Of a DNA stretch of 64,000 bases, positions 1-64,000 are shown piece by piece. Source of the stretch: Spirochaetia bacterium (lineage in GTDB: Bacteria > Spirochaetota > Spirochaetia > SZUA-6 > Bin103); contig CBDAOI010000003.1 in assembly GCA_965198005.1 (NCBI GenBank), positions 64,001 through 128,000 of the forward strand. The letters run 5' to 3'. Below the pieces are notes generated by a model. That model ran no database searches and had not been told where the DNA came from. It worked only from the letters and a program-made list of their open reading frames with translations. The translations under genes and the position numbers were made by a program. Every line of letters begins with the position of its first letter. Position 1 is the stretch's first letter.

Positions 1-122
1 CAGTGGCACGCCGGATTGCAGCCACCCGGAGCCCTCGGGAGTAATCCTGTATATCCCTCTCGAAGGGCGCTCCACCAAACCAGCGCCCCGTAGATCCTGC
101 AGGATATAACCGTGACCCGCTA

Positions 123-1280
123 GTGTCCTGTGTCGAAAGTGCTTGAGCAGTAGATTCGGGTTGTGATACGGTCTGCCGTAGACAGGAGGCGGGCTATGGC
201 AAACCACTATACGAGAGAGCTTCCCGAATTGTCGCAGGAGCAGGAGCAGGAGTTGCAACGCTGGCTGCGTCGCAAGAAGACAGCGCAGGCGCTGGCCCTG
301 CGGGCGCGGATCGTGCTGGAGAGTGCCAGCGGCAAGAGCGACCAAGCGGTGGCGAGCGAGCTGGGCACGACGCGCGCCACGGTCGGCAAGTGGAGGAAGC
401 GGTTCCTGTCCGACGGCTGCGATGGGTTACTGGACGAACCGCGTCCGGGAGCGCCGCGCACGGTCTCGGACGAGGACGTGGAGCGGGTCGTGACGCGCAC
501 ACTGGAGACGCTGCCACGGGGGGCGACGCAGTGGAGCACGCGGTCGATGGCCAAGGGGTGCGGGCTGAGCTTCGCGACGGTGGGGCGCATTTGGCGTGCG
601 TTCGGCTTGAAGCCGCACCGCAGCGAGACGTTCAAGCTGTCGACAGACCCCTTGTTCATCGAGAAAGTACGCGACATCGTGGGGCTGTACCTGCATCCGC
701 CGAAACGAGCGGTGGTGCTGTGCGTGGACGAGAAGTCGCAGATCCAGGCGCTGGAGCGCACCCAGCCGGTGCTGCCGCTACGACCGGGGTGCCGTGGCGG
801 CAGACGCACGACTACCATCGGAACGGAACGACCTCTCTGTTCGCGGCCTTGAACGCCGCGACCGGGAAGGTGATCGGCAAGTGCTACCGGCGGCATCGCT
901 CGGTGGAGTTCAAGAAGTTCCTGCGGATCATCGACCAGGCGGTGCCGGCGGAACTGGATGTACACTTGGTGCTGGACAATTACGGAACGCACAAGACAGC
1001 GATGATCCATAACTGGCTGGCACGCCGGCCGCGGTATCACTTGCACTTCACGCCCACGAGTTCCTCGTGGATCAACCAGGTGGAGCGCTGGTTCGCGGAG
1101 ATCACGCAGAAGAGGATTCGGCGCGGCTCGTTTCCCAGCACGCAGGCACTTGAGCAGGCGATCAGGGAGTACTTGGCGGTGTACGATGAGGATCCGAAGC
1201 CGTTCGTTTGGACGAAACGTGCTGACCAGATACTCAAGTCACTGAAAATCTACTGTCAAGACATTTCTGACACGGGACAC
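123..1280 (+). mobile_element. IS630-family insertion sequence
   Basis: Terminal inverted repeats gtgtcctgtgtc / gacacgggacac, with TA flanks inside CTAG at both ends (120-123, 1280-1283); encodes an IS630 transposase. Confidence 0.93.
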
Positions 1281-1283
1281 TAG
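196..1283 (+). pseudogene. IS630 transposase, frameshifted near 786-790
   Basis: AGGAGG RBS; HTH region and [10 protein letters not shown] in one frame; [23 protein letters not shown] and [11 protein letters not shown] in another; the frame switches at CCGGGGTG. Confidence 0.88.
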
Positions 1284-1410
1284 TGTGTCGTATGGCACCC
1301 CTGCAGAGTTCGCCACTTGCCACTTGTTCGTAGATCGCCGTTCTCCTGCACGGCTTGCCGTCTGCCAGCGCTTCTAGCTAGAGCGAACCGGCACTTTTCC
1401 GTGGCGCTAA

Positions 1411-3322
1411 GGCCCGGCGCAAGTATAAATCCCCGTAGATAGACGCAATCAAGCCGTTACGCATAGGCTGGGTGGTTAAGATGGTCTGTGGAGGACGGCT
1501 TTTCGGGGCGTTTCTGTTGGCTGTCGCCGACCTTTGTGGCACTATTGCGATCATGTTATTCGTAATGGTGTCACAATGAGACCTCCCCAGTACTCCACCA
1601 CGGCGCTCATCGACCTGTTTCATCAGCAGACCGTCGCCGCGCTGCCCGAAGTGATGGCGGCACTCGGCACACCCGCCCGCCGCACCGCGTTCCGCAAGCT
1701 CAAGGAACTTCCCTACCGCACCAGCTACTCCCATCGTGGCCGCTACTACACCCTTGATGAGCTCATCGACTTCGACCAACACGGGCTGTGGTCGTTCCAC
1801 GACGTGCGCTTCTCGGCCGCCGGCACCCTGCTGGCCACCGCCGCGGCGCTGGTCGACGACGCTGCCGCTGGACAGTTCAGCGAGGAGTTGGACCACCTGC
1901 TGCACGTCGGCACCCAGGATGCCCTGCGCAAGCTGGTCCAGGAACGCAAGCTGACCCGCCACAAGGTTGCCGGTCAGTTCCTGTATTGCGCCGCCGATGG
2001 CACGCGCAAGGCGCAGCAACTGAGTGCTCGGCGCGCCCTGCTGGCCGCCCCCGGGCTGGTCGGACCGATACCGGATGCCGACCTCGTGCCCGCAGAACTG
2101 CGCGCCGCTATCGTGCTGTTCGCCAGCTTGCTTGACGAACGCCAGCGCCGCCTGTATGCCGGTCTGGAATCGCTGAAGTGCGGTTGGGGCGGCGACACCC
2201 GCATCGCCGGGTTACTCGGTATCGACGCGGGTACCGTGGCCCGAGGACGCCAGCAACTGCTCGCCCAGGAGGTCGAGCGCGAACGCGTGCGCCGCCCCGG
2301 TGGCGGGCGGCCTGCCCTGGAAAAAAAACGCCCAAGGTGATCGCCGCCATCGAAGCGCAGCTCAAGTACGATGTCGCCGGCGATCCCATCACCGGTATCC
2401 GCTGGACCCACCGCACCACCGAGAAGATCGCCGCAGAACTCGCCACTGTCGATATCCAGGTCTGTCCCAGGACCGTGGCACGCATCCTCAAGGACCTCGA
2501 CTATCGGCTGCGCGTCAACCACAAGCGCGTCTCGGCCGGCTCCGGCCCAGACCGCGACCCGCAGTTCACCTACATCGCCTCACAGCGCGTGAAATTCGCC
2601 GGGCGCGGCCTGCCGATCATCAGCATCGATACCAAAAAGCGCGAGCTCGTCGGTAATTTCAAGAATCAAGGCCGCGCCTGGGGACAGTCTCCCCAAGCCG
2701 TCAACGACCACGACTTCCGCTCCCAGGCTGACGGCATCGCCATCCCCTACGGCATCTACGACGTCACCGCCAACTACGGCTTCGTCGTCGTCGGCACCTC
2801 CCACGACACCCCCGACTTCGCTGCTGACAACCTGCTCAGATGGTGGCAGCGCGAAGGCCGCCAGCGCTACCCCGGCGCCTCCGAACTGTTGGTCCTCGCC
2901 GACTCCGGCGGCAGCAACGCTCCCCGCGTACGCTGCTTCAAGTATGCCCTCCAGACCCGCCTCGTTGACCCGTACCACCTCAAGGTCACCGTCTGCCACT
3001 ACCCCGGCGGCGCCTCCAAGTGGAACCCGATCGACCATCGCCTGTTCAGCGAGATCAGCAAGAACTGGGCCGGCCACCCGCTGCGTAGCTACCAGACCAT
3101 CCTCAACCACATCCGTACCACCACCACGGTCACCGGGCTGCGCGTGCACGTCGAGTTGGTCGACCACGAGTATCACCGGGGCGTCAAGATATCCGATGCC
3201 GAGTTCGATTCCATCGCCCTCAAACCCCACGATACCCAACCGCTCCGCAATTATTCGATCTGTCCCCGGTCTTGAAGAGCACAACAGCACCCCAAAATCG
3301 GCACTTATTCTTGCGCCGGCCC
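1411..3322 (+). mobile_element. ISAzo13-family insertion sequence
   Basis: 18-bp inverted repeats (ggcccggcgcaagtataa / ttattcttgcgccggccc, 2 mismatches) flanked by TAA on both sides. Confidence 0.9.
1576..3275 (+). CDS. ISAzo13 transposase (two ORFs joined by probable -1 frameshift at A8, 2321-2328)
   Basis: LDERQRRLYAG...RVRRPGGGR in ORF1; GDP..RWT, ISIDTKKRELVGNFKN, DSGGSN and SKWNPIDHRLFS in ORF2; slippery AAAAAAAA in the overlap. Confidence 0.88.
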
Positions 3323-6058
3323 TAAGGCGCGACCAACCATCGGATGTTCTCCCAGGACCGCTACCGCTTCTTCCAAGACCGCCAAGGCTCCGTCCCTATC
3401 ACACTGATATTCATCTAGTAACACCGCGTGGGCCACCAAACATTGAAGAGTGAGGGCACGAATGCCCCAGGGCAGCGTCTTCTCCACAATCCGCCGGTAG
3501 CGGGCCGAAGCATCGACCGGGTCGAAATCCTCACGACGCTGCTGTGCGGCCCAAGGGCCCATGATGAACCCGGAATAATCAGAGAATTCAATGTTACTCG
3601 GTTTCAGCCACGTCGCTCGTTCGCCCGCGTCAAGTTCATCGAGTTCGTTGATGACGCGCTCAAGTCGCGCTACGGACGCGAGCCCCGTGCTTCCGACGTC
3701 AAAAAGCATACCGAACAGGCCGCCAGCGTCGACGGATCGTTCGAAATTGGCCACACGCTCCAGCAAAATGTCGTTGCTTTCGACCATGGTCTTCAAGCGG
3801 ATCAAGCGAGCAAACCAGTTTTCAAGATAGTTCGCAACACCCACAGTGCCGAGCACGGTAAGCAACGCTATCTCTTCAAGGGCACACCTCTGCTTGCCTC
3901 CTGGCATGACGCTGATCTCCTTGAATAGTGCCACTGCAACATCGGAAGCCACGTCTTCGTCGCCGGCGCCGGCCGCCAGTTTGAATTGGGCGATCCGTAC
4001 GATTGCTGAAGTCGAAGGATCCGCGCCGTAAATCGGTACGTCGGTTCGTAAGAAGCGAAAGAGCCATAGGTGTTCTGCCAGCGCCTCGAGTGCGCGGGAG
4101 TCCTGGGACATCACAATCCGCGCAAGTACGACCATGCTTTGCGGAGACTTGCCTGCAATCGCATGCGTCATTATTTCCATAAACTCGTTCGCATCTATCG
4201 TACGCTTTCTGAGCGTCTCGACTGCAATGGTCTCATGGATGCGCTCTTGCTCGTCGAGAGCCAGTGTCTTACGCCCTGAGCTGCTCACAAGTGGTGACAC
4301 TCGAAACAGATCGTTGCCGACGGCTTCGATCCACGGCCCGACTAGCTGGTCCATACTTTCACCGGGTAGGGCCACCGCCGGAAAAACGTCGCCAATCATC
4401 AACGCTAGTGTCCGGTTGAAGCTCCCGACCGTAAGACTTAGACGATAGAGCAGCCTTCGCGTTCCTTCTGGAAGCGCAGACACCAGGCTTCGCCGTGCTG
4501 CGTCGCGCGTGGCGTCAATGCCTTCGGACGACAAGACAAGCCTAATGATGTCCTCAACCTCTTCATCTGGCCATTCGCGAGTCGCCATCCCCGCTACGAA
4601 AGCGTGCGTAAGTTGGGGATGACCGCTAGCTCCTGCAATGTAGGCGACGCGACTCCATCTGTCGGGATCGCCTCCGTTGGCACGCACGACCACGCGGACT
4701 TCGTCCTCAGAGAAGTATGGGCAATCGACGACGCAACATTCCCTCATACCCAATTGAACCAGCGCGTTCAAGGAGGGCCTCCGGTAGCACGTGATGAGCA
4801 CCTCGCTGAAATTGCGACATGAGGCCTCAATGACACGAGCAAGCGAAATCACCACCCGTGCGTCGTCAATATAATTCAGGTCTTCCAGAATTAGCGTTGA
4901 CGCTTTCAGGCCTCCTATGCGGGCAAACACCATATCAAGCAAACGACATATTTCTTCAGCTCTACTGTTCATAAAATGCACGATGCAAAAGCCCCCGCCC
5001 GGCGCGCCAGCGACCGTTCGCGACACGATGGACTTGCCAACACCGCTGCCACCGACGAGAATACCAACGTGAAAGTTTCTGAGAACGTCCGCCAGTGAGG
5101 ACTCCACATCGGCCCGTGTGATCATCCCCCGTAAGACAGGGAGCGTGGTCCCCTCAATCACCCATCCGTTTTCCGTAGTAGAAGGAGGATTGTCGGGTTC
5201 CCCGTCACCGATAAGCGATGGCGTCAAACTCGAGGCAAGTCTAGCAAGAACGTCAACCCTGGCTTGCGGTACGGAAGTTCTGCTCGCCGCATCAATCGTG
5301 GAGTAAAGGTCGGCCCTCGTAAGAACGCGATCCTCGAGCTTCTCGATGATAATTGTTTTCAGCACTCGATAGACGAGGTGGTCGACTACCCGCCGGGCCT
5401 CTGAAGCGGGAAGTCGAAAACGTTCGCGTCCCAAAACGACCATACGCTTTTCGAGTTCTTGGCGAAGCGTCGCAAAATCAGGTTGACCGCAGTCCCAGTG
5501 TATCCTCCTGATGAGATCCCGGCGGAGTTCCGCATCATCGCGCACGCTGGAGAACTCCCTTACAGTTTCCGGGAATCTGTCGCTTTCCAGTATCTCGCGG
5601 AGTGGCGAAATGTCCAACCTCTCCGCCCGGCCAGCGGCGTTTCTCCAATACTCCAGTCCGGGGTCCCCATCGGGACGGTCAGCAACAGCGTGCTCGGTCC
5701 CTATCTCCGACGTCGTAAAGAAACGGAGGTCGACCTCAAAATTGGGATTTCGCTCGACAAGATCGACAAACGCAGCGACCGCTGCCTGGATGCTTGGGCT
5801 ATTCAACGTAACCGTTCCGGATCTTTCCGTGTCTTTAACCTGAACGGCGCGGAGTGCCCGATCCGCTACGGTAGCATAGTCTTCCGCTACTTCAAGAAAA
5901 ATGCGACCGTGCTCGTTGATATCGACCCAGGCAAGCGCCGTCGCCAGTATCTGATACGCATAACCGCGGAGCGAGTCGACTGCTTGGCGTGCGGTGTCAC
6001 CCTTAGGGACAGCGTCGGTGGTGGCGCCCGCATTGAAAAGGTCGTCAGTTTCCATCAT
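3305..6058 (-). CDS. Cap4/PD-(D/E)XK-like nuclease fused to STAND NTPase (Avs-like), C-terminally truncated by ISAzo13
   Basis: N-terminal SLRGYAYQ...EVAEDY...QVK nuclease pattern; Walker A GGSGVGKS; Walker B LILEDL; GHPQL (GxP); helical C-terminal region. The last residues (GPAQE*) come from the IS inverted repeat. Confidence 0.75.
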   Translation of the reverse strand: MMETDDLFNAGATTDAVPKGDTARQAVDSLRGYAYQILATALAWVDINEHGRIFLEVAEDYATVADRALRAVQVKDTERSGTVTLNSPSIQAAVAAFVDLVERNPNFEVDLRFFTTSEIGTEHAVADRPDGDPGLEYWRNAAGRAERLDISPLREILESDRFPETVREFSSVRDDAELRRDLIRRIHWDCGQPDFATLRQELEKRMVVLGRERFRLPASEARRVVDHLVYRVLKTIIIEKLEDRVLTRADLYSTIDAASRTSVPQARVDVLARLASSLTPSLIGDGEPDNPPSTTENGWVIEGTTLPVLRGMITRADVESSLADVLRNFHVGILVGGSGVGKSIVSRTVAGAPGGGFCIVHFMNSRAEEICRLLDMVFARIGGLKASTLILEDLNYIDDARVVISLARVIEASCRNFSEVLITCYRRPSLNALVQLGMRECCVVDCPYFSEDEVRVVVRANGGDPDRWSRVAYIAGASGHPQLTHAFVAGMATREWPDEEVEDIIRLVLSSEGIDATRDAARRSLVSALPEGTRRLLYRLSLTVGSFNRTLALMIGDVFPAVALPGESMDQLVGPWIEAVGNDLFRVSPLVSSSGRKTLALDEQERIHETIAVETLRKRTIDANEFMEIMTHAIAGKSPQSMVVLARIVMSQDSRALEALAEHLWLFRFLRTDVPIYGADPSTSAIVRIAQFKLAAGAGDEDVASDVAVALFKEISVMPGGKQRCALEEIALLTVLGTVGVANYLENWFARLIRLKTMVESNDILLERVANFERSVDAGGLFGMLFDVGSTGLASVARLERVINELDELDAGERATWLKPSNIEFSDYSGFIMGPWAAQQRREDFDPVDASARYRRIVEKTLPWGIRALTLQCLVAHAVLLDEYQCDRDGALAVLEEAVAVLGEHPMVGRALGPAQE

Positions 6059-6243
6059 CGTAGATTCCTGAACCTCCATAGTACCACGCCATGATGCGCT
6101 GTTGTCGATGGGCAAGGGGGCGCTGCTCACGCAGTCGTAGACTTCCATATTCTCGACTGTGGACCGCGTATTCTCCATCGTCCTACGGAGTCGAGCCGGC
6201 ATCAGCGGGAGCCACACTATCCTGACTAATAATCCGCCAGCGC

Positions 6244-6576
6244 CACGCGCCCGGGGTCGTCCTCCGCGCCAGACGCTTCCTGCGCGGTGAGTTCTTGCAC
6301 ACCGGCGCGAATGGTAGTGCGCGACATCCCGGTGGCGGCCGCCTCACGCGCAACCCCGCCGCGCCCTATCCAGCGTGCTTCGACGGCCGCCCAGCGGCGG
6401 CGTAAGCGTTCGTCGAACAACGGATCAAGGGCAACGATGTCACCGACGATTGTGGTGCGGCCACGGATGCAGCCCGACCACCCGTCGTCTCGCGTAGCGG
6501 GCGGCGGCGGGACCATCTGCGCGGCCGGCTTACCGAATGGCGTGACCAGCACCTTGCGCCCCTTGCGGGTCGGCAT
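6244..6576 (-). pseudogene. Chimera of Phd/YefM-like antitoxin fragment and ISAzo13 transposase N-terminal fragment
   Basis: VLVTPFGKPAAQMVPP...GCIRGRTTIVGDIVA fused to LDPLFDERLRRRWAAVEAR..GRGG...TGMSRTTIRAG. Confidence 0.65.
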
Positions 6577-6776
6577 GGTATCTTTGGAGCGTTCGGGAGG
6601 TCTGGGAGATGAGCCGGCGGGAGCCGACGCTGCAGGACGTGCTGGGCGCTGTAGAAGGGCTGCGGAGGGAATTCCGCGGCGAGATAGCGGGGTTGCGGTA
6701 CGAGTCGGGGATAGGCATAGACCTCAATCGCAGTTTCTGTGAATTACGCCGCTAACTCGCTACTAGGAGATATACC

Positions 6777-8645
6777 GTGCACTTGAGTCATCAACTCGTA
6801 CGTTGGTCTGTCGAGAGTCTTCGAGAGAACTGTCATCCATTTGTCGGAATTACATTCTTGGCGAGTAAGCGGGCGAGTATTCCTATAGGGTCCACGAGAG
6901 AGTTAAGGCTCGACTCGGTAACGAGGCATCATTTGGAAGAGCATCATCGGTTGGACCCAAGTAGCGAGTTGTTTTTCCAGCCGTTCAAGAGCAATAGGGA
7001 TTCCTTTTGGGTGGCGTCCAACTACCCGTCGTCGGGTTTGCACGCGATCAACAGGCAGACGTTTTCCCAGGCCTTCTTGCCTCGACTTCGGCGTAGTCGT
7101 AGTTGGGGATTCGCTTTGAACTACGTCGAGGCGATTGGAGAGCGTATTGCCGGATTGGGGGGATACAGGCCCGCGTCAATGGTTGCCTTGGCGGTGTGGC
7201 TTGGAAAGGAAGTGGAGTGGCCGGACGACGCGGATATTGATTCTGTCGTTGGTTGGTTTCGAAGGGAGTATCGCTTATCGGCGGAAGAGGTCGACGGCCT
7301 GTTCGACTCGTCTATCGCTCCGCCTACCGCCCGCATTGTGGAGGATATTGTCGATCTTAGGGCAGTCGCGTATGAGTTTGGTCTGCCTGCGGATGCGCCC
7401 GGTCTGATCGAGGGCACAATTCGGTCTATTCGCCTTAGTGATGTGGGACCCGCTAGGGAGCTACGTCTCGACTTCGGACAGAGACTTACAATGATCGCCG
7501 GCGACAATGGTTTAGGGAAATCGTTCCTTCTCGATGCTGTTTGGTGGGCTCTTACCGGTACCTGGGCGGGACATCCGGCTTACCCCTTCGCCAAGGCGGG
7601 ATCGGCCGCACCTGCAATTGAATACACAATGCGAAGTGTTGCGGGTCGCGACATCGTCATAGAGAGTCTTTTTCAGCGGAATACGTATTCCTGGATCTGC
7701 TCGCATGACCGCCCGTCAGTCGCTGCTCTGAGTATCTACGCCCGTGTGGACGGCTCCCTCGCGGTCTCTGACGAGACGCGGGGGAAATTACAAGTCGGCA
7801 CCGCGACACACTTGAGTTCGTTTACGGCCCGGGAGCTCTGGGACGGCAAACCTGGCGAGATAGAGGGTCTCGTTCGAGACTGGGTGACATGGCAGCTTTC
7901 GACCGACCGTAGCGCTTTCGATATGCTCTCTCGTCTGCTGCAACATCTATCACCCGAAGATCTTGGTTCGCTCGTCCCGCGTGACCCGGTCCGCATTCCT
8001 GGTGATCCTAGGCTCATTCCCACTCTTGGGCACGCTTACGGTGACGTTCCGGTTGTTTTCGCCTCCGCCAGCGTACAACGCATACTTCTTCTTGCATATT
8101 TGATCATATGGTCATGGCGTGAACACGCTCTTGCATCGGAACAAGCTGGTGTGAGTCCTCGGCGCAAAATGGTCATAGTCGTGGATGAACTTGAGGCACA
8201 TCTTCATCCAAAATGGCAACGCCTCGTACTACCCGCGCTCATGTCGATCGGCAAGGTGCTAAGCAAAGAAGTCGAGATACAAATAATTGCCGCCACACAT
8301 TCCCCGATGATTCTCGCTTCGGTCGAGCATGAATTCTCTGATGACTCAGATTTGCTCGGGCATCTGTCCTTGAAAGACGGAGTAGTTATTCTCGAACGGC
8401 TCGATTACTACAAATATGGTGACGTGTCAGCGTGGCTGACATCTCCCGTATTCGGGTTGTCACATGCTCGCTCACGGACTGCTGAAATCGCAATCGAGAA
8501 GGCCAAATCTCTGCAGCTCGCGGAGGCTCCCCCATTGGAGGAAGTTCGCAAAGTGACGTTGCATCTGAAGAAGCTATTGTCGCCGGACGACGCCTTTTGG
8601 TCGCGTTGGATCTATTTCGCACGACAGCTTGGAGACCCAATTTGA
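6777..8645 (+). CDS. ABC/AAA_21 ATPase (PtuA/Septu-like) with extra ~200-aa N-terminal domain
   Basis: AGGAGA RBS; IAGDNGLGKS Walker A; VVDELEAHLHPKWQR Walker B/D-loop; ATHSP switch; followed by an HNH gene. Confidence 0.85.
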   Translation: MHLSHQLVRWSVESLRENCHPFVGITFLASKRASIPIGSTRELRLDSVTRHHLEEHHRLDPSSELFFQPFKSNRDSFWVASNYPSSGLHAINRQTFSQAFLPRLRRSRSWGFALNYVEAIGERIAGLGGYRPASMVALAVWLGKEVEWPDDADIDSVVGWFRREYRLSAEEVDGLFDSSIAPPTARIVEDIVDLRAVAYEFGLPADAPGLIEGTIRSIRLSDVGPARELRLDFGQRLTMIAGDNGLGKSFLLDAVWWALTGTWAGHPAYPFAKAGSAAPAIEYTMRSVAGRDIVIESLFQRNTYSWICSHDRPSVAALSIYARVDGSLAVSDETRGKLQVGTATHLSSFTARELWDGKPGEIEGLVRDWVTWQLSTDRSAFDMLSRLLQHLSPEDLGSLVPRDPVRIPGDPRLIPTLGHAYGDVPVVFASASVQRILLLAYLIIWSWREHALASEQAGVSPRRKMVIVVDELEAHLHPKWQRLVLPALMSIGKVLSKEVEIQIIAATHSPMILASVEHEFSDDSDLLGHLSLKDGVVILERLDYYKYGDVSAWLTSPVFGLSHARSRTAEIAIEKAKSLQLAEAPPLEEVRKVTLHLKKLLSPDDAFWSRWIYFARQLGDPI

Positions 8646-9253
8646 TCCATGTACAAGAAATGCCAGAATATGCGGAGTTCGATGCTCAAGTAAGGCAACC
8701 GGGATTGCAGTTCTTGAAGACATGTCCCAGTCCTACGTCATCAGAATTTAAGAAAAATAGTTACTGGAGAAGGGCGAGTAAAGAGTTGCATGCGGCATAT
8801 CGGAATCTGTGTGCATATACTACACGGGAATTGGTAATGACCGGAACGATAGATCATTTTAGGCCGAAATCGAAGTACCCGAGGTTGGCCTTTGACTGGA
8901 GCAACTACAGGCTAGCTCGCCAGGCTATCAACATGAGGAAGGGAGATTCCGAAGATGTAGTTGATCCGTTCATGGTGTGCGATGGTTGGTTCACCCTCGA
9001 TATGCCTAGTTGTCTCATCAAACCGGGGCGATGTATCTCACGAGAAATACGGAAGACAATTAACGTCACAATCAATACGCTAAGGCTGAATGGCGATGAG
9101 CATTTGGTTCAAGAGCGTCATGGCCTGCTCGTGAGTCTAGCGGATGGACACATAACCTTGGAATACCTAGACGGTCACTACCCATTTCTTTCTTCGGAGG
9201 TGAGGAGACAACAGGTGTATGATTCGTTGAAGCTGATATTCTCACGAGAATGA
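8642..9253 (+). CDS. HNH endonuclease (PtuB/Septu-like)
   Basis: CAY...TIDHFRPK..YPRLAFDWSN...N..KG motif; TTGA overlap with the ATPase stop. Confidence 0.82.
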   Translation: MIHVQEMPEYAEFDAQVRQPGLQFLKTCPSPTSSEFKKNSYWRRASKELHAAYRNLCAYTTRELVMTGTIDHFRPKSKYPRLAFDWSNYRLARQAINMRKGDSEDVVDPFMVCDGWFTLDMPSCLIKPGRCISREIRKTINVTINTLRLNGDEHLVQERHGLLVSLADGHITLEYLDGHYPFLSSEVRRQQVYDSLKLIFSRE

Positions 9254-9435
9254 GGGATGACGACGATACGAGCGCACGATAGAGCGGCTGTCTGCCGACT
9301 TGGCCACATCCCGTGTATCAATTGGGTGCGGCTCTTTCAAGACGACCTACGAAGGTCGGAAGTTGCATGCCGAGGAGCTTGCCTTCGCGGCGGGATCGAT
9401 CGCCCGGTAGCGCCTGCCGGCAGCCCGGCTCCATT

Positions 9436-9660
9436 TACCAGGTTCGGTTCGGCGGCCGTATGCCAAGCGGCACCGCTTCGCTCGACACCACCACCGTCTC
9501 ACCGTCGATTACGGCCGACGCCTCGACATACTGCCGGTCGTCGCCGGCGACCTCGAACCAGTCGGGCGGCTCCCCGTCGCGCGTCATCAAGCCGTCCGCA
9601 TGGTCGAACCTGAGCACGACCGCAGCGTCCCGCTTTGCCATCGACCGATATGAGGGGCCG
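9436..9660 (-). pseudogene. Sialate O-acetylesterase C-terminal fragment
   Basis: GPSYRSM...VVLRFDHADGL...WFEVAGDDRQYVEASAVIDGETVVVSS; overlaps in sequence with 11161-11263. Confidence 0.7.
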
Positions 9661-10239
9661 CAGCGCACCCTGATGATTCAGCGCCAGCAGTCGGCGGAGC
9701 ACGGCATCATCGTCAGCCCGCTGCCCGACAGCTCCGAGATCGCCGGCATGATTGCAGCGGGCCGTGCACTTCCCGCCGCCCGGCAACACCGCGAGCTGGG
9801 CCTACAACTGGGGCACCTGGCTGCGCGCCGACCGCGAGATCCGCCTCGGCAGCAACACGCCACCGCGTCGCGGTAGATAGCTTGGCGCTCCGCGATGCCC
9901 GAACGCTCTGGCCGTGATAACCCGGTGCCTCGGGCCGTGCCATAGGAGCCGATCGCGCCGGCCGGTTGCCGTGTCGGGGCCGCGGCACGGTCACTCCGTG
10001 ACGCCAGAGACCATGAAACCCGCTACGCACGGCTTGACCATGCAGACATGTGTCTGGCAGTGTGCGTGTATGTCCACCCACCCCACGGTCGAAGCCGGTA
10101 GTGACCAACTGCACCCGGAGCGGCTTATCATTCCGGGAGCGGCGTGGTGGCCATGGTGGCGTCGCCCACCAAGGCCTCGAAGTTCGACCTGTCGGGGCCG
10201 CCGTCGTCATGGGCACGGTCAAGGTCGGGCGCCGAGAGC

Positions 10240-10330
10240 GTTTCCCGAGGAACGTATCCAGCGTGTGTACGCTCCCGATACCGAAAAAGCTGACGATATT
10301 CTTGAGATAGTGGAGGAATTGAGAGGATGA
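10240..10330 (+). pseudogene. C-terminal remnant of an upstream partner gene (probably HD-domain phosphohydrolase)
   Basis: ERIQRVYAPDTEKADDILEIVEELRG* with ATGA overlap to the YwgA-like gene; the identity is inferred from the usual HD-YwgA pairing. Confidence 0.35.
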
Positions 10331-10842
10331 ATGCTATGGAAATCGCGGTCAACTTGATCGCGCTTCACGGTGGCGAGCTGGTTGGCCGGACGCGTTTTCA
10401 GAAACGAGCCTATCTTCTTCACCGTTGCGGCGCGAGTTTCACGTCGAAGTTCGTCTACCATCACTACGGGCCCTACTCATTCGATCTCGCCGATGGTTTG
10501 ACCGATGCACGTGCGGAGGGACGGATCGAGATCGAGGAGCAGCCGGGACGTTACGGCATCCGGTATGCAATCTTCAGACTCAAGGGGGATCTCCCTCAGC
10601 CGCAACAGCTCGGCGAACTGCCGGTCAGCGCTGCCCACAGGTTTCTGAAGATCATGAAAGAGGAGGCCTCGGACATCGTCCTGGAGATCGCGGCTACCAT
10701 CGTTTTCTTACGTGATGAGGGAGGCTACGGGAGTCAAGCCGTGGAGGAGACAAGGGTCCGCAAACCTCTCAAGGCAACGGCGCAACGCATCGACAAAGCA
10801 TGCTCCCTGCTTCGCCGGCTTGGCTTGGATACGATCGCCTGA
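10327..10842 (+). CDS. YwgA/SocA-like winged-helix protein (putative antitoxin)
   Basis: GRTRFQKRAYLL...F.YHHYGPYS.DL...LEIAATIVFL motif. Confidence 0.75.
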   Translation: MNAMEIAVNLIALHGGELVGRTRFQKRAYLLHRCGASFTSKFVYHHYGPYSFDLADGLTDARAEGRIEIEEQPGRYGIRYAIFRLKGDLPQPQQLGELPVSAAHRFLKIMKEEASDIVLEIAATIVFLRDEGGYGSQAVEETRVRKPLKATAQRIDKACSLLRRLGLDTIA

Positions 10843-11160
10843 TGACGGTTGTTCGTTCGACGGCAAGGCGGGTGACTCCTGTTGTCCGGTCGCAACGCTC
10901 GTTCCATGGGCATTTGGAGCAGGATGACCCGTCTAGGAGTTGGCACTTGGACAGTCTTGTTGGCTGCTCATCCTCGGACTCATCAGCGGGGGTTTTCGCC
11001 TGTCCGAGGCCGCGGGCCGCCTGTATCTCTGTCGGTCGGCGCGCATCTTGTTGAGCCCACGCCGTATGAGGGCAACGGCTTGGCGAATATGCGGTGTTCT
11101 GGCCAGCGTGCAGTTCTCGTCGTAGCTTAGCCCCAGCGCGACCCCACCGGTCGATCCACA

Positions 11161-12145
11161 CCAGTCGGGCGGCTCCCCGTCGCGCGTCCTCAAGCCGTCC
11201 GCATGGTCGAACCTCAGCACGACCGCACCGTCGCGCTTTGCCATCGACCGATATGATGGGCCGGAGTACACCAAGCCCGGTTGGCCATGCGTCTTGGCCA
11301 GTGCCCACAGCGACAACCTCCGGCCGACCTCCTGCTTGTTCGTCGGGTGGATGTCGCCGACGTTGCCGATGTCGTTGGTCACGGCCATGCCGGTATTCCG
11401 GATCGATAGGGCTGCCGTTTGGGCCTCCCAGATCTCGGGCAGCTTGTACGGTCTCACGTCCAGGCCGAACCTGCTCGCAAGCGCGCGCCAGTAGTCCGGA
11501 CTCACGTCCAGGCCAAGCCTGCTCACCAGTCCACTACGCCAGGTGTAATCGAACGGGGCGAGCTGGACGTAGTAGAACGGAAAGTCGCCCTGGTCCCAGA
11601 CCTCGCGCCAACCGCCAATGAGCGCGTGCATCTTGTCCTTCGCCCTGATACCAGAGCGCCCCACGGATCGCGAACGGCACGAGCGGATGGATCATCCCGT
11701 TGTACAGGGCGGTCGGCTGTGTCTCCTGCGCCAGCGGATGGGCGCTCGCCGGAATCGGCATGATGGGTCCGCCGCTCTCCAGCGCCGCGCGCGTGCTCGC
11801 CACCCAGGCTTCTACCGACTCCAGCGTCGGCGGGCAGCTGCTCCCGGTAGCTCGCGTCGGTAGCGAGCGCGTAGTCGGCCATCGGACCAAGCCCGTCGAC
11901 CGAACGGAAGCCGGCAGGCGGCGTCCACGGCTCGATCTTGGTGCCGCCCCAGGCGGACGCGATCAATCCGACCGGCACGTTCAAGGCGGAGTGGAGCTCG
12001 CGTCCGAAGTAGTAGCAGACCGCCGAGAACGTCGCGATGGTTTCGGGAGAAGTGGGCTGCCAGTGAGCCGCCGCCGCCATCACCGGCCACTCCATGTTGG
12101 ACTGACCGGAGCACAGCCACACCTCCCCGTAGAGCACGTCCGTCA
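11161..12145 (-). pseudogene. Sialate O-acetylesterase, internally deleted and frameshifted
   Basis: [45 protein letters not shown] and DIHPTNKQEVGRRL spread over three frames. Confidence 0.85.
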
Positions 12146-12152
12146 GTTCGCG

Positions 12153-12240
12153 CATGCAGCCCAACCACCCGTCGTCTCGCGCTGCGGGCGGCGGCGGGAC
12201 GACCTGCGCGCCGGGCTTACCGAGTCGCGTCACCAGCACC
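12153..12240 (-). pseudogene. Phd/YefM-like antitoxin fragment (third copy)
   Basis: [29 protein letters not shown], similar to 6465-6553 and 25347-25435. Confidence 0.6.
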
Positions 12241-12261
12241 GGTGGCCGGGGCCGGGGACTT

Positions 12262-12478
12262 GGCCGAGGAGGCCGACGTGGGGGCGCTGCATTGCCCGAG
12301 CTGCGGCGGCCGCTGAAGGGCGCGGTTCCATCTGGCCGGCATCCTGGACGACTGCCTGCTAGCCGACCTCACCCCCGAGTCGCGCTGGGCACGGTGTTCG
12401 CGCCAAGGCGCGCGGCGCCCTCAACCTGCGCCAACGCGACCCCCAGGGCTGCGACCTGGACCACTTCGTGCTGTTCCC
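12262..12478 (+). pseudogene. Type I PKS ketoreductase-domain fragment
   Basis: Frameshifted pieces [33 protein letters not shown] and CDLDHFVLF. Confidence 0.65.
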
Positions 12479-12685
12479 CGTCGATCGCCTCGACGCTCGG
12501 GAAACCCGGCCAGATCAACTACAGCGCCGCGTCGACTACGCCATGCGTGCCATGGCCGGCCGCGACTACCTGATCACCGCCCTGTTCCAACGCCCGCCGT
12601 GGACGGTCGACTCACCCGACTACCGGCGCACCGGCCGGATGCACCCCGCTGACTCCACTGGCCGACCGTTCGCGCGCCGCCGAAG

Positions 12686-12836
12686 TCGTGATAGGATATA
12701 CACCCTACAGGGGCCTCAAACGAGATCAAGGACGTGGCGGACCTGCACTATAGGACTTCCTGACTTTGTCAACTACCGCGGTGGTGACCCATCCAAGGTC
12801 GTCCCCAAGGCGGGACGGCGTCGTAAGGGGAATTGA
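12686..12836 (+). pseudogene. Remnant of the gene preceding the methyltransferase (possibly EcoRV-type endonuclease C-terminus)
   Basis: ...LPDFVNYRGGDPSKVVPKAGRRRKGN* with TTGA overlap to the MTase start; lower GC. Confidence 0.4.
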
Positions 12837-13062
12837 CTTTGGGAATACAAGTCCCGCCCATCAAGTGTCAGGGCACAAAAACCAAGCGGGTACCGACTAT
12901 TCTACGTGAGATCAAGCGTGATCCGGATACGCTCTGGATAGAGCCGTTCCTTGGTTCCGGAGTGGTGGCCCTGAACGTCGCGCCAAAGCACGCATTGCTT
13001 GCTGACAACGACGGTGAGATCGGAAGAGCAACTAATGCTCTTCGAACGGGCCGAGCGGTATC
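12833..13062 (+). pseudogene. M.EcoRV-like methyltransferase copy 1, most of the gene deleted
   Basis: The 5' part of 23792-24784 is joined almost directly to its 3' end (atcggaagagcaactaatgctcttcg). Confidence 0.9.
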
Positions 13063-13411
13063 CTGGATATACCGAGCAGCGTGTTTCTTGAATATGACGG
13101 ACGAACGAATCCAGTGTAGTCATTGCGGACGACGGGAAGGGACGTTGCAATGAAGACAGACGCGACCGAGGCCGTTACGACCCAATACGAGCTCGCTGGC
13201 TCGTTCATCGACCACGACTATAGCGCCAAGCTCACCATGCTCCTTCCAGCCAGCCTCCCGAGAACAGGTCGGAAAGGGGATGGTTCTTCGGGACGTCCGC
13301 GAAGTGCGGGACGTCGGCCAGCGGGCTGATCGCCTGTACCATGAGGCTGGCGCTGTCGGTGATCACCGTGCTGGCGGCTGATCCTGATGTTCTCGCTGCT
13401 GCGGTTTGGGA

Positions 13412-14289
13412 GACACATAATTCGTTACCTTAAAACAAGTTAAATGCTTTACGGAACATGCTCCGGTCGGGGCTATGGCGGCGTGTCAATAGCCGCGGTA
13501 TACTATGTCCCATAGAGGGCCCCAGGTTACGTGGATGCAACGTTACCTTATAGTAGTAACAAAAGGCCAGTTACCTGCGATCCCGGAGCGGTTTGAGCGC
13601 AGACACGTCAAGCTCAGCGGCGGAAATGCCTGTGTCGTTGCCGACGACTCCGCTACCACGGAGGAACTGTCAAGACTTTTCGGCTTTACCGCCGAAGAAC
13701 AGAACGCACTGTTGGGTGTCGTTGTGAAGCTGGAGTACTTCAGCGGCACAGATGTTGGGGAAGTCGTGGACAAATTACGATCTCTGAGCGACTTATGATC
13801 GATAAGGCAGGGTTCACCACGGACGTTACGCCGTTCTCAGGGGGGCCAGAGGAAGGACGCGTGCCAGAACTGGTTCACCGCTGTTCTGGAGAATATTGAG
13901 GCATGGCGATTAGGGCCGGTGGTTCGCGAAGTATGGCACGAGTGCAAAGAATTCGGCGCCGCGGATCTGCCGGGGGAAGAGGAGGAATAATAGCACTTCC
14001 TAGCATGGCGAGATACTTCTACAAAGTAAACTCATGAGTGACAAGAGCGCTGGCGAGGAACAGGAGAGCGGTCCGCCGTCGCAACGAAGAGCTTGGCATG
14101 ACCGCCGAGCTATCTTCGAAGAGCGTCGCTTGCTCTGATGAACAACGGCAATATTCGTGCCGTCTGGAAGGCGGAAGATTCGAGCCACCTCGGCATCCAC
14201 TTCCTCGGTGACGGAGAAGTTCAGTATGTGATTTTCAAACTTCGTACGTACGCCAGAAGGGTTTCGCGGGTAGCGGGTATCGACACTCT
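13412..14289 (+). repeat. Block duplicated at ~19725-20604
   Basis: Direct match from gacacataattcgttacc to ggtatcgacactct with scattered substitutions and indels. Confidence 0.93.
13505..13798 (+). CDS. Hypothetical protein, 97 aa (copy 1)
   Basis: Intact ORF directly after a TATACT box; conserved in the second copy at 19818. Confidence 0.65.
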   Translation: MSHRGPQVTWMQRYLIVVTKGQLPAIPERFERRHVKLSGGNACVVADDSATTEELSRLFGFTAEEQNALLGVVVKLEYFSGTDVGEVVDKLRSLSDL

Positions 14290-14640
14290 TGAGGACGGCA
14301 CACCAGATCGCATCCTTAGATTCTCGAATAAAACGCTTCTGGCGAGTTACCACGAACGATGGACGCTTCGAGCGCCGCAGCCGTGACATCGCTGTGGCAC
14401 TAGCGGTATATCGACCGCTTGAAACGACGTTACGGAAAGACTTCGACGGTCTGTCAGACGAATTGATTGCCCACTTGACCGGTTTCTCGCATCGCAACGA
14501 AGGAGTTGGCGCCGCTCCGGCAATATCGCCGGGTGTTGTTTCAGACGGTGAGTCTCTACTCCGCGAGATGTTCAACCCGGAGCACGTCAGGGATGGAATA
14601 GTGATCGAACGGGCGGTTTCGGTGGACGATCTCCGCTCTC
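14287..14640 (+). pseudogene. Deletion mosaic of four pieces of 20721-23335
   Basis: Consecutive matches to 20721-20737, 22073-22125, 22651-22762 and 23158-23335. Confidence 0.9.
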
Positions 14641-14891
14641 AGCGTAGCGGACGGATCGCGCGCTCTCTCTCCGGGAACCGATCCACCTGATCGGGGTGGA
14701 GTTCAGCCGCGAGACGCGCAACGTGACGGCGTTCGAGGTGGCCGCCGGCTGAACCGGGATCGGCGGGCGCGGCACCGTCGGCCCCCGGCGCCACGACCCG
14801 CGCGCGCAGCTTGCAGGGAGCGGCGGTTGCGGAGTTGGGGGAATCTTCCACCATGGGTGCATGCGAATGCTGATCGTGGCCGGCGGGGGCC

Positions 14892-15100
14892 ATGGCTGAA
14901 TCGCGGGCGGCCGGCGCCGGCCTGCCCGACCCGCTGCCGGAGGGGAAGGTCGATCCGCGGGTGCTGGCGCCGCTGCTGCCCTCCGGCGACGGCGTCACAC
15001 CCGGCGGGGTGCTGATCGGCGCCGCGGTGGGCGAGGACGCGGCGGTGGTTACCGGCGCGGAACGGCTGGTGCTTACCAGTGACCCGATTACGTTCGCCGG
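14892..15100 (+). pseudogene. AIR synthase/HypE-family N-terminal fragment
   Basis: LPEGKVDP..L...VLIGAAVGEDAAVV...LVLTSDPITFA. Confidence 0.75.
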
Positions 15101-15174
15101 CAGCACCATAGGTCCGACTGGACGCGACGCGACTGTGGGGCTACCTTGGTGGCCGGGGGTTGGGGAGCTTATCC

Positions 15175-15873
15175 ATGCGGGCAAGCCGGGAAACGGTACC
15201 ATCACTTGGTGACGATGATCTGGTCGATCTGCTCGGCAGGCGCCTGCCCGCCCTGCTCGAACGTCGCCCGGATCTTGAGCCGACGCTGTTCCGAGCGTTT
15301 CTGAAGACCTTCGCACGCCGCGAAGAGGTGGCCCTGGTGCTGGCCGAGTTGCGGGCGTTGCGTGCCGAGATGGACCGGCGCTTCGAGCAAGTGGACCGGC
15401 GCTTCGAGCAAGTGGACGAACGCTTTGACCAAGTGGACCGGCGCTTCGAGCAGATGGACCGGCGCTTCGAGCAGATGGACCAAGGCTTCGTCGAGGTTAA
15501 GCGCTCGATCGACCGGCTGGGGTCGCGTTGGGGCATCCGCAACGAAAGCCTGTTTCGACAGACCATCGCCTCTATCCTGGAGCAGTCGTTCGGCGTCAGC
15601 GTCGAGCAGCGCGCCATCGGCGGCGAACAGTTCGATGTCCTGATCCATGATCATCAACACATTCTCGTCGAGATCGCCGCCAGCGTCGGGCCCACGATTC
15701 TGGCCCGGCTGGAACGCAAGCGCCGCCTGTACGAGGAGGCTGCCGGCGTGGTCCCGGCGCGCGTCATCCTGGCCACCGCGTCGATCCACAGCCGCCGCGC
15801 TCAGCAACTGCGGCAGGCCGGCATCGAGGTCATCGAACCGGAAGAAACCGATCCCACCGCGGAGTCAGCGTAG
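15175..15873 (+). CDS. Coiled-coil heptad-repeat protein with PD-(D/E)XK-like C-terminus (DUF3782-like), copy 1, 5 heptads
   Basis: (M/V)DRRFEQ repeats, LGSRWGIRNE.LFR, FDVLI...ILVEI. Confidence 0.85.
   Translation: MRASRETVPSLGDDDLVDLLGRRLPALLERRPDLEPTLFRAFLKTFARREEVALVLAELRALRAEMDRRFEQVDRRFEQVDERFDQVDRRFEQMDRRFEQMDQGFVEVKRSIDRLGSRWGIRNESLFRQTIASILEQSFGVSVEQRAIGGEQFDVLIHDHQHILVEIAASVGPTILARLERKRRLYEEAAGVVPARVILATASIHSRRAQQLRQAGIEVIEPEETDPTAESA
15370..15474 (+). repeat. 21-bp tandem repeat x5
   Basis: Unit approximately rtggaccggcgcttcgagcar. Confidence 0.95.
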
Positions 15874-15997
15874 CGGACAGATCGCGCGCGCTTTCTCCGG
15901 GTGCAGGATCGAACAAGCGCTAAAGCCCTACACGCGTAAGCCGGCCCTTGGGAATTCTAGGGCTTGTAGACCCAACCCCTTGAGAGCGCCAGATCTC

Positions 15998-16447
15998 TCA
16001 GGAACAATCCGATTTTCTTGTTTCCAGTGATACTTCTACTATAATCGTCTGACCATTCGCTGACCACTCCATCTCAATAGTCCCTCGTGGTGTTGGAAAA
16101 ACAGACGGCGCCGGTGTTTCTGCAGAGTAGCATTCGAGGAAACTGTTTGACAGCCAAATGAGACCACTCTCCGAAGGGGGCACACTATCCGCGAAGGACG
16201 CAATCCTGGCAGCTGCTTTTTTCGCGCTTCCTACCGGCGCGAAATAGTAGTCATCCCTCTGAATACCGTCAGTCTGTAACGGTTCTTTACTTGTCCATTG
16301 GATTTTCGAAACGCCCGAACGAGTCGACGTTGCGATAGATAGGTTGCAACACGTGACCATTGGCTCTTCAATTGGAGCAATCAGATAATTGGGCAACCTA
16401 CCATTCCGAGCGATCTCTGTCGCGTTCATTCTGGGCTGCTCAGTCAT
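15998..16447 (-). CDS. Hypothetical protein, putative antitoxin-like (PSVFPTPRGTIEMEW motif); possibly internally deleted
   Basis: Lower-GC ORF sharing a P...P..G.I..W motif with 22634 and 27778. Confidence 0.55.
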   Translation of the reverse strand: MTEQPRMNATEIARNGRLPNYLIAPIEEPMVTCCNLSIATSTRSGVSKIQWTSKEPLQTDGIQRDDYYFAPVGSAKKAAARIASFADSVPPSESGLIWLSNSFLECYSAETPAPSVFPTPRGTIEMEWSANGQTIIVEVSLETRKSDCS

Positions 16448-16593
16448 GTGCCGTTCTCCTGGCGCGCCTCGGCTTTCTCCACAAGAGAAATGTGTTGCTG
16501 TAACCAGTGCACGAGGTTACGGGCCATGGGCACGTCAAGTAGTAGCTCAACCTGCTGGCGTCGGGAGCCCTGCTGTTTACCGCTCCGCCGGAG

Positions 16594-16788
16594 GTGGCGC
16601 GCGCCGCGGTTGCGGCGCTGCAGGCGGCCGGTACTGCAGCCACCAGGATCGGCACGGTGCGGACTGGAGGCGGCGTCACGGTGCGCGCCGGCTCGCGCCG
16701 CACGCCCCTGCGGAGCTTCCCCCAGGACGAGATCTCGCGTCTCCCTCGCAGGTCACGCGGCGCGGCGCCGGACGGGTTGAGGCAGTAG
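16594..16788 (+). pseudogene. AIR synthase/HypE-family C-terminal fragment
   Basis: AVAALQAAGTAATRIGTV...FPQDEISRL. Confidence 0.65.
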
Positions 16789-16878
16789 ACCGGGATGGTC
16801 GGCGCCTCAGCGCCAGCCGACTGGACGCGACGCGACTGTGGGGCTACCTTGTTGGCCGGGGGTCGGGGGAGCTTATCC

Positions 16879-17535
16879 ATGCGGGCAAGCCGGGAAACGG
16901 TACCATCACTTGGTGACGATGATCTGGTCGATCTGCTCGGCAGGCGCCTGCCCGCCCTGCTCGAACGTCGCCCGGATCTTGAGCCGACGCTGTTCCGAGC
17001 GTTTCTGAAGACCTTCGCACGCCGCGAAGAGGTGGCCCTGGTGCTGGCCGAGTTGCGGGCGTTGCGTGCCGAGATGGACCGGCGCTTCGAGCAAGTGGAC
17101 CGGCGCTTCGAGCAAATGGACCAGCGCTTCGAGCAGATGGACCAAGGCTTCGTCGAGGTTAAGCGCTCGATCGACCGGCTGGGGTCGCGTTGGGGCATCC
17201 GCAACGAAAGCCTGTTTCGACAGACCATCGCCTCTATCCTGGAGCAGTCGTTCGGCGTCAGCGTCGAGCAGCGCGCCATCGGCGGCGAACAGTTCGATGT
17301 CCTGATCCATGATCATCAACACATTCTCGTCGAGATCGCCGCCAGCGTCGGGCCCACGATTCTGGCCCGGCTGGAACGCAAGCGCCGCCTGTACGAGGAG
17401 GCTGCCGGCGTGGTCCCGGCGCGCGTCATCCTGGCCACCGCGTCGATCCACAGCCGCCGCGCTCAGCAACTGCGGCAGGCCGGCATCGAGGTCATCGAAC
17501 CGGAAGAAACCGATCCCACCGCGGAGTCAGCGTAG
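16879..17535 (+). CDS. DUF3782-like coiled-coil protein, copy 2, 3 heptads
   Basis: Same as copy 1 apart from the repeat tract. Confidence 0.85.
   Translation: MRASRETVPSLGDDDLVDLLGRRLPALLERRPDLEPTLFRAFLKTFARREEVALVLAELRALRAEMDRRFEQVDRRFEQMDQRFEQMDQGFVEVKRSIDRLGSRWGIRNESLFRQTIASILEQSFGVSVEQRAIGGEQFDVLIHDHQHILVEIAASVGPTILARLERKRRLYEEAAGVVPARVILATASIHSRRAQQLRQAGIEVIEPEETDPTAESA
17074..17136 (+). repeat. 21-bp tandem repeat x3
   Basis: MDRRFEQ VDRRFEQ MDQRFEQ. Confidence 0.93.
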
Positions 17536-18342
17536 CGGACAGTTCGCGCGCGCTTTCTCCGGGTGCAGAATCGAACAAGCGCTAAAGCTCTACACGCGTA
17601 AGCCGGCCCTTGGGAATTCCAGGGCTTGTAGACCCAAGAATAGCTGCCGGGGCCCGCTGGGGCCGGGCTCAGGCATGAGCGTCCCAGGCCGTAACCAAGG
17701 CGGCAAACGCTGCGCGTCGCGTCCAAGACGGTCCCAATATGGGGAACCTAGTAGTACAGGCGCTTGCAACCCAGCACGACGTGCTGGTTAAGATCGCGTC
17801 CGACGTGGGGACTCCCAAGACCGACGCAGGGAAGCTGATAGACCACTTTGGATTGGTGAGCGGAGAGACGCCATGAGTGACCTTACTGCTTCTCTGGATG
17901 GTCGTCTGTAGTCGAAGTCGTAGGGTAAGTCTCCAATACACTCTCAACTAGCGCAGCAGCCACTTCAAACTGTCGTTCCGCTTCGTTCGGCATCCCTTCC
18001 AATGGCACGCCGTCCTCTAGTCTAGAACCACCTACGTATGTGAGGACGTGATGAGCTGCTTCGAGGCAATCCATTCGCAATCTTCTGATGCTTGGACCGT
18101 TGGACCAGGGCACGGGGTCTCCTTGGTAGCGGCATGATTGACTCCTCCCCACGCGCTATAGCGCGCACGACACAATATACTGGCCGGGTATAGCCGTCAA
18201 ACAGATTCGACAGATTCAACAGATTCGTTACCGGGCCATCTATTTCTATAGCATATAGCAACTTGCATAAACATGTCAAGGGTCGGGGCGGCCCGCCGGT
18301 CAGGCCGAATGGCGAAATTCGGCAAGTCGCGCCATCAGCGTT

Positions 18343-19125
18343 GCGCCAAAGCACGCATTGCTTGCTGACAGCAATCCGCACCTGATCCGGTTCTATCGGG
18401 CCATCAAGGACGGTGAGGTGGATGGTCCTAGGACAAGGAGATTCCTTGAGCGCGAAGGACGGCACTTGGCGATTCGGGGACAGGATCACTACTACGATGT
18501 GCGAGATCGCTTCAACTCCGCTGGAGATCCGTTGGACTTCTTGTTCCTGAATCGCTCCTGCTTCAATGGACTTGTCCGATTCAATAAGCGAGGGGAATTC
18601 AATGTGCCATTCGGGCACAAGCCGAACAGGTTTGCACGAGCATACATTACAAAGATCGTCAATCAGATCGAGGCTTTCCGGATGGCGACCATCTTGTTCG
18701 ATTGGCGTTTCGCATGCCAGGACTACCGTATCACGATCCAGGAAGCTGCCGAGAGCGATTTCGTGTACTGTGATCCTCCCTATATCGGGCGGCACGTAGA
18801 CTACTATGACAGTTGGGATGAAGCATCGGAGAAGTCACTGCATAGCGAATTGCAGAGTACCGGATCGCGCTTCATGCTATCTACGTGGCACAGCAACGAG
18901 CATCGAGAGAATGGGTACTTACAGACCCTCTGGAAGGGACTTGAGATTGTCACTCAGGAACACTTCTACCATGTCGGCGCTCAGGAAACGAACCGAAAGC
19001 CGATGATCGAGGCGCTGGTGACAAACTACGTTGCCGTAGGTAGACGGGAGGAGTACCATAGATCGGAAGAGCAACTAATGCTCTTCGAACGGGCCGAGCG
19101 GTATCTGGCTCGTGAAACCGGATCG
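18343..19125 (+). pseudogene. M.EcoRV-like methyltransferase copy 2, 5'-truncated
   Basis: Matches ~23940-24721; lacks the start and the FxGxG motif; reads through into unrelated fragments to 19572. Confidence 0.9.
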
Positions 19126-19402
19126 GTACCGGATCGAGCACCGCTGCCGCAGTGGTTCCGGCTAGGTGCCGGGGAGAAGGAGGTTCTTGTACTGGGATTG
19201 GAAATCCGCGATGCGCGGCTGCTCCGGATGACCGGGACGCGCGGCGGTGTGCCACAGCGACCTCGCGGCGGTTGGTCGTCGGGCGAGGGTCGTTACGGTC
19301 CGTGTAATCAACGCCGTGGCCTTCCGAGGGATCCCAGTTCCCCGGCTCGCGCTCTCGCGGAGAGCCGGTCCGGCCCGACGACGATCAGTAGTCGGGGCGC
19401 GA

Positions 19403-19725
19403 CATTCAAGGGATACGTCATCAGGAGGCTGGCGCTGTCGGTGATCACCGTGGTGGCGGCTGATCCTGGTGTTCTCGCTGCTGCGGTTCACGCCCGGCAC
19501 CATCGTCGACGAATGAAGGTGCTGCGCCAAGTCTATATCAGGACGGGATCATCTTCATCCGCCACGCGCTGAAGAGCGCGCTGACCCCGGTGGTGACGGC
19601 GATCGGCCGCCAGTTCCTGCTGATGGTCGGCGGCTCAATGATCGTGGAGCGGATCTTCAGCCTGCCGGGAATGAGACGGCTCACGCTGCAGGCGATCCGG
19701 ACCCGCGACCACACGGTGGTGAGCG
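19403..19725 (+). pseudogene. DppB/OppB-type ABC permease, internally deleted (shorter remnants at ~13345-13405 and ~24857-24910)
   Basis: YVIRRLALSVITV...RHALKSALTPVVT...GGSMIVERIFSLPGM. Confidence 0.8.
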
Positions 19726-19817
19726 ACACATAATTCGTTACCTTAAAACAAGTTAGATGCTTTACGGAACATGCTCCGGTCGGGGCTATGGCGGCGTGTC
19801 AATAGCCGCGGTATACT

Positions 19818-20111
19818 ATGTCCCATAGAGGGCCCCAGGTTACGTGGATGCAACGTTACCTTATAGTAGTAACAAAAGGCCAGTTACCTGCGATCCCGGA
19901 GCGGTTTGAGCGCAGACACGTCAAGCTCAGCGGCGGGAATGCCTGTGTCGTTGCCGACGACTCCGCTACCACGGAGGAACTGTCAAGGCTTTTCGGCATT
20001 ACCGCCGAAGAACAGAACGCACTGTTGGGTGTCGTTGTGAAGCTGGAGTACTTCAGCGGCTCAGATGTCGGGGAAGTCGTGGACAAATTACGATATCTGA
20101 GCGACTTATGA
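19818..20111 (+). CDS. Hypothetical protein, 97 aa (copy 2)
   Basis: Three amino-acid differences from copy 1. Confidence 0.65.
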   Translation: MSHRGPQVTWMQRYLIVVTKGQLPAIPERFERRHVKLSGGNACVVADDSATTEELSRLFGITAEEQNALLGVVVKLEYFSGSDVGEVVDKLRYLSDL

Positions 20112-20349
20112 TCGATAAGGCAGGGTTCACCACGGACGTTACCCCGTTCTCAGGGGGGCCAGAGGAAGGCCGCGTGCCAGAACTGGTTCACCGCTGTTCC
20201 TGGAGAATATTGAGGCATGGCGATTAGGGCCGGTGGTTCGCGAAGTATGGCACGAGTGCAAAGAATTCGGCGCCGCGGATCTGCCGGGGGGAAGAGGAGG
20301 AATAATAGCACTTCCTAGCGTGGCGAGATACTTCTACCAAGTAAACTCA

Positions 20350-20662
20350 TGAGTGACAAGAGCGCTGGCGAGGAACAGGAGAGCGGTCCGTCGTCGCAAC
20401 GAAGAGCTTGGCATGACCGCCGAGCTATCTTCGAAGAGCGTCGCTTGCTCTGATGAACAACGGCAATATTCGTGCCGTCTGGAAGGCGGAAGATTCGAGC
20501 CACCTCGGCATCCACTTCCTCGGTGACGGAGAAGTTCAGTATGTGATTTTCAAACTTCGTACGTACGCCAGAAGGGTTTCGCGGGTAGCGGGTATCGACA
20601 CTCTCTCAGGGATCAAGAATCAGATCGCGGCGTTTGATCTCGTTTCTTTAATGTACCGATGA
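20350..20662 (+). pseudogene. Antitoxin-like hypothetical, deleted/frameshifted
   Basis: LMNNGNIRAVWKAEDSSHLGIHFLGDGEVQY; ATGA-coupled to the next ORF. Confidence 0.5.
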
Positions 20663-20960
20663 TTGGCCAAGCTCTTCCCGATACTGATGACGTTCTACGA
20701 TACGCAAAGTTCCGCGACATTCTTGAGGACGGCACACTGAATTGTTCTGCCTTCCAACGACGGCCACAAGGCTCCGGGCTGTACGCTAGGGAGATTGCGG
20801 TCAACTTGATCGCGCTTCACGACGGCGAGCTGGTTGGCCGGACGCGTCTACAGAAGCGAGCCTATCTACTGCACCGATGCGGCGCGGAGTTCACATTGAA
20901 CTTCGTCTATCCTTTTCTTACGTGATGAGGGAGGCTACGGGAGTCAAGCCGTGGAGGAGA
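20659..20960 (+). pseudogene. ART-like toxin N-terminus fused to a deleted second copy of the YwgA-like gene
   Basis: LPDTDDVLRY...CSAFQRRP, then EIAVNLIALHDGELVGRTRLQKRAYLL matching 10337 onward, then a jump to sequence matching ~10703-10750. Confidence 0.7.
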
Positions 20961-21324
20961 GACTGGTCAAGCAGCGCTATCTCTACGATCTCTACGTGAC
21001 GGTCCGATTCCAATTCGCTGCGACAGCATTTTTCGTGCAACGCGCGCGCCGAGCAGAACCCGGAGGAAGAATTCGGTCTGTGATGCGTCGGGTCGCTATT
21101 CACGCCAAGCGAACAAGACCTGCGCCGACTCCGATCGAGCAGCCGGGTGCTGCGCAACCGCTCGGCGGCCGGCTGCGGCACGGTCCGCCCCAGGATGGAG
21201 AGGCCGGGTCGCGAGAGAGAGAAAGCTGGCCGCTGGTCTCGGAGCGCACCAGCCAGTCACCGACCTCCGCCAGCGGTGCGGGGTCGGCAGTCGGTTCCAG
21301 CACGCCGGCCAGACGAGCGGCGGT

Positions 21325-21510
21325 ATCCGCTTCCTGCGCGGCTTCTATGGAGTGACATCACGCTGGATCCGGTGTATTCGTCGATCTGCGGGTACACGGA
21401 GAGGGATCTGGATGAGGTGGTCTTCCGGGAGCTGGCCGGTCTGGACCGGGAACAGGTGCCGGACCGGTACAACGGCTACTGCTGGCGGGGCGAGGAGAAG
21501 GTCTACAACC
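21325..21510 (+). pseudogene. AAA-ATPase-like / PD-(D/E)XK family fragment
   Basis: DITLDPVYSSICGYTERDL...YNGYCWRGEEKVYN. Confidence 0.7.
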
Positions 21511-21812
21511 GTCGGCCGCCCGGCGCCACGACCCGCTCGCGCAGCTCGCTCAACGTCACCTGCCACGGCTGCCCGTCGCCGAACCGGAATCGGCAAGCAC
21601 GTCGATGTCCGGGGAATCGCACAGAGCCCCGTCAGCCGTGACCAGCGTCTGACCGAGTGCCGGCCTGCTGACGACTCTCTCCAGCCTGGGACGCGGGGTC
21701 CCCAAATCCGGCAGCGCGGCGCAATGGCGGCCGTCCGCGGCGCACAAGCTTCCGTCCCACGTCTGGTTGTGGTATACTCTATGCGGGACGTGGGAACGTC
21801 GCGGACGAAGGA

Positions 21813-22637
21813 ATGGGCAAGTACGTGCCACACACGGAGACACACTCGATCCAGGAAGCGACAATCGCGGTTCACTTTCAGGGAGAGCTTGAGCCGGGAC
21901 AAATAGAGCTGACGAGGGGCCGAGTGCAAGCACACCTGGACGACCACTTCGGCCGATCACAACAGATTCGCGGTGGCAATATCGATATCGACATGACCAA
22001 TCCCGAACGCCCGAAACCTGCATCCGGGGTGGTTAATGTCGTGGGTTTCGAGTTCTCACGACCAGATGCAAGCGGCACACCAGATCGCATCCTTAGATTC
22101 TCGAATAAGACGCTTCTGGCGAGTTTCAAGAACTACACAGGCTGGGACTCAGTCTTAGAAGATAGCTTGACATATATCAAGGCGGTACTATCGTCCATGC
22201 CGCTCATGGACTGCCCGGTTGGTGCATTCGGCCTGAGATATGTTGACCGGTACTCATACGAAGGACCAGCTAGCGATGCTCACGCCGCTCTGTTGTTTGA
22301 GAAAGACGGGCCTTACATCACCGCGCAGTGCTTCAATGCAGGTCCCTTGTGGCACTGCCATTCTGGTTGGTTTGAGGACTTGACCGCTGAAGAACGCATC
22401 CTTAATCAGCTTAACGTCGGAAGCAACGTGATTGACGGCATTTCCACCGTCACCATTGATCACAATGCCGTATGGATGTTGAAATCCATCCGTCATTCTA
22501 TCGAAACACTCCTGTCATCGGCGAATGGGAGCACTGGATTGCAAGATGCGCTGATCCGGCTCCACGCCAACAACAAAGAGATCCTCAAAGCGATGCTTCG
22601 CCGTGGAATGCTCGATACAATAGGAATGGCACAATGA
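21813..22637 (+). CDS. TIGR04255-like family protein
   Basis: HSIQEATIAVHF start, NYTGW, FGLRYVDRY and TIDH pattern; length 274 aa. Confidence 0.75.
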   Translation: MGKYVPHTETHSIQEATIAVHFQGELEPGQIELTRGRVQAHLDDHFGRSQQIRGGNIDIDMTNPERPKPASGVVNVVGFEFSRPDASGTPDRILRFSNKTLLASFKNYTGWDSVLEDSLTYIKAVLSSMPLMDCPVGAFGLRYVDRYSYEGPASDAHAALLFEKDGPYITAQCFNAGPLWHCHSGWFEDLTAEERILNQLNVGSNVIDGISTVTIDHNAVWMLKSIRHSIETLLSSANGSTGLQDALIRLHANNKEILKAMLRRGMLDTIGMAQ

Positions 22638-23161
22638 ACCAGCTCGCTACTACCACGAACGATGGACGCTTCGAGCGCCGCAGTCGTGACATCGCTGTGG
22701 CACTAGCGGTATATCGACTGCTTGAAACGACGTTATGGAAAGACTTCGACGGTCTTTCAGATGCTCAGACCGCACGTATCGAATCGCAGTTGTCCGACAT
22801 CCCCTGGTTTCCGTCTTCAACGGAACAAATGCTTGAGCGGTTGGATTCGCTTCGTCAGACGCCGTTCGATGAACGCTGGCCAAATACGGTGTGGCCGAGT
22901 GACGAGACTTTCGATGCAGCCCAGACTTTCATTGAGGGCTTGCCGTCGCGGATGTCGTGCATACCAGACATTGGCTTGGCTGACGACGGCGAGGTCAATT
23001 TCTTGTGGAAGAGTGACACTCTACATGTTGACCTTGGGTTCCACGAAGCGGGATCGTACTCGTTCTTTGCCCGCGACCGGGGCGGAAACGAGTTTCTGAA
23101 AGATGACTTGCCCTCTGAGCGAGGACTTCCACCCGAAATCACCGAGTTGCTTACGACTTGA
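22634..23161 (+). CDS. Hypothetical protein, putative antitoxin
   Basis: ATGA overlap; WPSDETFDAA...PDIGLADDGEVNFLW. Confidence 0.7.
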   Translation: MNQLATTTNDGRFERRSRDIAVALAVYRLLETTLWKDFDGLSDAQTARIESQLSDIPWFPSSTEQMLERLDSLRQTPFDERWPNTVWPSDETFDAAQTFIEGLPSRMSCIPDIGLADDGEVNFLWKSDTLHVDLGFHEAGSYSFFARDRGGNEFLKDDLPSERGLPPEITELLTT

Positions 23162-23697
23162 TTGCACCCTTGACCGGTTTCTCGCATCGCAACGAAGGAG
23201 TTAGCGCCGCTCCGGGAATATCGCCGGGTGTTGTTTCAGACGGTGAGTCTCTACTCCGCGAGATGTTCAACCCGGAGCACGTCAGGAATGGAATAGTCAT
23301 CGAACGGGCGGTTTCGGTGGACGATCTCCGCTCTCGCGGATTCTCAGTTCACCGCATGAAGTATGTCGAGCCGGCATTCATCAAGGCATCAATCGCAGAG
23401 CGCCTCGCCAGGCCCCGCCAAGGGAGCACGTGGCGCGATGAGGGCTTGGCTAAGCTGGCAGCTCGAATCGTTCGTGCGCGTCGCGTGGAGGGCCGACAGG
23501 CGCTGGTCGTCATCGATACCGCCTCGAAAGACAACCGCGGACACGCGAGCATATTCGCGGCCGACCCTCGCGCCGGGCGCGCCCATGCACGCAGACTCCG
23601 GACGCTTCTGTTGCCGTTGTTGCAAGAGCGCATGTCGGTAGATGAGGCGTTTGCGGACATGACTAATGAGGATCGAGGGCACGATCCACGATCCTGA
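23158..23697 (+). CDS. Putative ADP-ribosyltransferase/RES-like toxin
   Basis: TTGA overlap; ESLLRE (R), GFSVHR (S) and DNRGHASI pattern. Confidence 0.6.
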   Translation: MIAPLTGFSHRNEGVSAAPGISPGVVSDGESLLREMFNPEHVRNGIVIERAVSVDDLRSRGFSVHRMKYVEPAFIKASIAERLARPRQGSTWRDEGLAKLAARIVRARRVEGRQALVVIDTASKDNRGHASIFAADPRAGRAHARRLRTLLLPLLQERMSVDEAFADMTNEDRGHDPRS

Positions 23698-23791
23698 GCG
23701 AGTTGGAGAAGGCACGACCGCTGGGCATACCGTGTATCCGGGACCGGGTAGCGCAGACGGTCCCCGAGGCGGGGCGGCGGCGTAGGGGGAA

Positions 23792-24784
23792 TTGAATTTG
23801 CGAATACAAGTCCCGCCCATCAAGTGTCAGGGCATAAAAACCAAGCTGGTACCGATTATTCTACGTGAGATCAAGCGTGATCCGGATGGGCTCTGGATAG
23901 AGCCGTTCCTTGGTTCCGGAGTGGTGGCCCTGAACGTCGCGCCAAAGCACGCATTGCTTGCTGACAGCAATCCGCACCTGATCCGGTTCTATCGGGCAAT
24001 CAAGGACGGTGAGGTGGATGGTCCTAGGACAAGGAGATTCCTTGAGTGCGAAGGACGGCACTTGGCGATTCGGGGACAGGATCACTACTACGATGTGCGA
24101 GATCGCTTCAACTCCGCTGGAGATCCGCTGGACTTCTTGTTCCTGAATCGCTCCTGCTTCAATGGACTTGTCCGATTCAATAAGCGAGGGGAATTCAATG
24201 TGCCATTCGGGCACAAGCCGAACAGGTTTGCACGAGCATACATTACAAAGATCGTCAATCAGATCGAGGCTTTCCGGATGGCGACCATCTTGTTCGATTG
24301 GCGTTTCGCATGCCAGGACTACCGTATCACGATCCAGGAAGCTGCCGAGAGCGATTTCGTGTACTGTGATCCTCCCTATATCGGGCGGCACGTAGACTAC
24401 TATGACAGTTGGGATGAAGCATCGGAGAAGTCACTGCATAGCGAATTGCAGAGTACCGGATCGCGCTTCATGCTATCTACGTGGCACAGCAACGAGCATC
24501 GAGAGAATGGGTACTTACAGACCCTCTGGAAGGGACTTGAGATTGTCACTCAGGAACACTTCTACCATGTCGGCGCTCAGGAAACGAACCGAAAGCCGAT
24601 GATCGAGGCGCTGGTGACAAACTACGTTGCCGTAGGTAGACGGGAGGAGTACCATAGATCGGAAGAGCAACTAATGCTCTTCGAACGGGCCGAGCGGTAT
24701 CTGGCTCGTGAAACCGGATCGGGCCCACAATTGCAAAGTGCCCAGGATCCGCAGGATCAGGGCGGCATTCGGCCTCAAGCCTGA
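23792..24784 (+). CDS. Dam-family N6-adenine DNA methyltransferase, M.EcoRV-like (full-length copy)
   Basis: VPPIKCQGIKTKLV, EPFLGSG, FLNRSCFNG, YCDPPYIGRHVDY and EHFYHVGA closely follow M.EcoRV motifs. Confidence 0.92.
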   Translation: MNLRIQVPPIKCQGIKTKLVPIILREIKRDPDGLWIEPFLGSGVVALNVAPKHALLADSNPHLIRFYRAIKDGEVDGPRTRRFLECEGRHLAIRGQDHYYDVRDRFNSAGDPLDFLFLNRSCFNGLVRFNKRGEFNVPFGHKPNRFARAYITKIVNQIEAFRMATILFDWRFACQDYRITIQEAAESDFVYCDPPYIGRHVDYYDSWDEASEKSLHSELQSTGSRFMLSTWHSNEHRENGYLQTLWKGLEIVTQEHFYHVGAQETNRKPMIEALVTNYVAVGRREEYHRSEEQLMLFERAERYLARETGSGPQLQSAQDPQDQGGIRPQA

Positions 24785-24914
24785 TTGTAGTATACTTACG
24801 CAGATGAGGATCGAAGGCTGGGAACGGCGCGGTGGAGCGGCAATTCGGCACCAGCACATTCAAGGGATACGTCGTCAGAAGGCTGGCGCTGTCGGTGATC
24901 ACCGTGGTGGTGTC

Positions 24915-25458
24915 CTGTTTCCTGCAACAGCCGGTTCACCGTCCGCTCGCTCACCGCATGACCTTGCGCCTGCAGTTCCGTCGCCAACCGCGCCTCGCTG
25001 CTGCAGGTCCCCGCAACGGTCCCATCGGATCCCCGCGGGTCACCGGATCCACCAACCGCTCCAAGGCCTGCTCCAAACTCGGGTCGTGCGCCGTCAACCG
25101 CTTGCGGCCCGCGCCAAGCCGCCGCACGCGCCCGGGGTCGTCCTCCGCGCCTGACGCTTCCTGCGCGGTGAGTTCTTGCACACCGGCGCGAATGGTAGTG
25201 CGCGACATCCCGGTGGCGGCCGCGAAGCACGCGCGACCCCGCCGCGCCCTATCCGCGTGCTTCGACGGCCGCCCAGCGGCGGCGTAAGCGTTCGTCGAAC
25301 AACGGATCAAGGGCAACGATGTCACCGACGATTGTCGTGCGGCCACGGATGCAGCCCAACCACCCGTCGTCTCGCGTAGCGGGCGGCGGCGGGACCATCT
25401 GCGCGGCGGGCTTACCGAATGGCGTGACCAGCACCTTGCGCCCCTTGCGGGTCGGCAT
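24915..25458 (-). pseudogene. ISAzo13 transposase N-terminal fragment fused to Phd-like fragment
   Basis: RVRRLGAGRKRL...DPVTRGDPM, LATELQAQGHAVSERTVNRLL. Confidence 0.75.
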
Positions 25459-25658
25459 GGTATCTTTGGAGCGTTCGGGAGGTCTGGGAGATGAGCCGGC
25501 GGGAGCCGACGCTGCAGGACGTGCTGGGCGCTGTAGAAGGGCTGCGGAGGGAATTCCGCGGCGAGATAGCGGGGTTGCGGTACGAGTCGGGGATAGGCAT
25601 AGACCTCAATCGCAGTTTCTGTGAATTACGCCGCTAACTCGCTACTAGGAGATATACC

Positions 25659-27336
25659 GTGCACTTGAGTCATCAACTCGTACGTTGGTCTGTCGAGAGT
25701 CTTCGAGAGAACTGTCATCCATTTGTCGGAATTACATTCTTGGCGAGTAAGCGGGCGAGTATTCCTATAGGGTCCACGAGAGAGTTAAGGCTCGACTCGG
25801 TAACGAGGCATCATTTGGAAGAGCATCATCGGTTGGACCCAAGTAGCGAGTTGTTTTTCCAGCCGTTCAAGAGCAATAGGGATTCCTTTTGGGTGGCGTC
25901 CAACTACCCGTCGTCGGGTTTGCACGCGATCAACAGGCAGACGTTTTCCCAGGCCTTCTTGCCTCGACTTCGGCGTAGTCGTAGTTGGGGATTCGCTTTG
26001 AACTACGTCGAGGCGATTGGAGAGCGTATTGCCGGATTGGGGGGATACAGGCCCGCGTCAATGGTTGCCTTGGCGGTGTGGCTGGGAAAGGAAGTGGAGT
26101 GGCCGGACGACGCGGATATTGATTCTGTCGTTGGTTGGTTTCGAAGGGAGTATCGCTTATCGGCGGAAGAGGTCGACGGCCTGTTCGACTCGTCTATCGC
26201 TCCGCCTACCGCCCGCATTGTGGAGGATATCGTCGATCTTAGGGCAGTCGCGTATGAGTTTGGTCTGCCTGCGGATGCGCCCGGTCTGATCGAGGGCACA
26301 ATTCGGTCTATTCGCCTTAGTGATGTGGGACCCGCTAGGGAGCTACGTCTCGACTTCGGACAGAGACTTACAATGATCGCCGGCGACAATGGTTTAGGGA
26401 AATCGTTCAGTCGCTGCTCTGAGTATCTACGCCCGTGTGGACGGCTCCCTCGCGGTCTCTGACGAGACGCGGGGGAAATTACAAGTCGGCACCGCGACAC
26501 ACTTGAGTTCGTTTACGGCCCGGGAGCTCTGGGACGGCAAACCTGGCGAGATAGAGGGTCTCGTTCGAGACTGGGTGACATGGCAGCTTTCGACCGACCG
26601 TAGCGCTTTCGATATGCTCTCTCGTCTGCTGCAACATCTATCACCCGAAGATCTTGGTTCGCTCGTCCCGCGTGACCCGGTCCGCATTCCTGGTGATCCT
26701 AGGCTCATTCCCACTCTTGGGCACGCTTACGGTGACGTTCCGGTTGTTTTCGCCTCCGCCAGCGTACAACGCATACTTCTTCTTGCATATTTGATCATAT
26801 GGTCATGGCGTGAACACGCTCTTGCATCGGAACAAGCTGGTGTGAGTCCTCGGCGCAAAATGGTCATAGTCGTGGATGAACTTGAGGCACATCTTCATCC
26901 AAAATGGCAACGCCTCGTACTACCCGCGCTCATGTCGATCGGCAAGGTGCTAAGCAAAGAAATCGAGATACAAATAATTGCCGCCACACATTCCCCGATG
27001 ATTCTCGCTTCGGTCGAGCATGAATTCTCTGATGACTCAGATTTGCTCGGGCATCTGTCCTTGAAAGACGGAGTAGTTATTCTCGAACGGCTCGATTACT
27101 ACAAATATGGCGACGTGTCAGCGTGGCTGACATCTCCCGTATTCGGGTTGTCACATGCTCGCTCACGGACTGCTGAAATCGCAATCGAGAAGGCCAAATC
27201 TCTGCAGCTCGCGGAGGCTCCCCCATCGGAGGAAGTTCGCAAAGTGACGTTGCATCTGAAGAAGCTATTGTCGCCGGACGACGCCTTTTGGTCGCGTTGG
27301 ATCTATTTCGCACGACAGCTTGGAGACCCAATTTGA
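25659..27336 (+). pseudogene. PtuA-like ATPase copy 2, 191-bp frameshifting deletion just after Walker A
   Basis: Lacks 7527-7717 of copy 1; junction at ~26407 on a TC microhomology. Confidence 0.93.
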
Positions 27337-27467
27337 TCCATGTACAAGAAATGCCAGAATATGCGGAGTTTGATGCTCAAGTAGACGGTCACTACCCATT
27401 TCTTTCTTCGGAGGTGAGGAGACAACAAGTGTATGATTCGTTGAAGCTGATATTCTCACGAGAATGA
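27333..27467 (+). pseudogene. PtuB-like HNH copy 2, 477-bp in-frame deletion
   Basis: Lacks 8693-9169 of copy 1; TA microhomology. Confidence 0.92.
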
Positions 27468-27777
27468 GGGATGACGACGATACGAGCGCACGATAGAGCG
27501 GCTGTCTGCCGACTTGGCCACATCCGCCGCGCCCAAGATGACCCGTGGCCCGTGGTGATTCACCTTCCACCCGGCGACGGCATCGGCCCGGCCATCGACT
27601 TCGAGCGCTTGCGGTACTGCCGACGCTGCAGGACGTGCTGGACGCGGTACAGAAGGGCTTACGGGAGGGCTGGGAGACGCGCCGGCTTGTTTGCCTGTCG
27701 AGAAGAACAGGTTGACCCGTGTGTCGACCGGTACCATCTATTTGCCTGACCAGAGATGGAGCGACTCTGACGATCGG

Positions 27778-28167
27778 ATGAGGATGGCCGAGGTCCCTTC
27801 TCACAGTCCACGCGCGATCGAGGCACCTCTGCTATCGGCAGCCGAGGCTGATCTACGGCAGGTCCAACAAGAGGCCCGCGAGGAAGGTTATCCGGTTCCG
27901 TCAGAGGAAGCCGTAGAGGAAGTGCATGGTTTGCTCGACAGGATGTACAAACTTAGTCCGCGTCGGTTTGAAGTATATCCAACACCGGATGGAGAAATCG
28001 CCCTCGACGCCTCGGGCGATGGAACCTCGGTCATCATTCTGCGCGAAGCTGTCGGCACTGCCTTGTGTTTGTTGAACCTCAGAGGCGAGCAACGCATGGA
28101 TCGGGTCGAATCTGTCAATAATCTGCCCAACGGATTTGTCCGTACCGCACTGGACGAACTCGAGTAA
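27778..28167 (+). CDS. Hypothetical protein, putative antitoxin (start uncertain)
   Basis: YPVPSEEAVEE...EVYPTPDGEIALD. Confidence 0.6.
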   Translation: MRMAEVPSHSPRAIEAPLLSAAEADLRQVQQEAREEGYPVPSEEAVEEVHGLLDRMYKLSPRRFEVYPTPDGEIALDASGDGTSVIILREAVGTALCLLNLRGEQRMDRVESVNNLPNGFVRTALDELE

Positions 28168-28173
28168 CTCAAA

Positions 28174-28440
28174 GTGATCCGCGATGAAGAGCATCTTGGA
28201 CGTGAGGTATTCTCGAGTAAACAATCCGAACGTGCGGCTCGGGGTAGGACGCCGATGCATGTTTTCCTTTGAGAGGGAAAGAGAACCGAGGGTATCGGTT
28301 GACCGTATCGACGACGCTCCTCACGACAAGCTGGTGGCAATCGCTGATCGAATTGCAAGAAACCGACAGCGAACTTTCTACGGTTGGGCGGTCGTCGAGG
28401 TCAGAATGATCCATTAGCTTGCGCCCCGCTCCCGGACGCG
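28174..28440 (+). pseudogene. ART-like toxin, frameshifted/truncated
   Basis: IRDEEHLGREVFS...VFL / EREREPRVSVDR...FYGWAVV with a frameshift at ~28270. Confidence 0.55.
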
Positions 28441-28723
28441 TACAACGCAGGTGATCCTCGGTGTCACCGAGACCATGTCCGTCCGGAACGGGCCGTGGCG
28501 CGCTGGTCCATGATCGCCGCCGGCGTCGGGCCTGCCATTCCGGCCCGGCTGGAACGCAAGCGCCGCCTGTCGCCACCCGTACGAGGGGGCTGCCGGCGGG
28601 GTCCCGGCGCGCGTCAAGCGCGGTAGGCCGGATGGCCAGCGTCGGCCAGCGTCGGCCGGCCCCGACTGGACGCGACGCGACTGTGGGGCTACCTTGTTGG
28701 CCGGGGGTTGGGGGAGCTTATCC

Positions 28724-29401
28724 ATGCGGGCAAGCCGGGAAACGGTACCATCACTTGGTGACGATGATCTGGTCGATCTGCTCGGCAGGCGCCTGCCCGC
28801 CCTGCTCGAACGTCGCCCGGATCTTGAGCCGACGCTGTTCCGAGCGTTTCTGAAGACCTTCGCACGCCGCGAAGAGGTGGCCCTGGTGCTGGCCGAGTTG
28901 CGGGCGTTGCGTGCCGAGATGGACCGGCGCTTTGACCAAGTGGACCGGCGCTTCGAGCAAATGGACGAACGCTTTGACCAAGTGGACCGGCGCTTCGAGC
29001 AGATGGACCAAGGCTTCGTCGAGGTTAAGCGCTCGATCGACCGGCTGGGGTCGCGTTGGGGCATCCGCAACGAAAGCCTGTTTCGACAGACCATCGCCTC
29101 TATCCTGGAGCAGTCGTTCGGCGTCAGCGTCGAGCAGCGCGCCATCGGCGGCGAACAGTTCGATGTCCTGATCCATGATCATCAACACATTCTCGTCGAG
29201 ATCGCCGCCAGCGTCGGGCCCACGATTCTGGCCCGGCTGGAACGCAAGCGCCGCCTGTACGAGGAGGCTGCCGGCGTGGTCCCGGCGCGCGTCATCCTGG
29301 CCACCGCGTCGATCCACAGCCGCCGCGCTCAGCAACTGCGGCAGGCCGGCATCGAGGTCATCGAACCGGAAGAAACCGATCCCACCGCGGAGCCAGCGTA
29401 G
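28724..29401 (+). CDS. DUF3782-like coiled-coil protein, copy 3, 4 heptads
   Basis: As copies 1 and 2; ends AEPA. Confidence 0.85.
   Translation: MRASRETVPSLGDDDLVDLLGRRLPALLERRPDLEPTLFRAFLKTFARREEVALVLAELRALRAEMDRRFDQVDRRFEQMDERFDQVDRRFEQMDQGFVEVKRSIDRLGSRWGIRNESLFRQTIASILEQSFGVSVEQRAIGGEQFDVLIHDHQHILVEIAASVGPTILARLERKRRLYEEAAGVVPARVILATASIHSRRAQQLRQAGIEVIEPEETDPTAEPA
28919..29002 (+). repeat. 21-bp tandem repeat x4
   Basis: MDRRFDQ VDRRFEQ MDERFDQ VDRRFEQ. Confidence 0.93.
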
Positions 29402-29422
29402 CGGACAGGGCGTTACGTAGGC

Positions 29423-29869
29423 ATGGTGCACTCATTCCCCCGTCTTTCTGGAAGCAGCCATCGAATAACCAGTCCGCCGGATGGGGCGTATAACTGCATA
29501 GCGTGGGCCGCAGCGGAACAGCATCGTTGGTGGGCTCCTCAAGGCACTCCTGACGACAATAACCGTTATTGGCCATCAGGAGTATCTCGTGGCTTGCAAC
29601 CGCGTTGCCTCGTAGAAGCATATCAGACCATTGGTTACAGAACCTGCGTCGCCGACTCACTAGAGCCTGGGTTCGAAAAAATAGCTTTGTACTCTCTCCG
29701 GGGCAACTGGACTCACGCAACTCGACAATTACCGAGCGGTCTGTGGACCAGTAAGCTCGGAAGACATGTGGACATAGAGCACGAACACCCCGACGATCTT
29801 GCCGGCATTATCTATGGTTCCGTATTCTGCTATATGAAGCGGTCTATGGGACGCGACAATTACAGATAA
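29423..29869 (+). CDS. Conserved hypothetical protein with Cys/His motif (YNCIAWA...THATRQ...WTSKLG)
   Basis: Intact lower-GC ORF with a recognisable family pattern. Confidence 0.75.
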   Translation: MVHSFPRLSGSSHRITSPPDGAYNCIAWAAAEQHRWWAPQGTPDDNNRYWPSGVSRGLQPRCLVEAYQTIGYRTCVADSLEPGFEKIALYSLRGNWTHATRQLPSGLWTSKLGRHVDIEHEHPDDLAGIIYGSVFCYMKRSMGRDNYR

Positions 29870-30354
29870 CCGTTACGCTCACCCCAGCGCACCCATGCGG
29901 TGCTCAGCTTGCGAACTTGACCAGCTTCCTCTGGAGATACGGCTGGATTCTCTCCAGTTATTTCGCTAAGTGCAACGCACCAACCATAATCCGGACGTTG
30001 CTGCAAGATTTCAAGAATGAAGGTGACAACCGACTCGCCCATATCTACAATTTCGGAATAGACCGGACGTCCGAAGATTTGCCAGTCCGCAGAATACAAG
30101 CGCGTTTCTTCTTCCCATTGCCGGGCAAGTTCAAGAAACTGCTCTCTACGAGACGGAAAAACGATAAGAAACTGGCTCGGCGTAGCATCCGACCAGAAAC
30201 ACGTCCCGACCGTCGACCTCCACGCAAGATCGAGCTCCTGGTCTGGATCTCTCCAGAATCGGTGTGGTAGAGAAGTTACATCAGGGAGCACCGAAAGGGA
30301 TTGTCGTGCGAGGGTATCTTGCTGCACCGAGCCCGACCATGAATTTACCCTCAT
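29860..30354 (-). CDS. Conserved hypothetical helical protein, probable partner of 29423
   Basis: FLELARQWEEET...YSEIVDMGE...ALSEITGENP...WVRWG. Confidence 0.7.
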   Translation of the reverse strand: MRVNSWSGSVQQDTLARQSLSVLPDVTSLPHRFWRDPDQELDLAWRSTVGTCFWSDATPSQFLIVFPSRREQFLELARQWEEETRLYSADWQIFGRPVYSEIVDMGESVVTFILEILQQRPDYGWCVALSEITGENPAVSPEEAGQVRKLSTAWVRWGERNGYL

Positions 30355-30386
30355 ATCATGTTACTCCTCTCGCAAAGGAATCCGAT

Positions 30387-30935
30387 TCACCTTTTCTTGC
30401 TCCCTCTTAACGAGTCTTCCAGAGATATGAACTTCGTCTCGTACTTCCGCACTATCTGTTTCGATGGATAATTATGCAGTACGATGAACAACGCATATAT
30501 CAGATGATACAACTCCGCACGTCCGAAGAGCATCGGACGATAGGCCTGTCTGTCCGATCTCCAAAAGTAACGAGCATCAGTAATCGGCCGCTTTCCGAGG
30601 TGTCTGAGAAACGACTCCACCGACTGCTTGTAGTCCCACGTCTCTTTCACGTGGCCGTGAAGAAGTTCTTCGTACTTGGTCTCTACCCGTTGTCGATCCT
30701 GCTCGGGAAGTCTCAAGAACAGGTCCAAAAGATTGGGACTACTCTCACAATACTGGATTCTGCGCTTATCCAACGCATATTGAAGGAGTACTTCAACAGC
30801 ATGTAGACCTATGATCTGGCAACCGATATAGAACCCAACTCTCCTTGGGTCGTCCTCTGGATAGGGAAACTTGGCATTATAGTAATCAACCAAGCCCTCT
30901 ACCCAAGTCCTTATGTCGGGTTTCTTGTCCAGCAT
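30387..30935 (-). CDS. HEPN-like domain protein
   Basis: LHAVEVLLQYAL...NLLDLF..L...ARY pattern. Confidence 0.55.
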   Translation of the reverse strand: MLDKKPDIRTWVEGLVDYYNAKFPYPEDDPRRVGFYIGCQIIGLHAVEVLLQYALDKRRIQYCESSPNLLDLFLRLPEQDRQRVETKYEELLHGHVKETWDYKQSVESFLRHLGKRPITDARYFWRSDRQAYRPMLFGRAELYHLIYALFIVLHNYPSKQIVRKYETKFISLEDSLRGSKKR

Positions 30936-31447
30936 GTCTTCCTGCTGCTCGTGGCGAGCGGCGCCATGATAGCCTGGAGCTAAGGAAGATACCACTGTGT
31001 CGGAAACGTTACAAGGTCAATCGAGTCAAGCGAGAGCGTTCGATGGAAGACCGAGCCGTACTACTCTCGACGACGAGAATCCGCCCACGCAGGGTATAGT
31101 CCTGGTGCGCGATGGCGTTGTGCAAGGCCTCGCGGATGACCCATGGGTCGTCCGTCACGTGCGCTCGACCGGCGCGCTACGCGGCTTACCTCCTGGGGAG
31201 GGGGCGGAGCCACCGTGCTGGAGGGTGCCGCGGTCCGGGCGCCGGAGTGGTCTGGGGTGGCGAGCTGTACGGCTGGGGGAGCTGCGGCAGCAGGCGCGGG
31301 TGGCGGTCCGCGGATGACCCTCTGCTGCGCTTGGCACGGTCGCGGCGATTGCGCCATGGCGGTCTGGCTGCCGTGGCTGTCCGTGGCTGCCGCTGGTGGC
31401 TTAGCCCATGCGGGTGGTGTCTGGTATACTCGGGCGGCCCGCCTCCC

Positions 31448-32680
31448 ATGAAACAAGATCTGTCGACCGCCGAGATCCTGGAGCTGCTGCACCACTGGCG
31501 CAGCGAACGTTACGTGGTCAACACCGCCAACACGGTGGAGGTGATCCTGTTCGGCAACTGCTTCACCGGGGTGGATATCGAGGGGCTGGACGCGGTCGAC
31601 GAGCTGTCGCGCAGCGGCCGCAAGCTGGTGTTCATCCCCAATCACCAGAGCGAGTACGACTGGATGCTGCTGCAGACCTATCTCGCGCAGCGCTACATCC
31701 GCACCGCCATCCAGGCCGGCGAGAACCTCTACGTCGGCCCGGTCGACACCTTCCTGCGCAAGTGCGGGGCGTTCATGATGATTCGCGACCGGCACGCGTT
31801 CTACGGCCGGCGCTGGGTGCGTGACGGGGTGCTGAAGCTGCTCGGCACCCGGCCGTTCGTGATCACCAAGGAACAGTACAACAAGCTGTACCCGGATCAG
31901 ATCAAGCGGGTGCTGGGCGAGGGGCTGCACCTGATGATCTTTCCCGGCTACGAGACCGACCGCGCCACCGGCGAGATCAAGTACGGCCGTTCCTACTCGG
32001 GCGAGTTCGCGGAGCTGTCCGCGTACGTGTTCCTGGTGGTGCGCGCCGCCATCCGCCAGATGCAGGTGGAGAACGCCCTGTACGTCCCGGTCAACATCTC
32101 CTACGAGCGGATCCCCGAGGACATCGTGTTCCGCCAGTATCAGGCGCGCTCGCGCAAGAGCAAATTCGCCAAGTACGTCTACGACCACTACTACGCGTTC
32201 GTGAAGATGCCGTTCGCGCGCCGCATTCGCGACCAGCGGTCGCGCGTGCTGATCCGGTTCGGCGCGGGGATCCCGGTCGATCGGCCGCTGCGGGCGCGCG
32301 GCATGGCGGCGCTGGTGCGGGAAGAGATGGGCAAGCTGATGCGGGTCTACGAGAGCACGCTGGTGTTCGCCTCGCTGAGCGATCGGTATAAGATGGGCCG
32401 TGCCGAGCTGGAGGAGCGGGTGGCGGCCAACCTGGAGCGGATCGAGGCCTACGGGCTGGACACGTCGCCCCTGTACACTGCCGACCGCCAGCGCCTGTCA
32501 CTGGAGCAGATGCTCGAGCGCACGGCCGCGATCTACAACTTTCCCGACGTTCCGATCATCCCCTCCAAGTCGTACATGACCCTGGAGTACGACGACCGGG
32601 AGATCTTCGTGCACCATCCCCACCTCGCCTCCTACTACGGCAACAAGCTCAAGCACATCCTGCAGGACGGCGCCGCGTGA
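31448..32680 (+). CDS. Glycerol-3-phosphate/1-acyl-G3P acyltransferase family protein
   Basis: NHQSEYD (HX4D), GAFM.IR, IFP and VPVNISYE motifs. Confidence 0.85.
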   Translation: MKQDLSTAEILELLHHWRSERYVVNTANTVEVILFGNCFTGVDIEGLDAVDELSRSGRKLVFIPNHQSEYDWMLLQTYLAQRYIRTAIQAGENLYVGPVDTFLRKCGAFMMIRDRHAFYGRRWVRDGVLKLLGTRPFVITKEQYNKLYPDQIKRVLGEGLHLMIFPGYETDRATGEIKYGRSYSGEFAELSAYVFLVVRAAIRQMQVENALYVPVNISYERIPEDIVFRQYQARSRKSKFAKYVYDHYYAFVKMPFARRIRDQRSRVLIRFGAGIPVDRPLRARGMAALVREEMGKLMRVYESTLVFASLSDRYKMGRAELEERVAANLERIEAYGLDTSPLYTADRQRLSLEQMLERTAAIYNFPDVPIIPSKSYMTLEYDDREIFVHHPHLASYYGNKLKHILQDGAA

Positions 32681-34809
32681 CCTCCGACCGGCGCGCGATC
32701 GCCGACACGCTCCAGGGGCTCAGCACGCGCTCCGACCCGGGCGAGGAGTATTCGCCGCTGCCCGACGGGTACGCACCCGGCCGCACCCGCTTCATCATCG
32801 TCACCGGCAGCGTGATCAGCGGTCTGGGCAAGGGGGTGTTCTCGGCCGGTCTGGCGTCGCTGCTGGAGGGCCGCGGGTATCGCACCAACCTGATCAAGAT
32901 GGACGGCTACTTCAATGAAGATGCCGGTACTCTGAACCCGTACCGTCACGGGGAGGTATTCGTGCTCGCCGACGGCACCGAGTGCGACATGGACATCGGC
33001 ACCTACGAACGGTTCGTGGACAAGGATTTCTCCCAGCACAACATCTTCACCAACGGCCGGCTGGCGCGCCGCATCAGCGAGCTAGAGCGCGGCGGCCGCT
33101 TCTCCGGCTCGGACGTGCAGTTCTATCCGCACGTGACCGGCGAGGTGATCCGCTTCGTGCGCGAGTCGGCGCTGGCGTACCGGGCCGACATCACGCTGGT
33201 GGAGATCGGCGGCACGGTGGGTGACGACGAGGTGCGGCCCTACGTCTCGGCGGTGAGCGACCTCGCCTACCAGGAGGGCGAGGGCAACGTGTTCTTCGTC
33301 AATCTGGCGTGGATCATCGAGGCCTCCCATCTCAACGAGCAGAAGAGCAAGGCGGCGCAGCACGGCACCCAGTTGCTGATGCAGATGGGGATCAAGCCGC
33401 AGATGCTGGTGTGCCGTTGCGAGAATCCGCTGGAGGGCGCCGTGCGGCGCAAGCTCGCGCAGCGCCTGCGGCTGCCGCAGCGCAACGTGATCGACCTGCA
33501 CAATCACGACTCGATCTACGCGGTGCCGGGGCATCTGGCGGCGCAGCAGGTGGACGGCATCGTGCTGGACTACTTCCGCCTGCCGGCGCGGCCGCACCGT
33601 CCCGAGTTCCGGTTCGACGGCTACCTGGGCCGGCTGGCGCGGGCGCGCGCGCCGGTGGTGGTGGGGCTCGCCGGCAAGTACATGGGGCCGCGCGACACCT
33701 ATGCCAGCATCCACGCGGCGCTGGAGCACGCGGGTTGCGCGTGCGGGGCGAAGGTGGAGGTGGTGGACGTGCCCACCGACGCCATCGAGCAGGCCGGCGG
33801 CCGCGACCGGCGGGTGGCGAGTGCCGCGGACTGCCTGGCCGAGCTGGACGGCATCATCGTGCCGGGCGGCTTCGGGCGGCGCGGCTGGGAGGGCAAGATC
33901 GCCTGCATCACGCACGCCCGCACCACCGGGCTGCCGCTGCTCGGCATCTGCTACGGGTTCCAGGCGGCGATGGTGGAGTACGCGCGCGAGTGCTGCGACC
34001 TCGGCGGCGCCAACACCACCGAGAACGAGGCGGGCGCCGCGGCGCCGGTGGTGTGCCTGCTGCCCGAGCAGTACGAGATCGAGGGAGTCGGGGGGTCGAT
34101 GCGCCTCGGCCAACAGACCGTCACGCTGCTGGCGGGATCGCGGGTGGCCGCCCTCTACGGGGCTACCCGGGCGGGTGAGCGGTTCCGCCATCGGTACGAG
34201 TTCAATCCGCTGTACCGCAGTATCTTCGAGGACGGCGGCGTGGTGTTCTCGGGCTGGGCGGCCGGGCAGCCGATCATGCAGGTGGCCGAGCTGCCGGAGC
34301 ATCCGTTCTTCATCGGCGTGCAGTTCCATCCGGAGTTCACCAGCCGGCCGGCGCGGCCGAGTCCACTGTTCCACGGCTTCGTGGCCGCCTGCCTGGAGCA
34401 CCGGCGCGCGGGTGCGGGCGGCGCGGGTACGGGCCGTGCGGGCGCGCGCGGCGCGGCGGCGGTACGGACAGCGGGCGGTGCGGACGGCGGCGACGGTGCG
34501 GGCGCGGCTGCGGCACGGACGGCGGCCGGCGCAAGCGCGCGGGCGGGTGCCGGTGCCGGCCGTGCGGGTACGGACGGTGCAGGCGGCGGCGGTGCCGGCG
34601 CGGGCGCGGCGAGCGGCCGGCACCCGCCGGGTCGGGGGCGGGCGAGCGCCCACCAGGGAAGCGCCGAAGGAAGCGCCGGCGGGGGAAGCGCCCACCGGGG
34701 AAGTGACGGCGCCGGCGCGCTCGGGACGGTGAGCGCCGGCGACGGTGGCGGGGACGGCGGCGGCGCCACGCCGGGGAGCGCGGTGGCCACGGCCGCGGGG
34801 GAGCCGTAG
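32677..34809 (+). CDS. pyrG: CTP synthase with long Gly/Ala-rich C-terminal tail
   Basis: VTGSVISGLGKG, HGEVFVLADG.E.D.D.G, GICYG, VQFHPEF. Confidence 0.97.
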   Translation: MTSDRRAIADTLQGLSTRSDPGEEYSPLPDGYAPGRTRFIIVTGSVISGLGKGVFSAGLASLLEGRGYRTNLIKMDGYFNEDAGTLNPYRHGEVFVLADGTECDMDIGTYERFVDKDFSQHNIFTNGRLARRISELERGGRFSGSDVQFYPHVTGEVIRFVRESALAYRADITLVEIGGTVGDDEVRPYVSAVSDLAYQEGEGNVFFVNLAWIIEASHLNEQKSKAAQHGTQLLMQMGIKPQMLVCRCENPLEGAVRRKLAQRLRLPQRNVIDLHNHDSIYAVPGHLAAQQVDGIVLDYFRLPARPHRPEFRFDGYLGRLARARAPVVVGLAGKYMGPRDTYASIHAALEHAGCACGAKVEVVDVPTDAIEQAGGRDRRVASAADCLAELDGIIVPGGFGRRGWEGKIACITHARTTGLPLLGICYGFQAAMVEYARECCDLGGANTTENEAGAAAPVVCLLPEQYEIEGVGGSMRLGQQTVTLLAGSRVAALYGATRAGERFRHRYEFNPLYRSIFEDGGVVFSGWAAGQPIMQVAELPEHPFFIGVQFHPEFTSRPARPSPLFHGFVAACLEHRRAGAGGAGTGRAGARGAAAVRTAGGADGGDGAGAAAARTAAGASARAGAGAGRAGTDGAGGGGAGAGAASGRHPPGRGRASAHQGSAEGSAGGGSAHRGSDGAGALGTVSAGDGGGDGGGATPGSAVATAAGEP

Positions 34810-36089
34810 TGCCGGCAACCGCGGTGGTGGGCGCCAACTGGGGCGACGAGGGCAAGGGCAAGCTGTGCGACTACCTGGCGGAGTCCTCCGATATCGTGGT
34901 CCGCTTTCAGGGCGGCAGCAACGCCGGTCATACGGTCATCAACCAGTACGGCAAGTTCGCCCTGCACCTGGTGCCGTGCGGGGTGTTTCACACCCATACC
35001 ACCAATCTGCTCGGCGCGGGCGTGGGCGTGAATCCGGCCCTGCTGCTGGCGGAGCTGGCCGAGCTGCAGGCGCGCGGCGTACCCAACGCGCGGGTGCTGA
35101 TCTCCGACCGGGCGCAGGTGGTGCTGCCGTTTCACGTCGAGCTGGACCGCCTGGAGGAGGAACGCCGCGGTGCCGCCAGGTTCGGCTCGACCCAGTCGGG
35201 CATGGCGCCGTTCTACTCCGACAAGTACCTGAAGGTGGGCATTCAGGTGTGCGAGCTGTTCGACGGCGCGCGCCTGCGCGTGCGGCTGGAGCCGTCGCTG
35301 GAGCGCACCAACGTGCTGCGCGAGCACTTCTACGGGGCGGCGCCGTTGCCGCTGGAGCCTCTGGTCGAGGAGCTGGCGGGACTCGGCGCCCGGATCCGCC
35401 CGCTGGTGGTGGACGCCGGCGCCCTGCTGCGCGACGCGCTCGACGCCGGCAAGCACGTTCTGCTGGAAGGGCAGCTCGGCGCGTTGCGCGACCCCGACCA
35501 CGGCATCTACCCCTTCACCACCTCCTCCTCGCCGCTGGCGGGGTTCGCCACGGTCGGCGCCGGCGTCCCCGCGCATGCCATCGACCGGGTGGTGGCCACG
35601 GTCAAGGCCTACTCCTCCTGCGTCGGCGCCGGCCCCTTCACCACCGAGCTGACCGGCGCCTGCGGCGACGAGTTGCGCGCGCGCGGCGGCGATGCCGGCG
35701 AGTATGGCGCCACCACCGGCCGCCCGCGCCGGGTCGGCTGGTTCGACACCGTGGCCACCCGCTACGGCTGCGCCGTCCAGGGCGCCACCGAGCTGGCGGT
35801 GACCCTGCTGGACGTGCTCGGCTACCTGGACGCCATTCCGGTCTGCACCGCCTACGAGGTCGACGGCCGCCAGCTACGGGAGTTCCCGACCACGGCGGCG
35901 CTGGAGCGGGCGCGCCCGGTATACGAGACCCTGCCCGGCTGGAACTGCGACCTCAGCCACGCCCGCCGGTTCGCCGAGCTGCCGTCCCAGGCCCGCGCCT
36001 ACGTGCGCACCATCGAAGCCGCCGCCGCCGTCCCCGTACGCTGGATCTCGGTCGGCCCCCGCCGCGAGCAGTTGATCAGGGTCGAGTGA
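34809..36089 (+). CDS. purA: Adenylosuccinate synthetase
   Basis: GANWGDEGKGK, RFQGGSNAGHT, EYGATTGRPRRVGWFD. Confidence 0.98.
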   Translation: MPATAVVGANWGDEGKGKLCDYLAESSDIVVRFQGGSNAGHTVINQYGKFALHLVPCGVFHTHTTNLLGAGVGVNPALLLAELAELQARGVPNARVLISDRAQVVLPFHVELDRLEEERRGAARFGSTQSGMAPFYSDKYLKVGIQVCELFDGARLRVRLEPSLERTNVLREHFYGAAPLPLEPLVEELAGLGARIRPLVVDAGALLRDALDAGKHVLLEGQLGALRDPDHGIYPFTTSSSPLAGFATVGAGVPAHAIDRVVATVKAYSSCVGAGPFTTELTGACGDELRARGGDAGEYGATTGRPRRVGWFDTVATRYGCAVQGATELAVTLLDVLGYLDAIPVCTAYEVDGRQLREFPTTAALERARPVYETLPGWNCDLSHARRFAELPSQARAYVRTIEAAAAVPVRWISVGPRREQLIRVE

Positions 36090-36129
36090 GGGAGGGGTTT
36101 CGTACCGAACTTCCGAGCGAGCGCACTAC

Positions 36130-37584
36130 CTATGAGACGTGAAGCGGGAAACGAACCCGGTCACGTCCTGTCTCAGCCAGCTCAAACGGCATGCGTAGTT
36201 TCGCCCCTTCCGGCGGTTGCAGATAGTCATACATCGTCGAAAGACCGAGCACGGATTCCCCGTCCTTGTTCGCACGCCAAGTTCCTGCCAGCGGGTAGCA
36301 TCGAAAACACGGCACCATGGATTCTCGGTACCGCATCGTGGTCTCCTTTGCAATCAATATGTCAGCGGGCTCCTGTAACTGAAGGAGATATGGGGAATGA
36401 GTGGCCAGAATGAGCTGACGCATCACGTTTCCATTTCCAATTTGGCTCCCGGTGTCCACGGCCAAGTCCCTCAGAAGCCCCTCCATGGCCGGCAACCGCT
36501 CAGGATGGATGCCGTTCTCCGGTTCTTCGATACAGAGTACCCCCCCGGATTCGGGGTCTTCCGCCAGAATGGCTAGGGCAAGAAAGCGCAGTGTGCCGTC
36601 CGATACAGCACTCGCGGAAAAGTGCTGACCGCCCGTCTCCTCAATCGACAGGGTGAGCAGTTCACGAACGTCATCACGGACCACGTCGACACAGGTTACG
36701 GGAACGAGTTCAGCCAGCCTTGCCGATATGCGCGCGGCGACATCACCATTTTCCCCATCGAACCGCTTCAATCGATTGAGCGCTCCGGCAAGGTGGGCAC
36801 CGTTGTCGGACACGAAAGCGGGGTCTCGTGCGACACGATCCGGACGCCGCAGGGCGCTCGGCTCCAGGGCGAGTAGTCTCCATTTCTGCATTTCGCGGCG
36901 TGCAGCCAGGATCGTTGGTGTCGCTATCGTGCTTGTGGTGCTGACAATCGTTCTGGGCGCCGTGCGGGCTGGGGCTCTCTGCCCTGGTCCCCTCGACCCG
37001 CCGTCTTGATGAACGATAATCTCGGGCGTGTCGTCTTCAGTGATCTCGGTGGAAATATAGCCGGTCTTGGCGAACCGCCGGTTCTTCACGGCAGAGTCTC
37101 GGAATCTCGACTTGGAATGAGGAAAGCGCAGCTTCTTGACGGCATCTCCCTGTCGAATCAACTGAAGCGATTCCGAGTGCAGTTCCAGATCGGAGCCTAG
37201 GCCGTCCGCCCTGGAGTCTCCACCCCTGAGACCGAGTTCTATTTCGTAGCGTAAGAAAGTTGATGTAGCCTGACCCGGGCGTCCGAAGTCATCATTCACT
37301 CGCTGGTCCACCAACATTTCGGCTGCAAGCCGGAACGAATCCTTGTGCAGGTTGTTGCCGCGAAAGAACAGGTCGTCCGGGCGAGCCGTGTTGCCCGTTC
37401 TAGAGCGTACCTGCAGCGCAGCTTCGAGGATGGAGTGATCCGCCAGCAGGGAAAGAAAGTGAATTGCATCGAAAATGTTCGACTTGCCGATTCCGTTCGG
37501 GCCCGCGATACACGTGTACGGACCGAAATCGACCGTAAAGTCGATGAGGTTCTTGAATCCGTCCGCTTCCAGGCGAGTCAGCAT
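36130..37584 (-). CDS. AAA_21/ABC-type ATPase (lower-GC cargo)
   Basis: GPNGIGKSN, VSDGTLRFL, IEEPENGIHP, ATHSP. Confidence 0.9.
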   Translation of the reverse strand: MLTRLEADGFKNLIDFTVDFGPYTCIAGPNGIGKSNIFDAIHFLSLLADHSILEAALQVRSRTGNTARPDDLFFRGNNLHKDSFRLAAEMLVDQRVNDDFGRPGQATSTFLRYEIELGLRGGDSRADGLGSDLELHSESLQLIRQGDAVKKLRFPHSKSRFRDSAVKNRRFAKTGYISTEITEDDTPEIIVHQDGGSRGPGQRAPARTAPRTIVSTTSTIATPTILAARREMQKWRLLALEPSALRRPDRVARDPAFVSDNGAHLAGALNRLKRFDGENGDVAARISARLAELVPVTCVDVVRDDVRELLTLSIEETGGQHFSASAVSDGTLRFLALAILAEDPESGGVLCIEEPENGIHPERLPAMEGLLRDLAVDTGSQIGNGNVMRQLILATHSPYLLQLQEPADILIAKETTMRYRESMVPCFRCYPLAGTWRANKDGESVLGLSTMYDYLQPPEGAKLRMPFELAETGRDRVRFPLHVS

Positions 37585-37650
37585 GTAGGTGCGGTAGCCT
37601 CCGTAGTCGTTAGTGTAGCAGCAATACTATGCACTATCAGGAAACTTGTC

Positions 37651-37771
37651 TCAAAGCGGTGCGCGGGTGGCCCAGGCCCGCGCCTACGTGCCCATCGAAA
37701 CCGCCGCCGGCGTCCCGGTACGGTGGAGCTCGGTCGGCCCCCGCCGCGAGCAGTTGATCCGCATCGACTGA
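37651..37771. repeat. Chimeric junction: nudC 3' tip fused to purA 3' tip
   Basis: 37657-37678 is identical to 39040-39061; 37671-37771 is a diverged copy of 35986-36089; the two overlap in cccaggcc. Confidence 0.92.
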
Positions 37772-37780
37772 CGTGCGGCG

Positions 37781-38886
37781 CTACCGGACGCGCGCGATGC
37801 CATGGTTCCTGATCTGGTGCTCAATCACCAGGGACGAGACGCCGAACTCGGTTCCCAACTCGTCAATATCATCCCCATCCACCACCCGTCTGCTTACTCG
37901 GCTCCGCAACCCCGAGGAAGGTGCGAGGAACTCGGCGGCAAAGGCACGATTGCGCTGTTGTCGTTCGGAATGAGCTCTGGTGAGCAACGTATCAGTGTCC
38001 GGTGACAACAGCACTTCAGACAGCGCCCGACAGAAGTGAAAGCGGCGGCGCTCGTCGCTGAGTTGGCGAAATGCAAATGCTGGAGTCCCGTGATCGTCGC
38101 GAGTAATGATCCCGTCCACCATGGCGGGCATACGGTCCGAGTCCAGCCGAGAGGTAGTCACTCTCTCAATCGACTCGGCATCCTCGCCAAGGGCCTCCGC
38201 TATCTCTGGCGTAGTCGGCAATGCAGCTCCGTCCAATCCCAAAAGCTCTCGCAGTTTCCGTGCACAATCGCACCCAAGCTCCCAGGGATGTGTCTCTGTG
38301 CCGATGTAAGGACGAACAGCATCGCCAAGAGACCGGAGCCGGTCCAGCGCAAGGCTATTGTCTCGCTTGGCGTTCGCGATGGTATGCACGACGGAGAACC
38401 AATCCTCGTAGGGACCGTCCGCTACGATCGCCGGCACTGCCTCGTCGAGCAAAGAACCCAGCTTCTCCGCGAGTTCAAGGATCCGACAGCGCATGTCTTG
38501 GTTCAGGGCATACGGATCCCACCCCAGGCCGGCCGCGGTTCTGCAGAACTGTAAATCTTCTTCATCGGCGCTCATAATGGCTTCCCACTCGCTTTGAAGA
38601 TACGTGTCGCGGACCTCCAGCGCTGTCAGTCGGCGCATCACCTGATCGACGAGGCCGGCGCACGTCTCGCGGAACGCGTCGCTGTCTACCCAGGCTATTC
38701 CCTGGTCGAGGAATTCGACGTTGCTCCACTTGAGAAGTCACGAACTGTCTTCGCGCGCCCGTCCAACACGCGGGTAATGATGGAGTCTCCGGCCCGGATG
38801 CACAAAGAGGCCCAGGTGGCGGAGAATTCCGGACCGCTGATCCCTTCCGCATCAACCCAGTCGATCTCGAAACTGAACTCAGGCAT
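37781..38886 (-). pseudogene. ImmA/IrrE-like domain protein with internal frameshifting deletion near 38735
   Basis: MPEFSFEIDW...ATWASL...TVRDF, then a frame change into VEFLDQG...RRFHFCRAL...RAFAAEFLAP...FGVS. Confidence 0.75.
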
Positions 38887-39033
38887 AGAACTCCTCGATG
38901 CCGGCCGGCCACTCGTCTTCGTAGGCAATGACACGTCGGCGGGGCCGCTTGCGTCTGCTGGCACGCATACTCGTCTATGGGACCATACCATGCGACCGGT
39001 TGCAACGGGTAGAACGGGCAGAGTTGCTTATCG

Positions 39034-39963
39034 TCAGCACGGTGCGCGGGTGGCCCAGGCCTTGATCAGGTGGTGGGCGATGGCGATGGGGCCGGGGAGG
39101 GTGAGGCGCGGATTGTTGCCGTCGAGCGCCAGCAGCACCTCGCGGCGGTCGAACCAGCGGACGTCGGCCATCTCCTCGTGGTCCATGCGGATGGTGGTGG
39201 TGGCCGCGTCGGCCAGGCAGCCGATCATGAGCGAGGATGGGAACGGCCACGGCTGGGAGGAGTGGTAGCGCACGTTGCGCACGCGCACGCCGGCCTCTTC
39301 CATCACCTCGCGCGCGACCGCTTCCTCGATTGCCTCGCCCTGGTCCACGAAGCCGGCCAGGGCGGAGTAGATCTTGAGCCGCGACAGCCGGCCGCGGGTC
39401 TGCCCGAGCAGGCAGCGGTCGCGCGCGACGTCGGCCACCACCGTGATCACGACCGGATCGGTGCGCGGGAAGTGCTGCATGCCGCAGGCCGGGCAACGGC
39501 GCACCTGACCGCCGCGCTGCTTGACCGTGGGCTGCCCGCAGCCCGAGCAGAAACCGTACCGGTTGTGCCAGTCGAGGTGCGCTCGCGCCTGGGCCAGGAT
39601 GCCGGTTTCGGGGAGCGCCAGCAGGCTTCCGGCGGTGCGGCAGTCCGTAAACTGCCAGCCGCGCTCGTCGCGGATCCGGTCGAGCGCCGCCTGACAACCG
39701 GACAGATCGACCGCGAAGTGGGCCCGCCCGTCCATTACCCCCAGCAACAGCGGTTCCGCCGCCGGCGCCAGCGGCCGCACCCAGGCGGCGGCGAGCCAGC
39801 CGAGCGCCGCCTGCGCGCCGTCGGTCAGCAGCACCTCCAGGTCGCGGAACGGCAGCCACCGGCTGTCGGGCGCGCGGGCCGCGGCCTCCAGCCAGGCTTC
39901 GTCACGCCGCGCGCGGTCGCCGCGGTCGAGGGGATTGGCAGCAAAGGTGTGTGTAGGGCTCAC
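39034..39963 (-). CDS. nudC: NADH pyrophosphatase
   Basis: CxxC zinc ribbon, FPRTDP, Nudix box, SQPWPFPSSLMIG. Confidence 0.96.
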   Translation of the reverse strand: MSPTHTFAANPLDRGDRARRDEAWLEAAARAPDSRWLPFRDLEVLLTDGAQAALGWLAAAWVRPLAPAAEPLLLGVMDGRAHFAVDLSGCQAALDRIRDERGWQFTDCRTAGSLLALPETGILAQARAHLDWHNRYGFCSGCGQPTVKQRGGQVRRCPACGMQHFPRTDPVVITVVADVARDRCLLGQTRGRLSRLKIYSALAGFVDQGEAIEEAVAREVMEEAGVRVRNVRYHSSQPWPFPSSLMIGCLADAATTTIRMDHEEMADVRWFDRREVLLALDGNNPRLTLPGPIAIAHHLIKAWATRAPC

Positions 39964-40170
39964 CCGTCTCCCACCCAAGTGACGCACAAGCTTGAGTAGT
40001 GTAGCTTGCGCCCCGGTGCGCCCGTATCAACAAGGCATGAAGTAATCTGCGGCGATCTCCATCCCTTTCCGCCGTCTCCGGAAACGCTTCGGGGCCGAGT
40101 ATTACAAGGGCAAGCAGGGTTGTACATACTACGATCTGAAAACGGCTCTCTTAGTCCTTCGGCTTAATGG

Positions 40171-40644
40171 CTAAGGCATGACGGCGGCCCTGTCGACGGA
40201 GTCGCCCTCATTTGTTGGGGAGTCAACTGGAACACAAGCATCACCACGGATTGCGGCGGACCGTATTCGATATCCGACGGTCGCTTCTACGAGCCGAGCC
40301 TTCAGGTCTCTCGATGACGCTTCTTTCGGCACCGGTATGTCGATCACCCTTGCGAAACGGGTAAGGTCCGTCTTTGATTGCAGCATACCGTCGATCAATT
40401 CTACAGCGCGTTCTCTCGTATTAGCCTTTCCCAATGCGTAATTAAGTTGGCTCATTTCTTCATTAGAACAACGATTTGGTTTTTCGCGTCTCTTTGTCTG
40501 TTTATCGGCAGGACGAATCTCTATCTTCAAATCCCCATCCAAGATGCGCTCAACGTCGTCGTCGTTCATCGCTTGAATCTGCTTTGCGAAATGATGCAAC
40601 AGCGCTACAACTTGTTGCTTTACAGATGTCCGTTTGGTCGTCAT
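40171..40644 (-). CDS. Hypothetical protein (lower-GC cargo)
   Basis: GGAGG RBS; ATGA-coupled to an upstream gene remnant ending VVQEIEILADEFERRLA*. Confidence 0.7.
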   Translation of the reverse strand: MTTKRTSVKQQVVALLHHFAKQIQAMNDDDVERILDGDLKIEIRPADKQTKRREKPNRCSNEEMSQLNYALGKANTRERAVELIDGMLQSKTDLTRFARVIDIPVPKEASSRDLKARLVEATVGYRIRSAAIRGDACVPVDSPTNEGDSVDRAAVMP

Positions 40645-40958
40645 GCGAGCCTCCGCTCAAACTCGTCTGCGAGTATCTCAATTTCCTGCACCACGATGTT
40701 GTGTGTGAAGTTCGCCACCTGTCGTACGGGGACGCAGCAGCTTTGCAACGGACTGTGGTTGGAATGCCAGGGATACCGCTACTACAGGCATGTGGCCCCT
40801 CGTACTGATCTCGTAGGCAAGAGCGTATACTTGACCTCGGGGTACGGTCAAACGGGCTCACGGCTGGTTGTGGCCACCTGTCGATGTCGGAAGGGTCTTG
40901 CCCCTCCTGTCCCCGTCGGCCGCACTTCGTTCTGTCCCGCGAGGCGCAGATGGGAGAT

Positions 40959-41792
40959 TCATTCGGCGATCCCCTGTGCGCGAAGGAAGGTGAGCACCGC
41001 CGGCCACGGGCGCGGGCAGTCGTTGTGGCCGCACGGCAGGCGCACGGGGGCCGTGCCGGCGGCGCGCGCCAGTTTCTCGGCATGCGCAAACGGAATCACG
41101 CGGTCGCGCGCGCCGTGCAGCACCAGCGTGGGGGCGGCGCCGGAGGCCACGGCCGGGAGATTGTCGAACGGATCGAGCACCCAGGCGCGCGGCAGGAACC
41201 AGGGCATGAGGTCGGCGACGCTGGTGAACGTCGACTCCAGCACCAGCGCCGCCAGCGGCCGCTGCACGGCGAGCGCGCACGCGGCGCCGCCCCCGAGCGA
41301 CCGGCCGTAGGCGACGATGCGCGCCGGATCGACGTCCGGGTGGCGGCGGGCGATGTCGTAGGCGGCGATCACGGTGGCGGTGATCGACTGCCGGCTGGGT
41401 CTGCCGCTGGAGCGGCCGTAGCCGGGGTATTCGACCAGCAGCACGCCGAATCCGGCCGCGGTCATGGGCGCGAACGGCGCCACCCAGTGGTCGATCAGCT
41501 CGCCGTTGCCGTGCAGGTAGATGATGAGCGGAAAGGGAGTGGCCGCCGGCGTGCCGGCGGCGGCGGCCGTCGTGGGCTGCGCGGGCGCCGCCGGCCGCAG
41601 CAGCCACGCCTCGACCGCGTCCTTGGGGCCGAGCCGGAGCCGCTCGCTGCCAGCGGGCAGGTGCGGCGGGCTCGCCGGCAGTGGCGGGCGCGGGTACATG
41701 AACCGCCGCTGCAGCCCGATCGCCGCGCCGACCACGAGCACGACCGCGAGCAGGGCGGCGAGCGGAATGGTGAGGCCGGGGGTCAGGCGCAC
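40959..41792 (-). CDS. Alpha/beta hydrolase
   Basis: HGNGE, YPGYG, GRSLGG, HGARD and GHND. Confidence 0.92.
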   Translation of the reverse strand: MRLTPGLTIPLAALLAVVLVVGAAIGLQRRFMYPRPPLPASPPHLPAGSERLRLGPKDAVEAWLLRPAAPAQPTTAAAAGTPAATPFPLIIYLHGNGELIDHWVAPFAPMTAAGFGVLLVEYPGYGRSSGRPSRQSITATVIAAYDIARRHPDVDPARIVAYGRSLGGGAACALAVQRPLAALVLESTFTSVADLMPWFLPRAWVLDPFDNLPAVASGAAPTLVLHGARDRVIPFAHAEKLARAAGTAPVRLPCGHNDCPRPWPAVLTFLRAQGIAE

Positions 41793-42006
41793 TCAGCGAC
41801 CGGCGATCGCGTCGATCTCGATGCGGTAGTCCTGGGCCAGTCCGGCCTGCACCGTGGTGCGCGCCGGCCGCGGCTCGGGGAAGTACTCCTGGTAGACGGC
41901 GTTCATCTGCGCCGGAGATGAACAGCAACTCGCCGTGGCGGATGGCCGGGGTGTACGGCCCTGCCGGGGCCGGGCCGCGGTCCGAGGTCACCGGTGTCTT
42001 GTACAT
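41793..42006 (-). pseudogene. RidA-family protein with internal deletion and frameshift
   Basis: PAPAGPYTPAIRHGELLFISG is joined out of frame to QMNAVYQEYFPEPRPARTTV...IEIDAIA. Confidence 0.88.
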
Positions 42007-42047
42007 ATCGCGCTCCTGTTGCACCGTACTGGTGGACAGGTTCCAGC

Positions 42048-43349
42048 ATGCCAAACGCCTCCGATCAAGGCCAGCGCGCCATCGCCATCCGGCCGGTCAG
42101 CGGTCCGCTCGACAGTACCGTGCAGGTGCCCGGCTCGAAGAGCCTCACCGCCCGCGGGCTGTGTCTCGCCGCCCTGGCCGCCGGCACCTCCACGCTGCGC
42201 AACCCGCTGTTCAGCGACGACATCCACTACTTCGCGGGCGCGTTGCAGGCGCTCGGCATCGAGGTGCAGGGCGACCCCGCCGGCGGCACGCTGCGCGTGC
42301 ACGGCGCCGGCGGCCGGATTCCCGCCGCCCAGGCCGAACTGTACGTGGGGCTGGCCGGGACCGCGGCGCGCTTCCTGACCGCGGCGCTGGCGCTCGGCGG
42401 CGGCTGCTACACGGTGGACGGGGTGCCGCGCATGCGCGAGCGGCCGATGAACGAGCTGCTGTCGGCCCTGGCGGACCAGGGCGCGCGCATCACGTTCGCG
42501 TACGAGCGGGGCAGGATACCGTTCACGCTGTGCGGGTCCGGTCTGGCGGGCGGCGTGCTGCGGGTGTCCGGCATCCGCAGCAGTCAGCCGCTCTCGGCGC
42601 TGTTGATGGTGGCGCCGTTCGCGCGTGCGGCGACCACGCTGCAGGTGGTGGACGGCCTGGTGCATGCGCCGTTCGTGGCGATGACGGTGGAGCTGATGCG
42701 GCGCTTCGGGGTCGAGGTGGCCGCCACGGCCGGGGACACCTTTCACGTGCGGGCGGGCCAGCGGTACGCGGCCCGCGAGATCGTCATCGAGCCGGACGCC
42801 AGCAGCGCCTCCTATTTCTTTGCCGCCGCCGCGGTGACCGGCGGGCGGGTGACGGTGCCGGGGCTGCGCGCCGACTCGCTGCAGGGGGACATGCGCTTTC
42901 TGGAGGTGCTCAAACGGATGGGCTGTAGCGTGGACCGGGGTCCGGAGGGGGTGACGGTCCAGGGGCCGGGCGCGCTGGCGGGGGTGGACGTCGATCTGAC
43001 CACCATGAGCGACGTCGCGCCGACGCTGGCCGCAATCGCGCCGTTCGCCGCCGGGCCGGTGACGCTGCGCGGCATCGCTCACACCCGCCTGCAGGAGACC
43101 GACCGCGTGCACGCGATGGCCACCGAGCTGCGCCGCATGGGGGTGCCGGTCGACGAGGGCACGGGCAGCCTGCGGATCGCGCCGGCCACGCCGCGCGGGG
43201 TCGCGGTGGAGACCTACGGCGACCATCGCATCGCCATGGCGTTCGCCGTTACCGGGCTGCGCACTCCCGGAATCACCATCCGCAACCCCGGCTGCACGAG
43301 CAAGACGTTCCCTGATTTCTTTGCCCGCTTCGCCGGGCTGCGGCGCTGA
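42048..43349 (+). CDS. aroA: EPSP synthase
   Basis: PGSKS, AGTAARF, SSQ, ETDR, DHRIAM and KTFPDFF. Confidence 0.97.
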   Translation: MPNASDQGQRAIAIRPVSGPLDSTVQVPGSKSLTARGLCLAALAAGTSTLRNPLFSDDIHYFAGALQALGIEVQGDPAGGTLRVHGAGGRIPAAQAELYVGLAGTAARFLTAALALGGGCYTVDGVPRMRERPMNELLSALADQGARITFAYERGRIPFTLCGSGLAGGVLRVSGIRSSQPLSALLMVAPFARAATTLQVVDGLVHAPFVAMTVELMRRFGVEVAATAGDTFHVRAGQRYAAREIVIEPDASSASYFFAAAAVTGGRVTVPGLRADSLQGDMRFLEVLKRMGCSVDRGPEGVTVQGPGALAGVDVDLTTMSDVAPTLAAIAPFAAGPVTLRGIAHTRLQETDRVHAMATELRRMGVPVDEGTGSLRIAPATPRGVAVETYGDHRIAMAFAVTGLRTPGITIRNPGCTSKTFPDFFARFAGLRR

Positions 43350-43436
43350 CCCGGCCGCGCGGGTCGTCCGGTGGTGCGGTGGTGCGGTGGCGGGTGGCGC
43401 GGGTGGCGGGTGGCGCGGGTGCGCGGGCGCGTCCGG

Positions 43437-44555
43437 TCAGCCGTGGCGACGCTGGAACTCCGCCATGAAGTCGGCCAGGTGGCGGCAGCTCTCGACGGTG
43501 ACCGCGTTGTACAGCGAGGCGCGCAGGCCGCCGACCGCGCGATGACCGCGCAACCCCACGCAACCGGCCGCGGCCGCCTGTTCCAGAAAGCGCCCCTCCA
43601 GCGCCGCGTGCGCCAGGCCAAAGGTGACGTTCATCCGGGACCGGCTCGCGGGCAGGGCGTGACCGCGGTAGAACCCGCCCGAGCCGTCGACCGCGCCGTA
43701 TACGGTCTCGGCCTTGCGCGCGTTGCGCCGCGCCATCGCCTCCAGTCCGCCGACCGCGGCGCGCAGCCAGCGCGTGACCAGCATCAGGGCGTAGATGGCG
43801 AGCACCGGCGGCGTGTTCAGCGTCGAGCCGGCGGCCGCCAGGGCGCGGTAGTCGAACATCGGATGCAGCGCCGGCGGGCCGCCGGCCAGCAGGGCTCGGT
43901 CGACGATCACCAGCGTCACTCCGGCGGGCCCCAGGTTCTTCTGCGCACTGGCGTAGACCATGCCGTGGCGGTCGACCTCGAGCGGCCGCGACAGGAGGTC
44001 CGACGAGGCGTCGCAGATCAGCGGCACCGGACCGCAGTCGGGCACGCGGTGTTGCTGAATTCCGTGGATGGTCTCGTTCGAGGTGTAGTGGACATAGGCG
44101 GCGCGTGCCGCGCGGCCGTCGTCCAGCACCAGCTCGGCCGCGGTGGGCATGCGCCGGTAGCCGACCGCGGCGCCGTCCCAGAGCACCCGGCCGCGGCCGG
44201 TCAGCGCGGCGTCGTCCAACGCCTTGCGGCCCCAATAGCCGCTGACCACGTACTCCCCGGTGCCGGCGGCGGCGGGCAGTCCCGGCCGCGCGGGGAAGTT
44301 CATGGGGATCAGCGCGAACTGCTGGCGCGCGCCACCCTGCAGGAACAGCACGTGGTAGCGGTCGTCGATCAGCAGCAGCGCGCGCAGATTGGCCTCCGCC
44401 TCGGCGAGGATCGCCGCGAACCGGTCCGAGCGGTGACTGATCTCCAGAATCGAGGCGCCGGCGCCGGGCAACTCCCGCACCGCGGCGCCGACCTCCTCCA
44501 GCACCGGCACCGGCAGCGCGCCGGGGCCGCCGGAGAAGTTATGCAACCGGCTCAT
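43437..44555 (-). CDS. serC: Phosphoserine aminotransferase
   Basis: NFSGGP, EISHRS, NETIHG, AQKNLGPAG, GHRAVGGLRASLYNA. Confidence 0.97.
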   Translation of the reverse strand: MSRLHNFSGGPGALPVPVLEEVGAAVRELPGAGASILEISHRSDRFAAILAEAEANLRALLLIDDRYHVLFLQGGARQQFALIPMNFPARPGLPAAAGTGEYVVSGYWGRKALDDAALTGRGRVLWDGAAVGYRRMPTAAELVLDDGRAARAAYVHYTSNETIHGIQQHRVPDCGPVPLICDASSDLLSRPLEVDRHGMVYASAQKNLGPAGVTLVIVDRALLAGGPPALHPMFDYRALAAAGSTLNTPPVLAIYALMLVTRWLRAAVGGLEAMARRNARKAETVYGAVDGSGGFYRGHALPASRSRMNVTFGLAHAALEGRFLEQAAAAGCVGLRGHRAVGGLRASLYNAVTVESCRHLADFMAEFQRRHG

Positions 44556-44590
44556 GGTGGCGTATAGTACACGCTGGGGGGGCGGACGAG

Positions 44591-45535
44591 TTGACACGTG
44601 ACGCGGACAACGCGAGCCGCCGCCGGGTGCGCCGCCGGGTGCGCCTTCGGTTTCCGGAGGTAGTCCTGCTGGCGCTGGCGGTGCCGCTGTTCACGGCCGG
44701 CTGCAGCATGCAGCAGCTTGCCACGCGGGCGACCGCCGACCTGCTGTTCGACGGCATGGCGGCGCTGAACGCCGAGACCGACCTGGAGCTGGCCGAGGCC
44801 AGCGCCGCCGCCAGCCTCACCCTGGTCGAGGGGGTGCTGCGGCGCAGCCCGGACCGGATCGAGCTGCGGCTGCTGGCCGCGGAGGCTTACGTCGGCTACG
44901 CCCTGGCGTTCGTGGAGCAGACCGCACCCCAACGCGCGGCGGACCTCTACCGGCGCGGGCGCGACCACGCCCGGCACGCGTGGCGGGTGCAGGCGCGCGG
45001 CGACCGCCTGCCGGAACCGGAGGATACGCTGTGGTTCGACCTCGACGCGCTGGAGGGGCACCTCGCGCAGCTCGACGCCCGCTACGTGCCGGTGGTGTTC
45101 CGGACCGCCCAGGGGTGGGGCGGCATGGTCAACAATCGGCGGTCCGATCCGGAGTTGCTGGCCGACCTGCCGGCGATCGCGGCGCTGGCCGAGTTCGTGG
45201 TGCGGCACGATCCGGGCTACGGGTTCGCGGGCGCCCACGCGCTGCTGGGCGCCCTCGAGGCGTCCACCCCGGCCGCGCTGGGCGGTACGCCGGACGCCGG
45301 GCGGGCGCACTTCGAACGGGCCTTGGAGCTGACCGGGGAACGGTTTCTGATGCACCACGTCCTGTACGCGGCCACCTACGCCGTGGCGGTCCAGGAGCGC
45401 GCATTGTTCGACGCGCTGCTGACGACCGTGCGCGCCGCCGATCCGGATCTGCTGCCGGAGCAGCGGCTGCCGAACGCGGTCGCCCGCCGGCGCGCGCAAG
45501 CGCTGGCCGCAGCGGCCGGGGACCTGTTCGAATGA
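44591..45535 (+). CDS. TRAP transporter T-component (TatT) lipoprotein
   Basis: Lipobox TAGC, helical/TPR-like body, LGG...GRAHFERAL; precedes dctPQM. Confidence 0.85.
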   Translation: MTRDADNASRRRVRRRVRLRFPEVVLLALAVPLFTAGCSMQQLATRATADLLFDGMAALNAETDLELAEASAAASLTLVEGVLRRSPDRIELRLLAAEAYVGYALAFVEQTAPQRAADLYRRGRDHARHAWRVQARGDRLPEPEDTLWFDLDALEGHLAQLDARYVPVVFRTAQGWGGMVNNRRSDPELLADLPAIAALAEFVVRHDPGYGFAGAHALLGALEASTPAALGGTPDAGRAHFERALELTGERFLMHHVLYAATYAVAVQERALFDALLTTVRAADPDLLPEQRLPNAVARRRAQALAAAAGDLFE

Positions 45536-46620
45536 ACGCCGTGCCGGGCGCACGCGCCCTGCGCACGCGCGGCCGCGGCGGTACGCCGGCCTGGCCGCCG
45601 GTCGCGCCGGCCACACGGGCCGTGCTGGTCGTGCTGGGCGCGCTGGTCGTGCTGGCCGGCGGCGCGCTGCCGGCGGCCGCGCAGGGCCCGGAGCTGATCA
45701 AGGTGGCCACGGTGGCGCCGGAGGGGAGCACCTGGATGCAGGTGCTGCGGGCGTACGAGGCGGCGGTGGTGGCCGAGAGCGACGGCCGCCTGCAGGTGCG
45801 GATCTTTCCCGGCGGGGTCGCGGGCTCCGAGGCGGACATGCTGCGCAAGATGCAGTTCGGGCAGCTCGACGCGCTAGCGCTGAGTGGGGCGGGGCTCGGA
45901 TTGTTGGTGCCGCAGGAACGGATTTTCGACAGCGCGCTGTTGTTCGAGAACTACGCGGAGCTGGACGCGATCTACGAGGCGTTCGCGCCCGAGTTGGAGC
46001 AGCAGTTCCGGGAGCGCGGCTATCAGGTTCTGGGCTGGACCGAGCTGGGCCCGATCTATCTGTTCAGCACCAGGCCGGTAGCCACGCTGGAGGAGCTGCG
46101 GCAGCTCCGGTGGTGGGTCTGGGAGGGAGATCCGCTGGCGCGAGCGATCTTCGATGCGTTCGGCGTGGCGCCGGTACCGCTGCACGTGGCGGACGTGCTG
46201 GTCGGGTTGCAGACCGGCGTGATCGACGGCGTGTACGGCCCGCCGCTGGGGCTCATCGCACTGCAGTGGTTCAGCCGGGTGGACTACCGGCTGGATCTGG
46301 CGCTGGGCCACGCCTCGGGGGCGCTGATCATGGGCAGCCGCTGGGAGAAGCTCGACCCGGAACTGCAGGGAATCCTGCTGCGCAATGGCCGCCGCTTCAT
46401 GGTCGAGCTCCGGGACCTCAGCCGCGCCGACAACGCCGCCGCCCTGGCCACGCTGGAGCGGCGCGGCGTCGGCACGGTGAAACCGGCGCCGGAGGCGGCC
46501 GCGCGCCTGCGCGAGCGCGGCGCCGTCGCCCGCCGCAGCCTGGCGCCCGAGCTGTACCCGGTGGAGCTGCTGGAGCGGGTGGAGAGCGCGGTCGCGGCGG
46601 TGCGCGCCGCGGAGCGGTGA
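45532..46620 (+). CDS. dctP: TRAP substrate-binding protein
   Basis: IKVATVAPEGSTW, FPGGVAGSE, LQTGVIDG. Confidence 0.9.
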   Translation: MNAVPGARALRTRGRGGTPAWPPVAPATRAVLVVLGALVVLAGGALPAAAQGPELIKVATVAPEGSTWMQVLRAYEAAVVAESDGRLQVRIFPGGVAGSEADMLRKMQFGQLDALALSGAGLGLLVPQERIFDSALLFENYAELDAIYEAFAPELEQQFRERGYQVLGWTELGPIYLFSTRPVATLEELRQLRWWVWEGDPLARAIFDAFGVAPVPLHVADVLVGLQTGVIDGVYGPPLGLIALQWFSRVDYRLDLALGHASGALIMGSRWEKLDPELQGILLRNGRRFMVELRDLSRADNAAALATLERRGVGTVKPAPEAAARLRERGAVARRSLAPELYPVELLERVESAVAAVRAAER

Positions 46621-47153
46621 ACCGGGCGCTGGCGCTCCTCCGGCGGTGGGACGGTGCGCTGGCGCGGATCGAGACCGGCCTGCTGGCGCTCCTCCTGTTC
46701 GGGTCGCTGGCGGGCGCGCTGCTGCAGATCGTGCTGCGCAACGCCGCCGGCGTCGCTCTGCCGGAAATCGACGGCCTGGTCCGGCGCGCGGTGCTGTGGA
46801 TCGCGTTGCTGGGCGCATCGCTGGCGACCCACCGCCGGGCACACTTGGCGGTCGACCTGGTGGACCAGCTCCCGGCCGGCGGCCGGTGCCGGCGTCTGAC
46901 GCGTGCCGTTACCAATGCCGCGGCGGCACTGGTAACGGCCGTGCTGGTGGTGGCGGCGGTGCGCTTCGTCCGCCTGGAGTCGGGGTTCGCGGGGCCGGCC
47001 GCGGCCGCCGCGGCGGCGGTGCTGCCCGCCGGGTTCGCGCTGATGGCGGCGCGCTTCGCGCTGGCGGCCTGGGCCGGTCTGGTGGGAGCGCCCGCGGGTG
47101 CGCGCGGTGATTCGCCGCTTGGCGACGCGGGGGGCGACCGATCGACGCCATAG
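46617..47153 (+). CDS. dctQ: TRAP small permease
   Basis: QIVLRN, LWIALLGASLA...HLAVD; about four TM segments. Confidence 0.87.
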   Translation: MNRALALLRRWDGALARIETGLLALLLFGSLAGALLQIVLRNAAGVALPEIDGLVRRAVLWIALLGASLATHRRAHLAVDLVDQLPAGGRCRRLTRAVTNAAAALVTAVLVVAAVRFVRLESGFAGPAAAAAAAVLPAGFALMAARFALAAWAGLVGAPAGARGDSPLGDAGGDRSTP

Positions 47154-47176
47154 TCGCCATCGGCGCCGGGGTTGCC

Positions 47177-48463
47177 GTGCTCGCCGCGGTGCTGGGCGGT
47201 GTGCCGCTGTTCGCGGTGATCGCCGGCGTCGCCCTGGCCGGTCTGGCCGCGGCCGGCATCGATCCGGGCGTGGCGGCGGTCGCGTTCAACCGCCTGGGAT
47301 CGATACCGGCCCTGACCTCCCTGCCGCTGTTCACGTTCGCGGGCATGCTGCTGGCCGCGAGCCGGGCGCCGCGCCGCTTTCTGCTGCTGGCGCGCGCCCT
47401 CCTGGGCCACGTTCGCGGCGGCATGGCGGTGATCGTGGTGACGGTGCTGGCGGGGTTCACCGCCTTCACCGGCGTCTCGGGGGTTACGATCATCGCGCTC
47501 GGGGGGCTGCTGTTGCCCGCGGTGGCGGCTGCCGGACGCGCCCGCGACCGGGGCGCCGCGGACCGGCACGGGATCGGGCTGCTCACCGCCGGCGGCGGTC
47601 CGGGGCTGCTGCTGCCGCCGAGCCTGGTGGTGATCGTGTACGCGGTCACCGCGGGGGTGGACGTCGACCGGCTGTTTCAGGCCACGGCGGTCCCGGCGCT
47701 GCTCCTGGTCGCGGCGCTTGCGGCGTACGCAATGGCCGGGTTCGGGCGCGGCCGCCCGGAGGCCGCGCCGGCGGTGCGCCGCCGCTTCCGTTGGCGCCGG
47801 CTGGCGCGGGCCGTGCGGCTGGCGGGATGGGAGCTGCCGCTGCCGGTGGCGGTGGTGGGCGGCATCTACCTCGGCCTGATTACGGTCAGCGAAGCGGCCA
47901 CCCTGACCGCCGCCTACGTGTTCGTGGTGGTGGTGCTGATCCGCCGCGAGATCCGGCTGCCGCACGGCATGGCGGCGGTCGTGCGCGACACGGGGGCGCT
48001 GGTGGGCGCGCTGCTGGTGGTGGTCGGCGCGGCGCTCGCCCTGACCAACGTGCTGGTCGACGCGCTCGTGCCGCAGCGGCTGCTGGCGGCCGTGTCCGCC
48101 AGCATCGACCACCCGCTGCTGTTCCTGCTGGCGCTCAACGGCGTGCTGCTGGTCGCGGGCATGGTGGTGGATGCGTTTTCCGCCATCGTCGTCCTGGTCC
48201 CCCTGATCGTGCCGCTGGCGGCCGCGCTGCAGGTGGACCCGCTGCATCTCGGCGTGGTGTTCCTGGTCAATCTCGAGGTGGGCTACGTCACCCCGCCGGT
48301 GGGCATCAACCTGTTCGTGGCGCGGTTTCGGTTCGGGCGGCCGTTGACCGCGATCTATCGAGCCGCGCTGCCGTTCGCACTGGTGATGATCGGCGCGCTG
48401 CTGGTGATCACCTACGTCCCCGCGCTGTCGCTGGCGCTGCCGCGCTGGTTGGCGGGCGCTTGA
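47177..48463 (+). CDS. dctM: TRAP large permease (start uncertain)
   Basis: LPLFTFAG, LLPPS, NLEVGYVTPPVGINLF. Confidence 0.92.
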   Translation: MLAAVLGGVPLFAVIAGVALAGLAAAGIDPGVAAVAFNRLGSIPALTSLPLFTFAGMLLAASRAPRRFLLLARALLGHVRGGMAVIVVTVLAGFTAFTGVSGVTIIALGGLLLPAVAAAGRARDRGAADRHGIGLLTAGGGPGLLLPPSLVVIVYAVTAGVDVDRLFQATAVPALLLVAALAAYAMAGFGRGRPEAAPAVRRRFRWRRLARAVRLAGWELPLPVAVVGGIYLGLITVSEAATLTAAYVFVVVVLIRREIRLPHGMAAVVRDTGALVGALLVVVGAALALTNVLVDALVPQRLLAAVSASIDHPLLFLLALNGVLLVAGMVVDAFSAIVVLVPLIVPLAAALQVDPLHLGVVFLVNLEVGYVTPPVGINLFVARFRFGRPLTAIYRAALPFALVMIGALLVITYVPALSLALPRWLAGA

Positions 48464-48494
48464 GCGGCGCCGGCATCGCGGCGACATTGTAAAG

Positions 48495-49844
48495 GTGACT
48501 GACGCCACCTCCGTCGCCGCCACCCGCGACGTCCTGAGCTATCTGAGCCACTATCGCGGCAGCCTGTTCGTGCTGCGCCTCGAGGACGATCTGCTCGGCG
48601 CGCCGCTGTTCCCGATGCTGGTCAAGGACATCGTGCTGCTGCAGCACGTGGGCATCCAGGTCGTGCTGGTGCCCGGTGCCCGGCATGCCATCGACGCCGC
48701 CCTGGCCGAGCCGGGCGGCTGGGCCGGCGCCGACGCGGAGGCTCCGCTGCCGGCGTCACCGGCCGACGTCGGCGCGCGCCGGATCACGGCGGAGGGCGAT
48801 CTGAAGGCGGTGCAGGCCGGCGCCGCCACGGTCGCCAACGAGCTGCTGTCCCTGCTGACCGAGAGCGGCGCCCGCGGCGCGGTGGGCAACTGGGTGCGGG
48901 CGCGCACCGTGGGCGTGGTCGGCGGCGTGGACTACCACCGCACCGGACGGGTGGAGCGCGTGGACCGCGAGCTGCTGCGCGCGTTGCTCGCCACCGGGGT
49001 GATCCCGATCGTCTCCAACATCGGCTGGAACGCGGTGGGCAAGGCCTACAACATCTCCAGCCTGGAACTGGTGGTGGCGGTGGCGCGGGCGCTGCAGGCG
49101 GCCAAGGTGTTCCTGGTCGGCACCGCGCCCGGGATCGCGGCGGTCGCGTGCCCGGGCGTCGAGCTGGCGGCCCGGCCGGACGGCATCTACTCCAGCGTCG
49201 ACTACCGGGATGCGGAACGGCTGCTGAACCAATGCGGCGCGCAGCTCACGCCCGACGACCGCGCGCTGCTCGGGGCCGCAGTGAGCGCCTGTTCCGGCGG
49301 CGTCGACCGGGTGCACGTGGTGGACGGGCGGCGCGACGGCATCCTGATCGACGAGATCTTCTCGGCCGACGGCGTCGGCACCATGTTCTTCGGCGACCAG
49401 TACATCGACATCGTCCCGGCGCGCGCGGCGCACGTGCCCGAGATCATGCGCCTGCTGCAGCCCCAGATCGACGCCGGGCTGCTGGTGCCCAGAACCGCGC
49501 GCGCGGTGGCCGACGGACTGGACGACTACTCGGTGTACCGCGTGGACGACACGATCCAGGGGTGCGCGGCGCTGCGCATGATCGACGCCGCCACCGCCGA
49601 GATCGAGAGCCTGGTGGTCAACGAAAGCCATCGCGGCAGCGGCAACGGCGCGCGCCTGGTGACCTACCTGCTGCAACAGGCGCGCGCGCGCGGCGCGCGC
49701 CAAGTGCTGGTGCTGACCACCCAGTCCGCCGACTTCTTCATGGCGTTGGGATTCGCCGAAGTCGCCCCGGACACCCTTCCCGGCGCGCGCCCACGCAACT
49801 ACAACCGCCGCCGCAACTCCCGCGTCCTGCGCGCCACGCTTTAG
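48495..49844 (+). CDS. argA: Amino-acid N-acetyltransferase (N-acetylglutamate synthase)
   Basis: AAK domain (VDYHRTGRV, EIFSADGVGTM) plus GNAT domain; RNSRVL end. Confidence 0.92.
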   Translation: MTDATSVAATRDVLSYLSHYRGSLFVLRLEDDLLGAPLFPMLVKDIVLLQHVGIQVVLVPGARHAIDAALAEPGGWAGADAEAPLPASPADVGARRITAEGDLKAVQAGAATVANELLSLLTESGARGAVGNWVRARTVGVVGGVDYHRTGRVERVDRELLRALLATGVIPIVSNIGWNAVGKAYNISSLELVVAVARALQAAKVFLVGTAPGIAAVACPGVELAARPDGIYSSVDYRDAERLLNQCGAQLTPDDRALLGAAVSACSGGVDRVHVVDGRRDGILIDEIFSADGVGTMFFGDQYIDIVPARAAHVPEIMRLLQPQIDAGLLVPRTARAVADGLDDYSVYRVDDTIQGCAALRMIDAATAEIESLVVNESHRGSGNGARLVTYLLQQARARGARQVLVLTTQSADFFMALGFAEVAPDTLPGARPRNYNRRRNSRVLRATL

Positions 49845-49980
49845 CGTAGGAGACCTCCACGCCGCAAGCACAACGTAGCAGTGACCGGCCTTTGTGCCGG
49901 TATGTTACAATTCGCCACGTGACCACAAGCTGGGAGCATACCTGCATAGACCCGCGAGCTGGGCGCCCCGAGGCGCCGGC

Positions 49981-50514
49981 GTGACACCTGATCCCGTCGC
50001 CTTGAATCTCGAGGACCTCGCGAGAGGCATGCTTGGGCTCTCCGTCCGTGTGGGCGGCGCAATGGTTGAGGCGGCTGCCGTCTGTCTCGATGACTGCGGG
50101 CATGGGACGCCGGCGCGACTTACAGTTGACGGCACCGAGCATCGAGTCTATGATTTGATATGGCCGTTGGCCAATGATCAGAGCCGGCGTACGTGGGCGG
50201 ACGAGCAGGAAGCCACTGAGCAAGGTGCGTGTGGGATCGCGATTCTTGTCGTGAGAAGTATTCGGAGTTATGAAGTCCTGGAACGATCGAGGAAGGGAAC
50301 GGGCTTCGACTATTGGATAGGCAAGCCGAACGACATGCCGTTCACGGTAAAATCCAGGCTCGAAGTTTCGGGAATTCGCCGGGGAGACACCCGCCGTGTC
50401 GCAGCTCGCGTCCAGCAGAAGATCCGTCAGATTTCGGTATCCTCCGGACGCCTTCCCGGTATCGTCGTAGTGGTCGAATTCAGCACGCCGTTGGCGAGGA
50501 TGGCAGACCAATGA
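49981..50514 (+). CDS. Hypothetical protein, PD-(D/E)XK-like
   Basis: EATEQGAC...RSRKGTGFDYW...RLEVSGI. Confidence 0.7.
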   Translation: MTPDPVALNLEDLARGMLGLSVRVGGAMVEAAAVCLDDCGHGTPARLTVDGTEHRVYDLIWPLANDQSRRTWADEQEATEQGACGIAILVVRSIRSYEVLERSRKGTGFDYWIGKPNDMPFTVKSRLEVSGIRRGDTRRVAARVQQKIRQISVSSGRLPGIVVVVEFSTPLARMADQ

Positions 50515-51665
50515 GCAGCGTACTCGAACTTCATCACAAGGGAATGGAGTGGGCCGAGGAAGGTCAGTTTCAGCTCGACCGCGGGGACCAGTCGGGCGCG
50601 CGGGCATCGTTCCGTAAGGCGATGGAACTTGAACGGGAGGCGGCCTATGCTACCAAAGAAAACGCGGAGCCGGACCGATCGGTGCTCTTCCGTAGCGCCG
50701 GTTCCCTTGCATTGGATTGCGACGAACTGCGGGTTGCCGAGCAACTCCTCGCGATGGGGCTCACCGGGCACCCTCCGGAAGAGATCGCAGAGGAAATCCG
50801 CGATCTCCTGGAGCAGGTTCATTTTCAGAGGCACCTTGAAGTTCGCGGCCTCACGCTGGATGCTACCGAGATGCAGATGTCGATCGCAGGCGATGCGGTC
50901 GGTCACGGTGTAGCAAGCAGCGATGAGTTCGTGACCCGTGTGCGGGCCACCGAGACCCTTGTTCTCCGTACTGTAGAGCGAAGACTTCAGTATCCTTATC
51001 GGGAACGCGGAAGTCCCAAGAACAGGCTGAGAGACAGATTCGGGGTGTTCTTGTCCGTGCCACGAGCCGCGAGTTTCGCCTTCACGCTCAAGCTCGGCCG
51101 GCCGACGGAGCAGACGGATCTTTTTTCCGACGATGAAGCGTCGGCAGTGATCGATGAGGTTCTCGATCTCCTAGAGGTTGTTCAAGAGCGAGACCGAGAT
51201 GAATTGGCTCGTCGAATTCCGGAGCAGCCGTACCTGGTGAACTTCAATGCGTTGGCCAAGAAGATCGCTCCCGACGGCGAAAGGGTATGCATGGTTGGAT
51301 TGACCGCACATCGTCCTGGTCAAACTCGAAGAGTTGCCTTCACAAGACGCCGGAAGGAGCTTGCAAACTTCGTTCCACTCGCTGGTCCACAACCGAGTTC
51401 CGTTGACGCGTCAGACCGTCGCGTCACGGTACGGGGCGTTCTTCACTACGCCAACGTGATCGGTCGTGAAGATACTATCAAACTTGAGGACCAGAACCGA
51501 ACCGTCTATGAGATTCTCGTCCCGGAAGGAATGATGACCGACATAGTGCGTCCACTGTGGGATGACGAAGTGCTCGTGACGGGGCTTCGTCACCGTAACC
51601 GAATCGAACTCGAGGATATTGTCCGCGTGGACGACGCCGGGAGCGAGGCTGGCAGGAATCGCTAA
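50511..51665 (+). CDS. Hypothetical protein, N-terminal TPR-like helical domain plus large C-terminal region
   Basis: ATGA overlap; LHHKGMEWAE...EPDRSVLFRSAGSLA...PPEEIAEEIRDLL. Confidence 0.75.
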   Translation: MSSVLELHHKGMEWAEEGQFQLDRGDQSGARASFRKAMELEREAAYATKENAEPDRSVLFRSAGSLALDCDELRVAEQLLAMGLTGHPPEEIAEEIRDLLEQVHFQRHLEVRGLTLDATEMQMSIAGDAVGHGVASSDEFVTRVRATETLVLRTVERRLQYPYRERGSPKNRLRDRFGVFLSVPRAASFAFTLKLGRPTEQTDLFSDDEASAVIDEVLDLLEVVQERDRDELARRIPEQPYLVNFNALAKKIAPDGERVCMVGLTAHRPGQTRRVAFTRRRKELANFVPLAGPQPSSVDASDRRVTVRGVLHYANVIGREDTIKLEDQNRTVYEILVPEGMMTDIVRPLWDDEVLVTGLRHRNRIELEDIVRVDDAGSEAGRNR

Positions 51666-51682
51666 CGATCCCGCTGCCGCGC

Positions 51683-52336
51683 TTAGTTGGGAATGGTTTG
51701 TTTAGGCAGTGGCCGGCGCGCTCCGTCGGCTACTCTCGCGACGTGTGCCCCCAACCGCGGAAAGTCGCTGCTCCTGAACAGGCAGGTTACCGGGACCTTG
51801 TATTCGGTCCGCAGCGCGTCAATGGCGCCCTGTTCGCGATCGATGAGCCCCACGATTCCCACGATCATGTTCTTTGCCTCGAGCAATCTTTCGCAAGCAA
51901 GTCCCGTCGATCTTCCCGTCGTCATTACATCCTCCACGACCATGATCCTGGTGCCGGCGGGTTGTTCATTCTCGATGAAATTGCGGGTGCCATGTTGCTT
52001 GCGCTCTGGGCGAACGACACAGCCGTTGACCATCGGATGGCCGCGTTGCGCAGCGAGCTGGATCGTGGCAGCGACCAGGAAGTCGGCGCCGATCGAGAGC
52101 CCGCCGATTGCCGTCGGCGTGTCCTCCAGGCGACTTGCCGCGCTCAGGAACTCCTCGGCGATCAGATTGAGCACCTCGCCTTTCAGGACCGCACGTTTGC
52201 AGTCGAAGTAGAAATCGGACTGCTGTCCGGTGCTCAAGGTGAACGGGCCGCCGGTCTGAAGCAGGCACAGCTCGTCAATCCTGGTGCAGAGCCACTTCCT
52301 TGCCGGCGTCATCCCCCGGTCGCTGTCCTTGCTCAT
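51683..52336 (-). CDS. pyrE: Orotate phosphoribosyltransferase-like protein
   Basis: FTLSTGQQSDFYFDC, K.HGT and VVEDVMTTG PRPP loop. Confidence 0.8.
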   Translation of the reverse strand: MSKDSDRGMTPARKWLCTRIDELCLLQTGGPFTLSTGQQSDFYFDCKRAVLKGEVLNLIAEEFLSAASRLEDTPTAIGGLSIGADFLVAATIQLAAQRGHPMVNGCVVRPERKQHGTRNFIENEQPAGTRIMVVEDVMTTGRSTGLACERLLEAKNMIVGIVGLIDREQGAIDALRTEYKVPVTCLFRSSDFPRLGAHVARVADGARRPLPKQTIPN

Positions 52337-52457
52337 CCGGCCCCCCTGCTCCCGCCGGTGGTAAACCGTCACGGCGGCCTTGTCAACCCCGAGCCGGCCG
52401 ACCGGCCGACCGACCGGCTTGCCTTTGGGTGCGCGCGCTTGTTAAGGTCGGTGGACC

Positions 52458-53249
52458 GTGGGAAGCATCGGTTTCATTGGCGGCGGCAACATGGGGTTGG
52501 CGCTGGCCGGGAGTCTGCAGCGCGCCGGGTTGGCGCCGCGGATCGTGGTGTTCGACCGGCTGGCGGTGCGGTGCGCACTGTTTGCGCGCGAGTTCAGCGG
52601 CGTAACCGTGGCCGCCGACGCGGGCGCGGTGTGCGCAGCCGCCGACCCGGTGTTCCTGGCGGTCAAGCCGCAGGACGTGGCGCCCGCGACCGCCGGGCTC
52701 GAAGCCGCCGAGGGGTTGATCATCTCGATCGTGGCCGGGGTGTCGCTGGAGGCGCTCGCGCAGCGCCTGCCGCGCGCCCGCCTGGTGCGGGTGATGCCCA
52801 ATACGCCGTGCCTGGTGGGCGCCATGGCCGCCGGGTTCGCGGTCGGGCCGGGTGTCACGGGCGCCGACCGCGCGCTGGTCGCGGGTCTGCTGGCCGCGGC
52901 CGGGCAGGCGCATGAGGTGCCGGAAGAACAGTTGGACGCGGTTACCGGGCTGAGCGGGTCCGGGCCGGCGTTCTTTGCCCGCCTGATCGAGTGGTTCAGC
53001 GCGGCCGGCGTGCGCCAGGGCCTGGACCCGGCGGTGGCGGGCGCGCTCACCATGCAGACCGCGCTCGGCACGGCGTTGCTGATGCGCGAGCGCGGCATCG
53101 CACCGGGCGACCTGGTGGAAATGGTCAGCTCACCCGGCGGCACCACCGTGGCCGGACGCCGCGAGCTGGAGGCGGGCGCCGTACAGGCCGCGCTCGAGCG
53201 CACCGTGCAGGCCGCCACCGAACGCAGCCGGGAGTTGGGAAGGGGATGA
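52458..53249 (+). CDS. proC: Pyrroline-5-carboxylate reductase
   Basis: GFIGGGNMG, LAVKPQ, RVMPNTP, SGSGPA, SPGGTT. Confidence 0.97.
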   Translation: MGSIGFIGGGNMGLALAGSLQRAGLAPRIVVFDRLAVRCALFAREFSGVTVAADAGAVCAAADPVFLAVKPQDVAPATAGLEAAEGLIISIVAGVSLEALAQRLPRARLVRVMPNTPCLVGAMAAGFAVGPGVTGADRALVAGLLAAAGQAHEVPEEQLDAVTGLSGSGPAFFARLIEWFSAAGVRQGLDPAVAGALTMQTALGTALLMRERGIAPGDLVEMVSSPGGTTVAGRRELEAGAVQAALERTVQAATERSRELGRG

Positions 53250-54586
53250 TGCAGGACACCGATTCGGCGGCCGTGCGGGAGATGGCACTCGCCGCCCGCG
53301 CCGCCAGCTACCGCACGGCCGCCGCCACCGAGGCGGCCAAGAACGCCGCCCTGGAACGGATCGCCGCCGGTCTGGAAGCGCAGCGTGAACCGATCCTGGC
53401 CGCCAACCGGGAGGATCTGGAGCAGGCCGCGGCCGCCGGCGTGGCGGCGCCGCTGGTGCAGCGGCTGGCGCTGGAAAAGAAGTTCGCCGGCACGGTCGCC
53501 GGCGTGCGCGACCTGATCCGCCTGTCCGATCCCGTGGGCGCCGTGCAGTGGCGGCGGCAGTTGGACGAGGGCATGGTGCTGGAGCGGGTAAGCGTCCCGA
53601 TCGGCGTGCTGGGCATCGTGTTCGAGTCGCGCCCCGACGCGCTGGTGCAGATCGCCACGCTGTGTCTCAAGTCGGGCAACGCGGTCATCCTCAAGGGCGG
53701 ATCGGAAGCCCAGCGCACCAACGCCGCCCTGTACGCGGTGATCCGCGACGCCTTGGCGGAGGACCCGGCGCTGGCCGGCGCGGTCCACCTGGCGGCCACG
53801 CGCGGCGAGATTCAGGCGCTGCTGGCGCTCGACGAGCTGGTGGATCTGCTCATCCCGCGCGGCAGCAACGAGCTGGTGCGCTCGATCCGCAACGCCACCC
53901 GCATCCCGGTGCTGGGCCACGCCGACGGGGTCTGCCACGTGTACGTCGACGCGGCCGCCGATCCGGCGATGGCGACGCGCATCGTGCGCGATGCCAAGGC
54001 GCAGTACCCGGCGGTGTGCAACGCGGCCGAGACCCTGCTCGTGCACCGGGCCGTCGCGGCGCGCTTCTTGCCGCCGGCGGCGGCCGAGCTGCGCGGCGCG
54101 GGCGTGGAGCTGCGCGGCGACCCGGCGGCCTGCGCCCTGATCGACGCCCGGCCCTGCACCGCGGCCGACTGGGACGCCGAATATCTGGACCTGGTGCTCG
54201 CGATCAAAGTGGTGGAGGACCTGGACGAGGCGATCCGGTTCATCAACCGGCACGGCAGCCATCACACCGACACCATCGTGACCGCCGACCCGGCCGCCGC
54301 GCACGCCTTTCTGGCGCGCGTGGACTCCGCCACCGTGCTGTGGAACGCCTCGACCCGGTTCGCGGACGGGTTCCGGTTCGGCATGGGCGCGGAGGTGGGA
54401 ATCTCGACCAACCGCATCCATGCGCGCGGGCCGGTGGGGCTGGACGGGCTGGTGACCTACAAGTACCGGGTGCTGGGCAGCGGGCAGATCGTGGCAGACT
54501 ACGTCAACGGCACGCGCGCGTTCCACTTCGCGGAGCTGGCGGACGGCGTTGCGGTACCGGGCGCGGCGCCGGTGGCGGCGTCATGA
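53246..54586 (+). CDS. proA: Gamma-glutamyl phosphate reductase
   Basis: VPIGVLGIVFESRPD, CNAAETLL, NASTRFADG, HARGPVGL. Confidence 0.97.
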   Translation: MMQDTDSAAVREMALAARAASYRTAAATEAAKNAALERIAAGLEAQREPILAANREDLEQAAAAGVAAPLVQRLALEKKFAGTVAGVRDLIRLSDPVGAVQWRRQLDEGMVLERVSVPIGVLGIVFESRPDALVQIATLCLKSGNAVILKGGSEAQRTNAALYAVIRDALAEDPALAGAVHLAATRGEIQALLALDELVDLLIPRGSNELVRSIRNATRIPVLGHADGVCHVYVDAAADPAMATRIVRDAKAQYPAVCNAAETLLVHRAVAARFLPPAAAELRGAGVELRGDPAACALIDARPCTAADWDAEYLDLVLAIKVVEDLDEAIRFINRHGSHHTDTIVTADPAAAHAFLARVDSATVLWNASTRFADGFRFGMGAEVGISTNRIHARGPVGLDGLVTYKYRVLGSGQIVADYVNGTRAFHFAELADGVAVPGAAPVAAS

Positions 54587-55434
54587 CCCGCCTGATCAAG
54601 ATCGGCAGCGGGCTGATCGGGCCGGAGGGACGGGTCGATCACGCGTTTCTCGAGGCGAAGTGCGCCGAAATCGCGGAACTGATGGATGCCGGCGACCGCA
54701 TCGTGGTGGTGAGCTCGGGCGCGGTGGCGGCCGGCATGGAGGTGGCGCAGCGCACCCACCGGCCGATGGAGACGCTGGAGCTGCAGTTTCTGGCCGGGAT
54801 CGGCCAGACCCGGCTGATGAAGTACTACCGCGACTACTTTCACCGGTTCGATCGCCAGACCGCCCAACTCCTGCTCACCCACTACAATTTTGCCACCCCG
54901 CGCGAAGAGCGCACCATCACCCATCTGTTGTTGACCTATCTGGAACGGGGGGTGGTGCCGATCGTGAACGAGAACGATCTGGTCAACAAGGAAGAGCTGG
55001 AGCACCGCGGCCACTTTACCGACAACGACATTCTGGCGGCGCTGGTGGCCGAGCGGGTGCACGTGGATCAGGCGTTGCTGCTGACCGACGTGGCCGGGCT
55101 GATGCGCCGCAAACCTGGCTCGGATACGGTGGAGCCGGACGGCCTGATTCGGACTGTAGAAGCGGTTGACGGCGGCGTGAAGGCGATGGCGCGCGGCGCG
55201 CGCTCGCGCGAGGGGCTCGGCGGCATGTACTCCAAGGTGATCGCCGCCGAGCGCATGACGGCGCGGGGCATCGAGGTGATCGTCGGGAACGGACGGCTGC
55301 CGCTGGCCACGCTGATCGGAGACCCGGCACAGCGCACGTTGTTCCGCGCCGCCGGGCACACCGCGCAGGCGGCGGCCGTGGAGTGGCCGTTGGAGGAAGC
55401 CGGGACTCCGGTGGCGGCGCCGGCGGCGCCGTGA
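54583..55434 (+). CDS. proB: Glutamate 5-kinase (no PUA domain)
   Basis: IKIGS, VSSGAVAAG, PIVNEND, DND.LAA, GGMYSK. Confidence 0.95.
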   Translation: MTRLIKIGSGLIGPEGRVDHAFLEAKCAEIAELMDAGDRIVVVSSGAVAAGMEVAQRTHRPMETLELQFLAGIGQTRLMKYYRDYFHRFDRQTAQLLLTHYNFATPREERTITHLLLTYLERGVVPIVNENDLVNKEELEHRGHFTDNDILAALVAERVHVDQALLLTDVAGLMRRKPGSDTVEPDGLIRTVEAVDGGVKAMARGARSREGLGGMYSKVIAAERMTARGIEVIVGNGRLPLATLIGDPAQRTLFRAAGHTAQAAAVEWPLEEAGTPVAAPAAP

Positions 55435-55575
55435 GCGCGCTGGAGCAGTACCCCGGAGCGGTCGCGGCGGGAACCACGCTCGCGGCCGACGAGGCGCAAG
55501 CGTGCGCGGACGCGGTGTTCGCGGCCGGGGCGGCGGAGGTCGAGCAGGTCGCCGCGCTGCTGCAGGCGCTCGCCA
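55431..55575 (+). pseudogene. Glycosyl-transferase family 3 (TrpD-like) N-terminal fragment
   Basis: GTGA-coupled to proB; GTTLAADEAQACADAVFAAGAAEVEQVAALLQAL, then an abrupt change. Confidence 0.55.
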
Positions 55576-55723
55576 CGCCCGCCAGATCGCGCTCTACCGC
55601 GCGCACACCCCGCCGCCACCGCCTGATCCGCCCGGCGTCCCAAGCCCGCACCAGTCGTTATCCGGCTATCTGTCGGCTATCCGACAAAACTCCTGGTTCT
55701 TCACCGCCGATATCTGCTATACT

Positions 55724-56785
55724 TTGAAGAACGTGGTAGACAACACATCGGATCAGGGCCGGAGTACGCAGGCCACGCGCGAGTCGCGTGCCCTGCAGGC
55801 GGGGCTGCGGCGGTTTCGGCGGCCGTCATTGGCGAGAAGCGTCGGTCAGATCGTTACGTCATTCGTCCCCTACGTGGTGGGGCTCGTCGCCATGGGAGCC
55901 ATTGCTCAGGTCTCCTACCTGCTCTGCCTGCTTCTCGCCTTACCGACGGCAGGGTTTCTGATCCGCGTCTTCATCATCTTCCATGATGCCGGACATGGGG
56001 CTTTTTTCCGCCGCAGCCGCTGGAATCGCGTGATCGGGTATCTCGCGGGCATCCTCACCATCACCCCGTTCCGGAACTGGACATACGAGCATGCGAGGCA
56101 CCATGCGACCGCCAGCGATCTGGATCGGCGTGATCTCGGTGCCATCTGGACCATGACCGTGAACGAGTTCGTGGCCGCCCCGCGGCGCCGGCGGCTGGCG
56201 TACCGGGTATTCCGCAATCCGTTCGTGCTGTTCTTCCTGCTGGCACCGGTCGCGTTCCTGTTCACTCACCGCATTCCGCGGAGGGGAATGAGCAACCGTG
56301 CCAAGTGGGCGCTCATCTGGAGCAACGTCGGCATGGCGTTGTTCGTGGTGGCAATGTCGTGGCCGTTCGGCTTCACCAGCTTCGTGCTCGTATTCACGCC
56401 GGTGGCCACGCTGGCATCGACTTTCGGAACCTGGCTGTTCTACGTGCAGCATCAGTTCGAGGGGGCCTACTGGAGCCGCCACGAGAGCTGGGACTTCGCC
56501 AGAGCAGCACTCGCCGGCTCGTCCTATCTGGCGTTGCCGCGGGTGCTGCAATGGTTCACCGGCAACATCGGGTTCCACCACGTCCACCACCTGGACCCGC
56601 GCATTCCCAATTACCACCTCGAGCGCGCTCACCGTGCGCACCCGCTGCTGCGCGAGGTGCCGGCACTGCGGCTACGCGACACCCTGCACTGTCTATCGGT
56701 GCGCCTGTACGACGAGGCGACCCGCCAGATGGTCAGCTTCCGCGAGGGGCTGCGGCGCGCTCGTCTGGCCCCGACCGCGGGTTAG
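55724..56785 (+). CDS. Membrane fatty acid desaturase
   Basis: His boxes HDAGH, HARHH and HHVHH. Confidence 0.93.
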   Translation: MKNVVDNTSDQGRSTQATRESRALQAGLRRFRRPSLARSVGQIVTSFVPYVVGLVAMGAIAQVSYLLCLLLALPTAGFLIRVFIIFHDAGHGAFFRRSRWNRVIGYLAGILTITPFRNWTYEHARHHATASDLDRRDLGAIWTMTVNEFVAAPRRRRLAYRVFRNPFVLFFLLAPVAFLFTHRIPRRGMSNRAKWALIWSNVGMALFVVAMSWPFGFTSFVLVFTPVATLASTFGTWLFYVQHQFEGAYWSRHESWDFARAALAGSSYLALPRVLQWFTGNIGFHHVHHLDPRIPNYHLERAHRAHPLLREVPALRLRDTLHCLSVRLYDEATRQMVSFREGLRRARLAPTAG

Positions 56786-57044
56786 CTGGCTTGGCTAGTG
56801 TTACTGGCTGACCATCGCAGCCCAGCAGCGGCGCAACGTATCGGTCCACCGCTACGGCATGCCCTGCTTCTTCACGTGTTTTAACGTGTTTTCTCAAAGT
56901 GTGCTCCGTAATCTCTGCCGTCCGTTCGATCAGCTCTGGTACATCTTCAGCGCTCTGAGACTTCAGCAGAGCTGGCAAATACGCCCTCTTCACCTCCAGC
57001 ATTGACCGAAAGCGCCCATCAGTCGTCGCCTTCTCGTTTGCCAT
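56733..57044 (-). CDS. Hypothetical protein (lower-GC cargo, 3' end probably lost)
   Basis: GGGAGG RBS before the ATG; overlaps the desaturase end. Confidence 0.45.
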   Translation of the reverse strand: MANEKATTDGRFRSMLEVKRAYLPALLKSQSAEDVPELIERTAEITEHTLRKHVKTREEAGHAVAVDRYVAPLLGCDGQPVTLAKPANPRSGPDERAAAPRGS

Positions 57045-57253
57045 TTCGCACCTCCCGAAAATAATTTACGAAGAAGCTCTGGTTGACTTCATGTCAGGTT
57101 GACCAGGGATTCGCCCATCGCTGCAAGATCATTCAGGTTCCGGGAAATATCTGCGTCGGGAAGTAGGTTCTCAAAGACCGTCTTCTTGATGCGATCGCGA
57201 TCGTGGGCGCGTATTGTTTTCGAATCTCCGCGTATGTCGCGCATATCCGCGGG

Positions 57254-58540
57254 TCAGGCGCCGGCGGTGGTGAGGGCGGCGGCGAGGGCGGTGCAGTCGG
57301 CGGGGGTGTGGGCGGTGGAGAGGAACGCCACCTCGTAGCCGGAGGGCGGCAGGTAGAGGCCGCGCTGCAGGAAGCCGGCGTAGGCGCGGTTGAAGCGGTC
57401 GATGGCGGTTGCCTCGATCTGGTGCGGGGCGCGCGGCGGCGCGGAGTCCGCGTAATAGGGCCAGAGGATCGAGCCGCAGGTGACGAGTTGCAGCCGCGAC
57501 GGGGCGGCGGCGCGCACCGCCGTGGCCGCGGCCGCGGCCAGCTCGGCCAGGGAGGTGTACACGGCGGGCGTCTGCAGCTCCTGCAGCGTGGCGATGCCGG
57601 CCGCCACCGACAGCGGGTTGCCGCTGAGCGTGCCGGCCTGGTAGACCGGGCCGAGCGGGGCCAGCTGTTCCAGCAGGCGCGCGCCGCCGGCGACGGCGCC
57701 GATCGGCATGCCGCCGCCGATGATCTTGCCCAGGGTGACCAGATCCGGCTGCAGCCGCTCGGCGGCGACCGAGGCGCCGTAGCGCTGGCGGAACCCGCTG
57801 ATCACCTCGTCGGCGACCACCAACGCGCCGGCGCGGCGCGCCTCGGCGGCGACGTGATCGAGGAACTCGGGCCGCTGCAACAGCAGCCCGTTGTTGGCCG
57901 GAATCGGCTCCAGGATGACCGCCGCCAGCTCGCGGCCGTGGGCGGCGAAGGCGGCGGACACCGAGTCCTCGTCGTCCAGGCGCGCGACCACGGTGGCCGC
58001 GGCGACGGCGGGCGGCACCCCGGCGGAGCTGGCGAGGCCGGTGGTCGCCAGCCCGGACCCGGCCTTGACCAGCAGGCTGTCGTGATGGCCGTGGTAGCCG
58101 CCCTCGAACTTGAGGATGCGCGGCCGGCCGGTCGCCGCGCGCGCGATGCGCAACGCGGTCATCACCGCTTCCGTCCCGGAGCTCAGCAGCCGCACCCGCT
58201 CTGCCGCCGGGTAGCCGTCGAGAATCAGCCGGGCCAGCTCCGCCTCGCCGGCGTGGCAGGCGCCGAACGAGAGGCCGCGCGCGGCCGCGGCCTGCACCGC
58301 CTCCACCACGCGCGGATGGGCGTGGCCGAGAATCAGCGGCCCCCAGGACTGACAGAAGTCGACGTATTCAATGCCGTCGGCGTCCCGGATGCGGCTCCCG
58401 TCGCCGGCGGCGAAGAATACCGGAGCGCCGCCCACCGCACCGAACGCGCGCACCGGGCTGTTCACGCCGCCCACCAGCAGCGACCGGGCGCGCTCGAACA
58501 GGCGCCGGGACTGCGCGCGCCTCGAGTCGTCGTTCATCAT
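57254..58540 (-). CDS. hemL: Glutamate-1-semialdehyde 2,1-aminomutase
   Basis: GGVNSPVRAF, SGTEA, DEVISGFR, GKIIGGG, YQAGTLSGNP. Confidence 0.97.
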   Translation of the reverse strand: MMNDDSRRAQSRRLFERARSLLVGGVNSPVRAFGAVGGAPVFFAAGDGSRIRDADGIEYVDFCQSWGPLILGHAHPRVVEAVQAAAARGLSFGACHAGEAELARLILDGYPAAERVRLLSSGTEAVMTALRIARAATGRPRILKFEGGYHGHHDSLLVKAGSGLATTGLASSAGVPPAVAAATVVARLDDEDSVSAAFAAHGRELAAVILEPIPANNGLLLQRPEFLDHVAAEARRAGALVVADEVISGFRQRYGASVAAERLQPDLVTLGKIIGGGMPIGAVAGGARLLEQLAPLGPVYQAGTLSGNPLSVAAGIATLQELQTPAVYTSLAELAAAAATAVRAAAPSRLQLVTCGSILWPYYADSAPPRAPHQIEATAIDRFNRAYAGFLQRGLYLPPSGYEVAFLSTAHTPADCTALAAALTTAGA

Positions 58541-59580
58541 GCTTCCTCGTTGGTCCAGTGCTCCACCGCCGCCGGCGCTGCCGGCACCCCCGGGACACGG
58601 CCCCCGGCGGCCCAGGCGGCGAGCGCACGGTGACAGCCGGCGGCCGAGTCCTCGAGGGTGTAGGCTCGCCACCCGGCGGCATCCGTGCTGCCTGCGCCAT
58701 CGGCCTCACCGGAAAAGCCGAAGTATAGCCGCCAACCGGAGTCGCGGCCGGCCGCCGCGGCCGACTCGGCCGACACGGCGCGGGCGTAAGCGCCGAACCC
58801 GGCGCCGCAGCCGCCGCCGTGCGCCTGCAGCGCGACGCGCTCCAGCGTCACCGCGGTCCGGGTCGGCGCGTGGTCGATGGCGGCCAACAGCGCGGCCAGG
58901 AGCGCGGCCGCGGGCCCGTGCGCGCGGGTCTGGACCGCGATCGCCCCCTGCCCCGGCGCCGGCGGCCACTGCTCCGGCGGCAGCACCACCCGGCGCAGCC
59001 CGTGGGCCGGGTCGTCGCCGGCCGCCGCCAGCCGCTCGAGACCGGCGCGGGCCAGCACTACCGCGGCCACCGACCCGGCGCGGCAGCGGCGGACGCGGGT
59101 AGGGACGTTGCCGCGTAGCGCGGCCACCTCGACGCCGGGCGCGTAGTGGCGGAGCAGCGCGGCGCGCCGCGGCGAGCCGGTGCCGACCGCGGCTCCCGGC
59201 GGCAGGCCGAGCGGCGCGGCGGCGGCGAAGCGGCGCGGATCGATCAGCAGCAGGTCGGCGGCGGGCGCGCGCGGCAGCACCGCGGCGACGACCAGCCCGT
59301 CCGGATCGTGCACCGGCAGGTCTTTCAGCGAATGGACCGCCGCGTCGGCCCTGCCGTCACGCACCGCCGCGCTCAACGCGCTGGTGAACACGCCCGGCTC
59401 GGCGCGCGCCAAGTCAGCCAGCGGCGCCGCCCCGCCGGCACCCTCGTCGCCGCGGCTCGAGACCGGCACGATCCGGCAAACGCCGGCGCCGTGCTCCGCC
59501 AGCGCGCGCTGCACCAGGCGGGCCTGGGCCAGGGCCAGCGCGCTGCCGCGGGTGGCCAGCACCAGTTCCCGCGCCGCCAC
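58537..59580 (-). CDS. hemC: Hydroxymethylbilane synthase
   Basis: TRGSALALAQA, VHSLKDLP, RGNVPTR, PAPGQGA, GGGC. Confidence 0.95.
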   Translation of the reverse strand: MAARELVLATRGSALALAQARLVQRALAEHGAGVCRIVPVSSRGDEGAGGAAPLADLARAEPGVFTSALSAAVRDGRADAAVHSLKDLPVHDPDGLVVAAVLPRAPAADLLLIDPRRFAAAAPLGLPPGAAVGTGSPRRAALLRHYAPGVEVAALRGNVPTRVRRCRAGSVAAVVLARAGLERLAAAGDDPAHGLRRVVLPPEQWPPAPGQGAIAVQTRAHGPAAALLAALLAAIDHAPTRTAVTLERVALQAHGGGCGAGFGAYARAVSAESAAAAGRDSGWRLYFGFSGEADGAGSTDAAGWRAYTLEDSAAGCHRALAAWAAGGRVPGVPAAPAAVEHWTNEEA

Positions 59581-59704
59581 GTTACGCTAGCCCCTCGGCG
59601 CCCGGACGCACCCGGCGCACCGCACGCACAGCACCCATTCACTCACCGGGCGCCGCGCCGCACGCACAGCACCCACCTCACGCGCCTTACCCGCCTGATG
59701 CACC

Positions 59705-60874
59705 TTACCCGCCTGACCCGCCGGGCGCCCCGGCAGGTCCCGCCGCGGGCAACCCCAGCACCGCGCGGTACAGGGCCTCGAACTGCGGCACCACCAGCGC
59801 GCTGCTGAAGCGGCGCGCGTGGTCGCGCCCCGCGGCGCTGCAGCGCCGATGCAGCGCCGCGTCGGTCAGCAGCTCGGTGGCGCGCGCGGCCATGCCGTCG
59901 ACGTCCCCGGGGCGCAGCAGATACCCTGCCCCACCATCGGGCACCACTTCCGGAATCCCGCCGGTACGGGAGGCCACCACCGGCACACCGCTCGCCATCG
60001 CCTCCAGCGCCACCAGGCCGAAGCTCTCGGATGCGCTCGGCAGCAACAGCAGGTCGGTCTGCCGCAGGAACGGCGCGACGTCGTCCACCACGCCGACGGT
60101 GGAGACCTGCCCGGCCACGCCCCGCGTGCGCGCCAGCGCCAGCGCCCGGCTCAGGTCCGGGCCGTCGCCCACCAAGGTCAGGTGCGCGTCCACCCGCGCC
60201 CGCACGCGCGCGAAGATCTCGATCACGTCGGCCGCCCGCTTCACCGGGCGGAAGTTGGAGATGTGCAGGATGCGCCGCGGCGCGGATCCCCCGGATTCGC
60301 CTACCCCCGGCCCCGGCTCCGGATCGTGGGCCCTGCGGTAGTGCTCGAGATCGACGCAGTTGGGGATGACCACGATCGCGCGCCGTACCTGAAACGTCTC
60401 GATCGTTTCCTCGCGCAGGTACTGCGATACCGTGGTCACCGCGTCGGACTGCTCGATCGAGAACCGCGTGACCGGATGGAAATACGGCGCCGCCCCGACC
60501 AGCGTCGTGTCGGTGCCGTGCAGGGTGGTCACCACCTTGAGGTTGAGCTCCGGCGCCATCTGGCGGGCCAGAATCGCCGCCGGGGAGAACGGAATCGCGT
60601 AGTGCACGTGCAGCAACTCGAGCCGGTTGGCGGTGGCCACCTCCACCATCTTGGCCGCCAGCGCCAGGGTGTACGGATACTGCTTGAGCAGCGGGTACTC
60701 CTCGGCCTGCACCTCGTGGAAGGTGACGCGCGGCGGCAGCTCGACCAGGCGCAGCGGCACCGAGTAGCTGATGAAGGAGACCGTGTGGCCGCGCAGGGCG
60801 AGCTGCTTGCCCAGCTCGGTGGCGAACACGCCGCTGCCGCCGTGCGTCGGGTAGCAGGTGATACCTAGGCGCAC
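59705..60874 (-). CDS. bshA: N-acetyl-alpha-D-glucosaminyl L-malate synthase
   Basis: GITCYPTHGGSG, HVHYAIP, TTLHGTD, HISNFRPVKR, ESFGLVALEAMA. Confidence 0.95.
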   Translation of the reverse strand: MRLGITCYPTHGGSGVFATELGKQLALRGHTVSFISYSVPLRLVELPPRVTFHEVQAEEYPLLKQYPYTLALAAKMVEVATANRLELLHVHYAIPFSPAAILARQMAPELNLKVVTTLHGTDTTLVGAAPYFHPVTRFSIEQSDAVTTVSQYLREETIETFQVRRAIVVIPNCVDLEHYRRAHDPEPGPGVGESGGSAPRRILHISNFRPVKRAADVIEIFARVRARVDAHLTLVGDGPDLSRALALARTRGVAGQVSTVGVVDDVAPFLRQTDLLLLPSASESFGLVALEAMASGVPVVASRTGGIPEVVPDGGAGYLLRPGDVDGMAARATELLTDAALHRRCSAAGRDHARRFSSALVVPQFEALYRAVLGLPAAGPAGAPGGSGG

Positions 60875-62475
60875 GCTGCCGCCGCCCGCGGGGACACCGC
60901 ATACAGCAGCATCTCGTGCTCTCCCAGCTCGGGGTCGCACGCGGCCAGCAGCGCCGGCACCAGATCGGGCCCGTACTGCGCCAGGAAGTGCGCCAGCGGC
61001 AGGATCCGCTCCTGCGGCCGGCCGCGCGGCCAGACCAGGTCGCGCAGCCGCTGCAGCTCGCGCCGGCCGGCGCCGCGCCGGCTCATCAGGGCGCGCGCGG
61101 TGCGTTCCTCCAGGCGCTCCACCGCCCGCTCGGCGTGGCCCAGGCTGCGGCGCCAGGTGTGGACCAGACTGGGGTCCGCGGCCGTGACCGGTTCCTCCAG
61201 CGGCGCCCACAGCGCCTGCAGACTGCCGCGCAGATGGCCGAACGGAGCACGCGCGCCGGCCGGAATCGCGGCGTCGAACGCCGCGCGCACGGAAAACCCG
61301 GGCCCCACGAGCTGGCCGGGGGCCAGACCGTAGGTCGCCAGGGTCGCGCCGGCGGTGGCCGGCAGCAGCGTATAGCTGCGCCGCGGCACCACCAGCGGCT
61401 GCGGGACGCCGAACAGCTCGTAGACGCCCTTGAGCGCGGCGTGGTAGGCCACCTCGCCGGGGCCGAGGACGGTGGCCACCGACGGCAACGCCTGGTCGGC
61501 CAGCACCGGGCGCAGCGTCGCGTCGGTGGACAGCTTCGTGCCCGGGGGCGGCTGCTCGCCGGCCGCGAGCCGCACGCGCCGGCCGGCCGCGTACCGGAAC
61601 AGGGTTCCGGCCCGTTCCGGATCGACCGGCATCGGGTACCCGCCGGCGCCGAGCGCCGCCCCGGCGCGCTGCAGGACGGCGCGCACCTGGGGACCGGCCG
61701 CCAGCGCGCGCCGGAAGAAGTCGGGGTACAGCGGCCGCAGCACGTGCGGCTCCACCAGCACCAGTCCGCGCTCTCCGAACAGCCGCGCCAGCGTCGCCGC
61801 AAGCGCGTGCGCAAAGCCGGTCCCGCCCAGGGCGAACGCCGCGCGCGCGTAGGCGGTAAAGGCACTGGCGGGCTGGCGCTGGAAGAACTCCTCGGCCGCG
61901 CCGGTGACGGCCGTCACCGGCAGGTCGCTGATCGAGCGTCCCTCCTCCTCCCAGGTGAAGCGCACGCGGCGCACGCTGCCGTCACCGGCCAGGTAGTGGG
62001 CGTGGTTGATCTCGCCCAGGTCGTGGTCCTCGGAGGCCAGCCAGAACACCGGCACGCAACGCCGCCCGAGCTGCTCCTGATAGCGCTCGGCCAGCCGGAT
62101 CGCGCTGATAATCTTGTACAGGGTGTAGCCGGGACCACCCATGAAGCCGGCCTGCTGGCCGGTGTGGACGCAACAGCAGTCGGGCTCGGCCAGCGCCCCC
62201 GCCCCCTCCACCGCGGCCGGCGGCGCCCCCAGGGAACGGTTGTAGGCGGTCAGGGCGGCGGCCAGCGCGCGCCGCGCGTCGCCGGCCGCACCGCGCACGC
62301 CGCCGGCAGCCCACCGTACGCGCGCGGCCGCCGCCACGCTGCCCGCCGGATGGGTGAAGTAGCGATCGGCCCGCCCCGCCAGATAGTCGAGGTAGAAGCG
62401 GCTCTCCCCGTATACCCGGCTCAACGGGACGCGGTGGGATTCGGTCAAGCGCACGGGTTCAACCTGCGCCCGCAC
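60865..62475 (-). CDS. bshC: Bacillithiol cysteine-adding enzyme
   Basis: TGQQAG..GGP.YTLYK, PVFWLASEDHD, GPGEVAY, PQER. Confidence 0.93.
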   Translation of the reverse strand: MRAQVEPVRLTESHRVPLSRVYGESRFYLDYLAGRADRYFTHPAGSVAAAARVRWAAGGVRGAAGDARRALAAALTAYNRSLGAPPAAVEGAGALAEPDCCCVHTGQQAGFMGGPGYTLYKIISAIRLAERYQEQLGRRCVPVFWLASEDHDLGEINHAHYLAGDGSVRRVRFTWEEEGRSISDLPVTAVTGAAEEFFQRQPASAFTAYARAAFALGGTGFAHALAATLARLFGERGLVLVEPHVLRPLYPDFFRRALAAGPQVRAVLQRAGAALGAGGYPMPVDPERAGTLFRYAAGRRVRLAAGEQPPPGTKLSTDATLRPVLADQALPSVATVLGPGEVAYHAALKGVYELFGVPQPLVVPRRSYTLLPATAGATLATYGLAPGQLVGPGFSVRAAFDAAIPAGARAPFGHLRGSLQALWAPLEEPVTAADPSLVHTWRRSLGHAERAVERLEERTARALMSRRGAGRRELQRLRDLVWPRGRPQERILPLAHFLAQYGPDLVPALLAACDPELGEHEMLLYAVSPRAAAACA

Positions 62476-62499
62476 ACCGAGCGCCCGGATCGACCCCGA

Positions 62500-62811
62500 T
62501 CAACCGGGCAGGCGCGAATGGGTGCCGTCGCAGAACGGTTGGTTGTCAGTCCGCTTGCACTGACACAGCGCGTAGTTGCGTTGCTCCTCCACGGTGAACC
62601 GGAGCGGCTCGAACGGCGTATCCCGGTGCGATCCGTCGCAATACGGTTGGTTCGCGGAGTGGCCGCAGCGGCACCACCAGTAGCTGCCCGGCTCCAGCTC
62701 GAGCACGGCCGGCATGCGTGCGGCGATCTGCGCCTGCTCCCGACTCGCATCATTCATCGTCGTGTGGTTACTCCCGCGCAGACTGTACCGAACAAGGCCG
62801 TCGGACTGCAA
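62500..62811 (-). CDS. CDGSH iron-sulfur protein (two domains)
   Basis: [14 protein letters not shown] and CQCK...QPFCDGTH. Confidence 0.92.
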
Positions 62812-62992
62812 ACGAGGTGCAAACGCGGGGAGCGCGGTTGACTTTTGGCGCCCGAAATCTACATTTAAGGAGTCGGGTAAGGAGTCGGGTTCGCGCTGAG
62901 GAGCGGCCCCTCACATCTCCGCATGTCATCGCCCGCCGCGCCCACCGGATGGCCGCGACGCGGCTGGTGGGGCGGGTATGCTCGGAACAGTC

Positions 62993-64000
62993 ATGCTCAT
63001 ATTTGCACCGAAGGAAACCGAGGCACAGGAACCGCGCGCAGCGGTCACTCCGGAGACCGCGGCCAAGCTCGCCAAGCTGGGAGCCACGGTCGCGGTGGAG
63101 CCGGGGGTCGGCGCCGGCGCCAACTTCATCGACGCCGCCTACGAAAGCGCGGGCGCCGCCTTGCGCGCCGACCGGGCCGCGGCGCTGGGCGAGGCCGACC
63201 TCGTGCTGCGCGTGCGCAAGCCGCCGGCCTCCGAGGTAGGCCTGCTCAAGCAGGGCGCCATCCACGTCAGCTTCCTCGACCCGTTCAATGAGCCGGCGCT
63301 GGTGCAGCAGTTGGCCGCGCAGGGGGTGAGCGCGATCAGCATGGAGCTGGTGCCGCGCTCCACGCGCGCGCAGAAGCTGGACGCGTTGAGCTCGCAGCAC
63401 AGCATCGCCGGCTACTCCATGGTGCTGATGGCCGCCGATCATCTGAAGACGATTCTGCCGATGATGGTCACGCCGTCGGGCACGCTGCAGCCGGCGCGCG
63501 TGTTCGTGATCGGCGCCGGGGTGGCGGGCCTGCAGGCGATCGCCACCGCCAAGCGGCTCGGCGCCCGGGTCGAGGCGTTCGACACCCGGCCGGAGGTGTC
63601 CGAGCAGGTGGAGTCGCTCGGCGCCCGGTTCGTCAAGGTGGACCTCGGCGAGACCGGCCAGACCGAGCGAGGGTACGCCAAGGCCCTCACCCCCGAGCAG
63701 CTCGACAAGCAGCGCGCGGCGATGGCCGCTCGCTGCGCCCAGTCCGACATCGTCATCACCACCGCGCAGCTGTTCGGGCGCAAGGCGCCGGTGGTGGTCA
63801 CCGGCGACATGGTGCGGCGCATGCAGCCGGGCAGCATCATCGTCGACTACGCGGTCGAGTCCGGAGGCAACGTCGAGGGCTCGGTCGCCGGCGAGAACGT
63901 CGACCTGGGCGGAGTGCTGATCATCGGCTACCGCAACATTCCGGGGCGGCTGGCCACCTCCGCCAGCCAGATGTACGCCAACAACCTGTACAATTTCGTC
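62993..64000 (+). CDS. pntA: NAD(P) transhydrogenase subunit alpha, runs off window end (not in ORF track)
   Basis: MLIFAPKET...RAAVTPET, RAQKLDALSSQ, VIGAGVAGLQAIATAKRLGA, DIVITTAQLFGR. Confidence 0.95.
   Translation, partial: MLIFAPKETEAQEPRAAVTPETAAKLAKLGATVAVEPGVGAGANFIDAAYESAGAALRADRAAALGEADLVLRVRKPPASEVGLLKQGAIHVSFLDPFNEPALVQQLAAQGVSAISMELVPRSTRAQKLDALSSQHSIAGYSMVLMAADHLKTILPMMVTPSGTLQPARVFVIGAGVAGLQAIATAKRLGARVEAFDTRPEVSEQVESLGARFVKVDLGETGQTERGYAKALTPEQLDKQRAAMAARCAQSDIVITTAQLFGRKAPVVVTGDMVRRMQPGSIIVDYAVESGGNVEGSVAGENVDLGGVLIIGYRNIPGRLATSASQMYANNLYNFV

Follow-up and report, generated by a model that had tools for sequence, protein, structure and literature searches.

The locus analysed here raises the question of how two unrelated genes of low GC content came to lie in tandem between purA and nudC, with a short patch between them in which the 3' ends of both flanking genes are fused. 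We consider it probable that the locus is a recombination scar, in which two diverged versions of the purA-nudC interval would have been joined by one homologous crossover and one crossover at a microhomology.

An interleaved arrangement of gene ends

The interval lies in a window of 64,000 nucleotides, that is, the whole stretch of DNA analysed from the genome of a Spirochaetia bacterium, and contains the following features.

34809-36089, forward strand: purA (adenylosuccinate synthetase), intact, ending in IRVE and a stop codon (open reading frame; Pfam PF00709 Adenylsucc_synt, E 4.6e-155)
35986-36089, forward strand: resident purA 3' end (copy A), starting with cccaggcc (repeat alignment)
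36130-37584, reverse strand: cargo 1, gene of an ABC-type ATPase, HEC-01A-like (Pfam AAA_21/AAA_15; PADLOC)
37651-37678, reverse strand: nudC 3' tip (copy B'), a stop codon plus 8 codons, WATRAPL and stop (alignment to the resident nudC)
37671-37678, no strand: 8-base microhomology cccaggcc, common to both tips, the putative illegitimate join (sequence; both tip alignments)
37671-37771, forward strand: displaced purA 3' tip (copy A'), ending in IRID and a stop codon (alignment to 35986-36089; protein search)
37781-38886, reverse strand: cargo 2, predicted ImmA/IrrE-like (Peptidase_M78) pseudogene (Pfam PF06114; tblastn; three-frame translation)
39034-39987, reverse strand: nudC (NADH pyrophosphatase-type NUDIX), intact, ending in WATRAPC and a stop codon (Pfam NUDIX, NUDIX-like, Zn_ribbon_NUD)

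Read from left to right, purA and nudC point towards each other and enclose the ATPase gene on the reverse strand, a nudC tail of 28 bases on the reverse strand, a purA tail of 101 bases on the forward strand and the ImmA-like gene on the reverse strand. The two tails are fused through 8 common bases, and the fused patch separates the two tandem cargos, so that the repeats are interleaved as A ... B'A' ... B, where A stands for the purA end and B for the nudC end. Both flanking genes are continuous and intact, as judged from their open reading frames and Pfam matches. The cargos have no similarity to each other (best E 0.38 over 11 bases), and their GC content is 57.8% for the ATPase gene and 60.1% for the ImmA-like gene, versus 72-73% for the flanks. 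An earlier, sequence-only reading of this DNA had proposed the same order and coordinates, and each of its features was found in its place.

The nudC tip contains a 22-mer (37657-37678) that is an exact copy of 39040-39061 in the resident nudC, and a TCA, which is a stop codon on the other strand, is retained three bases past it; the identity over 22 bases and the stop at the same spacing had both been claimed before and both hold. The intervening codon differs at all three bases, and beyond the stop the tip and the resident copy differ completely. Two copies of the 22-mer occur in the window, versus 0.00 expected from 100 shuffles, and in the whole 4.9-Mb genome it is found at just these two places. 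The assumption that the nudC tail extends past the 22 bases rests on the TCA kept after three mismatches, for which the chance would be about 1 in 64 for this codon and 3 in 64 for any stop codon. The RAP ending, which is lineage-specific, is common to the tip and the resident nudC; in 11 relatives, the conserved WAT(R/G/C) is followed by E(Q/R/P/G)(F/L/S/I), most often as RE(Q/R)F.

The overlap of the two tips in cccaggcc, also part of the sequence-only reading, is confirmed at 37671-37678. The same 8 bases occur in both parent genes, in purA at 35986-35993, within its last 104 bases, and in nudC at 39054-39061, within its last 28 bases.

The purA tip had been described as clearly diverged, and the alignment agrees with this: 37671-37771 and 35986-36089 are 91% identical, with nine substitutions, one in-frame deletion of 3 bases (a single codon) and an exact block of 31 bases. 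A protein search also recovers the tip, with 76% identity over purA residues 392-426. Compared with nine same-genus sequences, the tip shows 73-83% identity and the resident end 70-80%. When the nine substitutions were polarized, five turned out to be derived in the resident copy and two in the tip, the other two being ambiguous. Given that the resident copy has the derived state at five of the nine sites, that the indel preserves the reading frame and that the stop codon is still there, the tip is not merely a decaying copy of the resident end. Both tails are about 9-11% divergent from the resident gene ends and, from their sequence, look like real diverged alleles of the same lineage.

Two incomplete cargos

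The ATPase of cargo 1 matches the PADLOC HEC-01A model PDLC04184 over residues 1-406 (E 4.3e-95), while relatives lack anything that corresponds to its last 14-16 residues. HEC-01 is a candidate defence system made up of an ABC ATPase (HEC-01A) and a TOPRIM protein (HEC-01B), which, in the excerpted text of its description, gave no protection against the phages tested (Payne et al. 2024, 10.1101/2024.01.29.577857). Cargo 1 thus has the HEC-01A component of the known system, but the adjacent HEC-01B is absent beside it. In 17 of 17 related loci, analysed as the ATPase gene plus 3 kb on either side, a partner gene follows the ATPase gene, and this partner is HEC-01B (E 1.1e-25). The search for it in window positions 35001-38000 gave nothing better than E 0.024 over 22 residues. 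By its sequence, cargo 1 is an incomplete candidate defence system. The closest relatives of its ATPase (65-73% protein identity) come from metagenome-assembled genomes labelled Gammaproteobacteria, Thiotrichales, Vicinamibacterales and Immundisolibacterales.

Cargo 2 belongs to the family that the sequence-only reading had named, with a Peptidase_M78 match (PF06114) of 27.1 bits versus a cut-off of 22, but the gene is not the intact open reading frame of 286 codons. The homologs listed are mostly 430-468 amino acids long and cover the 286-residue frame in full. In tblastn, homolog residues 1-50 and 123-436 fall in two different frames, with a frame shift near 38729-38737, and about 72 codons, corresponding to homolog residues 51-122 or so, are gone. 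Cargo 2 is predicted to be a pseudogene, the broken form of a gene of about 440 codons extending over 37781-38886.

Either both cargos have decayed since they were joined or they came in incomplete. The suggestion that the locus had accumulated defence-type cargo is not supported by its content, namely one incomplete candidate system and one pseudogene. The locus is probably a recombination scar, not a working system.

Proposed joining of two diverged intervals

The arrangement could be produced from two versions of one chromosomal interval, each bounded by the 3' end of purA and the 3' end of nudC, one of which would have carried the ATPase gene and the other the ImmA-like gene. A homologous crossover inside purA or inside nudC, together with an illegitimate crossover at cccaggcc, a sequence that, as it happens, is present in the ends of both genes, would yield purA, cargo 1, the nudC tail fused to the purA tail, cargo 2 and nudC, in this order. 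Three routes would lead to this same product: homology-facilitated illegitimate recombination of DNA from a close relative, unequal crossover between two chromosome copies, or the entry, in Campbell fashion, of a fragment that had closed into a circle at the microhomology. These routes are not distinguishable from the sequence, and we infer, rather than observe, that the two single-cargo parental alleles existed, how the DNA entered and which allele was resident.

This reading agrees in outline with the two alleles proposed in the sequence-only reading, joined by long homology on one side and microhomology on the other. The interleaved layout, the 8-base join, the diverged tails, the unrelated cargos of low GC content and the absence of tyrosine and serine recombinases from the window all speak for it. 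On the other side stand the restriction of the slot to one lineage and the failure to find a single-cargo allele. The degree of divergence also counts against two alleles, since 9-11% exceeds what is usual within one species.

The restriction of the slot became apparent when purA was searched in 40 related genomes and the 11.3 kb downstream of it were read at eight loci from seven same-genus genomes. None of these eight loci contained nudC, the ATPase gene or the ImmA-like gene, and in seven of them the gene next to purA was aroA. In nine of ten same-genus genomes nudC was located away from purA, at a distance of 0.8-1.7 Mb in the five that had both genes on one contig. As judged from these genomes, the purA-nudC slot is specific to the source lineage. 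The nearest purA had at most 81% protein identity in the 40 related genomes and at most 80% in the best 80 metagenome loci, of which all but the top one reached 63% or less. No single-cargo allele was seen among these relatives and metagenome loci, all of which belong to other species (purA at most 81%). With the purA-nudC adjacency unseen in the same-genus genomes examined, the supposed donor pool is unseen as well.

An origin within a single genome is unlikely, though it deserves consideration. One purA-to-nudC interval could have been duplicated in tandem when replication slipped, or sister chromosomes exchanged unequally, at cccaggcc, with divergence and differential gene loss afterwards. 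The same kind of join, with the end of one unit fused to the start of the next, is predicted by such an event, and deletions do occur in the region, as seen from the missing HEC-01B and the roughly 72 codons gone from the ImmA-like gene. However, the two units have nothing in common but their tips, and the sequence past the nudC stop is wholly different, so that any deletion would need an end point precisely at that stop. Moreover, the derived state of five of the nine purA differences in the functional resident copy is unlike the decay of a spare copy.

We regard as very improbable that the patch is the remnant of a site-specific integrative element that had its attachment site in the 3' end of purA and supplied a new end for the gene, its integrase and most of its length having been deleted later. 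Such elements typically leave a duplicated, slightly diverged 3' gene end beside low-GC DNA, and tyrosine recombinases are numerous in the genome, with 46 matches to PF00589 besides one to PF00239 (serine recombinases). Nevertheless, the window contains none of these PF00589 matches, nor the PF00239 one, the nearest being about 426 kb from it, in line with the earlier statement that no integrase is nearby. Only about 1.6 kb, with one gene, separates the purA repeats. In addition, the purA end repeat begins exactly at the nudC-shared sequence and is preceded by 14 more nudC bases; an integrative element leaves these 14 bases of nudC 3' end, to the left of the shared core, unexplained.

Public sequence data bear on whether the join exists as DNA at all. 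Six public runs from two studies contain 88-96% of the sampled words, and contigs of three of the runs, from both studies, cross the join between the nudC tail and the purA tail. Two of them (runs X2 and X3) are 1251 letters long and show no differences; the third (run X7) has 681 letters and one difference. All run from within the ATPase gene over the join to 37758, and in these three runs the stacked form alone was seen. Run X3 and the window disagree at positions 36086 and 36092, which indicates a slightly different strain with the same structure. In a run from a third study (X1, 6% of the words), two exact pieces of the ATPase gene were recovered, of 123 and 151 letters at a depth of 2-2.6, and nothing at the join. 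The public contigs end at the 31-base exact purA repeat, and none of those listed spans the whole stretch; they confirm the join, while the linear order rests on the four-contig assembly.

That an assembler merged two co-existing single-cargo strains is scarcely credible: the genome does come from mixed samples, and purA is deeper than the cargos (about 28 vs 17-20 in X2, 20 vs 15-17 in X3 and 28 vs 8-14 in X7), which is only a hint and may mean that other strains share purA, but the join is crossed in three runs at a depth equal to that of both cargos, and the 8 bases shared by the parents there are too few to mislead an assembler that presumably worked with words of 31 letters, at which length an 8-base overlap could not give a false join.

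Relation to known recombination scars

The proposed joining of two intervals resembles homology-facilitated illegitimate recombination as described in the natural transformation of Acinetobacter, Streptococcus pneumoniae and Pseudomonas stutzeri (primary papers cited in the excerpted text of PMC5361080). Common to both are a long-homology anchor on one side, which at this locus is proposed, a microhomology join on the other, here of 8 bases, and non-homologous DNA trapped between them, with no need of a site-specific recombinase. Unlike the known cases, the incoming end here includes part of the distal flanking gene, which implies that the donor had the same interval, and the join, rather than deleting recipient DNA, left about 100 bases of it in duplicate. 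Furthermore, the process is known from naturally transformable species, whereas the present host belongs to an uncultured lineage.

A second parallel is found in the C-terminal displacement arrays of rhs, CDI and type VI effector-immunity loci (Kirchberger et al. 2017, PMC5361080, citing Jackson et al. 2009 for rhs). According to the excerpted text of that paper, a new allele enters these arrays through conserved upstream homology, and the old 3' end persists downstream as an orphan together with its companion gene; homology-facilitated illegitimate recombination is the mechanism that Kirchberger et al. propose. The purA-nudC locus shares with them the displaced old 3' end downstream. It differs in that purA is a housekeeping gene, not a polymorphic toxin gene, in that a single displacement is seen, and in the tail of the opposite flanking gene within the scar, a feature that the same excerpt does not report for those arrays.

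Variable hotspots between core genes that have no integrase have also been described (Oliveira et al. 2017, PMC5635113; Johnson et al. 2023, PMC10250203; Hochhauser et al. 2023, PMC10121019). As far as excerpts of these studies indicate, the locus is similar to them in that low-GC, defence-like accessory genes are enclosed by a pair of conserved chromosomal genes and mobile-element genes are absent nearby. The basis of those studies is a comparison of many strains within one species, whereas here it is one genome that carries a junction scar.

If two intervals were indeed joined in this way, the locus would be a clean natural example of a second gene block gained at an already variable site without a mobile-element enzyme. 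The fused nudC and purA tails would record the exact crossover and would point to incoming DNA from a relative in which these genes had the same neighbours. Being one case only, the locus is an illustration and not a principle: a real and clear scar of a known kind of imprecise recombination, comparable displacement scars being already known at toxin-immunity loci and the mechanism having been demonstrated by experiment in bacteria that are transformable. The locus would gain in value if the parental alleles appeared in population data, or if seams of this kind turned out to be common enough to mark island growth. It is a speculative and rather doubtful extension that the accessory and defence islands of bacteria, archaea and their viruses may commonly grow in this way without an integrase, through one-sided recombination that stacks alternative occupants of an interval and leaves fused flank tails as dated seams; if true, the order in which the occupants were acquired could be deduced from the seams.

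A comparison of the genome with itself yielded, once filtered, 402 local direct repeats, along with 45 "tip-like" candidates. One cluster of repeats, at 464-484 kb of contig C3, was inspected and rejected as a fused tail, being a family of paralogous genes that have their C-terminus in common. When 40 of the 45 candidates were put through a flank test, the purA/nudC case was recovered, and the remaining flank matches resembled broken-up alignments of paralogs or of multi-copy repeats.

Layout of the purA-nudC interval

The interval between purA and nudC in the Spirochaetia genome (G000; 4.89 Mb in four contigs, the window being C3:64001-128000) contains two cargo genes, and between them lie displaced short copies (tips) of the 3' ends of both flanking genes. 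The sequence-only reading had described the tips, their overlap, the endings and the gene order, and its features and coordinates proved correct in every detail.

34809-36089, + strand: purA, ending IRVE-stop
36130-37584, - strand: ATPase gene (cargo 1)
37651-37678: copy of the nudC 3' end, 28 bases
37671-37771: copy of the purA 3' end, 101 bases, ending IRID-stop
37781-38886, - strand: ImmA/IrrE-like gene (cargo 2), a pseudogene
39034-39987, - strand: nudC, ending WATRAPC-stop

The two tips overlap in the eight bases cccaggcc, which lie at 35986-35993 in purA and at 39054-39061 in nudC. The nudC tip matches the resident gene exactly over 22 bases (37657-37678 = 39040-39061; chance expectation within the window 0.00), a sequence that occurs nowhere else in the genome. 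Three bases past the match the tip keeps TCA, a stop codon on the other strand, while the intervening codon is mismatched at all three positions. The purA tip is 91% identical to the resident end, with nine substitutions and one in-frame codon deletion, and the two have a 31-base exact block in common.

Origin and reality of the join

That two versions of the interval were joined in tandem, as claimed earlier, is the best reading of the layout, the microhomology join and the diverged tips. Two copies of the interval, from a point X in purA to a point Y in nudC, would have been set in tandem as A ... B'A' ... B, with the B'/A' join formed at cccaggcc. The simplest account, given that the contents of the units and both tips are different, is that two diverged versions recombined once homologously, in a flanking gene, and once illegitimately, at cccaggcc. 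Imported DNA may have recombined by homology-facilitated illegitimate recombination (HFIR), a partial diploid may have undergone unequal exchange, or a fragment closed into a circle at the microhomology may have entered; taking these three routes together, we regard this family of explanations as probable.

Duplication in situ followed by differential loss is considerably less likely. The purA tip and resident end are closer to each other than to any other sequence; nine same-genus sequences match the resident end at 70-80% and the tip at 73-83% identity. After such a duplication the spare copy should bear most of the changes; instead, the resident copy, which is functional, carries the derived state at five of the nine purA substitutions and the tip at two (two not polarisable), so that decay of a spare copy does not fit. 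The codon deletion is derived in the tip. Judged from these alignments, the pattern fits two alleles that would have diverged while both were functional. Resident nudC and its tip both end in RAP, followed by C or L, whereas in 11 relatives the conserved WAT(R/G/C) is followed by E(Q/R/P/G)(F/L/S/I), with RE(Q/R)F the commonest reading; both copies thus come from the same narrow lineage.

A degraded integrative element is improbable, as none of the 46 tyrosine-recombinase family matches of the genome, nor its single resolvase match, falls in the window, and the nearest recombinase match (C3:529576) is about 426 kb away, which bears out the earlier statement that no integrase is nearby.

An assembly artefact, which the sequence-only reading had raised as a chimera of two strains at 37600-37800, is the least credible explanation, because the nudC-tip/purA-tip join, where the parental sequences have only eight bases in common, is crossed by public contigs of two studies (three runs). 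Runs X2 and X3 hold a 1251-letter record over 36508-37758 identical to the window, and X7 a 681-letter record over 37078-37758 with one difference; their depths (17.4, 15.2 and 8.3, respectively) are near those of both cargos. The assembler of these contigs, which we take to work with 31-letter words, could not have made a false join from eight shared bases. At 36086 and 36092 the X3 sequence departs from the window, so a slightly different strain has the same structure. The public contigs stop at the 31-base repeat of the two purA ends, and none of the listed records covers the whole stretch; thus the join is proven, while the linear order rests on the genome assembly. Contig depth, a weak measure, was about 28, 20 and 28 in the three runs for the 3' part of purA (35537-36076) vs. 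17-20, 15-17 and 8-14 for the cargos (36050-39074), and co-occurring strains may share purA but lack the interval.

The stack is a real, well-preserved scar, one more case of a known type of recombination scar. Kirchberger et al. 2017 (PMC5361080) propose the same one-sided mechanism for type VI effector-immunity arrays, where older 3' ends are displaced downstream together with immunity genes; they note that it had also been proposed for rhs loci with their strings of orphaned 3' regions, and they cite experimental work on HFIR in Acinetobacter, pneumococcus and P. stutzeri. Integrase-free variable hotspots between core genes also appear in the literature. What is particular to the purA-nudC scar is that the displaced gene end belongs to a housekeeping gene (purA) and that the scar also includes a tail from the gene on the opposite flank, indicating that a relative having the same interval supplied the incoming DNA.

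The two cargos

Cargo 1 (57.8% GC, compared with 72-73% in purA and nudC) matches Pfam AAA_21/AAA_15 and, over residues 1-406, the PADLOC model HEC-01A (E 4.3e-95). According to Payne et al. 2024 (10.1101/2024.01.29.577857), HEC-01 pairs an ABC ATPase with a TOPRIM protein, and it did not protect against the phages tested there. In 17 of 17 related loci analysed in other genomes, the ATPase is followed, mostly directly, by a gene of about 205-220 codons, matching HEC-01B (E 1.1e-25). Unlike the known system, cargo 1 is without HEC-01B, the best match in 35001-38000 having E 0.024 over 22 residues. Its last 14-16 residues have no counterpart in relatives and end 40 bases from the purA stop. The closest ATPase relatives (loci L136-L143; 65-73% protein identity) carry MAG labels of unrelated groups (Gammaproteobacteria, Thiotrichales, Vicinamibacterales, Immundisolibacterales), which suggests that the ATPase and its TOPRIM-type partner have spread horizontally.

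Cargo 2 (60.1% GC) showed no similarity to cargo 1 in direct comparison. An intact 286-codon ORF from the ORF list was rejected as the gene, since the homologs are longer (430-468 residues in most of those listed) and cover that ORF fully. The stretch 38886-38737 corresponds to homolog residues 1-50, and 38728-37787, in a different frame, to residues 123-436; with about 72 codons missing and the frame lost, cargo 2 is a pseudogene. Since neither cargo is intact, the locus does not support the earlier suggestion of a way to accumulate defence cargo.

Surroundings and lineage specificity

Downstream of purA (eight loci of 11.3 kb from seven same-genus genomes), nudC was found at none of the eight loci and aroA at seven. 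Of 10 same-genus genomes, 9 have an ortholog of nudC, either on a different contig from purA or at a distance of 0.8-1.7 Mb from it. The purA-nudC neighbourhood is therefore specific to the lineage of G000. The genes between purA and aroA in relatives lie elsewhere in G000 (C2:433 kb and C3:484-487 kb), which, together with the lineage-specific adjacency of nudC, indicates that the interval was rebuilt in this lineage. One same-genus genome (G001) has two purA copies (L034, L035), both 81% identical to the query and followed directly by different DNA; they lie in opposite orientation, with about 300 kb between them when counted across the ends of the genome's single contig.

On the other side of nudC, a third low-GC stretch (39988-40958; 54% GC, down to 46%) places foreign-looking DNA on both sides of this gene. 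It contains a 157-codon ORF (40171-40644, - strand) with no match in Pfam or PADLOC. Just upstream of the adjoining alpha/beta-hydrolase gene (40959-41792), a 125-residue gene is reduced to its final 37-38 residues at 41802-41912; in same-genus relatives this gene stands head-to-head with aroA, and the remnant is a second rearrangement relic of the purA-aroA interval.

Tip-like gene ends at C3:464000-484500, picked up in a crude scan, were rejected as fused tips, being ends of paralogs: this family has the common C-terminus GVEFSRDTRN(V/L)TAFEV, copies of which also stand alone (65-95 bases) at C3:482468-482563 and 484401-484467. Upstream of purA, a CTP synthase ORF of 710 codons (32677-34809), whose stop overlaps the purA start, has an Ala/Gly/Arg-rich tail of about 140 codons, of up to 85% GC, with imperfect repeats offset by 15 bases.
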